Program-made: the position numbers and the translations under genes
Source of the DNA: a virus
Taxonomy: Duplodnaviria; Heunggongvirae; Uroviricota; Caudoviricetes
DNA: 51,994 nucleotides
IMG/VR virus record: IMGVR_UViG_3300045988_149344
Direction: 5' to 3' (one strand)
Shown here: positions 1 to 51,994 of the stretch, piece by piece
How the letters are laid out: every line of letters starts with the position of its first letter
Numbering within the stretch: the stretch's first letter is position 1
The notes under the pieces: generated by a model
The model's database searches: none
What the model saw: the letters and a program-made list of their open reading frames with translations, nothing else
What the model was told of the DNA's origin: nothing

Positions 1-720
1 TTTCGGTGTGGCGGCCAGCACTTCAGACGTGCTGTTAGTGGCACTACTGAGCTGAACTAATCCCTTTTGCGTTGTGCTTGCATCCTGCGCCGTATACTTG
101 CTTTTCGCCAGATCGTAGGCTTTTTTAACTGCCAGCGAACTCGCAGCAACATCACTTCTGGTACTGGTTACAGAGTCTGAAATATCAATGCCGATCGTGC
201 GGTTGATACGCTCGGATGTATCAATCATCTCTTGAGTAATGGTAGATACGCCAGCAGGGATATTCACCGTACAAACCAGCAGTTCCCCATCACCTAACTG
301 ATATGAATCGGTATAGGTTCTGGCAACAAATTCAGCTGCATGAATATGTGACGCGGTATTCACCTGATAGGTATCTTCTCCAAGAAGGTATCTTCCCTTC
401 AGCACAATTGCATATTTCTTGCCTGCGTTAAGTGCAAGAGAGATATCCTTACGATGCTGAATAGTTACCTGGTAGAATTCACCAATATCCACTGACGCCG
501 CGCCAGCGGTTTTATCTCCATCCACTGAGGTGATTAACAGGTTCATTCCACCGCCAGGCTTAGGCAAGAAACCAGCATAAAATCCCGGGTCAACAATTCC
601 CCTGAATTTTCGGTTTAGAGCGGCTGACAGATATGGTTCGTGGTATTGCACATCAGCCACCAGAGCCAACGACTCGGGTGATGGGTAAGTAACCGATGTA
701 ACAACTGTAACGTCATTCAT
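1..720 (-). CDS. Tail fibre protein, N-terminal part; the gene continues beyond position 1
   Basis: Open minus-strand frame from ATG 720-718 to position 1, preceded by a stop codon and an AAGGA ribosome binding site. My translation of 1-120 gives AYDLAKSKYTAQDASTTQKGLVQLSSATNSTSEVLAATPK, the conserved motif of P2 gpH / lambda Stf type tail fibres. Confidence 0.6.
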   Translation of the reverse strand, partial: MNDVTVVTSVTYPSPESLALVADVQYHEPYLSAALNRKFRGIVDPGFYAGFLPKPGGGMNLLITSVDGDKTAGAASVDIGEFYQVTIQHRKDISLALNAGKKYAIVLKGRYLLGEDTYQVNTASHIHAAEFVARTYTDSYQLGDGELLVCTVNIPAGVSTITQEMIDTSERINRTIGIDISDSVTSTRSDVAASSLAVKKAYDLAKSKYTAQDASTTQKGLVQLSSATNSTSEVLAATPK

Positions 721-731
721 CAAGCATATCC

Positions 732-1166
732 TTATGCTGTAGTCGAGTTTATGGCCATAACTGCGGTATATGTTTTGCCCACATACAGCGAGTCTTCCTG
801 GACACAAATAATGGCGATTGGCTTATTCTCGTTATCCAGAACAACCAGAGTGTTGAATGGGTAGTTTTTCCCTTCCTGCAACTGACTTTGATCAAGGTCC
901 ATTCGGACAGTAATTATCCCGCCTGAGTAGGTTGGGACGAGGTTGATGGTGCAAAATTGACTGGTCAGTTCTGCCAGATCGAAAGCCTTTGGCAGTTCTC
1001 CAATCTCATAAGTGCCATCTCCTTTCTTAGTAACCAGTGAACTGGTACCGAAAACGGCCTTGCTGATTAAAAATCGAGAGCCTTTGTTAATGGACGATTC
1101 AGCGCGCCGCTGATAGTAATAGTCCAACAACTGACTCTTATAGAGGTTTGTTGAGACGTCAGACAT
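732..1166 (-). CDS. Hypothetical tail-fibre operon protein (144 aa)
   Basis: ORF immediately upstream of the tail fibre gene on the same strand; no recognisable motif; position resembles the small gene that precedes the fibre gene in P1-like phages. Confidence 0.35.
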   Translation of the reverse strand: MSDVSTNLYKSQLLDYYYQRRAESSINKGSRFLISKAVFGTSSLVTKKGDGTYEIGELPKAFDLAELTSQFCTINLVPTYSGGIITVRMDLDQSQLQEGKNYPFNTLVVLDNENKPIAIICVQEDSLYVGKTYTAVMAINSTTA

Positions 1167-1244
1167 GATTTTCCCTAATCAATGTTGTGAAGCCTCATTG
1201 TAAGATAAGTAACTTGTCACCCCGCCCTGCGGACGGGGTGATTG

Positions 1245-2084
1245 TCACGCATCGCTATCCAACAGCAAATCATCTGCGCGGGTGCGATCAAACGTAGGCG
1301 TTGCTTTCACAATAGTGCCGCCCGGCGTTGCAGTGATCGGGGCGTTAATCGACGTAACTTCAGTAAGCGAAGTTGTATCCGAAGTTTCAAACCAGCAGAA
1401 TGCTTTTTCGGTATCAGAAATCTCATTCAAAGTGATCATGTCGGCCTGTTCATTTACAACAACCGACAAATAGAGCGTAAGCCCATCAAACACTATATGC
1501 AGTGGCAGTAGAGGCTTTACGAACTGATTAAACTTTCTGAGAATTTCTTCTGTAATTGCGGACTGATCTATCGTTCCAGTAATACCCATTGTCCGGGCCA
1601 GGTCGTTTATGGGAATACTGATCATTCCTCTGGAAGTCAGAAACATCTCGCCGAATGTGCCGCCGGTGGTTTCCAGTGTGCTTTCTGGAATCAGGACCGT
1701 GCCATAGGGATGACGTTCAAAGTCCACCGGAGCATATATTGGATCCCATAAAACCGATATACCGTTAAATTCGCGATAAATTGTCTGGTTTATAGGGCGT
1801 TCAGTACCCTTAAAATGGATCTCATCAAACCGCTGTTGTAACAACATCGGAACGGAAGATGAATTCGACGTTCTGATAGTAAAAAACTGGCCAAGTTCAT
1901 TTGTCCTAGTCTCCAGATCCTCCTTGCTCATGGAGAAAATAGACTTCCGGTTGGTAATTCGCTCCAACCATGGGTCAACAAAGGTGTCCATCATTGACTG
2001 AACCAAATCAGCCAATGATTTATAAAGTAATGACTTTTGCTTAGCTGATGTAAGCCGGTTATTAAACCAGGAACGCTGCATCAC
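1245..2084 (-). CDS. Putative baseplate protein (279 aa)
   Basis: Stop/start overlap with the upstream 477-aa gene; sits between a J-like gene and the fibre genes, as the gpI-position gene does in P2-type baseplate operons. Confidence 0.35.
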   Translation of the reverse strand: MMQRSWFNNRLTSAKQKSLLYKSLADLVQSMMDTFVDPWLERITNRKSIFSMSKEDLETRTNELGQFFTIRTSNSSSVPMLLQQRFDEIHFKGTERPINQTIYREFNGISVLWDPIYAPVDFERHPYGTVLIPESTLETTGGTFGEMFLTSRGMISIPINDLARTMGITGTIDQSAITEEILRKFNQFVKPLLPLHIVFDGLTLYLSVVVNEQADMITLNEISDTEKAFCWFETSDTTSLTEVTSINAPITATPGGTIVKATPTFDRTRADDLLLDSDA

Positions 2085-3514
2085 TCCTCCTCATACGAAA
2101 TATTAAAGGTGGAGTTTTCTGTATCCAGATAAACGAAATCGTAAAAGCCGTTGGACTCATTCCACTCGACAAATTCCAGATAAAAGTCGCGGAAATAACC
2201 CAGCGTTTCGATAAATGCCCAAACGTCTTTTTTCTTGATTAGGATGTACTTGCCGACACGGTTCGGATCAAAGAAAGTTGAGTCACGCCCAAATTTTGTT
2301 TCCAGTGCCGACTTCAGCTCATCAGTCACGTTCTCAATGGTCAGGCTTGCCGATATCCGCCCAGTGATAGTGATCTTAAAGGGGAGTTTTCTGACCTCTT
2401 TATACGAGAATTTCTTGTTCAACTCATTCGGCACCTTCTTAAAGGCAGCCAGGATCACTTCTTCAAGCTCTGACTGGCTTTTGTTTGGATGCCATCCTGA
2501 AATAAATATCTTATTGATATTCCGAACATTATAAGCACCATCTAATTTCTCTTGCTGGCCTTCGCCCCATGCCTTTACCCAGGACAGTCCCGGGATGTTA
2601 CGCACCAAAAAATACGTATAGTCCCCGCCCCATACGACCTGATCATCATAGGCAAGGTAATATTGTGCACGATTACGTGTGATCTCCGTTGTTTCGGCAT
2701 CGGTACCTGCGGTTATGGGTGTCGTTGTCTTAACTGAAATCAAATTAGCTAAATTAGCCGCAGAATCGACAGGCGTCAGGTTTTGGCCAGCAACCAGGGT
2801 TATATCTCCGTTGGTGCACCATACCTTAAGTGTAATGGTCGAGCCTTCTGGCGGTATTTGCCCAATTAGCCCATCACCGAATCGAACCCCCAACTGCTCG
2901 GATGGCTTATAAAACTCAACGTAGACCTGGCTTTTACTACCGGCTAACCGGAACATAGTGCTGGAAGACCACTGCGTGGTCTTACCATCGGTCGTCACGA
3001 ATACTTCCAGCTTATAGCAGACAGCAGTGAGAGCCTTTGATAACACGACTTCCAGAAATTCTTTGGCTGCCGTAACGGTATATGTCACCTCCTGGATTTC
3101 CAACTGTGCCACTTCTACCGTACCGGTGCCGTCAACCAACCTGCATACATCCATAGTCATGTAAGGGTACTGGTCGTCAGATATTAAAGGCATATTTTTG
3201 GGGATTACCGCTGGGGCATCTTCACTTGTGGCGGTGATCTCAATCATCCCCGATGACGGTGTTGGCTTGGTACCAACGTAACTATTCGTTTCTGCCGCTG
3301 CCAGGATAGAGGAACGCCGCGTCGCGGTCGATATAAAGCCTTCAGCCAGCGCCGCATCGGCATACTGAAAGCACCTGTAGACAATCTGGGTAATAAACAA
3401 TGTCAGCATCGAGACAAATTGAGAGCCGACAAACTTCGACCAGAATGAATCTTTCTCGACAAGCTCTTCAAACTCTGCACGAATACTGTCTTTAGTCGGT
3501 GTTGTTTTACTCAT
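2081..3514 (-). CDS. Putative baseplate J-like protein (477 aa)
   Basis: Follows the gp25-like gene with a 4-nt overlap; size and position match baseplate J / T4 gp6-like proteins; assigned by synteny only. Confidence 0.4.
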   Translation of the reverse strand: MSKTTPTKDSIRAEFEELVEKDSFWSKFVGSQFVSMLTLFITQIVYRCFQYADAALAEGFISTATRRSSILAAAETNSYVGTKPTPSSGMIEITATSEDAPAVIPKNMPLISDDQYPYMTMDVCRLVDGTGTVEVAQLEIQEVTYTVTAAKEFLEVVLSKALTAVCYKLEVFVTTDGKTTQWSSSTMFRLAGSKSQVYVEFYKPSEQLGVRFGDGLIGQIPPEGSTITLKVWCTNGDITLVAGQNLTPVDSAANLANLISVKTTTPITAGTDAETTEITRNRAQYYLAYDDQVVWGGDYTYFLVRNIPGLSWVKAWGEGQQEKLDGAYNVRNINKIFISGWHPNKSQSELEEVILAAFKKVPNELNKKFSYKEVRKLPFKITITGRISASLTIENVTDELKSALETKFGRDSTFFDPNRVGKYILIKKKDVWAFIETLGYFRDFYLEFVEWNESNGFYDFVYLDTENSTFNISYEEE

Positions 3515-3870
3515 AGCACCACGTCCTGTGTGATAGTTATATCCCTGATACGAATGGATATTTTCAACTTATCAAAAGCATCTCCCTCGGCTACTGACAA
3601 GCCAGAAATCGGTATGTCAGGTAAATCTACCGTCAGTTTTTGCAACAGCATTGCCTCAACCGCAATTTGAACATGCGACAAGTTGGTCGGTTCGTGTTTA
3701 AACTGCGGTAAAACATTGCCCCATGACGGATCTCCGTATACCTCACCCTGATAAGTGTTTAGCCACTCATATAAACGAGCGCCCCAGGCCTCCTCCTGGG
3801 ACTCATACGTTTTTACGCCGGATAACTCCAGCGTCAGCAAAGGATCAATTTCGTTATTGTTGGCCATCAA
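3511..3870 (-). CDS. Baseplate wedge protein, GPW/gp25-like (119 aa)
   Basis: Small protein with a YQGEVYGDPSWGNVLPQF segment resembling the GE..P.FG core of gp25/gpW; overlaps neighbours on both sides. Confidence 0.5.
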   Translation of the reverse strand: MMANNNEIDPLLTLELSGVKTYESQEEAWGARLYEWLNTYQGEVYGDPSWGNVLPQFKHEPTNLSHVQIAVEAMLLQKLTVDLPDIPISGLSVAEGDAFDKLKISIRIRDITITQDVVL

Positions 3871-6800
3871 TCAACTCTCGCGTAGTCATTCATCAACGGA
3901 TCATCAATTGACAGTGGTACCGTGCGCATAACGCCCGGCTGAGGCGTGCTGACCTTTACGACAGTTCCCTGGCCTTTCGCCGAGTCTTTGGTGTGCTCTT
4001 CAATCCTGGCAAGCAATGAGGTCATCTGCGCAAACAGCCGCTTCGTTTCACCATCAAGTGAAACGGTATTATCAGCCAACTGCATTGTCGGCTTGGCACC
4101 GGAGCCGCCAAGGTCACTAATAACCTGTCCGTCTATCTGCATACGACCGGTTGGTTGCTGCAAATCGTTGGCGGCAGTCGTCACCTGGAACGTGGATGCT
4201 GGTTGAGGAGAATTATTTGAGCGCATTCCCCGGGCATTAATGAGTTTGTCATACAGTCCATCAATCCCCATTTGTGCGCCGAGCTGGTCAAAGTAACTTG
4301 AGTTGCTGGCCACTGGACGCGCCTCTTCAACTGGCGTCGGAGTATCAACATACACATTGCCAGCTGCTGTTGCGGTCCCATTTCCTCGTGCACGTTCTTC
4401 GAGGGTTCCCTGGACGACTTCTCGACGCATCCCCCGACCATTCATGAATTTGTTGACCAGATCGTTAACGCCAACAGCATTACCGATTTTGTCTACCAGA
4501 CCGCCCTTCTCAAACGGGCTATCACCAGGGGTAAACGCCAGGCCAGTAGACTGATCGATAACGGCGTTATCAGGCAGTGGTCCCCTCACTCCATATTGCG
4601 CCCCCCCCTGTGCTCCTGCCCCTGGTGTATAGATTTCACCACCTAAATAGCGAGCACGATGAGTATTGACCTTGATCGCGTACTCACGGTTTTCTTTCGA
4701 TAAGTCACCTGTGCCTTTTTTCCACCTATTAATAGTGCCAAACCCAGCGTTATATGCAGTGATGGCCTCGTTTAAGTCTCCATTGGCTTGCTTCAGATAC
4801 TTGCTCATGAGAAGAGCCGCAGCTTCTGCCGATTTCACAGGATCAAATGCATCCGGTTCCGATATCCCTGTCTCTTTACGAGCAATACTCGTGAACTGGA
4901 ACATCCCGAGTGCGCCACCACTTAACTTTCCATCTGGTGATCTTGTAAGCGGAGACTTTGCGTTAGGATCCCCTCCTGATTCAGTTGCAGCAATCGCGTA
5001 AAGAGTGCCTTCAGGAAGACCATATTTATTCTCTAGTTCAGCAAAATACGGAGCTAACTTATCGAGATTTGCCTTACCTTCAGCGCCAAGGCTTCCGACT
5101 TTTACATCTAAGTTGCCATTATTGTAGGTATCAGCAGCTTTCTGAATGTCATTCCCAGTGCCGGTGGTATTACGCGACGATGATGACGAGCTATTTTGTC
5201 CAATAGCTGAATCAATTTTCCGCACCGCGCTATTGCCCATTTCTACGGCATTTGCATTGATAATCTGATTGGCAGTTTCTTTAACTGTTTTATTGCTATC
5301 TTTCGCCGTGTCCAGTGCCGCATTTATCACGCGGGTAGCAATATTAGTCTGTTTAGCATCGGATTCAGTTTTAGAATCAGATGTCTCCTGGTGGCTATTA
5401 ACCGGAGCTTTTAACTCTGGAGTGATTTCTTTTGCATTAGCCTCGCCGATCGGATTGGGTATTTTTGATACAATCATTGCCGCAGGGGTATTTTTAACGG
5501 CATCAACCGCTGCATCTAATGCTTTACCGGGTAAATTTTTAACCCCATCCCAAATATTACCAGCCGCCTCTTTAATGTGTTTCCCTGGGTTCTTAATGAA
5601 ATCAATTGCACTATCAATTGCATCACTGAAAACCTGTTTCAGGTTATCAACAGTAAAGAAGTCTTTGATGGCATCCAGCTTTTCAAGCAGCTTATTAGAT
5701 GTATCGCTAAACCATGCTGAAACAGCATCACCAATCTTTGCTGTGTAATCTTCGAACTTGGTAGAAATGGTGTCGCCAAGGTTAGAAATATATGTTTCTA
5801 AGTTGGTAATCCCACTATCAATGGCCTGGGCAATACTTTCCGTCGAAAATGATTGCAACATATTGCCGATATCCTCAAATCCAAGTGATTTGAGAACCTC
5901 ACCAATGGCGCTGCTAATACCAGATACCAGTCCCCCCATATCAAGAACATTGGCTAACGTATAAGCGGCTTTTTGCTGGAATGATGGCTCTTGTCCTGAT
6001 TTAAGCCCAAACGCTCGACGTTGCGCTTCTGTATCATTCCAACCGGTTACCGCATCATAAATACCTCCAGCCACTGTGCCGACTAAGGGAATTGCGCGTA
6101 ACGCCCCTTTACCAACTGCCTTTAATCCAAATTTACCTGCTGCCCGGGCAGCCAAATCTCCACCTTCATGGGCGATAGTCTTCTTGCCACCACCGCGTAG
6201 CATTCCTACAAGTTTCTTTGCCCCCAGAGCGCCAAAAGCGAGTGCTCCAGCTTTTTTCAGCATGCCACGCCCCATTAACAACGACGCGACGCCACCGGCC
6301 CCCTTCCCTAACAGGCTAAATAGTTTGGACAGCAAGCCGCCCTTCTTTTTCCCGGTGTTTTTGGCTATCTGATCAAGGGCGCTGAGAATCTTGTCATTGC
6401 CCTCTTTAATTTCGCTGGTCTGCTCCTGAAGTTCCTGAACCGTCCGTTTTTGGGTGTTAACCTGAACGACATCGGCACTATTTTGCGATTTACGCCTAAA
6501 AAAACCTTTTCTACGGCTGTTATCGTCATTGCCACGAATCACATCGGCAATAGACTTTCTGGCACCATTAAGCGATCCACCAACTTCTTTTGATATCCCG
6601 CCAAGCTCCTTCCCTGCTGCCCACAATGGACCAGCAACGGCATAACCTAACGCATCGACGGCACGAGTCTCTGAAGGGTTACCTATGCCTTCAGCTACTT
6701 TTGACAGTTTTTTTAATAAACCTGATTCAGCATTTAGACGCTCATCATCCTCTTTGCGCCTGGCCTTTTCAGCACGTTCAGCACGGGCATCTTCCGCTGC

Positions 6801-7586
6801 GGCCTTACTCCCTGACTTTCCAATAAAACGACCACGCGCATCGCGTTGGTTTTGGCTTTTTTGCGCACCGCCTTTTTGATCGAACATTTCGCGAGCGTGT
6901 TCGGCTGCTTCGGTCCGTTGTGCCTTTATATCCTCTGATATAGCCTTCCTGCGTCTTTTTTTACCCTTTGGTGTAGTTGATTTGGCCTGCTGTTCCTCTT
7001 GAGCAATGCCCTCCTGAACTACACGAGAAACGTCCCCTAAATTAAGCCGTTTCATTGCGTCAACAATAGGGTCTACTGATGGCGCATTGGCCACAAAGTC
7101 TGGCCGGGAATTTTCGATTGTTCGATTTAATGCCGACACACTGCGAGATACTGGGTCAACCGTTGCAACGCGTTCCCCTTTCAAATCACGAGCGAGTTTG
7201 ACCGTTTCTAACCGCTGTGCTTTAACATCCTCTGTTATTGCCTCTCTTCGTCTATTTGGGGGATTGTGCGCTGTTGGTGCAGCCTGCTGTTCACGGTTAG
7301 TGACTTTGTCCTCCCGTATACGAGAAACGTCCCCTAAATTAAGCCGTTTCATTGCGTCAACAATAGAGTCCACTGATGGCACATTGGTCACAAAGTCAGG
7401 ACGTGAATTTTCGATTGTGCGATTTAATGCCGACACACTGCGAGAGACAGGATCAACAGTTGCAACTCGTTCCCCTTTCAAATCTTCAACAGCTTCCCGA
7501 ATACCTGCAAGCTCTTCCAGCTCTTTCGCGCTGGCGGTTTCAACTGTCCTTATAACATCGTCAATATTGGCGTTTTTTCTTTCCAT
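3867..7586 (-). CDS. sit: Sit-like giant virion protein with lytic transglycosylase domain (tape-measure-like)
   Basis: 1239-aa ORF; SLT-type motif ESGGDPNAKSP...GGALGMFQFT in the C-terminal third; long Gly/Ala/Lys-rich low-complexity centre; internal tandem repeat. Confidence 0.75.
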   Translation of the reverse strand: MERKNANIDDVIRTVETASAKELEELAGIREAVEDLKGERVATVDPVSRSVSALNRTIENSRPDFVTNVPSVDSIVDAMKRLNLGDVSRIREDKVTNREQQAAPTAHNPPNRRREAITEDVKAQRLETVKLARDLKGERVATVDPVSRSVSALNRTIENSRPDFVANAPSVDPIVDAMKRLNLGDVSRVVQEGIAQEEQQAKSTTPKGKKRRRKAISEDIKAQRTEAAEHAREMFDQKGGAQKSQNQRDARGRFIGKSGSKAAAEDARAERAEKARRKEDDERLNAESGLLKKLSKVAEGIGNPSETRAVDALGYAVAGPLWAAGKELGGISKEVGGSLNGARKSIADVIRGNDDNSRRKGFFRRKSQNSADVVQVNTQKRTVQELQEQTSEIKEGNDKILSALDQIAKNTGKKKGGLLSKLFSLLGKGAGGVASLLMGRGMLKKAGALAFGALGAKKLVGMLRGGGKKTIAHEGGDLAARAAGKFGLKAVGKGALRAIPLVGTVAGGIYDAVTGWNDTEAQRRAFGLKSGQEPSFQQKAAYTLANVLDMGGLVSGISSAIGEVLKSLGFEDIGNMLQSFSTESIAQAIDSGITNLETYISNLGDTISTKFEDYTAKIGDAVSAWFSDTSNKLLEKLDAIKDFFTVDNLKQVFSDAIDSAIDFIKNPGKHIKEAAGNIWDGVKNLPGKALDAAVDAVKNTPAAMIVSKIPNPIGEANAKEITPELKAPVNSHQETSDSKTESDAKQTNIATRVINAALDTAKDSNKTVKETANQIINANAVEMGNSAVRKIDSAIGQNSSSSSSRNTTGTGNDIQKAADTYNNGNLDVKVGSLGAEGKANLDKLAPYFAELENKYGLPEGTLYAIAATESGGDPNAKSPLTRSPDGKLSGGALGMFQFTSIARKETGISEPDAFDPVKSAEAAALLMSKYLKQANGDLNEAITAYNAGFGTINRWKKGTGDLSKENREYAIKVNTHRARYLGGEIYTPGAGAQGGAQYGVRGPLPDNAVIDQSTGLAFTPGDSPFEKGGLVDKIGNAVGVNDLVNKFMNGRGMRREVVQGTLEERARGNGTATAAGNVYVDTPTPVEEARPVASNSSYFDQLGAQMGIDGLYDKLINARGMRSNNSPQPASTFQVTTAANDLQQPTGRMQIDGQVISDLGGSGAKPTMQLADNTVSLDGETKRLFAQMTSLLARIEEHTKDSAKGQGTVVKVSTPQPGVMRTVPLSIDDPLMNDYARVD
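7023..7484. repeat. Intragenic tandem direct repeat inside sit: two ~165-bp copies (7023-7187 and 7320-7484), period 297 bp
   Basis: Near-identical nucleotide blocks 297 bp apart; at protein level LKGERVATVDPVSRSVSALNRTIENSRPDFV...DAMKRLNLGDVSR occurs twice. Confidence 0.85.
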
Positions 7587-7667
7587 GATCTTATCGCCTA
7601 CCGTTTCGGTTTAAGTTTTTCTTCCAGTTTCTCCAACAGGAAAAACGCATAGGATTCAGTAAGCCTT

Positions 7668-8549
7668 TCAGCGTCCTGAATCGGTATACCCCCATACAAA
7701 ACCAGGTTGGACACTAAGGTCTGATAGCTTTTCAATCCCCACCTGTGGAATGAAGTCGGTAGCCCGAAAGGGCACCCACAGACGGGTATACGCACCCTCT
7801 GTGGACTCCTTTGTATCCTGGTTTGGGCATTTGTGCGGCGGGAGACGAAGACGCATTTCGCCTTTATCGATGTAGCACGGTAAACCATGTTCGAGCTTTT
7901 CATGAGCCAGCCGGATGTGTGCCGCCAGCTTCATAAATTCAGTATCAATGGCCATCCGTTTGATCGTTTCATAACGACGCTCAGCCTGCTCTTCACGAGT
8001 ACCGCTAACATCGTTATAAAGTTCACACTGATAAGCGAATTCCCAAAAACGCAAATCAACGATCGCTTCTTTGAATTCCGCGTCGTCTTCAGGTGGCAAT
8101 GCTGCTCGGCGCATCTCCAGCATTTCCATTGCCCAACCATCAAGCGGCACGATACGCCATTGATAAGGCACGCCCTCTACAGACACCTCAATATCGTCAA
8201 TGAACGGTTCCACTTCCAGGACCTGGATATCTTCAGCCAGAGCATTCATATCGCAATCGTAATAATGCTCTTTACCGCAATGTTTACAGGTGTAGGTAAA
8301 TGTCTCGATCGGTGTTTCGCGGGAGCCAGTAAATATCCACCATAACGCGGTAATCCGGTCCTGCGCCGTCCATGTCAGGGGATCATATTTCGCGGGTTCA
8401 GCCAGCAAGGCTTTTAAATACGCCGTTGTCTGTTGTTCTTGTTCCTCCGGTGTTATCGAGTTGAAACGCATCGCATCAGCAATATTTGGCTGACGGAACT
8501 GGATCAATTCAGTTGGCCGCGATGGTAGCGGGAAAAGAGGTAAAAGCAT
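7668..8549 (-). CDS. Hypothetical structural-operon protein with two Cys-pair motifs (293 aa)
   Basis: ORF upstream of sit on the same strand; CKHCGKEHYYDC and C-x17-C motifs suggest a zinc-binding element. Confidence 0.4.
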   Translation of the reverse strand: MLLPLFPLPSRPTELIQFRQPNIADAMRFNSITPEEQEQQTTAYLKALLAEPAKYDPLTWTAQDRITALWWIFTGSRETPIETFTYTCKHCGKEHYYDCDMNALAEDIQVLEVEPFIDDIEVSVEGVPYQWRIVPLDGWAMEMLEMRRAALPPEDDAEFKEAIVDLRFWEFAYQCELYNDVSGTREEQAERRYETIKRMAIDTEFMKLAAHIRLAHEKLEHGLPCYIDKGEMRLRLPPHKCPNQDTKESTEGAYTRLWVPFRATDFIPQVGIEKLSDLSVQPGFVWGYTDSGR

Positions 8550-8563
8550 CCTTGCTCCTTAAT

Positions 8564-9175
8564 TTAAAGCGAAAAACTAAAGCCCAGAAGGGAAGCTAAA
8601 GAACTTGAGGATTGGTTAAACGTGCTGTGCAATGCGAAGGTCATTGGGAATGACTTAAATTCCGTAACCTGATCCCGCGCATAGGTGACATCGCCGGTAG
8701 TGACCGGGAATACCGTCATCTCATTTTCCAGTTTGGTTAAACCGGAGGACAGCAACCGATAAATACGCACATTGAGCAAATATTTAGACGGTATATTCCC
8801 GGTACCGTCCGGATTGATCACCCGACTTTTTGCCGTCTTAAACCAGTCCAAAACGAGGCCATCAACGGTATCCCTGACCATCATTGTTATCTGCCCAGGC
8901 GAACGCTCCGTTGGCTGAAGGATATTCCCTCCGCCGATTTTAATCGTTTCATATTCGATGCTGTAATCGTGGTAGGTAATGTCTTTAGCAAAGAAGTCTG
9001 CCCCCTCCAGACCATCAACTTCGACAGAGAACTGCCATCCTTGCGCGAACAGCATTTTGTTCATGATGATTGACGTCAGCTTACCAACTTCCCGCTCACC
9101 AACGCCGGAGCCAAATAATGTCGTCGTTAATGCCGAAGATACATAAGACTTTACTGAAGCAACATTAAGCCCCAT
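8564..9175 (-). CDS. Putative baseplate or tube-like structural protein (203 aa)
   Basis: Tightly packed in the same operon; composition resembles small beta-rich tail proteins; no diagnostic motif. Confidence 0.3.
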   Translation of the reverse strand: MGLNVASVKSYVSSALTTTLFGSGVGEREVGKLTSIIMNKMLFAQGWQFSVEVDGLEGADFFAKDITYHDYSIEYETIKIGGGNILQPTERSPGQITMMVRDTVDGLVLDWFKTAKSRVINPDGTGNIPSKYLLNVRIYRLLSSGLTKLENEMTVFPVTTGDVTYARDQVTEFKSFPMTFALHSTFNQSSSSLASLLGFSFSL

Positions 9176-9185
9176 ATCAGCCCCC

Positions 9186-9776
<591 letters not shown>

Positions 9777-9905
9777 TTACCCGATTCTACGAGTTGTCAT
9801 TTGTTACCGGTCAGTCTACACATTTCAGATGCTGCGTTAAAAAACCCAAGTACTTCAAGTAGCACATCGTCATCAACACCCAGCCCCAAGATACGGTGAT
9901 AAAAT

Positions 9906-10940
9906 TCAAGCCTTAAGAGGCTTTGTGTATGTTCGTGTAATCCATCCAGTAATAAACTCGTCCCCTGATTTAACCTGCACGAAAAGCCATTGGCGATCTT
10001 TTTTATCTAAAACAGCCACTATAGTATTTTTGCCAATGCATTCAATCACCTCACTATTTATAGAAGGACTGACGTGTAATCTTACGTTCTCACCAGTTAT
10101 AAAACGAAAACCATTGAGATCTTCCCAACTAATTTCTTTGTTTTCTTTAATTAATTGTTGTTTTGATATTGGTTTATCCTCAAACAGAGATATAAAATAT
10201 GATTCTGCCTTGTGTATTCCCAGCAAGGTTTTCTCTTTTCCGTAATCAATAAAAGCACCAAACACAACTTGAGAAAATATAACCATTAGTAACCATTGCA
10301 GTGGATAAGGAAGCTCTTTAAATGAATCAACAAACTTTGAGCTAGGTTTATTTAATCCTTTATTTTGAACATTACTTTTGGTGTGTGATGTTTCAGTAGC
10401 ACCTTCAGCATAAGCCTGCGCAATAGATGAAATCCCCTGCTCTATTATTTGATGTAATGAAGCATTTCTTGTTCTAGCATAGTGATCTAGTACTTTCTTT
10501 ATGTCTTGGCTTACATCTATTTTATAACTTGCACTTTGTTGTAATTCTTTAAGTATCGCTTGCATGTTATTTAAACCAGCTTGCTTATTAAGCACCTCAA
10601 GCTGTTTTCGTAATGGCATAGCTATTTCGGCCTGTTTCCTTAGCATTTGAATATATCTATTTGCATCATGAGGGAAAAGAGCCTGAGTCTGTTTCTGTAA
10701 AATCGCGATATGTTCACGATACTTGCTGCCTATTCCAGCCAAGTTCGGTATACTAGCCAATTGTTTTCGAAGAGAGTTACTAATTACAGCTTGTCTATTC
10801 AATCTTGGCATATTTTGAAAAGAATGTTTTTCTATTCCTAATTGTTTTTGCAAGATCGCTACGTGATCTTTGTATGATGGAATGAGCACTGACTGTTTAT
10901 ACAGCAACTTCAACTCATTAGAATTAGTAATTTTTGTCAT
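9906..10940 (-). CDS. Membrane-anchored protein with N-terminal coiled-coil repeats, one TM helix and a C-terminal SH3b-like domain (344 aa)
   Basis: AT-rich ORF; repeated ILQKQ/LRKQ segments; hydrophobic stretch LQWLLMVIFSQVVFGAFI; C-terminal RFITGENVRLHV...GWI resembles bacterial SH3 domains. Confidence 0.45.
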   Translation of the reverse strand: MTKITNSNELKLLYKQSVLIPSYKDHVAILQKQLGIEKHSFQNMPRLNRQAVISNSLRKQLASIPNLAGIGSKYREHIAILQKQTQALFPHDANRYIQMLRKQAEIAMPLRKQLEVLNKQAGLNNMQAILKELQQSASYKIDVSQDIKKVLDHYARTRNASLHQIIEQGISSIAQAYAEGATETSHTKSNVQNKGLNKPSSKFVDSFKELPYPLQWLLMVIFSQVVFGAFIDYGKEKTLLGIHKAESYFISLFEDKPISKQQLIKENKEISWEDLNGFRFITGENVRLHVSPSINSEVIECIGKNTIVAVLDKKDRQWLFVQVKSGDEFITGWITRTYTKPLKA

Positions 10941-11014
10941 ATTATTCCATTTCTATAATAGAATATTACGCAACCAATGTTTTATTGATTGCGTTAATCT
11001 TTAACACAGAAAGA

Positions 11015-11491
11015 TCATTTGCCTCGTTTAATACATCCATCCATTTTGGCTTGTTGATACAACTTACTTAGCCCAGAAAGAGGGAATGTAGCAATTTTTT
11101 CATTATCAACATAAGCATCAATCATATTAGCATTTGAATCTGCTGCATCTTGCCAAAAGGCATACCACCAAGAATCTCCAACCATTGATCCAAGATTGCT
11201 AAAAGGATATTGATCACCATCTATAGTTAATACTATTTTATTCTTGTCAGCATTATACTCTTTTTTATTATTCGACGAACTTAGCAACAAGCCTAAACTA
11301 CCTGCACTATCTGGTGAACCATACATGAATCCCATATCACATAAAAAACTTATCTTATCACCATTATGATTATGGATTGTATATTCTCTCCCCCCTCTCT
11401 CTTCAATTACATTCCATTGTAGAGGATCAATTTTTGCAAATGTTCCTGCTGAAACTAACGATACAAATAATAAAAACCATCTCATATTCAT
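11015..11491 (-). CDS. Secreted/periplasmic protein with signal peptide (158 aa)
   Basis: N-terminus MNMRWFLLFVSLVSAGTFA is a typical Sec signal peptide; AT-rich; two Cys residues in the mature part. Confidence 0.45.
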   Translation of the reverse strand: MNMRWFLLFVSLVSAGTFAKIDPLQWNVIEERGGREYTIHNHNGDKISFLCDMGFMYGSPDSAGSLGLLLSSSNNKKEYNADKNKIVLTIDGDQYPFSNLGSMVGDSWWYAFWQDAADSNANMIDAYVDNEKIATFPLSGLSKLYQQAKMDGCIKRGK

Positions 11492-11513
11492 TCTTTTCGC
11501 TTCTTATCTGTAA

Positions 11514-11864
11514 TTATTCTGCAATATCATTTGCCCATTGCACGGCAGCAAAATGAGTACCCAAACCACTCAGGAAAGCAATTACCCCCAAAACAATACT
11601 TGCTGCTGTTGATTCAAACAAAGTACCAATACTATAGCCAATAGCTCCCCATACTAAGCTAAATACAATCATCAATGGTATTGCTAGAAATTTTATTCTT
11701 AAACTAAAAATCAGTCCAAGAAAAGAACCGCCAAAGGCCCACCATGATTTAGACATTAAACCTATCAGTATTGACAGAATTCCTATTTCAATAAAGAGAA
11801 TATTAGATTGCTCTTCATTGAATTTCGCATTTGTTACACCTTTACGAACATGTTCAGATGACAT
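11514..11864 (-). CDS. Small multi-pass inner-membrane protein (116 aa)
   Basis: Three to four hydrophobic helices; AGGAG ribosome binding site upstream of ATG at 11864-11862; first gene of an AT-rich three-gene unit. Confidence 0.45.
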   Translation of the reverse strand: MSSEHVRKGVTNAKFNEEQSNILFIEIGILSILIGLMSKSWWAFGGSFLGLIFSLRIKFLAIPLMIVFSLVWGAIGYSIGTLFESTAASIVLGVIAFLSGLGTHFAAVQWANDIAE

Positions 11865-11913
11865 GATTAACTATCTCCTGCCACAGATAAAACGCCTTAA
11901 AATAACATTTTGT

Positions 11914-11942
11914 AGCATAAAGTTTCACCATGCAATGGTCAA
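11914..11942 (-). promoter_or_regulatory. Sigma70-like promoter for the AT-rich module (-35 TTGACC, 17-bp spacer, -10 TATGCT)
   Basis: Read on the minus strand: TTGACC (11942-11937), 17 nt, TATGCT (11919-11914), about 45 nt upstream of the 116-aa gene RBS. Confidence 0.35.
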
Positions 11943-11953
11943 AATCTTTGACC
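11937..11953. promoter_or_regulatory. Perfect 17-bp palindrome GGTCAAA-ATC-TTTGACC overlapping the -35 box
   Basis: Exact inverted repeat; each half contains a TTGACC hexamer, one per strand, in the divergent region between the AT-rich module and immI. Confidence 0.4.
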
Positions 11954-12010
11954 CATATCAATTAAACTCATACATTTTAGTTACCAGAGAAATAATTTAC
12001 ATGGTTGCAA

Positions 12011-12027
12011 GTTGCTCTAATTATTTT
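12011..12027 (+). promoter_or_regulatory. C1 repressor operator-like site (14/17 match), candidate Op51
   Basis: GTTGCTCTAATTATTTT versus consensus ATTGCTCTAATAAATTT; located upstream of the icd-ant region. Confidence 0.4.
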
Positions 12028-12099
12028 ATTTTTTTAGCTTCATATGCTACATTAACTTGCTTGCGTGCTAATGCATTTTCGGTTTATCCTAAACAGGCA

Positions 12100-12176
12100 T
12101 CTTAGTAACACGGATGCCGGGATTGGAACCCCGGATAATGCAAAAGGCGACATAGACGCCAAAAGCGTCTTTTTTT
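12100..12176 (+). ncRNA. Candidate c4-like antisense RNA of immI (boundaries uncertain)
   Basis: About 75-nt structured segment upstream of icd: hairpin CCGGGATTGGAACCCCGG, then hairpin AGACGC-CAAAA-GCGTCT plus T6 (12154-12176). The loop sequence GATTGGAACC recurs at 12305-12314, and GTTCCAACC, complementary to GGTTGGAAC and one mismatch from the loop complement, lies at 12276-12284. Confidence 0.3.
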
Positions 12177-12361
12177 GTGTCATGCCATCGCACAACCATA
12201 CGTAGCACATAGCTCCGAGATCAATGGTAGTGCTGGCTGGGCTGCCGAAAGGCAGGCCGGTTCCCTTTTGCGCCGGTAGTTCCAACCCAGTCAGTGCTAC
12301 CGCCATTGAGATTGGAACCTCACGCGGTAGCTCCTTAAATTAGCAAAAGGAGGCTGCCATT

Positions 12362-12583
12362 GTGGCTACTATCCCTACCCCTACTCATCCTGAATTTATC
12401 TGGCGCTTTTACTCCTGCCAAAAACACCACTATCACTTCGTTATCGCAGCAACAGAAGACGAAGCACGCTCTCAATTGCCTGATGGCCCCTGCATTTTTA
12501 CTGCCCGTTTTTCAACTAACTCGCGCAATTCACTTAGTTACTGGAGCCTCCCCTTCTCTGCCGACGTTCAGGGGGGTTTATGA
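12362..12583 (+). CDS. icd: Icd-like small protein (73 aa), GTG start, overlaps ant start
   Basis: 73-codon ORF ending 4 nt after the ant ATG (translational coupling), as in P1 immI. Confidence 0.5.
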   Translation: MATIPTPTHPEFIWRFYSCQKHHYHFVIAATEDEARSQLPDGPCIFTARFSTNSRNSLSYWSLPFSADVQGGL

Positions 12584-13989
12584 AAACACCTCTCGTCACC
12601 CGTAATGAAATAGCCGAAGCGATCGCCTTGCATACTGCCTGTATGCCGACACGGGAGATCCCCGGCGCAATTGCTAACTATTTCATGATAACCAGACGTT
12701 TTTATACCCGAACAGATAAGGCTGTGATCAACAGGCTACTGATAGCCGAGATCAGGGATTATTTGATTGAACAAGGACGTCTACGTTACGCAACAGTGGC
12801 AGCAGAAATGAGAAAGGAGGCACATAGAATGACCGGTAATAATTTAAATGTTGAAAAAACAGCACCTGTTGCTTCAGCTACGCCATCACCAGCTGTGAAT
12901 GTTATCTCCAACACTGGAGACACAATCGACAGCCAGACACTGTTAAAGATGGTCAATGAAGCGCGTAAGTTATGTGGGGAACCAGAGGTTCGGAACAACA
13001 AATTCATCGAAAAAATACTCGACGAATTAGAAGGTGAGGACGGTTACACAAAAAGTGCAACCGTGCCGCCAGGTGGCGGTACGCCTATGGTTGTCATAAC
13101 CATGACCTACAAACAAGCCCTGCGAGTTGCCGCGCGCGAGTCAAAAGCGGTCCGCCGTTCGCTACATACCATGATTCAGGCATTGGAACCTATAAATGTT
13201 GAAAATCATCCTGATGAAATTCCCGTTCTGGAATGGCAGGGAGTACGCGTCGTGACAACCGAGACTCTTGCTAGAGGGTATGGCACTACACCTACTCGTA
13301 TTCAGCAGAACTACAATCGCAATGAAGAACGATTTGTAGAGGGTAAACACTTCTTTAAAATCAAAGGAGATGAGATAAAAAGTTTGCGACTATCTTTTAG
13401 CGAGTTGCAAATTTCCCCCAAGACCAGATCCTTAATACTCTGGACCGAACGCGGAGCGGCACGCATGTCTAAGATCGTAGACACAGAGCAAGCGTGGGCA
13501 TTCTTTGAAAAACTGGAAGACAGCTACTTCCGGCAAAAAGAACAGCAACCGGTCGCAATCCCCCAGACGCTTCCCGAAGCTCTGCGCCTGGCTGCCGAGC
13601 TGGCTGAACAAAAGCAGCTACTGGAACAGAAAACCCACCAGCTAAATCAACAGCTGGTGGCCGCAGCCCCTAAAGTCGATTTTGCCGACCGGGTATCAGC
13701 GGCTAATGGAATCCTGATCGGGAACTTTGCAAAGGTCGTTGGACTTAAGCAAAACGCCCTTTTCTCATGGTTGCGCCAGAACGGCATTCTCATGGCTTTT
13801 GGTGCGCGCAAAAACGTACCGCGCCAGCAGTACATTAACGCCGGGTATTTCACGGTGAAAGAAGTGGTGCTGGATGATGAAAATGGCTACCAGATACGGC
13901 TGACGCCCCAATTAACGGGTAAAGGCCAGCAGTGGTTAACTCGCAAGCTACTTGATGCTGGTTTGTTAAAACCAGTAGCAATAGGTTAA
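12580..13989 (+). CDS. ant: Antirepressor Ant (469 aa) with Bro-N/ORF6N-like middle and KilAC-type C-terminal domain
   Basis: C-terminal 130 aa nearly collinear with the KilA C-terminus (PEALRLAAELAEQKQ...GKGQQWL); immediately follows icd. Confidence 0.7.
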   Translation: MKTPLVTRNEIAEAIALHTACMPTREIPGAIANYFMITRRFYTRTDKAVINRLLIAEIRDYLIEQGRLRYATVAAEMRKEAHRMTGNNLNVEKTAPVASATPSPAVNVISNTGDTIDSQTLLKMVNEARKLCGEPEVRNNKFIEKILDELEGEDGYTKSATVPPGGGTPMVVITMTYKQALRVAARESKAVRRSLHTMIQALEPINVENHPDEIPVLEWQGVRVVTTETLARGYGTTPTRIQQNYNRNEERFVEGKHFFKIKGDEIKSLRLSFSELQISPKTRSLILWTERGAARMSKIVDTEQAWAFFEKLEDSYFRQKEQQPVAIPQTLPEALRLAAELAEQKQLLEQKTHQLNQQLVAAAPKVDFADRVSAANGILIGNFAKVVGLKQNALFSWLRQNGILMAFGARKNVPRQQYINAGYFTVKEVVLDDENGYQIRLTPQLTGKGQQWLTRKLLDAGLLKPVAIG

Positions 13990-14002
13990 CAAAAGAAAAA
14001 AA

Positions 14003-14028
14003 CCTGCCAGCAAACTGGCAGGTTTCTG
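14003..14028 (+). terminator. Hairpin terminator-like element after ant
   Basis: CCTGCCAG-CAAA-CTGGCAGG followed by TTTCTG; the T-tract is short. Confidence 0.4.
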
Positions 14029-14067
14029 AGCAGATCGTCCAACCCGATCTGGATCGAGCCAGAAAAA

Positions 14068-14084
14068 TTTGCTCTAATAAATTT
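14068..14084 (+). promoter_or_regulatory. C1 operator (16/17) upstream of kilA-repL, candidate Op53
   Basis: TTTGCTCTAATAAATTT, 70 bp upstream of the kilA start. Confidence 0.6.
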
Positions 14085-14153
14085 CGTTTTCTAAGTGCAA
14101 AGAATCACCATTTCGAGCTGGTGATTGAAGGTTGATGCAAATTTGGAGAAAAA

Positions 14154-14954
14154 ATGCAACAAACATTCAATGCGGATATGAATATATCAAACCTTCATCA
14201 AAATGTCGATCCTTCAACCACTCTGCCCGTTATTTGTGGTGTTGAAATTACGACCGACCGCGCTGGCCGTTACAACCTTAATGCTCTACACAGAGCGAGC
14301 GGACTCGGTGCCCATAAAGCGCCAGCTCAATGGCTAAGAACGCTGTCAGCTAAACAGCTCATCGAAGAGCTTGAAAAAGAAACTATGCAGAATTGCATAG
14401 TTTCGTTCGAAGGCCGTGGCGGCGGCACTTTTGCCCATGAATTGCTCGCTGTGGAGTACGCAGGCTGGATTTCTCCCGCGTTTCGGCTGAAGGTAAACCA
14501 GACATTTATCGACTATCGAACCGGAAGATTACAACCTGCTATTCCGCAGAGTCTCCCTGAAGCTCTCCGTTTGGCTGCCGACCTGGCAGAGCAAAAGCAA
14601 CGGCTGGAGCAAAAAATGCTTATGGATGCACCTAAAGTCGAATTCGCTGAACGCGTTGCTACCGCCAGCGGGGTTCTAATCGGCAACTATGCCAAAGTGC
14701 TCGGCCTGGGCCAAAACTATCTCTTCACCTGGTTGCGTGATAACGGAATTCTGATCGCAACCGGTGAACGCAGGAACGTCCCCAAACAAGAATACATATC
14801 CCGTGGGTATTTCACCCTTAAAGAAACCGTGATCGATACAAGCAATGGAAGCAGGATTTCTTTCACGACTCGTATAACCGGCAAAGGTCAGCAGTGGCTG
14901 ATGAAGCGATTGCTTGATGCTGGTGTGCTGGTACCTGTCGCGGCAACGCGCTAA
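14154..14954 (+). CDS. kilA: KilA (266 aa), KilA-N domain protein
   Basis: 266-aa ORF with GGAGAAAAA ribosome binding site; N-terminal KilA-N-like region; C-terminal domain shared with Ant; directly followed by repL. Confidence 0.75.
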   Translation: MQQTFNADMNISNLHQNVDPSTTLPVICGVEITTDRAGRYNLNALHRASGLGAHKAPAQWLRTLSAKQLIEELEKETMQNCIVSFEGRGGGTFAHELLAVEYAGWISPAFRLKVNQTFIDYRTGRLQPAIPQSLPEALRLAADLAEQKQRLEQKMLMDAPKVEFAERVATASGVLIGNYAKVLGLGQNYLFTWLRDNGILIATGERRNVPKQEYISRGYFTLKETVIDTSNGSRISFTTRITGKGQQWLMKRLLDAGVLVPVAATR

Positions 14955-14983
14955 CAGACGTAGTAAGAACCACCAGCATTGTA

Positions 14984-15829
14984 ATGCTGGCTAAAGTCAC
15001 TTTCCTGAGCTGTATAACGATGAGCGATTTTACTTTTTCTGGCTATGAATTGGCCTGCTTTGTAACACACTCCGGTCTATCCCGTAGCGCCGGGCATATC
15101 CTGTCGCAATGTGCAAATCTCGCGGCAACAACCAGTGAATACTTCATTCACAAGCCTCACCGCCTGATCGCGGCAGAAACTGGTTATAGCCAATCAACCG
15201 TCGTTCGTGCATTCCGTGAAGCTGTAAACAAAGGAATCCTGTCTGTAGAGATTGTTATCGGCGATCACCGTGAACGTCGCGCTAACCTGTACCGGTTTAC
15301 ACCATCCTTTTTGGCCTTCGCACAACAAGCCAAAAATGCGCTGATTGAAAGCAAATTAAAGATCTCTTCAGCGGCAACCAAGGTTAAAGCTGTTCTCGCT
15401 AAGACATTGGCTTTATTTAATTTTTTATCCACACCCCCATGTCAAAATGATACCCCCTCCCCCTGTCAGGATGACGTGGCAATAAAGAATAAGAAGTCAC
15501 AAGTTAAAAAAACAAAAAGATCAGTTTCCGGCGGTGCCGGAACGAGCAGACTCAAAAAATTGACTTCATGGATCGCTGAGACAAAAGCAAAGGCTGACAA
15601 TCTGCGGTTATCCAAAAAACGCGCACAAAAACATGAGTTCAAGCAGAAAGTAGAGGCGGCAGCGCGGAAATATGCTTACCTGAAGAACAAGCGTTCTCCT
15701 GATATTGGCGGGGTATCAAACTTCGATAATTTGCCGCATTGCATGACGGTAAACGAAGCTCTTAATGCGGTTTTAGCCAAAAATAAAGATAACGAAAAAT
15801 GGGGTATACCGGCAGGATTCAGAGGGTGA
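14984..15829 (+). CDS. repL: RepL lytic replication initiator (281 aa); oriL expected inside the gene
   Basis: 281-aa ORF downstream of kilA in one C1-controlled unit; Lys-rich C-terminal half; arrangement and size match P1 RepL. Confidence 0.7.
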   Translation: MLAKVTFLSCITMSDFTFSGYELACFVTHSGLSRSAGHILSQCANLAATTSEYFIHKPHRLIAAETGYSQSTVVRAFREAVNKGILSVEIVIGDHRERRANLYRFTPSFLAFAQQAKNALIESKLKISSAATKVKAVLAKTLALFNFLSTPPCQNDTPSPCQDDVAIKNKKSQVKKTKRSVSGGAGTSRLKKLTSWIAETKAKADNLRLSKKRAQKHEFKQKVEAAARKYAYLKNKRSPDIGGVSNFDNLPHCMTVNEALNAVLAKNKDNEKWGIPAGFRG

Positions 15830-15879
15830 TAGATTGCTCTAATCTGGAGTCACCTGGCGTTTTCAGTTTGAGGTCGGAG

Positions 15880-16125
15880 ATGCAATCTGATTTTTTACAG
15901 TTAGCGATCGCTTTTGCAGGATATGTTTGTATTGGCTTCTGTGTATACATGATCAGCCGAAAAATGCTTGTCGATATCGACCGCAAAGAACGAGCAGAGG
16001 AGATCTTAGTATGGATTTTCTTTGGCGCGGTCTGGCCATTAGGGATCATGTTTGCTGCAACATTTCTTCTGATGTGGATATTCACCCTTCCAGGTGATTT
16101 CTATAGAAAAAAAGCCAGACATTGA
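15880..16125 (+). CDS. Small two-TM membrane protein (81 aa), downstream of repL
   Basis: ATG at 15880 with a GAGG ribosome binding site; two hydrophobic helices; the track ORF 15799-16125 has no convincing upstream start. Confidence 0.4.
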   Translation: MQSDFLQLAIAFAGYVCIGFCVYMISRKMLVDIDRKERAEEILVWIFFGAVWPLGIMFAATFLLMWIFTLPGDFYRKKARH

Positions 16126-16307
16126 TACAATCGCTGCGGGTGCTTGAGGCTATCTGCTTCAGGCATTACCCGACAAGCAGATAGAAGAAAGCCCCAGATA
16201 ACATTACGCGTCCTGCAAGACGCTTAACATTAATCTGAGGCCATATCTATGCTTAGCATACGTAGATTAGCCCTCTCCCCTTTTTAGGAGCAAGGAATTT
16301 TTTACTG

Positions 16308-16904
16308 CTATGCCGCCTTTCCAATTATGGATTCAGCGACCAGAACAACCCCATGCTTACTTCGATCTGGGTGTTCACTCCATATCTCGGATTCAGGAAT
16401 ACTTACCCCGTCATAGCAAACACGTTCGCCGTCAAACGGGTAATACTGAGCGGCATCGGTGTCGAGGATAAACACTTTTAGCTCGGAAGAGCGACGGGCG
16501 ATGTGTTGCCAAAGAGCTTTTCCACCTTCGTATTGCTCATTATCACTGAGCAAAACAACACCAGCTTTTGAGGCTACGGTTTCGTAAACAAAAGTAGCTA
16601 AACCGACATCCCGGACGGTTCCATCAACCACGATACCTTCAATCTGGGCAACATCGCTATCCTCCCAGAACTTCCTTACCAGTACGCCTTCAAGCTGCGG
16701 GCGACGTTGAAGTTCAAGAGTAGCGACAACCTTATGGCGCATATCACCATCGATAACAGAAGGCGCAGCCTCTATTACAGCTGCAAATGGGGTTTTGGAA
16801 TCCCATATAACCTGGTAAAGCACACCCTGGATGGTAACTCCGTCCAGGATCGAAAATCGACGAGCGACAGTACCCGGGGAGTACGACATTGGAATCACAG
16901 CCAT
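16308..16904 (-). CDS. Hypothetical protein (198 aa)
   Basis: Start set to the internal ATG at 16904, which has an AGGGGG ribosome binding site 9 nt upstream; preceded by an intrinsic terminator and an AT-rich promoter region. Confidence 0.4.
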   Translation of the reverse strand: MAVIPMSYSPGTVARRFSILDGVTIQGVLYQVIWDSKTPFAAVIEAAPSVIDGDMRHKVVATLELQRRPQLEGVLVRKFWEDSDVAQIEGIVVDGTVRDVGLATFVYETVASKAGVVLLSDNEQYEGGKALWQHIARRSSELKVFILDTDAAQYYPFDGERVCYDGVSIPESEIWSEHPDRSKHGVVLVAESIIGKAA

Positions 16905-17031
16905 TTTAGAGTCCCCCTTTAACAGTACAGGCACAAACATCTACCTCAATAATTGTAGTTTATTAGAACATTAATAATCTAACATAAAACTCAAGACAAT
17001 GTTATCGATGCATTCTTATATAAAATAGTTA

Positions 17032-17058
17032 TAAAAAAAGCTCCCGAAGGAGCTTTAA
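17032..17058 (-). terminator. Intrinsic terminator after the tube-like gene
   Basis: Minus-strand AAAGCTCC-TTCG-GGAGCTTT followed by a T-run. Confidence 0.55.
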
Positions 17059-17075
17059 AATACAAGGGATGACTC

Positions 17076-17585
17076 TTAATCCCACTCAATCCAGTTGTAG
17101 ACGATACGAAGTGACGGGCGCACAGCGGCAGTCACATCTTCGGTACTAAAGTCGATTGCATCACTGTAGATTTTGCAGTCCAACATTTCAATTGTTGTAG
17201 CAGCTTTTGTCACAGCGTTAACCCCGGAAGATTTGGATTCAGGGGTAGCAGCCATCGTGATATCAACATAGTCCTTCGCCGCAATGCGATCCTTGATGAA
17301 CTGAAGAATATCGCCTTCGATAGTCTCCACGCACTGGACCTGGATTTCCCCAGAGTTTCGAATTGGTCCGTGCTGGTTGAACTTCACACCATTCGGACCA
17401 TAGTCCTCCACATCCTCGCGTGTCATTTCAGGGATTTGCGACGTGCGAACCAGTACGCTGATATCTTCATGGCCTGCAAAAGTGAGCTGGAATTCAGAAG
17501 ATACCAGTCGTTCGCCTTTGGCCGCGTTGGCAGTATAGCGGCCCTTAATAAATTTACGGTTTCCCTTAGTGTTATTGTGCCCCAT
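17076..17585 (-). CDS. Putative tail tube protein (169 aa)
   Basis: Size and C-terminal end (...LRIVYNWIEWD) resemble T4 gp19-type tube proteins; lies downstream of the sheath-like gene. Confidence 0.4.
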   Translation of the reverse strand: MGHNNTKGNRKFIKGRYTANAAKGERLVSSEFQLTFAGHEDISVLVRTSQIPEMTREDVEDYGPNGVKFNQHGPIRNSGEIQVQCVETIEGDILQFIKDRIAAKDYVDITMAATPESKSSGVNAVTKAATTIEMLDCKIYSDAIDFSTEDVTAAVRPSLRIVYNWIEWD

Positions 17586-17596
17586 ATAAAATCCTT

Positions 17597-18178
17597 TTAC
17601 TGGAACGCCCGAACAATATCGGAGCTGTTATATATCGAAGAACCGGTCAACTGGAGGTTGACGGTGTTTTTCAGGAAATATCCATTACTGTCCCTTGGCG
17701 CATCGAGATCAAAACTTAAGTCCTGGATGGCGACATCGGTGATGTTGATCCGGCGACCAATGTTTAGCGTCACGCGCTCCGGGATTCGACCACCAACATT
17801 GGCCGCTTTTAGTTCCGGGCTAATCATGGCTGTCAACGCGGCGATAGCGCCTGAAACTTCAATGAATGGATTGTTCAAAGCAATGAAAGTTACAGGCAGC
17901 GTGAACGTCGGCGGAGTCCCCCCTTCCCAAACCATTAAGCTATTCCAACGGGCAACCGACGTTGTTTCAGTACCTACTTGCACAAAACCACCCAGAGCAC
18001 CAGAAACAGATCCCATGGACATACCGGTAAACGGCGCTTCCCAATTCTGGGCCATGTTCATTGCCGCTCCCTGGCTGATATATCCGGTAACCTGGTACTG
18101 AGAGTTCGTTAAAGTAACTTTCAGAAATGGCGATACACCGTCAGCCTGGCTGTAAACCCCATAAGGTATAGGTGCCAT
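17597..18178 (-). CDS. Putative tail tube or tail-associated protein (193 aa)
   Basis: Small beta-rich protein between sheath and tube genes; no diagnostic motif. Confidence 0.3.
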   Translation of the reverse strand: MAPIPYGVYSQADGVSPFLKVTLTNSQYQVTGYISQGAAMNMAQNWEAPFTGMSMGSVSGALGGFVQVGTETTSVARWNSLMVWEGGTPPTFTLPVTFIALNNPFIEVSGAIAALTAMISPELKAANVGGRIPERVTLNIGRRINITDVAIQDLSFDLDAPRDSNGYFLKNTVNLQLTGSSIYNSSDIVRAFQ

Positions 18179-18213
18179 TCAAGTTAAAGGCCGGAGTTCT
18201 CCGGCCTCCTCCT

Positions 18214-19029
18214 TTAGCCAAGGCGCTTACGGCGCAGTTTCATTGACTTTTTGCGGGCAAGTTTTGCCGCGCCGGTCTGGGCTTTTCGACGCGCTTTTTT
18301 CAGCGCCGATTTTTGAGCCGCAGTCAGACGTTTTTTACGCAGGCGTTTACGGATGAGTTTGATCTCACCGTTACGAACAACCTTCTTAAATGCTTCAGTC
18401 AGCATTTCATCAGAAGTGCCAGCAACAACAAACGCCGCTTCCAGTTCGTCGCGGTCGTCGCTATCTAAACCAGCGATAGAGGCACCAACATCAGCAGCAG
18501 CGTCGTCGTCTTCATCGTCAGCCAGTGCTTCGATCAGGTCATCATCTACACCGCATGCTGCGAGGAAGTCAGCAACATTTGCCCATGCTTCGTTATAGGC
18601 ATCGTCCTGTTCTTCTGTAACTTCGGAGTCGTCGTCATCAGAGATACCAGCGATAGCCTGAACGAAACCATCAAGGGAGTCGAAAGTCAGATCACCGCTA
18701 TCAGCCCAGGAGAAAACGGCGTCGGCCGCATCACTCAACGCATTCTGCATAGCACTTCGATTTGCAGCTTCTAGAATCATCTGGTGCGCCTGTTCGACGG
18801 TCCATTCTTTACCGTCTTTCCCTTCCAGGATTTGCTCTGGAGCCGGGGCAGATGGAACGTTATCGTTAGTCTGTGCCGCCGGTTCCGGATTATTATTAAT
18901 AACCGGATCTGTTGGCGGTTCGGCGCTTGCTCGGGCAGACTCCATCAGCTGCACAGGATCAGAGTTCAAAGCGAAACGGGACAGTCCATTCCCCAAAAAT
19001 GCCCCGGATTGAAAAAAGTTTTTGCTCAT
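18214..19029 (-). CDS. Acidic protein with polybasic C-terminal tail (271 aa)
   Basis: Asp/Glu-rich body, C-terminus KLIRKRLRKKRL...KLRRKRLG; sits between sheath and tube genes. Confidence 0.4.
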   Translation of the reverse strand: MSKNFFQSGAFLGNGLSRFALNSDPVQLMESARASAEPPTDPVINNNPEPAAQTNDNVPSAPAPEQILEGKDGKEWTVEQAHQMILEAANRSAMQNALSDAADAVFSWADSGDLTFDSLDGFVQAIAGISDDDDSEVTEEQDDAYNEAWANVADFLAACGVDDDLIEALADDEDDDAAADVGASIAGLDSDDRDELEAAFVVAGTSDEMLTEAFKKVVRNGEIKLIRKRLRKKRLTAAQKSALKKARRKAQTGAAKLARKKSMKLRRKRLG

Positions 19030-19038
19030 TGTATTCCC

Positions 19039-20628
19039 TTACTTAATAAGCAGCGGTACGCCCTGGATACGACGGGCTACGCCAGTCGGGCAGCAGGCCC
19101 AGACTACTTCCCATTTATCGAATTCCGCCTGCGTAACTTTCAGCACATACGGTTCTGTACCGTCAGCATCGGGATCACGAGGAGCCACCAGAGCGCCGGA
19201 GGCGACAAAGCGATCTAAAAGTTTGGTCATCCCTTTAGTCAGGCCAGCCGCAGTAATACCGTCCGGGCTATGCTTCATCTGTCGGGCTAACTGGACAAAG
19301 AAACGACTGATTGCATTCATCAGGGATGGGACGTGCTGGAAGTGCAGATAGTTATCCTGCGTGCAGCAAGTTAAAGCATCGTCGATGATCATCTGGCCAG
19401 AGGTGCCAACAGATACTTTATTGAGACGGCCCTTGACCATTGCTTCTTCGTCCGGGGTATCTTCCGGATACAGCGGTTGAATTGACGCACGAGCAATGAC
19501 GGCACGTTCTTCACCAGCCGGTGAGTAATGCCAACCGCCGACATCAGAGTTTTTCTTGACGCCACGAGCTTTCGCCGCATACGCCGCGCCAGACAGACCG
19601 AAGACCACACGGGATTGGGTCCATTTGTCTTTGCAGGAGAACGGGTAGTGATAGACAGAACAGCTTACATAATCGGTACCAAGTAAACCGGTACCCTCAA
19701 CAGCTGTTAGTGCTTCTGCGTACCTTAATGTCGGTTTGACATCAAAGAAGCCATCAATCAGGCGATCTGCACAGATTTTACCTAATGCGGTGATAGCCGC
19801 ATTGTCATAGCAGCCCAGGCCAAGAACAGCGGTGTACATGTACGGCGCATTATTCAGCACTTTAACCGCACGCAGGTAAGCAGCGGTTGAGATTTTCGAC
19901 TGATCGCCATTGGTACCGCCAGTGAATGCCACCGATTTTTTATTTGTTACTTTCGCTGTAGAAATCAGCTCTTCATTAACAACCGCACGCAGATATTTAG
20001 AACGGGCTTCCAGAGCCGTAGGCAGATAACACAAGCGGCCCATGTCATCTTTCGCTTCTTCCGCCAAAGACACAGTGTGTGTCTCCAGGGTCGTTACCAC
20101 ACCGAGCGAAGTCGTCTGGGTCAGTTTTAAGAGGAAGCGTTCATTACCCGCGCTGTCCGCTGTTGCCGTTTCGATGGTTAACTCACGGGTAGGTGAAATA
20201 CACGGATCACCATCATCAACGTAGATAGCAAAGGCTTCGCCGCTATCAAGTTCAATTTCAGAACCGTATGGCAACGCACTGTTAGCCGGTTCGCCTGATT
20301 CATCGAACATAATAATCGGGAACTTCGCATCATCCGGAACAGCACGGACAACATAACCAGACGTTTGCTGAATAGCTTCGTACACATGGCGAATTGGTTC
20401 AAACTGTGAGCCGGAAGACGGCTTCAGCGGTTCGCCAAGAACATCTTCGTAATTGGACTCAGTAACCGCAAGAACAGTAAACGGCTTGCCACGCGCAAAT
20501 ACGCCAATACCAGCCCACAAGCTGCTATTTAATGCAACACCGGTAGATAACGTCGCATCGGCATTGATCGGGCTAACCGCGACGCCGGATGCATTACCTA
20601 ATGACTGTTGAATTGAATATTGAGACAT
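19039..20628 (-). CDS. Putative tail sheath protein (529 aa)
   Basis: C-terminal region has the sheath-like W-x-SPAG pattern (GGWHYSPAGEERA) and downstream blocks resembling the T4 gp18 C-terminus. Confidence 0.5.
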   Translation of the reverse strand: MSQYSIQQSLGNASGVAVSPINADATLSTGVALNSSLWAGIGVFARGKPFTVLAVTESNYEDVLGEPLKPSSGSQFEPIRHVYEAIQQTSGYVVRAVPDDAKFPIIMFDESGEPANSALPYGSEIELDSGEAFAIYVDDGDPCISPTRELTIETATADSAGNERFLLKLTQTTSLGVVTTLETHTVSLAEEAKDDMGRLCYLPTALEARSKYLRAVVNEELISTAKVTNKKSVAFTGGTNGDQSKISTAAYLRAVKVLNNAPYMYTAVLGLGCYDNAAITALGKICADRLIDGFFDVKPTLRYAEALTAVEGTGLLGTDYVSCSVYHYPFSCKDKWTQSRVVFGLSGAAYAAKARGVKKNSDVGGWHYSPAGEERAVIARASIQPLYPEDTPDEEAMVKGRLNKVSVGTSGQMIIDDALTCCTQDNYLHFQHVPSLMNAISRFFVQLARQMKHSPDGITAAGLTKGMTKLLDRFVASGALVAPRDPDADGTEPYVLKVTQAEFDKWEVVWACCPTGVARRIQGVPLLIK

Positions 20629-20643
20629 AACTTTCCCTGTTAT

Positions 20644-20662
20644 GCGCCCCGCGCGGGGGCGC
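20644..20662 (-). promoter_or_regulatory. GC-rich hairpin between capsid and sheath genes (possible attenuator or processing site)
   Basis: GCGCCCCGCGCGGGGGCGC, a 7-bp GC stem without T-tract, in the 60-nt gap between the two genes. Confidence 0.3.
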
Positions 20663-20688
20663 TATGTTAAACGGAGAGCTTCCCCTGA

Positions 20689-22395
20689 TTACTCAGAGTC
20701 ACCAGCATCAATCGTGTTACCGGTCAGGAAGTTAATTCCGCCATTTTTTGCCATAGTCAGAGTTACACGGGTGAAGTAGTCAGCACCGTTGCGTGGATGC
20801 ATATCGTTGATAGCCGAACCCCACAGAGTGGTTCGGTTGACTAGTGCCGGGGTGGTCGGATGCTGGAATGGGACAGCCGGGACTGCATCACCAGTTACGA
20901 AGCCCGCTTTGCCCGGATTTTCATCACGGACGTAGCACAGCACATCCATTGGGCTGAACTGGATACCGTCGGCGGTCAGGTTCGTACAAATACCTTCTGG
21001 TACTTCGAACACTTTGACGTTGCCGAACAGAGTGCCAATGTAGTGGACGTATGGGGTCTGGATGTAATCTTCTGCTGGCTGGAAGAAATCCTTCGGCAAT
21101 TGTTTGAAGAAAGATGCCGCATCAGCACCGGCATACATCCCCATCGCACCAGAAGATTTAACACGCTCAATAATACCGCGATATACCGTCTGGAATTTGC
21201 CTCGAATGATGGTTGCCCACACATCAAAGGTCTGGTTAGCTGGTAGTGCAATATCAAAGGAGTCGGTCGCAAGAGTTCGCCAAATCATGATACGAAGACG
21301 AAGCATATCTTGCTCATGGGACAGGTATTCCTTCAGGGTGCGGAACTGTAGGGAGCCAAGATCCAGACCAAATTCACGCTGTGCTTCATACGCCGCCTGT
21401 ACCGTGTGCTCAGCCGCGATGACGAACTGGTTTGGGAACAGGGTGTAACTCTTCATTTCGTGGTTGATAAGTGGGATCAGCTCAGGAGCTGCTTCTATAT
21501 TGATCTCCGCCTCAATGGCGATCTCAGTGCCTTTATCCGGCGCTTTGGAGAACGACAGGGCAATCTGACCAACGTTGTAATTCAAAGAGCAAGTAACAGT
21601 GATTTGTTCGCCTGCTTTGTTATTGAATGTGTGAAGCAGAGTACCGGAGCCGTTATCAACAACAGACTTAATACGGTTAACGTAGATGTTTGTGCGACCT
21701 TTGCGAATCGGGACATTCTGACCTTCGACATCTTCCATCTTGAAGGTTGCAGTTTTGCTGGTGCCGTCGGAGCTTGCAACCAGCACATAGCGGCGGCGCA
21801 ACTGGCTGTACACGCCAACGGATTGCATGTCCAGAACATCACCAATAGCATAGGAGCCAAAAGAAGAACCCGCTACGTTAAAGATTTCATAGATTTCGGA
21901 CTTGTCACGCGTAACCGGAATGAATGTACACGCATCAGCGGTAGCTGCCCCCAACTGAACAGGCAGGATCATCGCCAAGAATAAAGGCAGACGCATAACC
22001 CCGTCAGAAACACTCATCATCTCTGCCGCGACTGATTCCAGCATCGCTTTATTGGTGGCGTCCATGCTATTGCGGGTGGACTCAATCAGGCAGTTTTCCA
22101 GCGTCTGATGGCAGGAGGCCAGAATTTCCGGACGTGGCATAGATTTATGTGTTGCGGCGTAGTCAGCCAGTGCACTTGCCCACGCTGTAGCGATTTGAGC
22201 GGTGGCATTATCAGAGATACCCGCAAAAATTGGGTCTTTACGTGCAGCTTCAAGGATAGATGCGGCACGCGCGGCATCATCTTTAATGAATTGGTTATCA
22301 GTACCGAACTGCGCAGTGCTTGCCCAGCCAAGCACAGCTTTAGAGCGTTTTGCGATATCTGCAATACGATTCTGGTATTCGCGTAAGTTACTCAA
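20689..22395 (-). CDS. Putative major capsid protein precursor (about 569 aa) with Ala-rich N-terminal propeptide-like region
   Basis: N-terminal ~100 aa Ala-rich and helical; no in-frame ATG near the 5' end; TTG at 22395 has an AAGGAAG ribosome binding site 6 nt upstream. Adjacent to parS/parB, the position I recall for P1 gene 23. Confidence 0.45.
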   Translation of the reverse strand: MSNLREYQNRIADIAKRSKAVLGWASTAQFGTDNQFIKDDAARAASILEAARKDPIFAGISDNATAQIATAWASALADYAATHKSMPRPEILASCHQTLENCLIESTRNSMDATNKAMLESVAAEMMSVSDGVMRLPLFLAMILPVQLGAATADACTFIPVTRDKSEIYEIFNVAGSSFGSYAIGDVLDMQSVGVYSQLRRRYVLVASSDGTSKTATFKMEDVEGQNVPIRKGRTNIYVNRIKSVVDNGSGTLLHTFNNKAGEQITVTCSLNYNVGQIALSFSKAPDKGTEIAIEAEINIEAAPELIPLINHEMKSYTLFPNQFVIAAEHTVQAAYEAQREFGLDLGSLQFRTLKEYLSHEQDMLRLRIMIWRTLATDSFDIALPANQTFDVWATIIRGKFQTVYRGIIERVKSSGAMGMYAGADAASFFKQLPKDFFQPAEDYIQTPYVHYIGTLFGNVKVFEVPEGICTNLTADGIQFSPMDVLCYVRDENPGKAGFVTGDAVPAVPFQHPTTPALVNRTTLWGSAINDMHPRNGADYFTRVTLTMAKNGGINFLTGNTIDAGDSE

Positions 22396-22532
22396 TTTAC
22401 TCTTCCTTAAACACAAGGCACTTGTGTGAATCCCTTTTCGGAAGAGATTTTATTGAAAGTCACTTGTTGACTTTCTCGTGACAAGCAATTTTTTTATTTT
22501 TTTTCGGGAGTAGGGGAGGAAGGTAAAATCCA

Positions 22533-22618
22533 AGGTGAAATCGTGGCGATTTCACCTTGAAATTTTAGAGTGATTTACTTTAAAAACAGTAGGTTAATAG
22601 TGAAATTTGAATGGCGAA
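22533..22618. other. parS partition site (ParB heptamer/hexamer boxes flanking an AT-rich IHF-like core)
   Basis: GTGAAATCGTGGCGATTTCAC (ATTTCAC heptamers and TCGCCA hexamer), AT-rich spacer, then GTGAAAT...TGGCGA again; immediately downstream of parB. Confidence 0.7.
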
Positions 22619-22621
22619 AGT

Positions 22622-23623
22622 TTAAGGCTTCGGCTTTTTATCGAGGCTCTTTCTAAGGATATGCCCAATCATCCTGTCGAGTTCTTCCTGTAGCTCTTTT
22701 GAAAGTCGATTAAACTCATAAGAAAATGCACGGCCTTTCACGCGCTTCCTTGCAAAGCGATCCTTGTCCTCAAATTTCCATAATTCAGTAACTACGGACT
22801 TATCTTTAGAACCTTTATCCGTGAGTAGTGAGGCTTCCTTTGTTATCAAGCGCAGGATTTTATTTTTAACTTCATCTTCGGCCATTTCTTCAATGGATAA
22901 GATGTCGTTTATTTCCGGGGATATGTTTTGAATAAGCTGATCAAACTCTAAATTCTTGTTCCCCATTTCGTCGCCAACAGCACAAAGCGTTTTGTAGTCC
23001 GAAAAGGTTAATTCCGACTGCACAGGGAAAAGGGCGACTAATTCTTCCGGAGCACTCGCTGCCTGGAGAGCACGCGTGACTTTCGCCTGAGACAGCCCTT
23101 CCTTGGCTGCAATATCCTTCTGACTCATCCCATCATTTTTCATTCGCATCAAACGCAGACCTATTTCTCGAATGCTGTGCTGCAATGCTGTCTGAACGTC
23201 TTTCGCTAAATTTTGCGCTTCCTGAACGCTGATCTCCTGGTCCGTGACTAAAACCCGCAACCCTACGTTCTCTAAGATGGCAGAAGCTCGACGCCGGGAA
23301 CCATCCAAAATTTCAATTTTCCCTGTAGCCCGTCTAACACCTATTGCAGGGTAAAATTGCTGATGCTTAATAGTGCTTCGGATACTTTTTAATGATTTTG
23401 GCGTAAGAGATGCCTGGTCACGCCCGTTGTTATGCTGATCAACAAAGGTATCGCTTTCTACCTGGTTCGGAGGTATTACCTCTTCAATAAATGTGGCCTG
23501 GCGACCAGTTGATAACTTGAATACCTGCTCGACTCGATCGCCAGAGGCTGAAGAACTATCAAATCCGCTTAATATTGAAGGATTAAGGGTTCGCCCAATT
23601 GTTGGTCTGTTTTTCTTTGACAT
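22622..23623 (-). CDS. parB: ParB partition protein (333 aa)
   Basis: ParB-type protein downstream of parA and upstream of parS; length matches P1 ParB. Confidence 0.9.
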   Translation of the reverse strand: MSKKNRPTIGRTLNPSILSGFDSSSASGDRVEQVFKLSTGRQATFIEEVIPPNQVESDTFVDQHNNGRDQASLTPKSLKSIRSTIKHQQFYPAIGVRRATGKIEILDGSRRRASAILENVGLRVLVTDQEISVQEAQNLAKDVQTALQHSIREIGLRLMRMKNDGMSQKDIAAKEGLSQAKVTRALQAASAPEELVALFPVQSELTFSDYKTLCAVGDEMGNKNLEFDQLIQNISPEINDILSIEEMAEDEVKNKILRLITKEASLLTDKGSKDKSVVTELWKFEDKDRFARKRVKGRAFSYEFNRLSKELQEELDRMIGHILRKSLDKKPKP

Positions 23624-23639
23624 GGGGGTTTCTTACTCC

Positions 23640-24836
23640 TCAGTTAGATCTGATAAATTCAATACGGTCAAAAACTGCTTTAGCAAAATCTTCCGCGGCA
23701 ATTCGCGCGTTCTTCAATGCATCAGCACTACCAACATACGTTGCCGGGTTAGCTGAAATAACAGTGTCAAAAGACTCGCCGCAACGTTCAAAACCGTCAA
23801 GGCGAGGGAGGACGACATCGAGCATATCCCCACCGAACACTTCTTTAGCCAAGCTATGGCAATACTTATGATCTGCCTTGTTACTCAACTTGGACATAAA
23901 ACCAATGTTAGTCGCAAGCTGGCACTCGCAGCCTTCATCCGAAATGAGTTTCACCAACTCAGGAAGGCGGGCAACGTATTTAAGCGATGAGTGGAAATCG
24001 ACAGTTGCTGGCGGCAGAGGTGTAAACAGTATATTGGCCGAGGCCAAAGCATTTTTCAGGAAGGCGTCAAGGTGAGGACCACTATCAACGAGGATAAAGT
24101 CATAATCGCTCTTCAGCTTATCAATCACATTTTCTTTCAGGACAGCATGGATGTTCTGACCCGGTAGATGCTCATTGCACAGCTCTCTCCAATCGGATGC
24201 AATAAAGGCATCGTCAATCGACGCAGGCATAACGTCAACCCCAGGTACAACAGAAGGAACAATAAACTCCTCTAACAGCTCTTCACGGCTTACATTCTGC
24301 AACATAGCCTGTGCAGATGTTGCGTTTACGATACCAATAGAGTGTTTATGGCTTAAAAACATCGTTGCTGAAGATTGCGGATCAAGGTCAATAACCAGAA
24401 TCCTTAAATCTTCCATCAGAAGATGAGGGTGGGCACGCATTGCATGCGCCAGAGAAACCGTCGATACAGTTTTTGACACACCGCCTTTAAGATTGGAGAT
24501 GAAAATCACATACGCTTCGCTGTAGCGATCCCGGTATTTTGGCACTCCGCGATGTTCATATATGTCAATGATGTTCTGAATTGACATCGCATATTTCATT
24601 GAAGAGCCAGCAGGGCGTTTATCGAAAACATAGCCCTTTTCTTCCATTTCACTTACGGCATAGTCAACGTTCGCTCGAGTCAGTAGAGGCAATTTTGCCA
24701 GTGCCGCTTTCGCATAGACCTGGTAAAACTCGTTCGCGTGTAGCTCATCCTTTTGCAACTGTACTTGTTCAGTCAGAACATTGAGCATTCTGTTTGCTCT
24801 TTGAGCAACCTTGTGAAGCTGGCTGGAATCACTCAT
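23640..24836 (-). CDS. parA: ParA partition ATPase (398 aa)
   Basis: Walker A motif KGGVSKT (deviant Walker type), extended N-terminal DNA-binding region typical of type Ia ParA/SopA. Confidence 0.9.
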   Translation of the reverse strand: MSDSSQLHKVAQRANRMLNVLTEQVQLQKDELHANEFYQVYAKAALAKLPLLTRANVDYAVSEMEEKGYVFDKRPAGSSMKYAMSIQNIIDIYEHRGVPKYRDRYSEAYVIFISNLKGGVSKTVSTVSLAHAMRAHPHLLMEDLRILVIDLDPQSSATMFLSHKHSIGIVNATSAQAMLQNVSREELLEEFIVPSVVPGVDVMPASIDDAFIASDWRELCNEHLPGQNIHAVLKENVIDKLKSDYDFILVDSGPHLDAFLKNALASANILFTPLPPATVDFHSSLKYVARLPELVKLISDEGCECQLATNIGFMSKLSNKADHKYCHSLAKEVFGGDMLDVVLPRLDGFERCGESFDTVISANPATYVGSADALKNARIAAEDFAKAVFDRIEFIRSN

Positions 24837-25109
24837 CGAAAGTCATCCTTTATGCTGTATTTTTGAATTTAATTAAAAATGCTGCATAAAATAATAATGT
24901 ATGCGTAGATGCTTGTACATAGCATTCTCTGCATGTTTACTCCTTTGCCAAGTGTGTCACAACATGCTTTGGCATCCTCCACGTATAAAGGACGCGGATT
25001 TCTTCTATGTTCAGGTTGTAGCCTGAATCATTTTGGTGATTTCCTGCTTCAACGGGCAGCCAGGCTTCACTCTCTATCAACTGGTGAGAACGGCTTGCCC
25101 GGCAGCTTC

Positions 25110-25395
25110 GATGTGTGCTGGAGGGAGAATAAAAGTCTAAGATGTGCGATAGAGGGAAGTCGCATTGAATTATGTGCTGTGGAGGGATCGCTGGTATCAA
25201 ATATGTGTGCTGGAGGGAAAGACAGAGAATTACATGTGCGCTGGAGGGAAAAACTGATGGACAGATGTGTGCTGGAGGGAAAGTCTGGGCAAACTGCGGG
25301 GCGTCCCCCTCCAGCGCACATCAAAAACAGGAAATTGGACAAGCCTTCCCGGCAGCACACATTTTTTGAATGCAGCTGCCCTCCAGCACACACTT
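25110..25395. repeat. incA: nine 19-bp RepA iterons (six direct, three inverted)
   Basis: Repeats of GATGTGTGCTGGAGGGAAA and variants on both strands, immediately 3' of repA. Confidence 0.85.
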
Positions 25396-26254
25396 ATTCG
25401 GGGAGTTTCAGCTTTGGATTGCGAGAATGGACGATTACAAAACTTTCCCGGCCTTTCTTCTCAATTGAACAGTCGAGATAGCCGATTGTTTTAAGCTGTT
25501 CTATCGCTTTCTTAATGATACGGTTTTGCTCGCCAACAGCTGACTGCAAAGCCAGGCGCTCACGGATTCGCGCGAACGATAGCGGCAACGGGTTCTGCGG
25601 AAGGCTTTCGATGAAAGTGTAAATGGCTTGTGCAGCTTCTTTCTTCGGAAGGGCACGCAAGGCGTGGTGTTGCAACAGAACGCGATAATCAAGCTGGAAC
25701 AGCTCCCACAACTTCGAATCAGCCTCCAGCTCTATCAGATCAAGGTCAGCATCAAAACGCCCGACCTTCAGCAGACCAGTCTGATAGCCGCCTTTAGCAT
25801 CTTTTCCGCGCTTAAAAGCGATACCCTTGTTACGCAAGCGTCCAAGTGATTCATGAATGGTTAAACGCAGTTTCGCATCCAGACGTTTTGAGGGGAAACC
25901 ACAGGCTTTAGCGAATTCCTGAAACGATAACTGGATGGTGTTTGAGGACAAGCCGTATTTGCTGAACGCGTAGATGACACCGATCCACGTTTTGAAATCA
26001 GTATCCATATCGAGTCGAGGACCGGTGATTTTAATATCATCGTAACCCTCGGCTTTAGCTATCTCCAGCTGGGAAAACGCTTTGGTGGCATCAATCTCTT
26101 TACTTTCTCCTTTGCTCTTTGATGGCTTCGGCACGAATACCCCCAAGCGCATCAACGCTACAGGCTGCACAGTGTTGTTTGAATTAACTGTTAGTTCTTT
26201 TGCCTTACTTTCAATGTCTGCGTAAAGAATATCGGAGATAAATGATTGATTCAT
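25394..26254 (-). CDS. repA: RepA plasmid replication initiator (286 aa)
   Basis: 286-aa ORF flanked by iteron arrays on both sides; P1-type plasmid replicon. Confidence 0.9.
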   Translation of the reverse strand: MNQSFISDILYADIESKAKELTVNSNNTVQPVALMRLGVFVPKPSKSKGESKEIDATKAFSQLEIAKAEGYDDIKITGPRLDMDTDFKTWIGVIYAFSKYGLSSNTIQLSFQEFAKACGFPSKRLDAKLRLTIHESLGRLRNKGIAFKRGKDAKGGYQTGLLKVGRFDADLDLIELEADSKLWELFQLDYRVLLQHHALRALPKKEAAQAIYTFIESLPQNPLPLSFARIRERLALQSAVGEQNRIIKKAIEQLKTIGYLDCSIEKKGRESFVIVHSRNPKLKLPE

Positions 26255-26312
26255 ATTACTTTTTCTGAATTGTGTGGATAGTTTTTATAAGTGGTGATAA
26301 CTACCCAGGCTT

Positions 26313-26540
26313 TCCCGTCAGCACACATCCTATATCCCGCCAGCACACATTAGCAACCCGTCAGCACACATTTTTATCCCTCCAGCACACATCGTTTTCC
26401 CTCCAGCACACATCGCGATACACTTCTAAGCCAGACGTGGCGCGGCCTGCAACGATCAGGGATCTATATGGATCTAATTGGGATCTGTATGGACCTGATT
26501 ATTGGATCTACCCAGTGGATAATGTGGATAAGTGAAAAAC
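26313..26540. other. oriR: five incC iterons, five GATC sites, tandem DnaA boxes
   Basis: Five CCAGCACACAT-type iterons at 26313-26414; GATC cluster at 26455-26510; TGGATAATGTGGATAAG (two TTATCCACA-type DnaA boxes on the other strand) at 26513-26534. Confidence 0.8.
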
Positions 26541-26580
26541 CGGCCACTGAGGACCGATTTCTGTGAAGAGTTGAAGCGAA

Positions 26581-26805
26581 TTAGTTGTCGTTTTCCGTAC
26601 CTACTTCTTCGATCAACAAACTACTTGTATAGATGCGTAACGTATCACCTTTGTAGAGGAATTGATAACCAACACCTCCTATGGCAGGGAGGTCGGGGAA
26701 CATTTCAGAAGCAACCCCAGAGCAAATCACGGCGATACAGTCATCCCGCTGTACATCCTTACGCTCTGTACTCAAAGTTTGCTCTTCCCCGATTGCCTTT
26801 GTCAT
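26581..26805 (-). CDS. Hypothetical small protein (74 aa)
   Basis: ORF with GAGGAG immediately upstream; in the same frame as the 48-codon ORF at 26836-26982, separated by a single TAA. Confidence 0.3.
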   Translation of the reverse strand: MTKAIGEEQTLSTERKDVQRDDCIAVICSGVASEMFPDLPAIGGVGYQFLYKGDTLRIYTSSLLIEEVGTENDN

Positions 26806-26835
26806 CTCCTCATCTTCGTACGCAACAGGGATATA

Positions 26836-26982
26836 TTAAATCGCATCAGGCGTTTTGATACCCAGTTCTTCAGCAATCTCGAACGCCTGTTTAAATTGAT
26901 CTGACCCAGGATATCCAACGGTAATACTCTCAATTTCGAACAAAGAAGTAGCGTTGTTTATTTCTTGTTTAACCGCAAACAT
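26836..26982 (-). CDS. Hypothetical small protein (48 aa), not in ORF track
   Basis: ATG at 26982 to TAA at 26838-26836; same frame as the downstream 74-aa ORF. Confidence 0.25.
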   Translation of the reverse strand: MFAVKQEINNATSLFEIESITVGYPGSDQFKQAFEIAEELGIKTPDAI

Positions 26983-27052
26983 GTTGTTTGTCCTTAGTGG
27001 CTTCCTGCCAAAGTAAAGTCATGAGTGTTGATATTACGATTTCTACAGTTGA

Positions 27053-27412
27053 TTAAATCTGCTCGCTGAGCTTTTGCTTCAGCAGATAACCTTCCAGCGG
27101 CCAGATTTTCTCAATGGCGTTCTTACGGGCCACCTTACGGCCAATCTCCGCGTCGAAATTTTCAGGGCTGGCACAGGCGCTTTCCCCGGTAACAATGAAT
27201 CCATTGCACAGCACCAAGACACAGATGGTCAGGCTACGCGTAGAGGGATGAACAGACAGCACCTCACGAACGCCTTCGTGCGCAGCGCGAATGCCGTCAA
27301 AAGCTGTGAAATAATGCTCTTCGGCAATCACACTCTCGATGTGATCAGGAGTCAGGCGTGGTGCTGTTTTGCCTTTGGCCAGAATCTCTTTTTCAATTTC
27401 CATATCGGACAT
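27053..27412 (-). CDS. Hypothetical conserved phage protein (119 aa)
   Basis: Compact ORF upstream of the plasmid origin; no diagnostic motif recognised. Confidence 0.4.
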   Translation of the reverse strand: MSDMEIEKEILAKGKTAPRLTPDHIESVIAEEHYFTAFDGIRAAHEGVREVLSVHPSTRSLTICVLVLCNGFIVTGESACASPENFDAEIGRKVARKNAIEKIWPLEGYLLKQKLSEQI

Positions 27413-27423
27413 AGTTTTTCCTT

Positions 27424-27756
27424 TTAGTTACCGCTGATAGCACGGTTGTAATCATTAACGTTGCGATTCTTCCTGTTAATCCCCTTCAGCATCGTTTCTG
27501 TATCGAGGATATACGCTGGCAGATCATCAAAATATTCACTGCTAAACTCTGGCATTCTGCACATAAATGCACTTTTGGGGGCAGGGTGGTTAACCTTTGT
27601 CGGCGTCGGCGTTAAATTCGCTGATCGACTCCCGGAGCAACCGCTGAGTGTCAGCAGGAATGCGCTGGCGAACATTACCCGCCGCAACCAGTTGTTTCTG
27701 AACTTCAGCTTTTCGTTCCATTTGCCTGTCAGCATACTTGGCTTGTTCTGATTCAT
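27424..27756 (-). CDS. Lipoprotein with Pro-rich mature region (candidate o-spanin)
   Basis: Signal peptide ending in lipobox LSGC; mature part contains TPTPTKVNHPAP; AGGAAG ribosome binding site before the first ATG; its 5' end lies inside the upstream gene in another frame. Confidence 0.45.
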   Translation of the reverse strand: MNQNKPSMLTGKWNEKLKFRNNWLRRVMFASAFLLTLSGCSGSRSANLTPTPTKVNHPAPKSAFMCRMPEFSSEYFDDLPAYILDTETMLKGINRKNRNVNDYNRAISGN

Positions 27757-28012
27757 TTTTCACTTCCTGGCTGTGAAAATGTTGCTCTGCTTTGTTCATC
27801 GTCTCAATGGTCTGGTTAAGATCCATTATTGACTTATCACGTTCCTTAACAGCCTGATCAAGACTGCCAATTTTCTCTATGGCTTGCTTTAGCTGATGAC
27901 GTTCCCATGCAAACCCAGCACCAACAAGTGCGCAAATCAGAACAAGAACACCAGTAGCAGCAAGTTTCTCCTTCAAAGACAAAGCTGTTTTTAACGTAGA
28001 AAAGAATGACAT
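27590..28012 (-). CDS. N-terminally membrane-anchored coiled-coil protein (candidate i-spanin), 140 aa
   Basis: ATG at 28012 with an AGGAGG ribosome binding site 5 nt upstream; N-terminal TM (AATGVLVLICALVGAGFAW) then charged helical region; the lipoprotein gene starts within its 3' third. Confidence 0.45.
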   Translation of the reverse strand: MSFFSTLKTALSLKEKLAATGVLVLICALVGAGFAWERHQLKQAIEKIGSLDQAVKERDKSIMDLNQTIETMNKAEQHFHSQEVKNESEQAKYADRQMERKAEVQKQLVAAGNVRQRIPADTQRLLRESISEFNADADKG

Positions 28013-28051
28013 GTCTTCCTCCTGAAGAAAAATTATCAATGAAGTCCTTTG

Positions 28052-48429: not shown

Positions 48430-48936
48430 TTGAGTATTTTCAATAAACATGCACACCAGGAACGTCCGTATATCGTCATAGTCGATATTGATGGAACAAT
48501 ATCAGAGGCAACTGAAGACAGACTGCATTTGCTTCCGCCACCAGGTAAAGGTGCATTAACAAAGGACTGGAACGAGTTTAATCTCGCCTGTGACACCGAT
48601 ACTCCCATCACTCCGGTTATTGATATGGTGCGCCAGTTATTTAACGTTTACACGGTCTGGTTTGTAACCGGGCGCTGTGAGATCGCAAGGGATAAAACAC
48701 GAGCCTGGCTGCGGAAGTACGTAACAAACGGGGCTGAGCCTTTGCTATCTATGCGTCCTGCCACCGATGACAGAAATGACGGTCCAGCAAAGATTGATCT
48801 CCTGAAGAAAATTGGTCTAAGTAAAATTGCGTTCGCGCTGGAAGATAAGATTGAAGTGGCGCGTGTTTTCAGGAGTCACGGCGTACTTACGTTAATGGTC
48901 AGGGAGTATGAAAACGCGCTTCTCCACCAACAATAA
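48430..48936 (+). CDS. HAD-superfamily phosphatase-like protein (168 aa), TTG start
   Basis: Motif I VIVDIDGTI; GAGGAGGG ribosome binding site 4-5 nt before TTG at 48430. Confidence 0.5.
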   Translation: MSIFNKHAHQERPYIVIVDIDGTISEATEDRLHLLPPPGKGALTKDWNEFNLACDTDTPITPVIDMVRQLFNVYTVWFVTGRCEIARDKTRAWLRKYVTNGAEPLLSMRPATDDRNDGPAKIDLLKKIGLSKIAFALEDKIEVARVFRSHGVLTLMVREYENALLHQQ

Positions 48937-48952
48937 TTGCTCTAATAAATAT
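48936..48952 (+). promoter_or_regulatory. C1 operator (16/17) overlapping the stop of the HAD gene
   Basis: ATTGCTCTAATAAATAT. Confidence 0.6.
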
Positions 48953-49034
48953 TGATTTTTAAAACAGAGAAAGTGAAAATAAAAACATGCCGCAAGGCGC
49001 GGCATGTATCCAATCAATCACAGGAGCTGAAAAT

Positions 49035-49121
49035 ATGAACACGGCATTCAAAATCATTATGGCCGCGATCTATTTCTGGCTGTTCTCTATCACTTTTGGC
49101 GGCATCGTCGCGCATGGGTAA
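49035..49121 (+). CDS. 28-aa hydrophobic peptide (MNTAFKIIMAAIYFWLFSITFGGIVAHG), not in ORF track
   Basis: AGGAG ribosome binding site 7 nt upstream of the ATG; single predicted TM helix; lies between a C1 operator and the next gene. Confidence 0.3.
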   Translation: MNTAFKIIMAAIYFWLFSITFGGIVAHG

Positions 49122-49130
49122 GGGGGATGC

Positions 49131-49859
49131 ATGAAAGGCGAAGTGAAAGAGCGCGGCATGATTTTCAACGATGAGATGGTCCGAGCCATCCTCGAAGGAA
49201 GGAAAACGCAGACGCGGCGGATAATGAAAAATCAGCCTGCGGAAGTTGGTCCAGAAGCACCAGTGATGGTTAGGGAAATTGGTGCAGGTTTTCAGTGGTA
49301 CGGGGCTGATGGTGTAAGCAGTGTTTTCAATTGCCCCTTTGGTATCGTCGGCGATCGAATTTGGGTTCGTGAAACATGGGCGATATTAGGCAATGAAGAT
49401 GGTTGCAGTGTGGACTGGAACGACAACCTTTGTCGTGGCGATGAGAAGAACGCAGCAAGGATTTATCGGGCCAGTTGTGAGCAAAAGCCTGGTGATTACG
49501 GTTTATGGTCGATACCCGATGATGCCGACTGGAAACCTCACACTGTGAATGAAAAGTTTGATGGTGGGTGGCGTCCATCAATTCACATGCCGCGATGGGC
49601 ATCACGCATCCTGTTGGAAATTACCAACGTGCGCGTTGAGCGGTTGAACGATATCAGCGAATGCGATGCAAGGGATGAGGGCGTTCCGCCTGCTGGAAGT
49701 TTGCTTCCTGATCACCCGGGAACATTCCTTACTCCCAAGGGGGATTTCGCAATGGCCAAGGTTGCGTTCCAGCGTCTGTGGGAATCCATCTATGGTGAAG
49801 AAAGCTGGAACGCTAATCCCTGGGTGTGGGTAATCGAGTTTAAGCGCATTCAGGAATAA
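49131..49859 (+). CDS. Conserved prophage protein, possibly ASCH-like (242 aa)
   Basis: N-terminal MIFNDEMVRAILEGRKTQTRR is a motif I associate with ASCH-type prophage proteins; weak call. Confidence 0.4.
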   Translation: MKGEVKERGMIFNDEMVRAILEGRKTQTRRIMKNQPAEVGPEAPVMVREIGAGFQWYGADGVSSVFNCPFGIVGDRIWVRETWAILGNEDGCSVDWNDNLCRGDEKNAARIYRASCEQKPGDYGLWSIPDDADWKPHTVNEKFDGGWRPSIHMPRWASRILLEITNVRVERLNDISECDARDEGVPPAGSLLPDHPGTFLTPKGDFAMAKVAFQRLWESIYGEESWNANPWVWVIEFKRIQE

Positions 49860-49942
49860 ACCGTGAGTATGCATCAAATCGTCAGTTTTTCAGGTGGACG
49901 AGCATCGGCCTGTCTCGTTCATCTGTTCGAATAGGTAGTGGC

Positions 49943-50146
49943 ATGACAATCGTAAAAACCCATACCGGCACCGTGATCACCAAAGACGGTCCGCAGGTAA
50001 AAAAACTGCACCAAACAGAGCGGATGTGGGTCGTCGGCAAAAACGAGTTTTACCACAAAGAAACTGGACGCCGCCATTTTGCAGAAAATACGCGCCGCCG
50101 ACTGCTGTTAGACACCATCAAGCCTATCGAGGTGAAGCATGTTTAA
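49943..50146 (+). CDS. Small hypothetical protein (67 aa)
   Basis: ORF overlapping the start of the next gene by 8 nt. Confidence 0.3.
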   Translation: MTIVKTHTGTVITKDGPQVKKLHQTERMWVVGKNEFYHKETGRRHFAENTRRRLLLDTIKPIEVKHV

Positions 50147-50378
50147 ACAGAACGAAAAGGCTATCGCTCAAATTGCTGATTATATCCCGCGTGCGTGCCG
50201 GGGTATGCAGTTGCAGGAAGCCAAAGCGCGCCTGGAGAAAAAAATTGCGCTCTATATTGATGACGGCTGTGATGCTGCTGTTCTTAACGCAGCGTTCGCG
50301 CCAGCTCTTAACAGTCATACGCGGGAGTCTTTTTTTTCGCGCATCGCAGCGCAGATCCGTAAAGGAGGCAACCAGTGA
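50139..50378 (+). CDS. Small hypothetical protein (79 aa)
   Basis: Ends ...QIRKGGNQ; its stop overlaps the GTG start of the next gene (GTGA). Confidence 0.35.
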   Translation: MFKQNEKAIAQIADYIPRACRGMQLQEAKARLEKKIALYIDDGCDAAVLNAAFAPALNSHTRESFFSRIAAQIRKGGNQ

Positions 50379-51100
50379 GCGAAATTAACTATAAAGAACT
50401 GCGCGAGGCGGCGAAACAGGCAACGCAAGATGAATGGGTAGCATATATTTTGCCGGGTCATAACGGCATTTATCCTGCGCGCACGTCTGAGGGTAGGCAT
50501 TGCGGATACTTTATTGACTGGCCTAGCGTCTGTCAGGGGGGGGAGAGCATCAACATGAGCATCAGAACCTACGCAGTGAATTGCAATGACGCATGGCTAA
50601 ACACCGAAGGTGATGACATCTCCGGCTCATACGTTAAGTACAAAGACCATCAGGAAGTGGTTGCCGCTCTTGAGGCCAAGTGCGCGGCGCTGGCGGCGGA
50701 GAATGAGCTGGCTCGTAAGGCAGTTCAGGCATTCTGCGATGTTGTTGGCGACAACACCGAGGTTATCGCTGAGGAGGTTGGGCGAGATGGCGTTCTGGTT
50801 ATTTTGGGGGCCATGAAGGCAACAGGAAATATTTCAGCCACCGATGCTTTTCTGGCTGAAATTCGTGCGGAAGCACGCAACGAGGGGATTAACTATACCG
50901 CCAGCCGTCTTGCTGCTGCGTTCAATCACGGATTTATCAATAAATCTTTGCGTGAAGTTTTCGACGTTACACGCATGATTTTGTCAGCGAAAGAAGAGTT
51001 GGCTAATGAACCGCATCCGATTGATGGCCTGTCCGGTGAATATGCGGAGAAATCCCTTGAAGAATGGGCGGAACAGATTCGCAAAGGAGGCAAGCAGTGA
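50375..51100 (+). CDS. Ead/Ea22-like family protein (241 aa), GTG start
   Basis: N-terminal NYKELREAAKQATQDEW resembles the (I/D)YQALREAAEKAT..W start of lambdoid Ea22-like proteins; AAGGAGG ribosome binding site. Confidence 0.5.
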   Translation: MSEINYKELREAAKQATQDEWVAYILPGHNGIYPARTSEGRHCGYFIDWPSVCQGGESINMSIRTYAVNCNDAWLNTEGDDISGSYVKYKDHQEVVAALEAKCAALAAENELARKAVQAFCDVVGDNTEVIAEEVGRDGVLVILGAMKATGNISATDAFLAEIRAEARNEGINYTASRLAAAFNHGFINKSLREVFDVTRMILSAKEELANEPHPIDGLSGEYAEKSLEEWAEQIRKGGKQ

Positions 51101-51396
51101 GTGTATATCTTATTGATAAACGTCGACGTGGGCAACAAATACCACCTGTAGGAATTCCGAATCACACATGGTTTTGCGTACTTGATATCGATGGTATGGA
51201 TGCGTTGGTTGACACTCGTCATTACTGCGATACCGCAACAGCTACTCCGGCGAAAGCAAAGAAAATGGCTGCTCTGATAGAAAACTGGACTCCACCTGAT
51301 GGTTGGTGCAATGGGAATGATCGAGATTGGCATGAAAAAATGAAGGGCTATATCTGCGATTTCTTACGTAAATGCAACGGATTCAGGGTGATGTGA
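51097..51396 (+). CDS. Small Cys-containing protein (99 aa), GTG start
   Basis: GTG at 51097 with an AAGGAGG ribosome binding site 7 nt upstream, overlapping the previous stop; the track ATG at 51064 lies inside the upstream gene. Confidence 0.4.
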   Translation: MSVYLIDKRRRGQQIPPVGIPNHTWFCVLDIDGMDALVDTRHYCDTATATPAKAKKMAALIENWTPPDGWCNGNDRDWHEKMKGYICDFLRKCNGFRVM

Positions 51397-51397
51397 C

Positions 51398-51817
51398 ATG
51401 AACAAGATTGACTATCAGGCACTGCGTGAGGCGGCAGAGAAGGCAACGTGGGGAGACTGGGACTCATATAAACCACACCGTGGCGCACGTGGTTATGAGG
51501 TCCGACTAAGTAGTCAGGCCATTGCGCAACACGTTCTGAAAAACAACGCTGAATTTATTGCTGCCTTTAATCCAAAGATTGCTTTGGCACTACTGGATGA
51601 ACGGGAAAGGAACCAGCAATACATCAAATCCCGCGACCAGGAGAACGAGGATATTGCACTAACGGTAGGGAAGTTGCGCGTTGAGCTGGAAGCAGCAAAA
51701 TCAAAACTCAACGAGCAGCGTGAGTATTACGAAGGTGTTATCTCTGATGGGAGTAAGCGCATAGCAGAGTTAGAAAGTGGTTCTCAGGCACAAAAGTTAG
51801 TTGAAGCAATCAGGTGA
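51398..51817 (+). CDS. Ead/Ea22-like family protein, C-terminally truncated by IS1 (139 aa)
   Basis: N-terminus MNKIDYQALREAAEKATWGDW; the stop codon TGA (51815-51817) lies inside the IS1 terminal inverted repeat. Confidence 0.5.
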   Translation: MNKIDYQALREAAEKATWGDWDSYKPHRGARGYEVRLSSQAIAQHVLKNNAEFIAAFNPKIALALLDERERNQQYIKSRDQENEDIALTVGKLRVELEAAKSKLNEQREYYEGVISDGSKRIAELESGSQAQKLVEAIR

Positions 51818-51994
51818 TGCTGCCAACTTACTGATTTAGTGTATGATGGTGTTTTTGAGGTGCTCCAGTGGCTTCTGTTTCTATCAGCTGTCCCTCCTGT
51901 TCAGCTACTGACGGGGTGGTGCGTAACGGCAAAAGCACCGCCGGACATCAGCGCTATCTCTGCTCTCACTGCCGTAAAACATGGCAACTGCAGT
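51813..51994 (+). mobile_element. IS1 insertion sequence, left end (element continues beyond window)
   Basis: Exact IS1 terminal sequence GGTGATGCTGCCAACTTACTGATTTAGTGTATGATGGTGTTTTTGAGGTGCTCCAGTGGCTTCTG... Confidence 0.9.
51868..51994 (+). CDS. insA: IS1 InsA, N-terminal part (partial at window edge)
   Basis: GTG start; translation [42 protein letters not shown]. Confidence 0.85.

Follow-up and report, generated by a model that had tools for sequence, protein, structure and literature searches.

Since the 1980s, phage P1 has been known to exclude superinfecting phages, but little is understood of how this works and how diverse it is. P1-like phage-plasmids are also important carriers of ESBL and mcr genes. 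In this study, which was based on a 51,994-nt stretch of DNA from a virus of the Caudoviricetes (IMG/VR record IMGVR_UViG_3300045988_149344; hereafter the window), we asked what the three AT-rich genes that occupy the position of the P1 sim locus are, how they relate to sim and whether they may help the lysogen to keep other phages out.

Position, composition and boundaries of the cassette

An earlier note, made from the letters of the DNA, had described three co-oriented genes for proteins of 116, 158 and 344 aa that are transcribed divergently from immI and form a block more AT-rich than its surroundings, and had suggested horizontal acquisition. All of this was borne out. The ORFs are present, all on the minus strand and thus divergent from immI, and GC amounts to 34.2% in 9906-11864 compared with 47.5% over the full window. 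Among 1-kb bins, the two that span 10001-12000 form the GC minimum of the 52 kb (33-34%; the next-lowest bin has 42%). A low-GC variable sim region has already been reported for P1-like phage-plasmids (PMC9603915). The locus comprises the following features:

9784..9802, minus strand: left boundary, LPsit, the P1-conserved late promoter of the pmgC-tub-pmgB-sit operon (P1 annotation)
9906..10940, minus strand: gene of the 344-aa protein (variable helical repeats, one transmembrane helix, linker, SH3b)
9908..9923, minus strand: short hairpin over the stop codon of the 344-aa gene, then a weak T-run (terminator-like scan)
10968..10994, minus strand: hairpin within the 74 nt that separate the 158-aa gene from the 344-aa gene (terminator-like scan)
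11015..11491, minus strand: gene of the 158-aa protein, predicted secreted, YfjT/YkfB family (Pfam PF27224), signal peptide, conserved C51 and C153
11514..11864, minus strand: gene of the 116-aa protein, first of the cassette; a small protein of the inner membrane, predicted to have four transmembrane helices
11914..11942, minus strand: sigma-70-type promoter-like site ahead of the 116-aa gene, TTGACC-17 nt-TATGCT (consensus scan)
11937..11953, no strand: perfect palindrome GGTCAAA-ATC-TTTGACC (read from the sequence)
12011..12027, plus strand: right boundary, C1 operator-like site GTTGCTCTAATTATTTT at the Oc4 position, head of immI (consensus scan)
12097..12307, plus strand: immI leader RNAs, an isrK-like element (12097-12175) and C4 antisense RNA (12220-12307)

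The placement of the genes at the position of sim was also accurate, as the cassette lies between LPsit and the immI C1 operator, exactly where P1 has simA-simB-simC. Homology to P1 stops at 9805, 3 bp past the -22 box of LPsit, and restarts at 12389, in icd; the flanks are 95-98% identical to P1, and the P1 counterpart of the gap between 9805 and 12389 is simC-simB-simA. LPsit is located at P1 46608-46626, and P1 46524-46629 aligns to 9700-9805 of the window with 97% identity. The block is an AT-rich accessory cassette that has been exchanged horizontally at this position. On its right side, the C1 operator-like site has three mismatches to the consensus, and the window contains nine such sites compared with 0.27 expected. 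Both leader RNAs scored above their Rfam gathering scores (isrK-like, 55.1 bits against 50; C4 antisense RNA, 76.7 bits against 45).

A canonical promoter had been claimed for the cassette. A site was indeed found 43 nt upstream of the ATG of the 116-aa gene, but with 9 of 12 consensus positions it is good rather than canonical. The AT-rich region holds eight promoter-like sites compared with 9.5 ± 3.3 in shuffled sequences, i.e., they are not enriched, and because such sites are no commoner than in the shuffles, the cassette's own promoter is a prediction only, as is the expression in the lysogen that it would drive. The palindrome contains the -35 hexamers of this leftward site and of a rightward one (11948..11976). 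A distance of 69 bp separates the leftward site from the C1 operator-like site, so that control of it by C1 is improbable.

The hairpin over the 344-aa stop codon may act as a weak terminator before the late operon. As the three genes are co-oriented with pmgC-tub-pmgB-sit and directly upstream of it, with only this weak terminator-like hairpin between, they could be accessory to the phage's own lytic cycle, being co-transcribed with the late tail operon and acting in infection, lysis timing or egress, e.g., by modulating Sit or peptidoglycan. We regard such a role as improbable. LPsit is found downstream of the cassette, not upstream, and a knock-down of simABC in P1 left plaque formation unaffected, and sim is dispensable for lytic growth (PMC10695390).

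The three predicted envelope proteins

The earlier note had assigned all three products to the envelope, and hydropathy agrees with this prediction, showing transmembrane segments or a signal-like segment in each. Four segments of the 116-aa protein are hydrophobic, and it has 13 homologues, the lowest identity among which is 58%. It belongs to no named family. Some of its homologues are solitary in unrelated contexts, while others adjoin YfjT-family or SimA-like genes. Neither this protein nor the 158-aa protein matched anything in the copies of Pfam, NCBIfam and PADLOC that were searched, the Pfam and NCBIfam copies being without the PF27224 model.

The note had recognised none of the proteins, which does not hold for the 158-aa protein, a member of the YfjT/YkfB family. 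PF27224, which carries the Pfam name 'YfjT', is precomputed on a 98%-identical cluster representative, and the PGAP product name is 'YfjT/YkfB family phage-associated protein'. K-12 YfjT matched the window protein in BLASTP with E = 1e-6 at 26% identity and a profile of 14 relatives with E = 4.4e-36 over 152 columns. The N-terminus has a signal-like hydrophobic segment, MNMRWFLLFVSLVSAGTFA followed by K. An N-terminal hydrophobic leader is present in every member of the family alignment, in which C51 is invariant and C153 nearly so. The signal peptide and the cysteine pair thus predict an exported protein of the disulfide-bonded type; its AF2 model reached a pLDDT of 85 and a pTM of 0.77. YfjT and YkfB, from the K-12 cryptic prophages CP4-57 and CP4-6, resemble it in size (about 155 aa), signal peptide, cysteine pair and Trp residues, and the yfjT gene, like the 158-aa gene, follows the gene of a small membrane-associated protein. 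The partners differ, being a four-transmembrane protein for the 158-aa protein and the inner-membrane lipoproteins YfjS/YafY for YfjT/YkfB. In CP4-57, yfjT is located a few kb from abpAB and rnlAB. A context search of the family across species-representative genomes found two loci; the one chromosomal homologue found there, in Enterobacter, lies beside the T6SS genes hcp, a clpV fragment and an OmpA-like gene. The YfjT/YkfB family is part of the y-ome, i.e., uncharacterised, and our literature search on yfjT/ykfB function or on alternative sim-slot cassettes found no functional work.

The 344-aa protein consists of a variable helical repeat region (residues 1 to about 205), a transmembrane helix (213-234), a conserved linker of about 45 aa and an SH3b domain (285-338). 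SH3_3 (PF08239) matched residues 285-338 with E = 1.1e-5 and 26.0 bits, just below the gathering score of 27, and it matched all 35 aligned relatives, with a best E of 1.3e-9. In the family alignment, the C-terminal 135 aa are invariant, whereas the N-terminus varies in the number of repeats; the window allele has a novel 5' end that is shorter than those of its relatives. An AF2 model built on the 35-sequence alignment was poor (pLDDT 42) and informative for secondary structure only, with a beta-rich SH3b part at low confidence. The family is confined to the sim slot of P1-like elements. The SH3b domain most likely faces the periplasm, an assumption made because the protein lacks a signal peptide; the flanking charges, counted by the positive-inside rule across the whole family, favour neither side. 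A membrane-tethered DNA-binding domain of the ribbon-helix-helix type at residues of about 120-175 was considered and rejected. Pfam RHH_1 gave E = 0.1 and an Arc-like PHROG family E = 0.004, a profile of the sub-alignment found no significant match in the PDB (the best RHH protein was CdbA, E = 0.8), and conservation of the segment does not extend to distant family members.

SH3b domains are a typical feature of lysis enzymes that bind the cell wall, which would suit the lytic role considered above, and the C-terminal 55 residues are indeed like the bacterial SH3_3 cell-wall-binding domains. However, the PHROG amidase match is weak, and the domain has no hydrolase attached to it but is joined by its linker to a single transmembrane helix behind long variable repeats. 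None of the three proteins is a known virion or lysis component: they belong to phrog_7086, phrog_3429 and, for the 116-aa protein, phrog_15014, all of which are function-unassigned.

That the genes are real follows from their homologues, which each of them has, and from their substitution patterns. Between close alleles, dN/dS was 0.07 for the 116-aa protein (against the allele of locus L004), 0.22 for the 158-aa protein and, in the 344-aa protein, 0.21 over its C-terminal part, so that all three genes are under purifying selection. We consider it extremely unlikely that the block is mere AT-rich filler without a function, or a remnant in decay. The lack of functional annotation would fit such an origin, as would the repeat-rich N-terminus of the 344-aa protein with its fast evolution (dN/dS 0.62) and its novel, shorter 5' end. 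Nevertheless, the ORFs are intact, the dN/dS values of 0.07-0.22 point the other way, and the SH3b residues and the cysteine pair have been kept across genera.

Variation at the sim slot and the relation to P1 sim

A survey of 68 P1-like contigs placed the window cassette among the alleles of the sim slot, which is hypervariable in P1-like phage-plasmids. At least five alternative, unrelated cassettes occur in near-identical backbones. The commonest occupant and constant element is a YfjT-family gene (36 of 68 loci), while the classical simABC is found in 15 of the 68 and is thus a minority occupant of a fast-turning slot, the family that dominates it being the one that is also present in two K-12 cryptic prophages. 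The surveyed occupants (SimA/B/C, SimA-long, the YfjT family, an SJ46 lipoprotein with weak similarity to TraT, DUF5384 and DUF4760) are all predicted to be of the envelope type, having a signal peptide, a lipobox or transmembrane segments. The three genes of the window are absent from P1, P7, SJ46 and most P1-like contigs. The immI leader allele of the window accompanies all 10 loci in which the 116-aa gene comes first and none of the 59 other loci.

The single three-component module proposed in the earlier note did not survive this comparison, since the genes recombine independently across P1-like loci. A single obligate complex, in which the inner-membrane protein, the periplasmic protein and the SH3b anchor would act only jointly, seems very unlikely to us, even though the genes are tightly packed and the block is 99-100% conserved in 37 of 5,426 complete E. 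coli genomes and in 27 plasmids. The SH3b gene always follows a YfjT-family gene (15/15), whose end overlaps the SH3b start in locus L003, and it occurs nowhere else among the surveyed loci; the two YfjT lineages that it accompanies are 30% identical to each other. However, the 116-aa and 158-aa genes are found together with DUF4760 replacing the SH3b gene, the SH3b gene is found with a different YfjT-family gene and with SimA-long in place of the 116-aa gene, and 116-aa homologues occur alone. Moreover, the recombination junctions coincide with gene boundaries: the homology of L004 and L003 to the window begins at 11021, just past the stop codon of the 158-aa gene, and the hairpin at 10968..10994 adjoins this junction. 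The parts of the cassette are modular toolkit genes, not an obligate three-protein complex.

The statement that nothing identifies the proteins as sim stands in part. BLASTP of the three proteins found no match to SimB or SimC better than E = 0.7, and when the YfjT-family profile was compared with SimC and SimB in hhalign, only the signal peptides aligned (probability about 1%). On the other hand, the same families recur beside full-length SimA, of which the P1 simA gene looks like a truncated 5' remnant. A Salmonella P1-like element carries SimA-long, a 116-like and a YfjT-family gene together, and an unrelated metagenome contig has a SimA-like domain beside a 116-like gene. In Cronobacter phage JK004, SimA-long and a YfjT-family gene lie upstream of pmgC, between late structural operons, and immI is not adjacent. 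That a YfjT-family gene still adjoins pmgC in this distant phage speaks for the lytic role, as does the presence of YfjT-like genes in lytic jumbo phages of Serratia and Pectobacterium. Against it, near-identical P1-like phages carry other cassettes or none of these genes and hence need no conserved lytic contribution from them.

Proposed superinfection exclusion and comparison with known systems

Taken as a sim-slot allele and a moron-type envelope cassette, the three genes most likely function in superinfection exclusion in the lysogen, a reading to which we give roughly an even chance. It is suggested because the cassette replaces sim exactly and P1 sim is an exclusion function, and because the turnover of the slot in near-identical backbones is the pattern that is expected of conflict loci. 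All of the slot occupants are envelope proteins, low GC is shared with P1 sim, SimA-long, 116-like and YfjT neighbours recur across divergent elements, and the SH3b gene is bound to the context of YfjT-family genes. Additionally, K-12 yfjT lies in a defence neighbourhood, the close alleles are under purifying selection, and proteins without virion or lysis annotation are concerned, which P1 does without. No defence model of PADLOC-DB 2.0 matched the three proteins, SimC or the other slot occupants, and since it is silent on SimC too, this library does not cover superinfection exclusion. We counted against exclusion the lack of any defence-model match, the absence of SimB/SimC homology, a promoter of a kind no rarer than chance would give, the orientation of the SH3b domain, which the charges leave undecided, and the arrangement in JK004, which is equally compatible with a lytic-cycle role. 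AT-rich genes may also be silenced by H-NS, and the phenotype of P1 sim itself is seen chiefly when the genes are present in many copies.

In this explanation, simABC has given way, between LPsit and the immI operator, to a low-GC, moron-type envelope gene cassette. Its core is the predicted periplasmic YfjT/YkfB-family protein, paired here with the predicted four-transmembrane inner-membrane protein, and the 344-aa protein would be anchored in the inner membrane, with its conserved TM-linker-SH3b part most likely in the periplasm. Exclusion would then be exerted in the periplasm or inner membrane of the lysogen, after adsorption, where the tail tip or transglycosylase of an incoming phage, P1-like or other, could be hindered in penetrating, or its DNA in entering. 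The P1 tail transglycosylase Sit is a possible target.

The cassette might instead serve a lysogenic conversion unrelated to phages, such as immunity to T6SS or colicin toxins, tolerance of envelope stress, adhesion or host interaction, which we think unlikely. The Enterobacter homologue beside T6SS genes points in this direction, as do the pairing of YfjT/YkfB with inner-membrane lipoproteins, the resemblance of the SJ46 lipoprotein to TraT, which is also a serum-resistance factor, and the size of the 116-aa protein, small multi-pass proteins of this size presumably resembling the immunity proteins of pore-forming colicins. However, the structural matches are all weak, adjacency to T6SS genes was seen in one case only and on the opposite strand, P1 defines the slot by anti-phage exclusion, and allelic turnover linked to the immunity region better fits a conflict between phages.

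More tentatively, we suggest that the YfjT/YkfB periplasmic proteins could be effectors of an unrecognised, widespread class of prophage entry blockers, which are swapped at the sim slot with interchangeable membrane partners (a SimA-domain protein, the four-transmembrane protein or the SH3b anchor); the slot would be linked to the c4/immI allele, so that immunity and exclusion types would form one supergene. If exclusion proves true, a y-ome family gains a function, a toolkit of periplasmic entry blockers is defined, and it becomes easier to explain which P1-like phage-plasmids co-infect or displace each other; if it proves false, the cassette is another uncharacterised moron.

Among known systems, the P1 sim (superimmunity) locus is the closest in position. 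Lying in the same slot, with LPsit on one side and the C1 operator/c4 on the other, it is transcribed leftward and has a similarly low GC content (33.6%). Its products, like those predicted for the cassette, are all exported, and sim is dispensable for lytic growth. The contents differ, as the cassette encodes the four-transmembrane, YfjT-family and SH3b membrane proteins, whose one link to the Sim proteins is that their families co-occur with full-length SimA. P1 sim blocks infection after adsorption (Kliem and Dreiseikelmann 1989, as cited in PMC8546580).

Several other exclusion proteins offer a functional parallel. T4 Imm in the inner membrane, T4 Sp (spackle), a periplasmic inhibitor of the tail lysozyme, and P22 SieA block DNA entry after adsorption, and P1 SimC acts at the same post-adsorption step. 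By analogy, T4 Imm and Sp and P22 SieA may be likened to the cassette in architecture only, i.e., as inner-membrane or periplasmic proteins; they have no detectable homology to it and are single proteins with demonstrated phenotypes, whereas the function of the cassette is a proposed one. With phage morons the cassette shares the abrupt drop in GC, the promoter-like and terminator-like sites, the position between two phage operons and the accessory envelope functions that its products are predicted to have. Unlike a simple moron insertion, it replaces an existing cassette by allelic exchange, and its expression from the prophage is a predicted one.

Gene content and position of the cassette

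The window belongs to a P1-like phage-plasmid. Its homology to phage P1 stops at 9805, 3 bp beyond the -22 box of LPsit (the late promoter of pmgC-tub-pmgB-sit), and restarts at 12389, within icd. Because this interval holds simC-simB-simA, PsimA, the C1 operator Oc4 and c4 in P1, the cassette block is an allelic replacement of sim, which agrees with the earlier note that had placed it at the sim position. The three co-oriented genes that had been described were present, all on the minus strand; homologues were found for each of them, and all three are real genes.

Features of the cassette and the immI leader
10940..9906, minus: ORF, 344-aa protein
11491..11015, minus: ORF, 158-aa protein
11864..11514, minus: ORF, 116-aa protein
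11942..11914, minus: promoter-like site TTGACC-17-TATGCT (9/12 consensus positions)
11937-11953: perfect 7-3-7 palindrome GGTCAAA-ATC-TTTGACC (sequence and promoter scan)
12011-12027: C1 operator-like site
12097-12175: isrK-like element (Rfam, above gathering score)
12220-12307: C4 antisense RNA (Rfam)

The claimed AT-richness was borne out by a GC of 34.2% for the block compared with 47.5% for the whole window, and the two 1-kb bins at 10001-12000 were the lowest in the 52 kb. The P1 sim region is as AT-rich (33.6%). That the sim region is variable and low in GC has been reported before as a general phenomenon, under the name 'variable region 4' of P1-like phage-plasmids (PMC9603915). New here are the specific slot content, in which the YfjT/YkfB family predominates, the inferred origin of P1 simA as a remnant, the network of SimA-domain, 116-aa, YfjT and SH3b neighbours and the linkage of the cassette to the c4 allele. 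Between close alleles, dN/dS was 0.07 for the 116-aa gene, 0.22 for the 158-aa gene and 0.21 for the transmembrane-SH3b part of the 344-aa protein, with 0.62 for the repeat-rich N-terminus of the latter; this selection on the genes contradicts the view that the cassette is junk.

A sigma70 promoter of its own had also been attributed to the block. A site with 9/12 matches was present, but 8 promoter-like sites were found in this AT-rich DNA against 9.5 +/- 3.3 expected from shuffles, and since such sites are not enriched, the promoter stays a prediction. The arms of the palindrome form the back-to-back -35-like hexamers of leftward and rightward divergent promoter-like sites, and it could be a binding site for a regulator.

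Slot occupants and linkage to the immunity region

Eighty IMG/VR contigs were retrieved via PmgC, and the pmgC-icd interval was complete and could be typed in 68.

Occupants of the slot (loci among 68)
SimA-long (172-224 aa, secreted) + YfjT-family gene: 18
SJ46 type, lipoprotein + DUF5384 secreted protein: 16
simA-simB-simC, P1 arrangement: 15
SimA-long + second YfjT-family lineage + SH3b: 8
116+158+344 set of the window (99-100% identity): 6
116+158 + opposite-strand DUF4760 gene: 3
Hybrids: 2

Counted over all types, a YfjT-family gene was present at 36 loci, an SH3b gene at 15 and the 116-aa gene at nine. SH3b lay directly downstream of a YfjT-family gene in 15/15 cases, which involved two YfjT lineages that are ~30% identical. 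The cassette junctions coincide with gene boundaries; homology of a related cassette allele (L004) and of plasmid pRHB25-C13_2 (L003) to the window begins at 11021, immediately past the 158-aa stop codon. Moreover, the plasmid carries a 445-bp remnant (L003 3736-4179; 93% identity) of the window's 158-aa gene downstream of its SimA-long/YfjT/SH3b set, which shows an insertion of one cassette into another. Given these contents and junctions, the genes behave like a shuffled toolkit and not like a fixed three-component system; the single module of the earlier note thus comes apart across the typed loci, and an obligate three-protein complex is contradicted by the same shuffling. The full block was found in 27/509 matching PLSDB plasmids and 37/5,426 complete E. 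coli genomes, the carriers being nearly always plasmids of about 95 kb.

In some cassettes, the SH3b gene is replaced by a gene for a DUF4760 membrane protein (L004 2784-3677 and L003 2716-3678, both plus strand), which had no match in PADLOC. The slot of phage SJ46 (L005 4134-5198) holds two genes, one for a lipoprotein that contains a glycine-zipper segment, the other for a DUF5384 secreted coiled-coil protein. The lipoprotein shows weak similarity to TraT, the surface-exclusion protein of the F plasmid (E = 7e-5, under the gathering score), and its GenBank name 'DNA methyltransferase' looks wrong.

By sequence, the immI leader, from the first cassette gene to icd, forms two clusters. The window type, with the isrK-like element and C4, was found in 10/10 loci with the 116-aa gene in first place and in 0/59 others, all of which have the second type. 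Since leader type tracks cassette type, the segment swapped with respect to P1 spans 9806-12388 (cassette plus c4 specificity region). The linkage of leader to cassette suggests that immunity specificity moves along with cassette type in such exchanges. The leader at 12000-12388 differs from P1, as the cassette does. A RefSeq 39-aa 'ash family protein' CDS (e.g. WP_001396852.1; 12224-12343, plus) overlaps the C4 antisense RNA and is probably a mis-annotated C4 RNA gene. The antirepressor ORF after icd (12580-13989, plus) encodes 469 aa with ORF6N and ANT domains, whereas P1 Ant1 has 347 aa; in an identical plasmid, RefSeq annotates only the 268-aa C-terminal part. Eight further C1-operator-like sites (14068, 29215, 32737, 32748, 43171, 46795, 46844, 48936), with <=3 mismatches to ATTGCTCTAATAAATTT and 0.27 expected by chance, are in keeping with a P1-type immunity network.

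Protein families of the cassette

Contrary to the earlier note, which had recognised none of the proteins, the 158-aa protein is identifiable by its sequence matches as a YfjT/YkfB family member: Pfam PF27224 ('YfjT') is precomputed on its 98%-identical cluster representative, PGAP names it 'YfjT/YkfB family phage-associated protein', and E. coli K-12 YfjT matched a 14-sequence profile of the family (E = 4.4e-36). Hydropathy indicated a cleavable-looking leader, MNMRWFLLFVSLVSAGTFA followed by K. The family is small (~20 clusters in 1.84 billion representatives), conserves a Cys pair and Trp residues, and no functional literature on it was found. The AF2 model, with the family alignment as input, was confident (pLDDT 85, pTM 0.77); Foldseek gave no significant neighbour in the PDB, lysozyme or transglycosylase inhibitor folds were absent among the top structural matches, and the structural neighbours were weak, among them a Serratia jumbo-phage 'putative adhesin' in BFVD (E = 2e-10, TM 0.72). 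In K-12 CP4-57, yfjT is preceded by ypjK (small membrane protein) and yfjS (inner-membrane lipoprotein) and has the anti-phage loci abpAB and rnlAB a few kb away. The sole chromosomal YfjT-family gene found among GTDB species representatives, in Enterobacter sp. UNJFSC 003 (L087 4581-5444), follows the gene of an unrelated 116-aa membrane protein and lies ~1.5 kb from T6SS genes on the opposite strand (hcp, OmpA-like, clpV fragment). Distant members (24.8-26% identity) occur in Serratia phage 2050HW (L093 2974-3417) and four related Serratia/Pectobacterium jumbo phages of ~275 kb, which we take to be lytic; the family is therefore not confined to temperate elements.

The 344-aa protein has a single transmembrane segment (213-234) by hydropathy and a C-terminal SH3_3 match (E = 1.1e-5; 26.0 bits, gathering score 27) shared by 35/35 aligned relatives. 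Its family is limited to ~95-kb contigs of Escherichia, Citrobacter, Salmonella, Pseudocitrobacter and Yersinia; in the family alignment (A1), the C-terminal 135 residues are nearly invariant and the N-terminus is built of short helical repeats in varying number. These tandem repeats are of ~20 aa, e.g. SVSLSERITKLAQGSTIAD (P0042-P0046, Citrobacter werkmanii and relatives), and their copy number varies by allele, giving total lengths of 344-481 aa with an invariant transmembrane-SH3b part. AF2 was unusable here (pLDDT 42). The flanking charges do not settle the orientation of the protein; the predicted one depends solely on the absence of a signal peptide ahead of the 210-aa N-terminus. The 116-aa protein has four hydrophobic segments by hydropathy and no named family. 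None of the three proteins matched PADLOC (which has no SimC model either), NCBIfam or annotated PHROGs.

The cassette families recur as neighbours over larger distances. In Cronobacter phage JK004, SimA-long (79% identity) and a YfjT-like gene lie directly upstream of pmgC, with immI not adjacent; a Salmonella P1-like element (PmgC 75% identical) combines SimA-long (58%), a 116-aa homologue (72%) and a YfjT-like gene; and in an unrelated metagenome contig, the gene of a DUF4431 protein with a SimA-like C-terminal domain (28% identity, E = 3e-10) immediately precedes that of a 116-aa homologue (66%). Of the 116-aa homologues that stand alone, one has a chromosomal setting, a second comes after an AAA_15/21 ATPase in Vibrio and a third lies beside an integrase.

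Proposed exclusion function and the relation to P1 sim

These results are consistent with a moron-type cassette of envelope genes at a hot spot of conflict, and its most likely function, to which we give about an even chance, is superinfection exclusion at a periplasmic or inner-membrane step. This is favoured by the exact allelism with a locus which in P1 keeps superinfecting phage out at a step after adsorption (Kliem & Dreiseikelmann 1989, as cited in PMC8546580), by the export or membrane location of every alternative occupant, including the weakly TraT-like lipoprotein, by the fast replacement of cassettes in backbones that are otherwise 95-99% identical, and by purifying selection on each gene together with dispensability for the phage, simABC not being needed for P1 plaque formation (PMC10695390). 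The weak IalB and 'adhesin' matches and the one T6SS-adjacent homologue would instead point to non-phage lysogenic conversion, e.g. toxin immunity or adhesion, while the orientation shared with the tail operon, the gene order in JK004 and the homologues in lytic jumbo phages would speak for an accessory role in the lytic cycle. Under superinfection exclusion, the cassette would centre on the YfjT-family protein, with the 116-aa and SH3b proteins as exchangeable partners; export and topology of the products, expression in the lysogen and an exclusion phenotype are inferred. Of the first reading, the three-gene low-GC block at the sim position stands, and its interpretation is supported in part.

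In line with the caution of the earlier note, BLASTP and hhalign revealed no similarity of the three to SimB or SimC. SimA-long is a secreted protein of most other P1-like elements (e.g. L015 4740-5414; L029 4379-5044). P1 SimA has only 52 aa (L001 6389-6547), of which the first ~45 are identical to the SimA-long N-terminus and the rest diverge, and P1 simA would thus be a truncated remnant of an earlier cassette swap.

Follow-up and report, generated by a model that had tools for sequence, protein, structure and literature searches.

An inverted repeat beside the immI cassette of a P1-like phage-plasmid as the possible footprint of two back-to-back sigma-70 promoters

The window analysed here, a 51,994-nucleotide stretch of Caudoviricetes DNA (IMG/VR record IMGVR_UViG_3300045988_149344), is a region of a P1-like (IncY) phage-plasmid: IncY plasmids, among them E. 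coli pWP5-S18-ESBL-08_2 (AP022163), match positions 11000-12400 without a difference, and rightward from ~12390 the DNA shows 95-96% identity to icd/ant of P1, P7 and relatives. To the left lies a module with a GC content of 32-37% (46-50% in the flanks), which bears out its description as AT-rich in an earlier reading made from the letters alone (the sequence-only reading). Its genes are on the minus strand. The first (11514-11864) encodes a 116-aa protein with 3-4 hydrophobic segments and is preceded by a GGAGA ribosome-binding site (11878-11874); the second (11015-11491) encodes a protein of 158 aa whose N-terminal segment is hydrophobic and signal-like; and the third (9906-10940) encodes one of 344 aa, which has a single transmembrane segment (213-234) and, at its C-terminus, an SH3 domain. 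The module occupies the position of P1 simA/simB/simC, between immI and LPsit/pmgC/tub, with LPsit conserved in the window at ~9803-9780, and no similarity was found between its proteins and P1 SimB and SimC. The sim locus is a hot spot of replacement and exchange in P1-like elements (PMC6906374). The inverted repeat considered below lies in lineage-specific junction DNA, in which the AT-rich module has taken the place of the P1 sim genes.

Homologues of the 116-aa gene were found in no phages, those in IMG/VR were all identical, and those on Anoxybacillus and Moraxella plasmids lay in unrelated contexts and were of no use for comparing upstream DNA. Between the 158-aa and 344-aa genes stands a terminator-like hairpin of 11 pairs (10968-10994, minus strand), close to where the homology between the two alleles described below ends, which suggests that the first two genes form an exchangeable core unit. 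P1 SimA (52 aa; simA at segment positions 2413-2571) matches residues 1-40 of a 212-aa simA-domain protein (gene at 2565-3203 of the LR890336 segment) at 93% identity, so that P1 simA appears to be what is left, at the 5' end, of a longer gene. Some P1-like plasmids still have that gene whole, as the first of four in their version of the module. Sub-threshold matches of the 344-aa protein were to Pfam RHH_1 (E = 0.014-0.1) and to the Arc-like family PHROG 582 (E = 0.004), its single-sequence AlphaFold model was unusable (pLDDT 37.6), and a search for a relative in the PDB found none. By eye, a local pattern (YKIDVSQDIKKVLDHYARTRNASLHQIIEQGI) at residues ~120-180 of this protein fits strand-helix-helix.

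On the plus strand, immI opens with a C1-operator-like site (GTTGCTCTAATTATTTT; 12011-12027) that has 3 mismatches to the consensus and is the counterpart of P1 Op51/Oc4; as the sequence-only reading had stated, it lies 58 bp from the repeat. Names of P1 promoters follow the annotation of GenBank AF234172 (PsimA, which is predicted there; Op51/Oc4; P51a = P2c4; P51b = P1c4). The counterpart of P51a (12025-12053) has an extended -10, TGcTACATT, with the operator over its -35 position. A cassette-proximal promoter, TTGCGT-N18-TATCCT (12061-12090), corresponds to P51b and to the isrK promoter and sits 7 nt upstream of the first base of an isrK-like small RNA identified with Rfam (12097-12175), whose intrinsic terminator consists of a stem (12154-12170) and a run of T after it. 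The C4 antisense RNA gene follows at 12220-12307 (Rfam, 76.7 bits; gathering score 45). The isrK match scored 55.1 bits against a gathering score of 50, overlaps a weak match to the c4-a1b1 target family, and connects the leader and terminator of P1 immI with the IsrK small-RNA system of Gifsy-1.

Related immI cassettes occur as a second copy adjoining pacB in JL22 and RCS47, and a further cassette is present in D6. Homology to the JL22 and RCS47 cassettes begins exactly at the operator and that to D6 further right; the P51a-like and proximal promoters are conserved in JL22 and RCS47, and the proximal promoter also in D6. Since these cassettes start at the operator or to the right of it and carry their own promoters, the repeat stands outside a self-contained immI cassette. 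In JL22 (2493-3100 of the segment) and RCS47, this second set of operator, isrK-like RNA, C4 and antirepressor lies between pacB and c1, which gives each phage two immI-type modules of different C4 specificity. The C4 loop and two target copies (window positions 12120-12135, 12280-12292 and 12305-12320) co-vary between cassettes, the window and allele B (below) having targets TTGGAAC with C4 GTTCCAA, and JL22, RCS47 and D6 having targets TTGAGAC with C4 GTCTCAA. This covariation has the appearance of a compensatory change in immI (heteroimmunity) specificity, on a cassette that is otherwise almost identical.

The repeat itself, GGTCAAAATCTTTGACC, is located at 11937-11953 of the 52-kb window. 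It had been called an exact 17-bp palindrome, which overstates its symmetry: the reverse complement mismatches the original at three central bases, which are not self-complementary, so that only the 7-bp arms GGTCAAA (11937-11943) and TTTGACC (11947-11953) pair up, around a 3-nt spacer, ATC. Such 7+3+7 repeats are common in the window and this one is not rare; there are 8 perfect ones against 3.5 ± 1.5 in shuffles, and 33 inverted repeats with 0-5 nt spacers against 21 ± 5.5. Counts of TTGACC and TTTGACC in the window equal expectation, with no enrichment of TTGACC, and a search for the repeat elsewhere in the genome returned no second copy in the 52-kb window at up to 3 mismatches. As single-stranded DNA its hairpin has a folding energy of -5.3 kcal/mol (z = -2.4). 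Several assignments were tried and rejected. An intrinsic terminator is contradicted by the A/T-rich stem, by the hairpin energy, by the lack of a T run and by the lack of a call in the terminator scan. The P1 C1 operator is an asymmetric 17-mer (ATTGCTCTAATAAATTT), and none of its 9 operator-like sites in the window overlaps the repeat, the nearest being that at 12011-12027. P1 late (Lpa-dependent) promoters are recognised by a -10 hexamer with a conserved box at -22 (AAATGACTA in LPsit), and no such box was seen by eye upstream of either -10 described below. A by-eye check for the CRP and IHF consensus at the repeat gave no match.

Each half of the repeat is a TTGACC -35 hexamer, one per strand, as the sequence-only reading had recognised and our consensus scan agrees. 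A sigma-70 promoter should have hexamers near TTGACA and TATAAT, a spacer of 16-18 nt, and a -10 with A as its second and T as its sixth base. The minus-strand TTGACC (11942-11937) lies 17 bp from TATGCT (11919-11914), again as had been read, and this candidate for the promoter of the accessory module (11914-11942) matches 9/12 consensus positions, with a predicted start at ~11907. The plus-strand hexamer does face c4/icd/ant as proposed; the earlier reading lacked its matching -10, TACATT, which completes a second predicted promoter facing immI (TTGACC-N17-TACATT, 11948-11976, plus strand; 9/12 consensus positions), with a start predicted at ~11983, upstream of the C1 operator. Both candidates have hexamers and spacers of the sigma-70 type, and both are correctly placed and oriented relative to their transcription unit. 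The two -35 hexamers, 5 bp apart, account for 12 of the 14 arm bases. Because 51 bp separate the two -10 hexamers and ~77 bp the predicted starts, a bidirectional promoter with a shared symmetric -10 is ruled out. A small ORF downstream of the plus-strand candidate (ATG at 12001) was set aside, its ATG being missing from allele B in the alignment.

When every position of the window was scored with a sigma-70 weight matrix, which was built from general consensus frequencies instead of a curated set and is thus rough enough to serve as a ranking device only, the plus-strand candidate ranked first (12.1) and the minus-strand candidate second (11.8) among 519,590 window candidates. The same matrix placed P51b (13.4) and P51a (7.3) as the top two plus-strand matches in the P1 intergenic region; it thus recovers annotated P1 promoters, and the scores of 12.1 and 11.8 fall within the range of a known strong P1 promoter. 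Sites matching at least 9/12 positions numbered 38 in the window against 69 ± 8 in dinucleotide-preserving shuffles, about half the shuffle frequency, which is consistent with selection against spurious promoters. The repeat is the sole back-to-back pair of such sites in the real window; 42% of shuffled windows also hold one, so the pairing by itself proves nothing. The module is divergent from immI and therefore needs a promoter within 11865-12010, where the minus-strand candidate is by far the best and would give a leader of ~43 nt to the ATG at 11864. A weaker minus-strand alternative, GTGAAA with an 18-nt spacer and the extended -10 TGtTATTTT (11928-11899), scored 6.3, a value equalled or exceeded by ~187 window sites.

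We searched for alleles of this intergenic segment in phages (near and distant), plasmids, E. coli genomes, IMG/VR, GTDB genomes and metagenomes, and found it only in P1-like plasmids, namely in 52 PLSDB records, 66/5,426 complete E. coli genomes, 11 IMG/VR contigs and 1 metagenome contig; five GTDB matches were chance matches in unrelated genomes. It occurs as two alleles plus a simA-type context. Allele A is that of the window. Allele B is about equally common, being found in about half of the P1-like plasmids with the region (27/52 PLSDB plasmids and 4/11 viral contigs); its first two module genes are intact and its third, the 344-aa gene, is replaced. The allele B version of the repeat, GGTCAAAGTCTTTGATC, differs at one arm base (TTTGACC to TTTGATC; C to T at 11952) and at one spacer base, and its symmetry is broken. 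The minus-strand -10 of this allele is TGTGCT in place of TATGCT (T to C at window position 11918), which loses the key A at position 2 and lowers the score to 6.6; with the same two genes intact, allele B would have to use another promoter or express them weakly. The plus-strand candidate is retained as TTGATC-N17-TACATT, altered at position 5 of the -35 only, and the alternative minus-strand promoter is identical in both alleles. In the third context (LR890336, CP033848 and a metagenome contig) the gene upstream of the 116-aa one encodes a simA-domain protein of 212 aa; window homology ends at ~11910, so the repeat is absent there, and the extended -10 TGtTATTTT falls inside the 46-nt leader that the window shares with these plasmids.

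Divergence between alleles A and B jumps from ~2.5% to 26% exactly in the repeat spacer, at position 11944, where a hypervariable patch (11944-12011) has 18 differences in 68 nt against less than 5% in its flanks. The repeat has diverged as fast as the DNA around it (2/17 positions changed against 22/215 in the rest of the intergenic region, p = 0.75), and the lower rate of change in the plus-strand hexamers (1/12 against 17/56 elsewhere in the patch) is not significant (p = 0.11). The patch starts in the repeat spacer and stops at the first base of the C1 operator; relaxed constraint and a small mosaic insert are candidate causes. The C-to-T change of allele B (segment positions 2584-2589, corresponding to window 11948-11953) creates a GATC (Dam) site in the TTGATC -35. 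P1-type phages encode their own Dam methylase, and Dam methylation could affect the plus-strand promoter in allele B.

We consider it about an even chance (roughly 50%) that the repeat is the footprint of two back-to-back sigma-70 promoters, whose two -35 hexamers generate the symmetry, and that it is no protein-binding dyad. The left arm would be the -35 of a minus-strand promoter that transcribes the accessory module, with its 116-aa membrane protein, 158-aa secreted-type protein and 344-aa TM-SH3 protein, and the right arm would be the -35 of a plus-strand promoter from which polymerase would pass the C1 operator and go on to transcribe the isrK-like RNA, c4, icd and ant. The symmetry would then be a by-product of two identical near-consensus hexamers 5 bp apart, and C1 bound at ~+27 to +43 would probably impede the plus-strand transcript. 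The geometry of the sequence, the scores, the comparison of the alleles and the limits of the cassettes are observations; promoter activity is a prediction from sequence, and firing of either promoter in vivo is inferred. The correct 17-nt spacing on both strands, the first and second ranks in a window otherwise depleted of promoter-like sites, the survival of the plus-strand hexamers and spacing within a patch of 26% divergence, and the position of the minus-strand candidate before a divergent module, with a short leader and the GGAGA site, all argue for the pair. Its weight is reduced by the TGTGCT of allele B, by the p value of 0.11 for the plus-strand hexamers, by the frequency of such pairs in shuffled windows, by the uncurated frequencies behind the matrix, and by the absence of such an upstream promoter from immI of P1, JL22, RCS47 and D6, whose own promoters lie at the operator or downstream of it.

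That last point lends some plausibility to a less probable explanation, in which the minus-strand promoter alone is real, the plus-strand match and the symmetry are fortuitous, and transcription of immI starts only at the promoters of its cassette, at and downstream of the C1 operator. It agrees with the start of JL22 and RCS47 homology at the operator and of D6 homology further right, with P51a-like or isrK-type promoters of their own; with P1, which has no annotated plus-strand promoter upstream of Op51; and with the location of the plus-strand candidate in the 68-nt patch where the region varies most. The same candidate, however, has the best promoter score in the window and keeps its -10 and spacing in allele B with a single -35 change, and we estimate that, given the repeat, a -10 at 16-18 nt spacing would arise by chance about 1 time in 8. 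It is more doubtful that neither promoter matters, the module being expressed from the extended -10 promoter at 11928-11899 and the repeat being a chance product of junction DNA. The identity of that element in both alleles, its place in the leader shared with plasmids that carry a simA-domain gene upstream, the abundance of 7+3+7 repeats in the window and the lack of a usable TATGCT in allele B are as this explanation would have them, but the element scores modestly, and the two best promoter matches of the window, both inside the intergenic region, would be left unused. Least favoured here is a structural or recombination feature (a hairpin or a module-exchange breakpoint) with no role in transcription, which we hold to be highly improbable. 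The jump in divergence at 11944 and the known exchange at the sim locus fit a breakpoint, but the hairpin is weak and has no T run, the other mosaic boundary, that of the simA-type plasmids, lies at ~11910 and away from the repeat, and the coincidence concerns a single boundary.

The sequence-only reading had instead proposed a dimeric regulator that binds the palindrome and couples both divergent units independently of C1. As an operator, the repeat would let such a protein occlude both -35 hexamers and co-regulate the module and immI, which we regard as very unlikely. Dyad symmetry is present (7-bp arms and a 3-nt spacer, imperfect as a 17-mer), the arm centres are about one helical turn apart, a bound protein would cover both hexamers, and the 344-aa protein has weak ribbon-helix-helix-like matches at residues ~120-175. 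A shared dimeric regulator acting independently of C1 nevertheless predicts conserved symmetry, which is contradicted by allele B, as common as allele A, and the repeat shows no excess conservation. The genes adjoining it encode membrane or secreted-type proteins with no convincing regulator among them, no further site is present in the 52 kb, the repeat is unlike the C1 operator, and the -35 hexamers already explain most arm bases. As to the 344-aa protein, its ribbon-helix-helix matches fall below curated thresholds and its structure model is uninformative, and gene and repeat do not travel together: LR890336 and CP033848 have the gene without the repeat, and allele B has a degenerate repeat without the gene. 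Beyond symmetry nothing speaks for an operator, the sub-threshold matches being the only lead, and the regulator hypothesis is left with no support. The odds are slim that a dimeric protein, whether host-encoded or the 344-aa protein, truly switches the envelope module together with an extra, C1-independent immI promoter. If it were the 344-aa protein, its weak ribbon-helix-helix-like segment would be real and would belong to a membrane-anchored regulator, and the degenerate repeat of allele B, where this gene is missing, would mark the loss of a redundant site.

Most likely the feature is an ordinary one, divergent sigma-70 promoters being routine in the AT-rich junctions of mosaic phages. 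An active promoter pair would supply the expression signal of an uncharacterised module that stands in for the superimmunity (sim) genes across a widespread lineage, the P1-like phage-plasmids with the segment being present in ~1% of complete E. coli genomes. If the plus-strand promoter in particular fires, immI would have an extra upstream input whose transcript would run through the C1 operator; its strongest promoter would then lie upstream of that operator, where that of P1 lies downstream, and synthesis of the antirepressor and of C4 RNA could depend more on C1. The pair would be useful for annotation and engineering of these elements and opens no new question.

The E. coli RutR box (TTGACCAnnTGGTCAA) is an example of a dyad operator of a dimeric repressor. 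It shares with the repeat the words TTGACC and GGTCAA in inverted arrangement, but its half-sites are reversed relative to the GGTCAA...TTGACC order of the window and differ in spacing. The bidirectional promoters described by Warman et al. have overlapping symmetric -10 elements and starts 7-25 bp apart, mostly 18 bp, and are enriched in horizontally acquired AT-rich DNA (bioRxiv 10.1101/2020.01.31.928960). Divergent transcription from symmetry in promoter elements is common to those promoters and to the predicted pair, whereas the core promoters in the window are separate, with the symmetry in the -35 elements and the predicted starts ~77 bp apart. In the Salmonella Gifsy-1 IsrK-orf45-anrP locus, as in the window, an isrK-family RNA with its terminator is followed by a C4-type RNA and antirepressor genes; there a single promoter, that of isrK, drives both the small RNA and, by read-through, the antirepressor operon, and an upstream divergent promoter pair or C1 operator is not reported (PMC4825925), so that the comparison concerns only the DNA downstream of the repeat.

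The sim-c4 region of P1 differs from that of the window to the left of the operator, where there is no sequence homology, unrelated genes replace the sim genes, and P1 has no inverted repeat at this position. The strong TTGACC promoter of P1 (P51b) lies downstream of the operator, whereas the strong candidate of the window lies upstream, and the cassette-proximal promoter of the window (TTGCGT-N18-TATCCT) is weak, unlike P51b. Common to both are the position between tail genes (tub, pmgC) with LPsit and c4/icd/ant, the divergent layout of an AT-rich accessory unit and immI on opposite strands, a C1 operator followed by an extended -10 (TGcTATCTT in P1, TGcTACATT in the window) and a strong promoter, predicted in the window, whose TTGACC -35 feeds immI.

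Follow-up and report, generated by a model that had tools for sequence, protein, structure and literature searches.

In bacteriophage P1, the genes ppfA and mlp have been catalogued as a spanin pair since the work of Summer et al. (2007; J Mol Biol 373:1098). Table S1 of Kongari et al. (2018; PMC6139136) lists them (P1, NC_005856.1) as a two-component spanin of the overlapped ("ovl") type, gp064 and gp063, this being the sole spanin entry for P1 in that survey table. There, the i-spanin gp064 is a 140-aa protein with 104 periplasmic residues, a lone Cys in the transmembrane domain (TMD) and the ribosome-binding site (RBS) AGGAGG; the o-spanin gp063 is a 110-aa protein with a 39-residue signal, LipoP cleavage at position 39, and one periplasmic Cys. 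More recently, P1 ppfA and mlp were described as partly overlapping genes with a spanin role predicted from their features, citing Summer et al. (2007), and were placed in "yet another unlinked operon," apart from lyz/lydD and lydA/lydB (Bednarek et al., 2022; PMC9025707). Unlinked spanin genes have thereby already been described for P1, as an atypical trait of its lysis. In the same report ppfA is called the o-spanin; on sequence features and the table of Kongari et al. (2018), these labels are swapped and ppfA encodes the predicted i-spanin. Moreover, in comparisons of P1-like phage-plasmids, mlp and ppfA were within the 21 most conserved genes (PMC9603915).

Among the other described systems, lambda Rz/Rz1 is the experimental prototype, and it resembles the P1 pair in predicted topology, i.e., a type II helical inner-membrane protein together with a small Pro-containing outer-membrane lipoprotein encoded in the +1 frame. 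In lambda, however, Rz1 is wholly embedded in Rz within the S-R-Rz cassette, and mature Rz1 has about 40 aa, against 71 aa for mature Mlp. The lambda Rz dimer is stabilized by intermolecular disulfides; since PpfA has no periplasmic Cys, disulfides of this type are impossible in PpfA. The P2 genes lysB/lysC overlap in the same manner as ppfA/mlp, with the o-spanin gene extending beyond the end of the i-spanin gene, but they lie inside the Y-K-lysA-lysB-lysC lysis cassette, whereas ppfA/mlp is unlinked. In T4, the lysis genes are scattered in the genome, which makes this phage a second case of unlinked spanin genes. The T4 genes pseT.3/pseT.2, a separated two-component spanin, provide a precedent for spanin genes located away from holin and endolysin genes, although they do not overlap and are compared here by gene arrangement. 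T4 is the example of the "separated" architecture in Kongari et al. (2018; PMC6139136).

The gene pair in a P1-like phage-plasmid

By its sequence, the window (the whole 51,994-nucleotide stretch of DNA analyzed) is a P1-like phage-plasmid of the genus Punavirus. It is collinear with P1-like genomes, and almost end to end with its nearest relative, Escherichia phage vB_EcoM-813R1, and covers approximately the part between the tail genes and the pmg region, replicon included. An 851-bp probe was 100% identical to vB_EcoM-813R1, while P1 presented 99.2% identity to the probe across 731 bp containing ppfA/mlp. At the protein level, the 140-aa product was 100% identical to P1 PpfA and the 110-aa lipoprotein 98.2% identical to P1 Mlp, from which it is separated by two residues, V33A (in the signal peptide) and M92K. 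On these identities, the pair at 27424-28012 is ppfA/mlp of bacteriophage P1, catalogued before, and identity together with synteny with gp064/gp063 places it in the P1 PpfA/Mlp spanin family (family "P1" in Kongari et al., 2018). The same pair is carried by P1, P7, RCS47, SJ46, JL22, and other P1-like phage-plasmids. P1 and the window share the 167-nt overlap, the RBS elements, and the position of the pair between upfB and the oriR/repA replicon; they differ in the gene downstream of mlp, which is of the gp49/66 family in the window and upfA in P1.

In this context, ppfA/mlp very probably constitutes a two-component spanin of the P1-like phage-plasmid in the overlapped arrangement, with a predicted role in disrupting the outer membrane of the host as infection ends. 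The spanin reading rests on prediction, and is supported by the comparisons presented below. The preliminary description of this DNA had already read the locus as overlapping i-spanin and o-spanin genes lying apart from the remaining lysis genes, in agreement with the published, equally predictive, description of P1 ppfA/mlp. Because the pair is known, its identification carries little weight as a discovery; its practical value lies in the annotation of public records. While the RefSeq name of mlp is "Rz-like spanin" and several P1-like records label the pair Rz/Rz1, the RefSeq name of the i-spanin gene product is still just "PpfA," and the o-spanin CDS is missing from ON470617.2, the nearest GenBank record. 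Coordinates of the pair and of its neighbors are given in Table 1.

Table 1. Features of the ppfA/mlp locus, in order of transcription (positions are those of the window).
Feature	Position	Strand	Description	Basis or remark
upfC	28849..29133	-	First gene of the leftward cluster; PAAR-like, resembles T4 gp5.4	P1 RefSeq annotation and note
upfB	28052..28897	-	Directly upstream of ppfA; phrog_1559, unknown function	P1 annotation
Shine-Dalgarno AGGAGG of ppfA	28018..28023	-	5 nt before the ATG	Same RBS in Kongari et al. (2018), Table S1
ppfA	27590..28012	-	Predicted i-spanin (140 aa); type II topology in the inner membrane, long helical domain in the periplasm	ORF, P1 identity, phrog_89
Predicted TM helix LAATGVLVLICALVGAGFA	27908..27964	-	ppfA codons 17-35	Top Kyte-Doolittle 19-residue window, 2.35; helical in AlphaFold2
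AGGAAG Shine-Dalgarno-like element of mlp	27763..27768	-	Within ppfA, 6 nt before the mlp ATG	In Kongari et al. (2018), Table S1
Doubly coding overlap	27590..27756	-	167 nt; last 56 ppfA codons, and mlp signal peptide and N-terminal mature part	
mlp	27424..27756	-	Predicted o-spanin; 110-aa outer-membrane lipoprotein precursor, mature 71 aa	ORF, P1 identity, phrog_30284
Lipobox L37-S38-G39-C40 of Mlp	27637..27648	-	Cys40, predicted lipidated first mature residue; Ser at +2	
Phage_gp49_66 family gene, 119 aa	27053..27412	-	Last in the cluster; replaces P1 upfA	PF13876, E 1.1e-33
oriR, P1-type plasmid origin	about 26311..26546	-		Mapped from the P1 annotation via blastn alignment

The ppfA gene (423 nt) runs from an ATG at 28012 to a TAA at 27592-27590. 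In its product, residues 17-35 are the sole strongly hydrophobic segment (Kyte-Doolittle), preceded on the N-terminal side by K8, K14, and K16, and the other 104 residues contain 36% D/E/K/R, one Pro, and no Cys. A single-sequence AlphaFold2 model of PpfA predicts helices at 4-116 and 120-138, with a break at R117-I-P119 (mean pLDDT 80.4). Both features expected of an i-spanin are found in PpfA, i.e., a single N-terminal TM segment in a predicted type II topology (N-in, C-out) and a periplasmic domain that is mostly alpha-helical in the model; a coiled-coil oligomer is putative. The 140-aa protein with an N-terminal TM helix, a charged periplasmic region, and an AGGAGG RBS, as outlined in the preliminary description, was present in the sequence.

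The mlp gene, from an ATG at 27756 to a TAA at 27426-27424, begins 256 nt into ppfA (256 = 1 modulo 3, i.e., in the +1 frame) and runs 166 nt past the ppfA stop, an overlapping +1-frame layout that corresponds to the overlapped class of two-component spanins; the proposal that a lipoprotein gene starts inside ppfA in another frame is thus borne out. As expected of an o-spanin, Mlp carries a predicted signal peptidase II signal with a lipobox Cys and no Asp at +2. Its n-region comprises 27 residues, which is unusually long, and the entry in Kongari et al. (2018; PMC6139136) bears the remark "Too long signal sequence." The mature protein has one more Cys, C66, and six Pro (8.5%), four of them within the first 25 residues. 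With six Pro in 71 residues, mature Mlp is merely moderately Pro-rich, so that of the lipoprotein initially proposed the LSGC lipobox stands, and the Pro-rich mature region has to be toned down.

Regarding the genetic context, the P1 gene order upfC-upfB-ppfA-mlp-upfA-oriR-repA is preserved in the window except for upfA. A gap in homology to P1 extends from 26547 to 27419 and is occupied by the Phage_gp49_66 family gene, which starts 11 nt past the mlp stop and is also present in ON470617.2. With repA at 25394-26254 and oriR adjoining it, this single gene is all that intervenes between the pair and the origin, and the location beside a plasmid origin, noticed previously, is correct.

Relationships, lysis-gene separation and late transcription

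Profile comparisons assigned both partners to Rz-like spanin families. PpfA matched phrog_89 (E 5e-25), phrog_739, and phrog_214, and Mlp matched phrog_30284 (E 2.8e-55) and phrog_456 (E 3.7e-5), each of them a PHROG of this category. Furthermore, Mlp was similar to the P2 o-spanin LysC (37% identity over 68 residues, E 4e-8), in an alignment that keeps the lipobox region, the second Cys, and an MP motif. In curated models, PpfA scored 18.2 bits (E 0.0023) with TIGR03495 (LysB), below the cut-off of 92.75, and the scores with NF038368 (LysC; 14.9 bits) and PF23793 (11.8 bits, E 0.24) were likewise below their cut-offs of 27; a BLASTP comparison between PpfA and P2 LysB gave no significance. 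Since the LysB/LysC cut-offs were not reached but Mlp aligns with LysC at E 4e-8, the family appears, from sequence comparison, as a distant relative of P2 LysB/LysC on the o-spanin side, and not as a member. As for lambda, a Pfam search at E up to 1 returned no Rz or Rz1 family among its matches, BLASTP of PpfA against Rz was not significant (E 0.27), and the match of Mlp to Rz1 (E 0.006), covering the signal peptide and Pro stretch only, was not counted as significant. Taken together, the unreached curated models and the lack of similarity to lambda Rz/Rz1 in these searches argue for ppfA/mlp as a separate sequence family within the two-component spanin class.

Location within a lysis cassette, which is a usual but non-defining trait of spanin genes, was not observed. 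When the 52-kb window was searched by tblastn using P1 Lyz and LydA-E, lambda S/R, and P2 Y/K/LysA as queries, no match was obtained, in line with the original remark that no holin or endolysin lies in the window. In a comparison of the P1 17-37 kb segment (lyz/lydD/lydE, lydC/lydA/lydB) with the window, an IS1 fragment was the only match. In the closest genome (a 99.6-kb record), lydC/lydA/lydB lie at 31.4-32.5 kb and ppfA/mlp at 98.2-98.8 kb, and the site between ssb and pro, which in P1 holds lyz/lydD, is found at approximately 42.7 kb.

The pair appears to share its timing of transcription with lysis genes. Table 2 presents log fold changes reported for wild-type cells infected with P1vir (RNA-seq; PMC8201110, Table S1). 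In these data, transferred here from P1 to a near-identical element, ppfA and mlp have values like lyz, lydA, and the morphogenetic genes, and unlike the early genes, which denotes late expression.

Table 2. Reported log fold change of P1 transcripts at 10 and 30 min in wild-type cells (PMC8201110, Table S1).
Gene	Group	10 min	30 min
mlp	ppfA/mlp cluster	4.15	10.53
ppfA	ppfA/mlp cluster	5.57	11.25
upfB	ppfA/mlp cluster	4.12	11.07
upfC	ppfA/mlp cluster	4.86	10.63
lyz	Known late	6.05	11.35
lydA	Known late	5.21	11.77
Head gene 23	Known late	5.44	12.07
uhr	Neighboring early or prophage	8.62	11.06
hrdC	Neighboring early or prophage	9.40	11.98
parA	Neighboring early or prophage	9.46	11.46

As to how the cluster is switched on, a late promoter pattern of the Lpa type (a -22 box plus a -10, built from P1 LPpro, LPlyz, and LPdar, with up to two mismatches) had no match on the minus strand of 27900-29400. 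In a generic scan for sigma-70 promoters and terminators, matches were no more frequent than in shuffled sequence, and the promoters annotated in the P1 record (P1ppfA and P2ppfA, inside upfB) are all predicted sigma-70 ones. With no recognizable Lpa-type promoter at the cluster, a late signal of an undescribed kind might drive ppfA/mlp.

Regarding the requirement for the pair, plating efficiency under CRISPRi knockdown was 1.3 and 1.2 (ppfA) or 0.24 and 0.19 (mlp), and both genes were scored non-essential; the plates contained 5 mM Ca2+ and 5 mM Mg2+, and lambda Rz was scored essential in the same study. This outcome counts against the spanin reading, as do the missing Lpa-type motif, the curated family cut-offs that were not reached, the long n-region of Mlp, and the lack of periplasmic Cys in PpfA. 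Because no plaque defect followed, ppfA/mlp are perhaps dispensable; the knockdown may also have been incomplete. We consider it unlikely, on the whole, that the late-transcribed cluster of upfC, upfB, ppfA, mlp, and the next gene is driven by an undescribed late-expression signal, or that the pair is dispensable because P1 has another route to breach the outer membrane.

The same promoter and knockdown results could be read in favor of a role outside lysis, according to which ppfA/mlp would form an envelope complex whose likeness to spanins is merely topological, acting in superinfection exclusion, as an aid to tail-tip penetration or DNA entry, or in a prophage-expressed envelope function tied to plasmid maintenance. 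The surroundings of the pair fit such a role, with a cluster headed by the PAAR-like, T4 gp5.4-like upfC and adjoining the plasmid replicon, not lysis genes, and so do the curated LysB/LysC and Rz models that were not reached. Nevertheless, late-type transcription, low at 10 min, argues against a prophage or early function, and further observations count against a non-lysis role: PHROG spanin profiles cover both partners (E 5e-25 for PpfA), Mlp is directly similar to P2 LysC (E 4e-8), and the +1-frame overlapped layout is a described two-component spanin arrangement. In addition, with no other P1 spanin in the table of Kongari et al. (2018), P1 would otherwise be without a spanin. Consequently, we assign a low probability to a non-lysis function.

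For the two-component spanin reading, we infer the mechanism by analogy with Rz/Rz1-type spanins. PpfA would insert into the inner membrane, leaving its N-terminus cytoplasmic and extending its long helical domain into the periplasm, while Mlp, once exported, would receive its lipid at Cys40, be processed by signal peptidase II, and reach the outer membrane, in its inner leaflet, via the Lol pathway, since its +2 residue is Ser, not Asp. Joined via their periplasmic ends, both proteins would bridge the periplasm as a complex passing through the meshwork of the peptidoglycan. Once the holins/pinholin (LydA, LydC, LydD) and the SAR endolysin Lyz, encoded elsewhere in the genome, had destroyed the wall late in infection, the PpfA-Mlp complexes thus released would undergo a conformational change and finish lysis by fusing or disrupting the outer membrane. 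Given that the late RNA profile is shared with lyz and lydA, co-timing stands in for linkage, and coordination with the other lysis genes would be achieved through shared late transcription timing rather than physical linkage.

Coding in both frames and the start of mlp

Selection on both reading frames was assessed in related loci drawn from collections of genomes and viral contigs (n = 83) and in Cronobacter phage JK004, the sole divergent relative found, which has the same neighboring genes. Pattern scans of genomes and viral contigs for distant ppfA/mlp relatives recovered only P1-like elements, with at least 96% identity, and tblastn against phage genomes added only JK004. Both ORFs were intact in all 83 loci, with the upstream mlp ATG always at offset 256. 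In three of them, a 6-nt indel leaves one protein without DA and the other without TP, and both frames stay open. The LSGC lipobox was unchanged throughout (83/83), and JK004 has LSAC.

Compared with JK004, protein identity was 59% for PpfA and 65% for Mlp. Differences by codon position, counted in the frame of each gene itself, were biased to third positions, with 25/23/48 in the ppfA-only part and 10/6/24 in the mlp-only part, where 19 synonymous and 10 non-synonymous codon changes were counted. Nucleotide identity was higher in the overlap (76%) than in the ppfA-only (62%) and mlp-only (70%) parts, reaching 83% in the overlap from mlp codon 24 onward. These conservation patterns identify ppfA/mlp as a genuine coding pair in both frames, beyond chance ORFs. 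That ppfA alone is real and mlp an accidental open frame in and beyond it, as the missing annotation in ON470617.2, the unusual length of the Mlp n-region, and the lack of a Pfam family at threshold for Mlp might suggest, is scarcely credible and already contradicted by the conservation data, i.e., the ORF and lipobox retained in 83/83 loci, the identity, synonymous excess, and third-position bias toward JK004, the conserved SD-like element, and the tolerated 6-nt indel, as well as by the homology of Mlp to P2 LysC.

With respect to the mlp start, the preliminary description had placed it inside the 3' third of ppfA, which is true just for an internal ATG at 27675 (Met28); the conserved start lies 61% into ppfA. 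The upstream ATG with its SD-like element was retained in 83/83 loci and in JK004, which has AGGAGG at the site of the AGGAAG of the window. Met28 is absent in 3/83 loci and in JK004, where it is replaced, and was rejected as the conserved start; since it is not conserved, the upstream ATG is taken as the conserved mlp start, as in the P1 annotation and the table of Kongari et al. (2018). A TTG at Leu24 (27687), which aligns with the start of P2 LysC, was also rejected, JK004 having CTG there. Mature Mlp is identical for any of the candidate starts.

Genomic company and timing of the predicted spanin genes

The cluster holding the spanin pair begins with upfC, whose product is labeled in RefSeq as a PAAR-motif protein with 31% identity to T4 gp5.4; ppfA and mlp (the predicted i-spanin and o-spanin genes) therefore seem to be clustered with a gene that probably encodes a structural protein of the tail tip. 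A late-type RNA-seq profile has been described for the entire upfC-upfB-ppfA-mlp cluster (PMC8201110). This profile contrasts with our motif search, in which no P1 Lpa-type late promoter motif (a -22 box AAGTGACT, followed by a -10 TANNNT) was found upstream of the cluster, at 27900-29400 on the minus strand.

Genes flanking the spanin pair in the window
Feature	Position	Strand	Basis
upfC, first gene of the cluster	28849-29133	-	RefSeq annotation
Phage_gp49_66 family gene, 119 aa	27053-27412	-	PF13876, E 1.1e-33

The gene located between mlp and oriR differs from P1 upfA; its product is the Phage_gp49_66 protein. This gene, also present in vB_EcoM-813R1, is spanned by a break in P1 homology (26547-27419) and falls within the repA-upfA region, which has been reported to be hypervariable across P1-like phage-plasmids (PMC9603915).

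Annotation and variation of the pair

The spanin pair has been unevenly annotated. The i-spanin is still named only "PpfA" in RefSeq P1, and in the closest GenBank genome (vB_EcoM-813R1, ON470617.2, 98176-98776) PpfA is annotated without a CDS for the overlapping lipoprotein gene. Moreover, the labels were swapped in a previous study, where ppfA was called the o-spanin and mlp the i-spanin (Bednarek 2022; PMC9025707).

Among the related loci L009-L091, three carried a 6-nt deletion near the end of ppfA that leaves both frames open, with PpfA lacking "DA" at its C-terminus and Mlp lacking "TP" within its TPTPT stretch, and one presented an Mlp C-terminus longer by 8 residues. A PpfA 99% identical was further identified in L009, a 5.9-kb contig (JAFAFU010000017.1) of a "Bacillota bacterium" metagenome-assembled genome, which is most likely P1-like enterobacterial DNA placed in the wrong genome bin.

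Collinearity elsewhere in the window

Collinearity with vB_EcoM-813R1 was interrupted or weaker at ~9805-17034, corresponding to the sim/c4-icd-ant/kilA-repL-rlf region, where three gaps were seen (approximately 9806-12391, 13164-13647, and 15844-17033), the first two separated by a block at 92% identity (12392-13163). The alignment with this phage ends at 51812, and the final 184 bp of the window (51811-51994) are 100% identical to one IS1 end as in P1, in the opposite orientation.

Follow-up and report, generated by a model that had tools for sequence, protein, structure and literature searches.

The window, by which we mean the whole stretch of 51,994 nucleotides analysed here, belongs to a P1-like phage-plasmid, as revealed by sequence comparison. 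At the locus under study it shares 99.9% identity with Escherichia phage vB_EcoM-813R1 and 97% identity with P1. A 194-bp gap separates the gene pap (48430-48936, plus strand) from a pmgT-like gene (49131-49859, plus strand), and a 28-codon open reading frame, termed ORF28 (49035-49121, plus strand), sits within this gap. The homologous gap of the P1 reference genome (NC_005856) contains the operator OpmgT and two predicted promoters, without any CDS. The upstream neighbor pap encodes a 3'-phosphatase that resembles the phosphatase of polynucleotide kinase-phosphatases, as indicated by its open reading frame, the P1 annotation and profile matches to Pfam HAD_PNKP (7.8e-12) and to a polynucleotide kinase family of PHROGs. 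It closes the C1-controlled pmgR-pmgS-pap unit. Upstream of pmgR, two C1-operator-like sites form an inverted pair (46795-46811 on the plus strand and 46844-46860 on the minus strand, three mismatches each), which correspond to the annotated P1 operators OpmgRa and OpmgRb (Op86a/b), so that pmgR-pmgS-pap is also under C1 control. The downstream neighbor, supported by its open reading frame, the P1 annotation and profile matches, encodes a protein of 242 residues in PHROG 874, the function of which is not known. Neither pap nor pmgT is required for plaque formation (PMC10695390). In the record of vB_EcoM-813R1 (ON470617.2, locus L002), the product names seem to be shifted: the pap CDS is named PmgS and the pmgT-like CDS is named 3'-phosphatase, 5'-polynucleotide kinase.

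ORF28 starts with an ATG at 49035 and ends with a TAA at 49119-49121, followed after 9 nt by the ATG of the pmgT-like gene, the Shine-Dalgarno sequence of which (GGGGGA) lies in between. Its own Shine-Dalgarno sequence, AGGAG at 49022-49026, is located 8 nt 5' of the ATG. The encoded peptide, MNTAFKIIMAAIYFWLFSITFGGIVAHG, has a best 19-residue Kyte-Doolittle mean (KD19) of 2.10 over residues 7-25, forming one hydrophobic segment of transmembrane length, and ends in ...IVAHG without a charged tail. The reading frame with its exact translation, the good ribosome-binding site and the single transmembrane helix are all as described in the first-pass annotation. A census of every ATG start opening a frame of 20-60 residues, in all six frames of the whole window, yielded 492 short ORFs; ten of them have a Shine-Dalgarno sequence and eight have a KD19 of at least 2.0, but ORF28 alone combines the two features, compared to ~0.16 ORFs expected under independence. 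The same ORF is present, identical in sequence, in the reference P1 genome (NC_005856, 84392-84478), where it is unannotated.

The C1 operator OpmgT, formerly Op88 (ATTGCTCTAATAAATAT, 48936-48952, plus strand), overlaps the stop codon of pap, and ORF28 begins 83 nt past it. It matches the pattern ATTGCTCTAATAAATTT at 16 of 17 positions, and the single-mismatch site coincides exactly with a protein_bind feature at the homologous position of NC_005856, in agreement with the earlier assignment of a C1 operator upstream of ORF28. Sites with at most three mismatches number nine in the window against 0.27 expected, and OpmgT itself is kept as ATTG(C/T)TCTAATAAATATTG in the distant clade of Cronobacter phage JK004. 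We infer C1 repression at OpmgT from a remark in the P1 record equating the site with the former Op88. Two predicted sigma-70 promoters of the P1 annotation overlap the operator (48937-48980, plus strand), namely P2pmgT (-35 at 48937-48942, -10 at 48960-48965) and P1pmgT (-35 at 48952-48957, -10 at 48975-48980). Their coordinates were carried over from P1 (locus x = window x - 46899), and a simple consensus scan of the locus called neither of them. As ORF28 sits directly behind a C1 operator and a promoter, its expression upon derepression is a reasonable expectation.

The leader of ORF28 contains a stable hairpin of 9-10 bp at 48985-49007 (ACATGCCGC-loop-GCGGCATGT), which ends 27 nt before the ATG. 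The pairing is kept across lineages, for instance GGCAGTCAC/GTGACTGCC versus GGCGGTCGC/GTGACCGCC: JK004-type loci (L090, L175 and L091 to L093) have a hairpin of another sequence at the same position, with compensatory changes that preserve the pairing. All lineages share a common leader plan, consisting of the operator, an A/T-rich stretch and a hairpin of 6-11 bp located 26-31 nt before the ATG. The predicted folds leave the Shine-Dalgarno sequence and the AUG unpaired in five of five lineages; as a whole, the mRNA is not significantly more stable than shuffled sequences (z = -1.28). Between hairpin and start codon lies the block CAATCAC-A-GGAGC (49015-49027, plus strand), which includes the Shine-Dalgarno sequence. 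Neither AGGAG nor the ATG varies among 84 P1-type sequences, and the block is identical in the JK004 clade, as CAATCAC-N-GGAGC, while the flanking leader has diverged.

The hairpin might act on either strand. Five substitutions in the stem (48993 C>T, 49000 C>T, two in L092 and one in L175) give G.U pairs on the plus strand and A.C mismatches on the minus strand, which leans towards a plus-strand RNA element; however, the energies of the whole hairpin favor neither strand consistently. Read on the minus strand, the 10-bp stem is followed by TTTTTATTTT and has the look of an intrinsic terminator, the T-run being confined to the E. coli-type clade and absent from the JK004 clade. Such a terminator could stop antisense read-through from convergent cargo, such as hsdR, into the pap/pmgS operon. 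In addition, the 10-mer GCGCGGCATG occurs both in the 3' arm of the hairpin (48997-49006) and in codons 7-10 of the pmgT-like gene (49151-49160), with 0.18 copies expected in the window. A role of this direct repeat as a long-range pairing switch was considered and put aside as unlikely, as the repeat is not kept in the JK004 clade and is probably due to chance.

To follow ORF28 among its relatives, we aligned the window with 85 ORF-covering sequences (phage records, IMG/VR contigs and two genome contigs), 86 in total. The conservation in related phages that had been put forward as a check is borne out, the frame being intact in 84 of the 86 sequences; the remaining two, L062 and L063, turn to unrelated sequence at codon 20. 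Some database records annotate a form of 44 residues that starts at 48987 (the "membrane protein" of SJ46, WP_001312275.1) and thus includes an in-frame extension of 16 codons (48987-49034, plus strand). This extension is not a conserved coding region: it is interrupted by Q3* (CAA>TAA) in nine loci and by Q9* in three, carries a GG indel in four haplotypes, and has accumulated eight nonsynonymous against two synonymous changes. Moreover, the ATG at 48987 lacks a Shine-Dalgarno sequence and lies within the hairpin arm, and in JK004 an in-frame stop is found 8 codons 5' of the ATG. Given this decay by stops (12 loci in all) and an indel, we rejected the 44-residue form; the ATG at 49035, preceded by the Shine-Dalgarno sequence, is the conserved start, as the first-pass annotation had chosen. 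Very probably, ORF28 does encode a protein, beginning at the 28-codon rather than the 44-codon start. Its description as unannotated holds for the P1 reference, which has no CDS here, but not for every record, as in a sample of 37 full-length RefSeq E. coli records four annotate a CDS at the matching position, and some records carry the 44-residue form.

The 3' end of ORF28 coincides with a mosaic junction zone (49092-49130), where the relatives change to unrelated cargo. Breakpoints are found at 49092 (L062 and L063), at 49120 (giving peptides that end in AHGY...), at 49125 and at 49130. The cargo 3' of ORF28 is the pmgT-like gene in 60 loci, a convergent EcoR124-type hsdR gene in 20 loci, and other genes in the rest. 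It had been stated that ORF28 precedes a next gene, which is true of the window with its pmgT-like gene but not of about a quarter of the relatives (~20 of 86), where a downstream gene on the same strand is missing. ORF28 is kept irrespective of the cargo, and the ORF, its Shine-Dalgarno sequence and its ATG are intact in all 19-20 loci of the hsdR class. P1-like phage-plasmids have eight known variable regions, among them the pmgT-humD segment (PMC9603915). ORF28 forms the conserved head of this cargo-swapping region and marks the left edge of an exchange hotspot.

Of 5,426 complete E. coli genomes, 564 carry the region from the operator to ORF28 (194 bp) at nearly its full length, as do 589 plasmids of PLSDB. 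A stump of 84 bp, lacking the first two codons of ORF28 (49042-49125; 4001-4084 in L088 and L089), is found by itself on hundreds of IncF plasmids, cut by IS1 on the left and adjoined by a convergent EcoR124-type hsdR gene on the right; ~320 of the 5,426 complete E. coli genomes have this relic only. We considered the 84-bp piece as an independent element and rejected it in favor of an IS1-truncated relic beside hsdR. The stump and hsdR together have the appearance of a type I restriction cassette that was acquired from the cargo hotspot of P1.

Variation within the E. coli-type clade turned out to be uninformative with respect to coding. Eighteen distinct changes were found in ORF28, eight synonymous and ten nonsynonymous, nearly all of them C>T or G>A. 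The third codon positions of ORF28 are rich in C and G. The naive pN/pS of 0.35 for the ORF28 frame compares with 1.24 and 0.67 for the two other frames and with 0.20 for pap. However, random re-placing of the 18 mutation types with their spectrum preserved gave a mean of 7.1 synonymous changes, compared to the eight observed (P = 0.41), and no stop codon arose in 46% of the trials (P = 0.46), so that the lack of stops is unremarkable. The naive ratio was accordingly dropped as a proof of selection; diversity is too low for the E. coli-type clade alone to show coding selection. An apparent nucleotide hyper-conservation of ORF28, with an overall diversity (pi) of 0.015 against 0.044 in pap, was likewise discarded, as pap is the outlier: at third positions, ORF28 (0.028) matches the backbone level of pmgS (0.026), whereas pap reaches 0.10. 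This diversity of pap, about four times that of the adjacent pmgS (47095-48357) among P1-like elements, suggests a separate history of pap, for example recombination or older alleles. The last nine codons are the most variable part of ORF28, and several loci of the hsdR class carry G22D or G23D/S, the aspartates placing a charge inside the helix. Amino-acid changes are found in 11 of 19 loci of the hsdR class compared to 2 of 59 of the pmgT class; relaxed selection in the former is a possible explanation, but the synonymous changes go up in parallel.

A tblastn search with PmgS identified a sister clade represented by Cronobacter phage JK004 (69.5% identity). Past pap, JK004 has in order the operator ATTGCTCTAATAAATATTG, a differing hairpin, the block CCAATCAATCACCGGAGC, an ATG, and a 53-codon ORF, MHLIFKLAITAFYAWMLTVVITSFKPDANMKASRYLGNLSASYDCDQQGDDSL (MZ188976, complement 64633-64794; 5943-6104 in L090), which is preceded by a Shine-Dalgarno sequence and conserved in related contigs. 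Contigs L091 to L093 and L175 keep pap, the operator, the hairpin, the CAATCAC-N-GGAGC block, the ATG and a transmembrane ORF, and one of the JK004-type loci came from a scan of metagenomes. Protein search revealed three clusters of the 53-residue type (P0022 to P0024), which are 66-98% identical and the contigs of which share the synteny ppp-pmgQ-pmgR-pmgS-pap followed by the small ORF. Searches for remote homologues (a combined k-mer and HMMER search, a HMMER scan in full, tblastn against plasmids with the 53-residue form as query, and scans of IMG/VR and of metagenomes) returned only P1-type copies and five JK004-type loci; a Citrobacter plasmid encoding a Pap of 36% identity was set aside, as it is not syntenic. 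The JK004 record itself annotates, as gene_94, just a 38-residue version from an internal ATG (5988 in L090), the conserved start being at 5943. In the JK004 clade, the stop codon of the 53-codon ORF overlaps the ATG of the next gene (ATGA). This next gene (6101-6415 in L090; 3159-3473 in L092) encodes a 104-residue winged-helix protein that weakly matches MarR_2 and the "Ren-like exclusion protein" of PHROGs (E about 1e-5), a hint that the early operon of that clade has exclusion or regulatory functions.

The 53-residue protein is under purifying selection, with dN/dS values of 0.22-0.39 in frame, compared to 0.55-2.4 off frame (Fisher p = 0.0006-0.03). Comparison of ORF28 with the 53-residue forms over codons 2-19 showed 14 of 18 identical second positions, against 6-7 of 18 first and 5-8 of 18 third positions (78% versus 28-44%; p = 0.003-0.01), a bias towards second positions that indicates selection for a hydrophobic helix in the ORF28 frame. 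Residues M1, K6, A11 and W15 are invariant between ORF28 and the 53-residue forms, the motif WLFS is shared with P0023, and BLASTP of ORF28 against P0023 gave E = 3e-4 in a single comparison. One refutation proposed at the outset was variation like that of synonymous sites; on this point the E. coli-type clade is undecidable (8 of 18 synonymous changes versus 7.1), and the distant clade, by its codon-periodic divergence and its low dN/dS, favors coding. Altogether, the cross-clade comparison strongly supports the coding of ORF28.

Both proteins occupy the same slot after pap and a C1-type operator, with the same leader anatomy and an N-terminal transmembrane helix. AlphaFold predicted the 53-residue form as a confident helix over residues 2-23, followed by a tail or second helix of low confidence. 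The two proteins differ in their C-termini. The JK004 protein has a conserved hydrophilic tail of 30 residues (SFKPDANM.AS..LGNLSASYDCDQQ), the similarity stops at about codon 19-21, and ORF28 ends past the helix with an unrelated C-terminus of 8-9 residues. This new C-terminus still fills out the hydrophobic span of ~20 residues. ORF28 appears, from these alignments, to be a C-terminally replaced form of the 53-residue protein, and with the conserved tail missing it could be a truncated remnant.

The resemblance to known families was examined in several ways. ORF28 has no match in Pfam, NCBIfam, PHROGs, PADLOC or the PDB, and an HMMER search of 1.8 billion representatives returned only its P1-type copies. 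A literature search retrieved no Ribo-seq, proteomic or other expression data for ORF28. A sigma-70-like promoter was looked for on the minus strand from 49500 to 49007 without success; by eye, there is only an isolated CATAAT that lacks a -35 element. Rfam gave on that strand a match to GcvB of 20.3 bits, which is below the gathering score of 42 and taken as noise. The first-pass annotation had likened the peptide to small membrane toxins from its size and composition; neither an antisense promoter nor a known family was found to go with them, which leaves "toxin" unproven. A specific toxin or depolarising activity of ORF28 is at most conceivable.

We weighed three other explanations of the locus. 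The ORF might have arisen by chance in a purely regulatory leader made up of the operator, the promoter and the 5' UTR of the pmgT operon. Its shortness, the inability of within-clade data to separate coding from non-coding and the fact that most pipelines skip ORF28 are all consistent with this, but we consider it very unlikely in view of the pairing of a Shine-Dalgarno sequence with a transmembrane segment that is unique among 492 short ORFs, the positional homologue under purifying selection with codon-periodic divergence in the ORF28 frame, and the retention of the leader block and the ATG amid a diverged leader. It is even more improbable that ORF28 is the toxin of a system similar to type I toxin-antitoxins, in which a minus-strand antisense RNA ending at the hairpin (49007-48985) would pair with the Shine-Dalgarno and start region and block translation. 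The toxin-like size and composition of the peptide, the canonical-looking terminator, the fold of the minus strand from 49125 to 48975 (z = -2.05) and the sub-threshold GcvB match could be read in its favor. This candidate was nevertheless rejected, as the minus strand has no recognizable promoter from 49500 to 49007 and the terminator is not kept across clades, the T-run being lost in the JK004 clade though the hairpin persists. Further points against it are the five stem substitutions, which pair as G.U on the plus and face as A.C on the minus strand (though the energies favor neither strand consistently), the GcvB score far under threshold, and C1 repression, which already provides an off-switch.

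A more serious contender, though still an unlikely one, regards ORF28 as the 5' stump of the 53-residue gene, kept as a platform of promoter, leader and translation initiation and as a left homology arm for cargo exchange, with a peptide that is maybe translated but inert. This would fit the loss of the tail at the end of the homology, the clustering of junctions at the 3' end of ORF28, the closeness of its stop to the next start (9 nt here, overlapping in the JK004 clade), the null result of the within-clade selection test, and a C-terminal third that accepts G22D and G23D. By contrast, the ORF, its Shine-Dalgarno sequence and its ATG persist in all loci with a convergent hsdR gene, where there is nothing to couple. 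In addition, the hydrophobic character has been held in a codon-periodic manner since the split from JK004, and the new C-terminus completes the hydrophobic span rather than interrupting it.

We favor, with a probability of about 0.6, that ORF28 is a real gene for a single-helix membrane peptide, the first cistron of a C1-repressed PpmgT unit with an accessory role in lytic growth. We propose that in the lysogen C1 bound at 48936-48952 would shut the promoter, as suggested by the P1 annotation. Upon infection or induction, an mRNA would start at PpmgT a few tens of nucleotides upstream of ORF28, joined by read-through from PpmgR, and would present the conserved leader hairpin and then the unstructured CAATCAC-A-GGAGC ribosome-binding region. 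Translation from the ATG at 49035 would be efficient, and the peptide, given its hydrophobicity, is predicted to enter the inner membrane. By descent it would be a protein of the 53-residue ancestral type with its C-terminus replaced, the homology ending at about codon 19-21, just where the junctions of the P1 clade begin. Its likeliest role would be accessory, non-structural and at the level of the membrane during lytic growth, directed at the envelope of the host or at one of its membrane proteins; secondarily, it may serve as a well-translated leader for whichever gene follows. A stronger version, in which ORF28 is an active membrane effector freed only by C1 derepression at the head of the hotspot and might depolarise or remodel the inner membrane so as to set the timing of host shut-off, exclude superinfecting phages or kill cells in which repression is lost, seems to us improbable. 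If true, it would be a repressor-gated functional analogue of type I toxins that was missed in a model phage, although ~10% of complete E. coli genomes carry it.

P1, a model phage for 70 years, is a workhorse of E. coli genetics, and P1-like phage-plasmids often carry resistance or defence genes. ORF28, probably a real gene for an uncharacterised small membrane protein, would as a repressor-controlled peptide missed in the reference genome add a gene to the early programme of P1. Its delimitation as a conserved unit would correct the 44-residue database annotation. It also pinpoints the start of the pmgT-humD cargo region, which aids the reading of mosaicism and of cargo capture, such as the hsdR cassette with its ORF28 stump on IncF plasmids. 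A membrane-active peptide would offer a new and compact tool or target; an inert one would be a clean case of a gene stump retained as a platform for expression and recombination.

The nearest counterpart of ORF28 is the likewise uncharacterised 53-residue protein of the JK004 type. Among other known systems, holins can be set apart by the neighbours of ORF28, which are pap and the pmgT-like gene or hsdR, and by the lack of an endolysin cassette and of a charged C-terminus. Type I toxins such as Hok, TisB, Ibs, ShoB, Ldr, ZorO and DinQ are, like ORF28, tiny peptides with one hydrophobic helix and few charges that are borne on mobile elements. ORF28 shares with them the small hydrophobic peptide; it differs in the lack of a family match and of an antisense promoter or antisense RNA unit, and in an apparently transcriptional control by C1. 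Small regulators in the inner membrane of enterobacteria, of the MgrB, MgtS, AcrZ and PmrR type, have 28-50 residues and one transmembrane helix, and bind larger membrane proteins. ORF28 could plausibly act in a similar way on a larger membrane protein, although it has no sequence kinship to these proteins and, unlike them, is phage-borne and repressor-controlled. Another parallel is provided by class 1 integrons, where ORF-11, located 5' of attI, is a short leader ORF that boosts translation of the exchangeable genes downstream. Both loci present a promoter, a leader and a short ORF before a position of gene exchange, and the stop codon of ORF28 in the window lies close to the next start, that of its JK004 counterpart overlapping it. 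However, no site-specific recombination site was seen at ORF28, which encodes a conserved transmembrane helix and not an arbitrary peptide, and translational coupling cannot explain everything at a locus where one quarter of the cargoes are convergent. ORF28 thereby joins the many small membrane peptides encoded by phages, as a new and as yet unnamed member.

What the first reader, a model, noticed from the sequence alone, without database searches (positions are those of the whole stretch)
50340..51110. Repeated gene-junction sequence AAAGGAGGCAA(C/G)CAGTGAG marking cassette boundaries in an Ea22-like region
The last codons of two consecutive genes (...QIRKGGNQ and ...QIRKGGKQ) plus the RBS and GTG start of the following gene are nearly identical at 50361-50380 and 51083-51102. 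Conserved junctions of this kind are where lambdoid phages exchange accessory cassettes; two Ea22-like paralogues are present, a gene family I associate with lambdoid rather than P1-type phages.
Basis: seen in the sequence. Interest (0 to 1): 0.4.

Follow-up and report, generated by a model that had tools for sequence, protein, structure and literature searches.

The report
Shared gene-junction linker in phage cassettes
The repeated sequence is real: it is a short adaptor, widespread in E. coli temperate phages, that holds one gene's last codons, the next gene's ribosome-binding site and an overlapping stop/start, and whole accessory genes have been swapped at it; the principle is known, so this is a clear example, not a new mechanism.

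Summary
**Observation confirmed.** AAAGGAGGCAA(C/G)CAGTGAG occurs only at 50361-50379 and 51083-51101 (0.01 expected by chance). The repeat extends to 28 nt (25/28 identical) and is part of a ~33-nt linker.

**What it is.** The linker encodes ..A-[A/E]-Q-I-R-K-G-G-[N/K]-Q-stop. It contains a perfect AAGGAGG Shine-Dalgarno 6 nt before a GTG start that overlaps the TGA stop (GTGA).

**Distribution.**
- It is present in HK620 (hkaH|hkaG) and in Stx phages.
- The junction island 50340-50432, which also includes the Ea22 head, hits 586 of 5,426 complete E. coli genomes.
- It joins at least 7 upstream and at least 13 downstream gene groups in at least 26 combinations.

**Evidence for exchange.**
- Between unrelated contexts, identity is confined to about -37..+4, or to about +50 when the next gene is Ea22-like.
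- 72 of 107 contexts are mosaic.
- A three-way alignment shows a crossover inside the shared core that adds or removes a 1,018-bp two-gene cassette.

**Context.** The array is a lambdoid-derived insert of about 4.7 kb, measured in an intact relative, in the C1-controlled pmgT operon of a P1-like phage-plasmid. P1 itself lacks it.

**Mechanism (inferred).** The linker is a portable translational-coupling site that also serves as a homology patch for cassette exchange.

**Novelty.** This is an instance of the known "boundary sequence" model. A by-product is that the published "+GE" tail of Ea22 proteins is likewise RBS-encoded.

The parts
50346..50378 (+). Junction linker copy 1: GCA GCG CAG ATC CGT AAA GGA GGC AAC CAG TGA. 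It holds the last 10 codons and stop of the 79-aa gene, the SD AAGGAGG at 50362-50368, and the GTG start of the next gene at 50375-50377, which overlaps the TGA at 50376-50378.
51068..51100 (+). Junction linker copy 2: GCG GAA CAG ATT CGC AAA GGA GGC AAG CAG TGA. It holds the last 10 codons and stop of Ea22-like gene 1, the SD AAGGAGG at 51084-51090, and the GTG start of the DUF7739 gene at 51097-51099.
50139..50378 (+). 79-aa gene with no Pfam family, upstream partner of copy 1. Homologues in Klebsiella and Salmonella prophages carry other C-terminal tails and other downstream genes.
50375..51100 (+). Ea22-like gene 1 (241 aa): PF13935 over residues 2-133, plus a C-terminal domain of the '..SLEEWAEQIRKGG' type. 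It is itself mosaic: the last ~270 nt are 97-100% identical to the pE2855-2 gene, while the middle is ~50% identical.
50376..50447 (+). Conserved Ea22 'head' (MSEINYKELREAAKQAT..). It extends the conserved island downstream of copy 1 and is 71% identical to the head of gene 2.
   Evidence: (D1)
51097..51396 (+). DUF7739 gene (99 aa) with a GTG start inside copy 2.
51398..51812 (+). Ea22-like gene 2 (PF13935), preceded by a different junction and truncated after codon 138 by IS1. The intact version in pCREC-629_2 is 185 aa and ends ..IKGE*.
51399..51470 (+). Head of Ea22-like gene 2, the second arm of the head repeat. Homology to phage PA2 stops in head 1 (50406) and resumes in head 2 (51399).
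49826..51812 (+). The part visible in the window of a lambdoid-derived insert relative to P1. The insertion point is P1 coordinate 85182, inside pmgT. The insert is about 4.7 kb in the intact relative.
48936..48952 (+). P1 C1-repressor operator (homologue of Op88/OpmgT) ahead of the operon that now carries the array. This is context for expression.

Best explanation
The repeat is a ~33-nt inter-cistronic linker used throughout the early accessory ('ea'/exo-xis-type) gene arrays of enterobacterial temperate phages. It has two functions.

(1) Expression. The last codons of the upstream gene (R-K-G-G-N/K/S-Q) spell a perfect Shine-Dalgarno AAGGAGG. Six bases later comes a GTG start that overlaps the TGA stop. 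Whatever cassette follows therefore receives a ready-made, translationally coupled initiation site. The K-G-G tail is largely a by-product of the SD being read in frame.

(2) Evolution. The same 21-33 nt recur at several boundaries of one operon and in many co-resident prophages. Where the next gene is Ea22-like, about 50 nt more (MSxI[N/D]YQALREAAE) are shared. This gives a homology patch at which RecA or phage recombinases can cross over in register. Whole genes are then inserted, deleted or replaced without damaging either reading frame or expression.

In this window the array arrived as a lambdoid-derived insert in the C1-repressed pmgT operon of a P1-like phage-plasmid.

Shown here: the sequence anatomy, its distribution, the combinatorial partners, and the crossover positions. 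Inferred: translational coupling, and homology-driven (rather than illegitimate) recombination.
For: **Non-chance repeat.**

**Anatomy.** SD AAGGAGG, a 6-nt spacer and the GTGA overlap are present at both copies and at three boundaries in pE2855-2.

**Distribution.**
- 284 phage records carry the junction island 50340-50432, which also includes the Ea22 head. They include Stx phages, HK-type phages and ST104.
- HK620 hkaH|hkaG has the canonical form and P22 eaE|orf45 a degenerate one.
- The same island hits 586 of 5,426 complete E. coli genomes.

**Promiscuity.** 128 instances join at least 7 upstream and at least 13 downstream groups in at least 26 combinations.

**Boundaries.**
- With the same upstream family and a different downstream gene, identity is ~0.9 up to +4 and then ~0.3.
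- With different upstream families it rises only from about -36.
- Tract ends cluster at -37..-15 and +4..+53, and 72 of 107 contexts are mosaic.

**Crossover.** The three-way alignment places the switch within the shared core, flanking a 1,018-bp two-gene cassette.

**Nucleotide-level constraint.**
- In a scan that allowed every synonymous codon, Gly1 is GGA in 23/23 distinct 30-mers. GGA is, to my knowledge, a rare E. coli codon.
- Lys is AAA in 22/23 and Gly2 is GGC in 21/23.
- The Ala and Leu/Ile codons just upstream use 4-5 codons each.
- Variants keep the SD, spacing and GTGA while changing the amino acids: HQGGIQ, RKGADK, AGGNQ, TGGNQ, and MKEGNQ with the SD shifted by 1 nt.

**Tail not tied to the upstream protein.**
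- DUF2737 proteins end RSGKK or RKGGNQ depending on the next gene.
- Homologues of the 79-aa protein in Klebsiella and Salmonella have unrelated tails with their own SD and ATGA or TAATG overlaps.

**General rule in the family.** In 144 distinct Ea22-like ORFs nearly every recurrent C-terminus spells an SD for the next gene: IKGE = AAAGGAGAGTGAtATG in 76, and also KGGE, NGGE, QEVK.

**Operon context.** No consensus promoter and no strong terminator was found inside the array.
Against: - Nothing was measured: neither coupling nor recombination at the site has been tested experimentally.
- The main sample was retrieved with the junction pattern itself, so positions -17..+3 are identical by construction. 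The synonymous-codon scan mixes loci from both scans.
- The copies share ancestry, so codon invariance is not a set of independent observations.
- Mosaic boundaries at gene ends are also expected if recombination is illegitimate and selection keeps only intact genes.
- By my recollection, 21-33 nt is near the lower limit for efficient RecA-dependent exchange.
- The five codons before R-K-G-G keep their amino acids (hydrophobic-x-A-[Q/E]-[L/I]) while third positions differ between subtypes. This hints at some protein-level constraint that the model does not explain.
Confidence: 0.75

Rival explanations
1. It is only a ribosome-binding site with a stop/start overlap. The copies are alike because strong SDs look alike and because of common descent. 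Cassette boundaries fall there simply because only recombinants with intact genes survive, after illegitimate recombination; the homology plays no part.
For: The SD, spacing and overlap are the best-conserved features. Other junction types in the same arrays also embed SDs. The Hendrix-type illegitimate-recombination model is established in the literature (quoted in PMC3233612).
Against: Identity extends beyond what an SD needs. The spacer GCAACCAGTGA and 12-15 nt upstream are shared exactly by unrelated C-terminal domains. The crossover in the three-way alignment lies inside the shared core, not at an arbitrary point. Tract ends spread across the conserved island, as expected for homologous exchange.
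Confidence: 0.15
2. The conserved element is a functional C-terminal peptide (..FAAQLRKGGNQ), such as a docking or degradation tag shared by many accessory proteins. On this view the DNA identity is secondary.
For: Amino acids of the five codons before RKGG are kept while third positions differ between subtypes. The two window copies differ only at the third positions of three codons: ATC/ATT and CGT/CGC are synonymous, and AAC/AAG changes N to K.
Against: - Homologous proteins carry quite different tails when the next gene differs.
- Variants change the residues but keep the SD and spacing.
- The motif is always at the extreme C-terminus, abutting a start codon.
- GGA is used in 23/23 distinct 30-mers.
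- The motif occurs on proteins with no other similarity.
Confidence: 0.07
3. It is a structured RNA signal or a site-specific recombination site (an attC-like cassette site).
For: It recurs at cassette boundaries in an array, which superficially resembles integron cassettes.
Against: - Folding energies are not better than shuffles at either window copy (z = +0.5 and +0.3); the best of the four junctions folded is HK620's at z = -1.8.
- There is no Rfam match at or near either junction; the only hit in 48800-51994 is a far-sub-threshold GcvB match at 48979-49062.
- I saw no inverted-repeat symmetry in the sequence.
- Exchange end-points are spread over about 90 nt instead of one fixed position.
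- No integrase was seen next to the arrays in the annotated regions examined.
Confidence: 0.02
4. It is a chance resemblance, or a local duplication private to this genome.
For: There are only two copies in the window.
Against: 0.01 are expected by chance. The two copies belong to different subtypes, and each has exact counterparts in many other phages and plasmids.
Confidence: 0.01

Closest known systems
Conserved 'boundary' or 'linker' sequences of lambdoid phages (modular-evolution model of Susskind & Botstein 1978; Clark et al. 2001 on HK620, as cited in PMC3233612)
   Same: It is a short sequence shared at gene boundaries between otherwise unrelated modules, proposed as a target for homologous recombination. 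The same junction is present in HK620 itself, between hkaH and hkaG.
   Different: I could not read Clark et al. 2001, so I cannot say whether this exact sequence was described. No held paper contains the DNA or peptide string. Here the linker is also documented inside a P1-like phage-plasmid, with counts of partners and a mapped crossover.
Translationally coupled overlapping genes (ATGA/GTGA overlaps with the SD inside the upstream coding sequence), common in phage operons such as the lambda/P22 nin and ea regions
   Same: It has a 4-nt stop/start overlap and an SD within the last codons of the upstream gene.
   Different: Here one particular SD-spacer-start string is reused almost verbatim in front of many unrelated genes. 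The weak GTG start is kept in 22 of 23 distinct variants, although CAA-TGA would give ATG with the same peptide.
The '+GE' C-terminal motif of Ea22 proteins (Dydecka et al. 2020, PMC7093339: 'significance unknown')
   Same: It is a conserved C-terminal tail on otherwise divergent Ea22 C-terminal domains.
   Different: It is a different junction type (AAAGGAGAGTGAtATG, K-G-E-stop). The data here indicate it is likewise the next gene's SD read in frame. The window's own copy of it is lost to IS1.
Mosaic Ea22 proteins (Donaldson and co-workers 2024, PMC10834534)
   Same: They share an N-terminal segment and coiled coil with interchangeable C-terminal domains. Window gene 1 shows the same intragenic mosaicism.
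   Different: That work treats the protein. The linker at the gene boundary and its role in expression and exchange are not discussed in the passages I read.
Integron gene cassettes with attC sites
   Same: They form arrays of promoterless accessory genes with a recurring boundary element.
   Different: The linker has no imperfect palindrome, no dedicated integrase and no fixed crossover point. It lies inside coding sequence and works (by inference) through general homologous recombination.

Membership tests
Ead/Ea22-like protein family (Pfam PF13935) | Significant match to the Ead_Ea22 profile above the gathering score | tested here: met
   50375-51100: 61.8 bits, E=1.3e-16. 51398-51817: 129.9 bits, E=1.3e-37. 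The cut-off is 27 bits.
Conserved boundary (linker) sequence for modular exchange | A short sequence conserved at a gene boundary while both flanks are unrelated | tested here: met
   For pairs with different families on both sides, flanks are 0.2-0.3 identical. Identity rises only from about -36 to +4. Positions -17..+3 were fixed by the search pattern.
Conserved boundary (linker) sequence for modular exchange | Recurs at several boundaries of one genome and in many genomes with different partners | tested here: met
   2 copies in the window and 3 in pE2855-2. At least 120 viral contigs, and at least 26 upstream/downstream combinations.
Conserved boundary (linker) sequence for modular exchange | Mosaic breakpoints map into the shared sequence | tested here: met
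   The three-way alignment places the switch inside TTCGCAAAGGAGGCA. Tract ends lie at -37..-15 and +4..+53, and 72 of 107 contexts are mosaic.
Conserved boundary (linker) sequence for modular exchange | Recombination at the site depends on the homology and on a recombinase | not testable with these tools
   Needs genetic crosses.
Translationally coupled overlapping cistrons | Stop and start codons overlap, with an SD at functional spacing inside the upstream gene | tested here: met
   GTGA overlap, with AAGGAGG ending 6 nt before the GTG, at both copies. PGAP calls the same starts.
Translationally coupled overlapping cistrons | Downstream translation depends on upstream translation | not testable with these tools
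   No SD-occluding structure is predicted. Coupling would therefore be by re-initiation or proximity, which was not measured.
Structured RNA element / Rfam family | Stable or covarying secondary structure, or a match to a curated model | tested here: not met
   z-scores are +0.51, +0.26, -0.84 and -1.81. There is no Rfam match at or near the junction.
P1 (Punavirus) core genome | The region is present in reference phage P1 | tested here: not met
   P1 homology ends at window 49825 (P1 85182) and resumes after a 4.7-kb insert in the relative. P1 70,000-94,800 has no junction and no AAAGGAGG.

The most novel reading that the evidence does not exclude
The linker is not just a passively inherited RBS. 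It is a maintained 'universal adaptor': a sequence kept nearly invariant across lambdoid phages and P1-like phage-plasmids because it lets phage recombinases plug in expression-ready accessory genes, in frame and translationally coupled. These genes may be host-takeover or anti-defence functions. This would be a homology-based counterpart of the integron cassette system. It would give the long-debated Susskind-Botstein linker hypothesis a concrete and experimentally tractable locus. A weaker variant is that the 11-residue tail it appends also has a function of its own.
Probability: 0.15. Interest if true: 0.6.

Novelty: new member of a known kind. Interest (0 to 1): 0.3.

Why it matters
Whether phage mosaicism arises at conserved linker sequences or by illegitimate recombination followed by selection is an old, unsettled question. 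This junction is an unusually clean natural case:
- one ~33-nt string joins dozens of gene combinations;
- it is present in about a tenth of complete E. coli genomes, counted by its 93-nt island;
- crossovers can be mapped within it.

It could therefore be used directly in crosses and reporter assays.

It also has practical uses:
- It marks true GTG starts and cassette limits in poorly annotated early regions.
- It explains conserved C-terminal tails (RKGGNQ, and the published '+GE') as RBS by-products, so they need not be treated as protein motifs.
- It documents gene flow from lambdoid phages into a C1-controlled operon of P1-like phage-plasmids.

Tried and rejected
- **RNA structure.** Four junctions folded no better than shuffles, and Rfam at E<=1 gave nothing at or near the junction.
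- **Programmed frameshift or read-through fusion.** The downstream frame is -1 relative to the upstream one, but by inspection of the sequence there is no slippery site, and CAG-to-CCA re-pairing is poor. I did not pursue this.
- **Site-specific recombination site.** There is no symmetry, no adjacent integrase, and the end-points are dispersed.
- **Local duplication or chance.** Rejected.
- **Scan of one genome per species.** It gave 20 hits. Only 4 are the real junction: two Escherichia, and two short contigs binned as Sutterella and Actinomycetes. The rest are out-of-frame look-alikes. About 9 chance hits are expected from my own rough calculation. The scan therefore says little beyond a narrow enterobacterial range.
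- **An inference of mine that failed.** From protein tails such as ..LHEGADK, I guessed that K/E/Q variation kept xAA-GGA, and hence AAGGAG. The Klebsiella DNA is in fact CAT GAG GGG GCC GAC AAA TGA: a different SD-like run with an ATGA overlap. I dropped that argument.
- **Literature.** Clark et al. 2001 is not held. No held paper contains RKGGNQ or the DNA string.
- **Structure prediction.** I did not run it. The tail question was answered more directly by homologues with other tails.
Full report
**1. The observation**

Even with three mismatches allowed they are the only matches on either strand of the window, against 0.01 expected from shuffles. The repeat extends to 28 nt at 25/28 identity (50352-50379 vs 51074-51101).

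In frame, gene 50139-50378 (79 aa) ends ..AAQIRKGGNQ-TGA and gene 50375-51100 (241 aa) ends ..AEQIRKGGKQ-TGA. In both, AAA-GGA-GG spells AAGGAGG, and six bases later a GTG (50375; 51097) overlaps the TGA. RefSeq annotation of a 99.9%-identical plasmid uses exactly these starts.

Pfam confirms two Ead/Ea22-like genes, 50375-51100 and 51398-51817. It assigns the gene between them to DUF7739. The 79-aa and 67-aa genes have no family.

**2. Where the window comes from**

The region is 99.9% identical to about 25 non-mobilizable plasmids of roughly 91-187 kb (most 94-100 kb). The one examined in detail is typed IncY. It is also 99.8% identical to phage vB_EcoM-813R1, a Punavirus.
- The neighbourhood carries P1 genes: hot, humD, phd/doc, pacAB, c1, cre and ref.
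- Window 46000-49825 is 98.5% identical to P1 81357-85182, which covers pmgS, pap and pmgT.
- The pap-pmgT spacer, aligned separately and ~98% identical, contains the C1 operator Op88 at 48936-48952.
- Homology stops at 49825. In the intact relative pCREC-629_2, P1 homology resumes at the same P1 coordinate (85182) after 4.7 kb.

The Ea22-like array is therefore an insert in the C1-controlled pmgT operon. The examined part of P1 (70,000-94,800) contains neither the junction nor any AAAGGAGG.

The insert is lambdoid in origin. Window 49926-50406 is 92.7% identical to Stx2a phage PA2, where the order is exonuclease - SSB - ... - PAPS reductase - 67 aa - 79 aa - Ea22-like.

**3. How widespread the junction is**
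- The 93-nt island around copy 1 (50340-50432, which includes the Ea22 head) is found in 284 phage records. These include Stx1/Stx2 phages, HK542/HK446, ST104 and phiV10.
- By megablast, the island is in 586 of 5,426 complete E. coli genomes: 516 chromosomal and 145 plasmid places.
- Lambda matches only from the GTG onward, so it has the Ea22 head without this linker.
- HK620 has the canonical form between hkaH (..FADQLRKGGSQ*) and the Ea22-like hkaG. P22 has a degenerate form between eaE (..AAQLRKGVQS*) and orf45.
- In one genome per species, only Escherichia and two short, probably misbinned contigs carry it. The other 16 hits are out-of-frame look-alikes.

**4. What flanks it**

In 128 instances, the upstream C-terminal regions fall into at least 7 single-linkage groups, with at least 19 different 25-residue tails. 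The downstream genes fall into at least 13 groups. These include Ea22-like in 79 instances, DUF7739 in 13, a PAPS-reductase-like gene, a possible methyltransferase (judged from its N-terminal sequence only) and several unknowns. There are at least 26 combinations.

The identity profiles are as follows:

| Pair type | Identity profile |
|---|---|
| Unrelated on both sides | 0.2-0.3 in the flanks, rising only from about -36 to +4 relative to the GTG |
| Same upstream family, different downstream gene | ~0.9 up to +4, then ~0.3 |
| Different upstream families, both downstream genes Ea22-like | High from about -18 to about +45 |

The positions fixed by the search pattern (-17..+3) carry no information. 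The edges do.

Many unrelated C-terminal domains share GCC GCC CAG CTT CGC AAA GGA GGC AAC CAG TGA exactly, so the linker is about 33 nt long. The window's two copies are rarer subtypes (..CAG ATC CGT.. and ..CAG ATT CGC..).

**5. Evidence for exchange at the junction**

Plasmid pE2855-2 has three copies and, relative to the window, an extra DUF4752 + 244-aa gene pair (1,018 bp) lying between two of them.

Aligned on the GTG, the window's copy 2 is identical to the left pE2855-2 copy upstream (59/60 over the six 10-nt bins up to -11). It matches the right copy downstream (47/50 over the five bins from 0 to +49). The switch lies inside the shared TTCGCAAAGGAGGCA. This is the footprint of a homologous crossover between linker copies, in one direction or the other.

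More broadly, 72 of 107 unique 280-nt contexts share at least 93% identity upstream with one partner whose downstream is unrelated, and downstream with another partner whose upstream is unrelated. The ends of the shared tracts fall at -37..-15 and +4..+53.

The Ea22 heads are used in the same way. Homology to PA2 stops at 50406 in head 1 and resumes at 51399 in head 2, bracketing the body of gene 1, copy 2 and DUF7739.

Only 26 of 502 plasmid records that match the region cover at least 80% of it, so the array is highly variable among relatives.

**6. Evidence that the 3' half is constrained as nucleic acid**

It returned 23 distinct 30-mers:

| Codon position | Usage |
|---|---|
| Gly1 | GGA 23/23 |
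| Lys | AAA 22/23 |
| Gly2 | GGC 21/23 |
| Gln | CAG 22/23 |
| Ala (upstream) | 4 different codons |
| Leu/Ile (upstream) | 5 different codons |

Shared ancestry and overlap with the first sample weaken this as a statistic, but the contrast within the same molecules is clear.

Other lines of evidence agree:
- Variant junctions in front of Ea22 heads keep the SD plus GGCAACCAGTGA while encoding AGGNQ, TGGNQ or, with the SD shifted by one base, MKEGNQ.
- Within single upstream families the tail changes while an SD-like core, the spacing and the GTGA stay: HQGGIQ, RKGADK, and RKGSSQ with a weakened AAGGAAG.
- DUF2737 proteins end RSGKK (ATGA overlap) before hkaH-type genes and RKGGNQ before others.
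- Homologues of the 79-aa protein from Klebsiella and Salmonella prophages have unrelated tails with their own SD-like runs and ATGA/TAATG overlaps.

The last 4-6 residues are thus not a requirement of the upstream proteins.

No stable RNA structure and no Rfam family is associated with the junction. No consensus promoter and no strong terminator lies inside the array.

**7. A residue of protein-level signal**

Between linker subtypes, the five codons before R-K-G-G keep hydrophobic-x-A-[Q/E]-[L/I] while third positions differ. I read this as the end of a terminal helix that several C-terminal domain families share or tolerate. I cannot exclude a function for it.

**8. Mechanism**

My best reading, at about 0.75 confidence, is a portable translational-coupling site that also acts as the homology patch for in-register cassette exchange.
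- The SD/RBS part rests on textbook knowledge of SD-anti-SD pairing and stop/start overlaps, plus the codon evidence above.
- The recombination part rests on the mapped crossover and the breakpoint distribution.
- Neither part has been measured.

The main rival is an RBS only, with boundaries set by selection after illegitimate recombination. I give it about 0.15. It cannot be excluded without crosses.

**9. Relation to what is known**

The idea of short conserved boundary sequences as recombination targets in lambdoid phages goes back to Susskind & Botstein (1978) and Clark et al. (2001, HK620), as summarised in PMC3233612. I could not read Clark et al., and HK620 carries this very junction, so it may already have been listed there. 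No held paper contains the sequence or the peptide.

Ea22 mosaicism is published (PMC10834534). Dydecka et al. (PMC7093339) noted that Ea22 proteins end in a '+GE' tripeptide of unknown significance. In the loci collected here, 76 of 144 distinct Ea22-like ORFs end IKGE, encoded by AAAGGAGAGTGAtATG. Nearly all the other recurrent tails (KGGE, NGGE, GKGEAS, QEVK, QEVN) likewise spell an SD just before the next start. The simplest explanation of '+GE' is therefore the same as for RKGGNQ.

**10. Verdict**

It is a well-documented instance of a known kind of feature, so I score its interest as modest (0.3). Three points add some value beyond the known model:
- the linker's breadth and its combinatorics;
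- its transfer into a P1-like backbone;
- the RBS explanation for conserved Ea22 C-terminal tails.

Noticed in passing
window 51813-51994: I recognise this as the left end of IS1 (GGTGATGCTGCCAACTTACTGATTTAGTG..); no IS database was searched. It interrupts Ea22-like gene 2 after codon 138. Relatives without the IS have a 185-aa gene ending ..IKGE*, and their match to the window ends exactly at 51812.
   Followed up: partly
window 49825/49826 (P1 coordinate 85182): This is a sharp end of P1 homology inside pmgT. Everything from 49826 onward belongs to a lambdoid-derived insert that measures ~4.7 kb in the intact relative pCREC-629_2. The pmgT-like ORF (49131-59859 in part) ends at 49859, 34 nt into the insert.
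   Followed up: yes
window 49863-49934: A 23-codon remnant (VSMHQIVSFSGGRASACLVHLFE*) contains what looks like the PP-loop motif of a PAPS-reductase-like gene. In phage PA2 a PAPS-reductase gene of ~0.8 kb occupies this position. The deletion end-points share TTCGAA.
   Followed up: partly
L001 ~6040-6060; L002 ~5962-5982; L178 (HK620) hkaG/hkaF; L179 (P22) eaD/eaI: A second recurrent junction type, AAAGGAGAGTGA(t/g)ATG, makes Ea22-like proteins end ..KGE*. This matches the '+GE motif of unknown significance' reported for Ea22 (PMC7093339). It looks like the next gene's SD read in frame; 76 of 144 Ea22-like ORFs have it.
   Followed up: partly
window ~50825-50830, inside Ea22-like gene 1: There is an intragenic mosaic breakpoint. 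Against the pE2855-2 gene, the first 90 nt are 73% identical, the middle is ~45-60%, and the last ~270 nt are 97-100%. BLAST segment starts from other loci also cluster at 50830.
   Followed up: partly
window 50238-50244 (A7) and 50330-50337 (T8), in the 79-aa gene: Two homopolymer runs are present. Many database proteins of this family switch to another reading frame at the A run, and some return at the T run. One such cluster is seen on 42 contigs. Phage 813R1 has A6 and T6 here. These may be long-read homopolymer errors or real length variation.
   Followed up: partly
window 12011, 14068, 29215, 32737, 32748, 43171, 46795, 46844, 48936: There are nine matches (up to 3 mismatches) to ATTGCTCTAATAAATTT, which I recall as the 17-bp P1 C1 operator consensus, against 0.27 expected. 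Those at 46795, 46844 and 48936 lie where the P1 record annotates Op86a/b and Op88.
   Followed up: partly
L183, L187, L192, L195, L200, L202 (Alphaproteobacteria/proteobacteria MAGs); L189, L191, L194, L199 (Arthrobacter, Curtobacterium): The junction pattern also hits two unrelated groups of genomes, each at a conserved context of its own (..WRKGGKQ*|VNDVSPPNTVWTPDGE.. and ..LTGSRKGGTQ*|VKRQKYHYGEHPSQW..). The upstream frame there has stops, so these look like ordinary leader SD + GTG starts of conserved genes, not the phage linker.
   Followed up: no
window 51394-51400: A third junction type (..TTCAGGGTGATGTGAcATG) links DUF7739 to Ea22-like gene 2. It recurs in at least 15 other loci with the same two partners, so this pair seems to travel together.
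   Followed up: no

Follow-up and report, generated by a model that had tools for sequence, protein, structure and literature searches.

An ead/Ea22-like accessory gene of 185 codons has probably been interrupted at codon 139 by transposition of an IS1 copy. The gene is located in the variable stretch from pap to lxr in an IncY P1-like (Punavirus) phage-plasmid of a human gut Enterobacterium. The DNA analysed is a stretch of 51,994 nucleotides (hereafter, the window) that ends inside the element. The gene is broken between positions 51812 and 51813, its intact ancestral allele is present in relatives of the phage-plasmid, its product is truncated at a stop codon formed by IS1 nt 3-5, and insA of the element has the same orientation as the interrupted gene. 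This is a private IS1 insertion allele, real but ordinary, in that element, gene, and kind of event have all been described before.

The junction and the truncated product

The following features describe the right end of the window:

51398..51817, plus strand: truncated Ead/Ea22-like ORF, 139 aa, consisting of 138 native codons, a hybrid Arg codon (A from the gene, GG from IS1), and an IS1-derived TGA
51398..51812, plus strand: native portion preceding IS1, corresponding to nt 1-415 of the intact allele (WP_033550033.1; 558 nt), 99.9% identity to relatives
51804..51812, plus strand: AAGCAATCA, 9 bp of which a second copy is predicted beyond the other end of IS1, provided that the transposition was simple (from the usual 9-bp duplication, as in P1)
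51813..51994, plus strand: IS1 left end, nt 1-182 of 768, running to the window end, 182/182 identical to the IS1 of P1
51813..51835, plus strand: IS1 left terminal inverted repeat (IRL), 23 nt, GGTGATGCTGCCAACTTACTGAT, exact match
51815..51817, plus strand: TGA stop of the truncated ORF, IS1 nt 3-5, inside GGTGATG
51820..51847, plus strand: promoter-like site CTGCCA-16-TATGAT inside the IRL, from a consensus scan only
51868..51994, plus strand: 5′ part of insA from its GTG start at 51868, the 42 codons giving the same protein sequence as P1 InsA

The 139-aa ORF matches the Pfam family Ead_Ea22 (PF13935) with an E-value of 1.3e-37 and 129.9 bits against a gathering cutoff of 27, and the match spans residues 3-126 of the ORF and positions 2-139 of the 139 in the model. 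An earlier note on this DNA had proposed that IS1 is inserted into an Ea22-like gene, and this is borne out by the PF13935 match, by the presence of GGTGATGCTGCCAACTTACTGAT at 51813, and by the intact 185-aa alleles, which align only up to 51812. The repeat occurs once in the window, with 0 occurrences expected by chance. The intact allele reads ...GCA ATC ATT GTT GCG ATA GAA...; in the window, only the A of the ATT codon remains and GG of IS1 fills the other two positions, so that Ile139 becomes Arg and is followed by the stop. The note was equally right in ascribing this stop to the IS1 repeat. Its statement that the native C-terminus has been replaced needs correction, as the C-terminus is cut off: 47 residues, about the last quarter of the protein, are gone and only the split codon is changed, while the Ead_Ea22 domain is whole.

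The IS1-donated stop is not remarkable. The three frames entering the left end of IS1 close at nt 3-5 (TGA), 20-22 (TGA), and 25-27 (TAG); since all of them close within 27 nt, such a stop is inevitable, and any gene hit in the same orientation ends within nine codons. The insertion shares with known IS1 insertions (IS1A/IS1R-type, 768 bp) in E. coli, plasmids, and phages the same left repeat, the same insA start, and the same first 182 nt, as well as a relatively AT-rich target (GC content of 40% upstream and 37% downstream vs 47% in the whole window) and the premature ending of the interrupted ORF at stop codons supplied by the IS; nothing in it is different in kind. The bases 51813..51994 are likewise identical to several other IS1 copies. 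The insA frame begins at IS1 nt 56, behind the promoter-like site of the IRL, which, going by established knowledge of IS1, would be the element's own insA promoter.

The position of the break within the protein is best seen against the family background. Two relatives of 226 and 234 aa, which cluster with the truncated protein at 90% identity, have the first ~128 residues in common with it when aligned, their C-termini being wholly different. Judged from such alignments, the Ead/Ea22 family is modular, with C-termini that differ after about residue 128. The insertion point lies 10 codons beyond this mosaic boundary; therefore, the conserved Ead_Ea22 domain is kept and the lineage-specific 47-residue C-terminal module is lost. 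The same modularity could suggest that the 139-aa form is a natural short allele, with IS1 merely adjoining it. This is hardly credible, as it is refuted by the alignment to the intact alleles: the DNA remains 99.9% identical to the 185-codon allele through the 10 codons past the boundary, the break falls in the middle of a codon exactly at the IS1 terminus, and the stop is inside IS1.

Ea22 of phage lambda, a pro-lysogenic protein of the exo-xis region, belongs to the same family, PF13935, the likeness being distant, at the family level, and through the Pfam domain only. Lambda Ea22 favours lysogeny and is of modular build, with a distinct, variable C-terminal domain (PMC7093339, PMC10834534). 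The Ea22-like proteins of the window gave no match to defence-system models, and no relatives of the Ea22-like protein among solved structures were detectable by sequence.

A second Ead/Ea22-like gene (50375..51100, 241 aa, PF13935 E 1.3e-16) lies two genes upstream of the truncated one and is 31% identical to it at the protein level, the two being separated by a DUF7739 gene (51097..51396). This Ead/Ea22-DUF7739 part of the backbone bears a block of lambdoid exo-xis-type genes, for which Sf6, Stx phages, and further lambdoid phages also gave matches of 93-98%, in patches that amount to 23-41% of the query.

The intact allele and the phage-plasmid backbone

With the region 50375..51994 as query, megablast gave matches of 99.9% to about 25 plasmids and a single phage; they extend over query positions 1..1438 (window 50375..51812), and every one of them stops at 51812, the base before IS1. 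In those plasmids and the phage, the gene is intact (558 nt, 185 aa, WP_033550033.1) and annotated as an ead/Ea22-like family protein. The plasmids shown to bear it are ~91-187 kb in size, and pCREC-629_2, the one whose typing was read, has an IncY replicon; the phage is vB_EcoM-813R1 (ON470617), a Punavirus. Exact look-up in a protein collection gave 844 contigs for the intact protein, as against 4 for the truncated one, which indicates that the intact form is ancestral. A 30-aa ORF that might be predicted from the gene remnant (MDSKEC...KGE) was absent from the protein collection in an exact look-up.

The four contigs with the truncated protein come from JGI/IMG and ENA, the longest being 53,466 bp. 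One of them, ENA contig k127_19590 (ERZ920061 / ERR1018237, human gut metagenome; 52,561 bp), carries the same junction; it is 100% identical to window positions 41398..51938 (10.5 kb) and stops 126 nt into IS1, that is, k-1 for k = 127. All four contigs may derive from one sample, so that the independent confirmation they provide is limited. Exact searches for the left junction with a 32-mer or a 160-nt query gave no match in PLSDB, 5,426 complete E. coli genomes, IMG/VR, JGI metagenome contigs, or GTDB genomes, and the insertion site with IS1 was absent from INPHARED phage records.

Given that the ends of metagenome contigs are error-prone and that the junction is missing from all isolate genome collections searched, it is conceivable that an IS1 fragment of another replicon was joined to the end of the phage-plasmid contig during assembly. 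Such a chimera is very improbable: the join lies exactly at IS1 nt 1, where transposition places it, a chimera would need a shared k-mer, whereas only 2 bases are common with the flank of P1's IS1, and the separate ENA assembly has the same junction. Under the preferred reading, a genuine IS1 insertion, the contig end has a simple cause. Contigs that end inside a multi-copy repeat are typical of short-read assemblers; IS1 is such a repeat, which these assemblers could not cross, and the window contig would end there for this reason.

Colinearity of the window with the IncY phage-plasmid pCREC-629_2 (NZ_CP024817.1) extends from reference position 57540 across the origin to 13418, at 97.2-99.9% identity in long colinear blocks that cover most of the 52 kb, with a few short diverged or substituted stretches. 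The annotation of NZ_CP024817.1 includes repA, parAB, dam, and dnaB. By its sequence, the window is part of a P1-like (Punavirus) IncY phage-plasmid. Both pCREC-629_2 and vB_EcoM-813R1 resemble the window in having two Ea22-like genes and the DUF7739 gene and differ from it in having the intact 185-aa gene and a site without IS1; inspection of the pCREC-629_2 annotation revealed no annotated IS1 transposase.

The interrupted gene follows pmgS and pap-like genes and precedes hot, humD, and phd-doc, within a run of small genes whose stops and starts overlap or abut. The pap-lxr segment is a known variable region (PMC6906374, PMC9603915). Among the P1 pap-lxr genes, those assayed by CRISPRi (from pmgT to lxr, except upfM, which had no target site) scored as non-essential (PMC10695390).

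Several further observations concern the backbone. The left end of the window (reference position 57540) lies inside the tail-fibre gene, beside the region of the cin recombinase and the invertible segment, and the ENA contig extends 623 bp further left. Both contig ends thus coincide with sequences that short reads do not resolve, the invertible segment on the left and IS1 on the right. A C4 antisense immunity RNA (12220..12307) lies next to an isrK-like RNA (12097..12175), and tRNA-Asn, tRNA-Thr, and a CAT-anticodon tRNA are present within 33422..35651; together with the C4 RNA, they serve as a backbone marker. The C4 and isrK-like RNAs and the three tRNAs presumably represent the usual P1 set. 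An Rfam sok antitoxin RNA (hok/sok-type, 89.7 bits) is found at 16138..16312, a point of divergence between the window and the reference plasmid. The window lacks any equivalent of reference positions 73030..74782, which hold a ParA-family gene and a DUF3892 gene. Window segment 9805..11021 has no match in the reference phage-plasmid and stands in place of the DUF4760 gene of the latter; it contains a 343-aa minus-strand ORF (9906..10940) whose only match, weak and just under the Pfam cutoff, is to SH3_3 at the C-terminus, and is probably another known variable region. Finally, LmuB (SMC-like) defence models (E 1e-4), as well as a TPR nucleoprotein coiled-coil model, match a predicted 420-aa protein (47095..48357) weakly, most likely owing to coiled-coil composition and not to homology.

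Relation to the resident IS1 of P1

The earlier note had linked the junction by ancestry to the IS1 copy of P1, said to be flanked by the two halves of an interrupted gene. The comparison speaks against both parts of this view. In P1, IS1 (NC_005856, 22626..23393) lies between isaA (which ends at 22531, 94 nt before) and isaB (which starts at 23527, 133 nt after), is not annotated inside any ORF, and is flanked by its own 9-bp duplication, TGCCCTCTG. It belongs to the variable region RD-2, whereas the insertion in the window belongs to the pap-lxr region, RD-5 / region 8 (PMC6906374, PMC9603915). The likeness between the two copies consists in the 182/182 identity over the visible part, in the P1-type genome, and in their both being located in variable, dispensable regions. 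The ancestral P1 locus (isaA-IS1-isaB) was considered as the origin of the site and rejected, its flanks and TGCCCTCTG being unlike the window, and an alignment of the P1 IS1 region with the window is limited to IS1 plus 2 chance bases.

Since close relatives of the backbone have the site empty, the insertion is not ancestral; on this comparison, it is independent of the P1 copy and probably recent.

The canonical IS1 right repeat is ...AAGTTGGAG... The right inverted repeat of the P1 copy reads ...AAGTTTGAGTCATTACC (NC_005856; 2127..2139 of the excerpt examined), and in the GenBank record of P1 this repeat is annotated as a mutant with one base substitution, the element being flagged as possibly transposition-defective. 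The right end of the P1 copy, ...GAGTCATTACC, differs from GGCAGCATCACC, the reverse complement of the left repeat.

Beyond the window: the expected right junction and the consequences of the insertion

The target duplication of IS1 is usually 9 bp. From established IS1 biology, the whole element should measure 768 bp, with its other end 768 bp downstream, and the far end would be followed by a 9-bp repeat of AAGCAATCA and then by the last 143 nt of the gene. The right junction would accordingly read as the IS1 right end ...AAGTTGGAGTCATTACC, then AAGCAATCA, then TTGTTGCGATAGAAAACG. In other lengths, a simple insertion predicts CAAAATCGGTGGAGCTGCATGACAAAGTCATCGGGCATTATCTGAACATAAAACACTATCAATAAGTTKGAGTCATTACC-AAGCAATCA-TTGTTGCGATAGAAAACGAACAGG, or AAGCAATCA and TTGTTGCGATAG after the right end of IS1, and TTGTTGCGATAGAAAACGAAC is expected within 14 nt after GAGTCATTACC. 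Searches for this predicted junction gave no match in IMG/VR, nor did a 169-nt version of it in complete E. coli genomes or PLSDB.

A simple insertion has to be weighed against a reading in which the IS1 end is the edge of something larger, such as an IS1-flanked composite transposon (with Tn9-like cargo), an IS1-mediated cointegrate between the phage-plasmid and a different replicon, or a deletion or inversion associated with IS1, so that the remainder of the gene does not directly follow one IS1. Neither the window nor the identical ENA contig reaches beyond IS1, and the 3′ remainder of the gene was not found elsewhere within the 52-kb window. It is also known that IS elements reshape P1-like phage-plasmids and that resistance cargo is acquired in their variable regions (PMC6906374, PMC9603915). 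Nevertheless, this reading is unlikely: rearrangements are far rarer than simple insertions, the window corresponds to reference positions 57540 to 13418 only, so that the remainder is expected on the missing 44 kb anyway, and no positive evidence for cargo was obtained. Still less probable is the specific case in which IS1 delimits, on one side, a larger acquisition or rearrangement brought about by IS1, be it a Tn9-like composite transposon or a cointegrate with a replicon or the chromosome. If such an acquisition were true, a transducible P1-like element in the human gut would be gaining new genes through the pap-lxr variable region.

If a simple insertion is accepted, its expected effects follow from the arrangement of the genes. 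The native stop of the interrupted gene is located 1 nt before the start of the next gene, which suggests that the insertion would be polar on the tightly packed downstream genes, among them an 87-aa gene and a DUF551 gene, and transcription of the phage operon would run into IS1, as established IS1 biology predicts. The end of IS1 visible in the window, the IRL, points back into the truncated gene and away from the downstream genes; thus, any activation of neighbours would come from the right end of IS1, beyond the window. Fusion promoters can take their -35 element from IS1 ends (table 1 of PMC9330008). The insertion may be tolerated because the region is dispensable for lytic growth in P1.

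For annotation, the 139-aa protein is to be regarded as a truncation artefact of a 185-aa gene and not as a variant of the Ead/Ea22 family, and the same insertion explains the position of the contig end. For the biology of the P1-like phage-plasmids, it matters little, providing one more example of IS1 acting on these elements in the human gut, in a region that has already been described as variable and dispensable.
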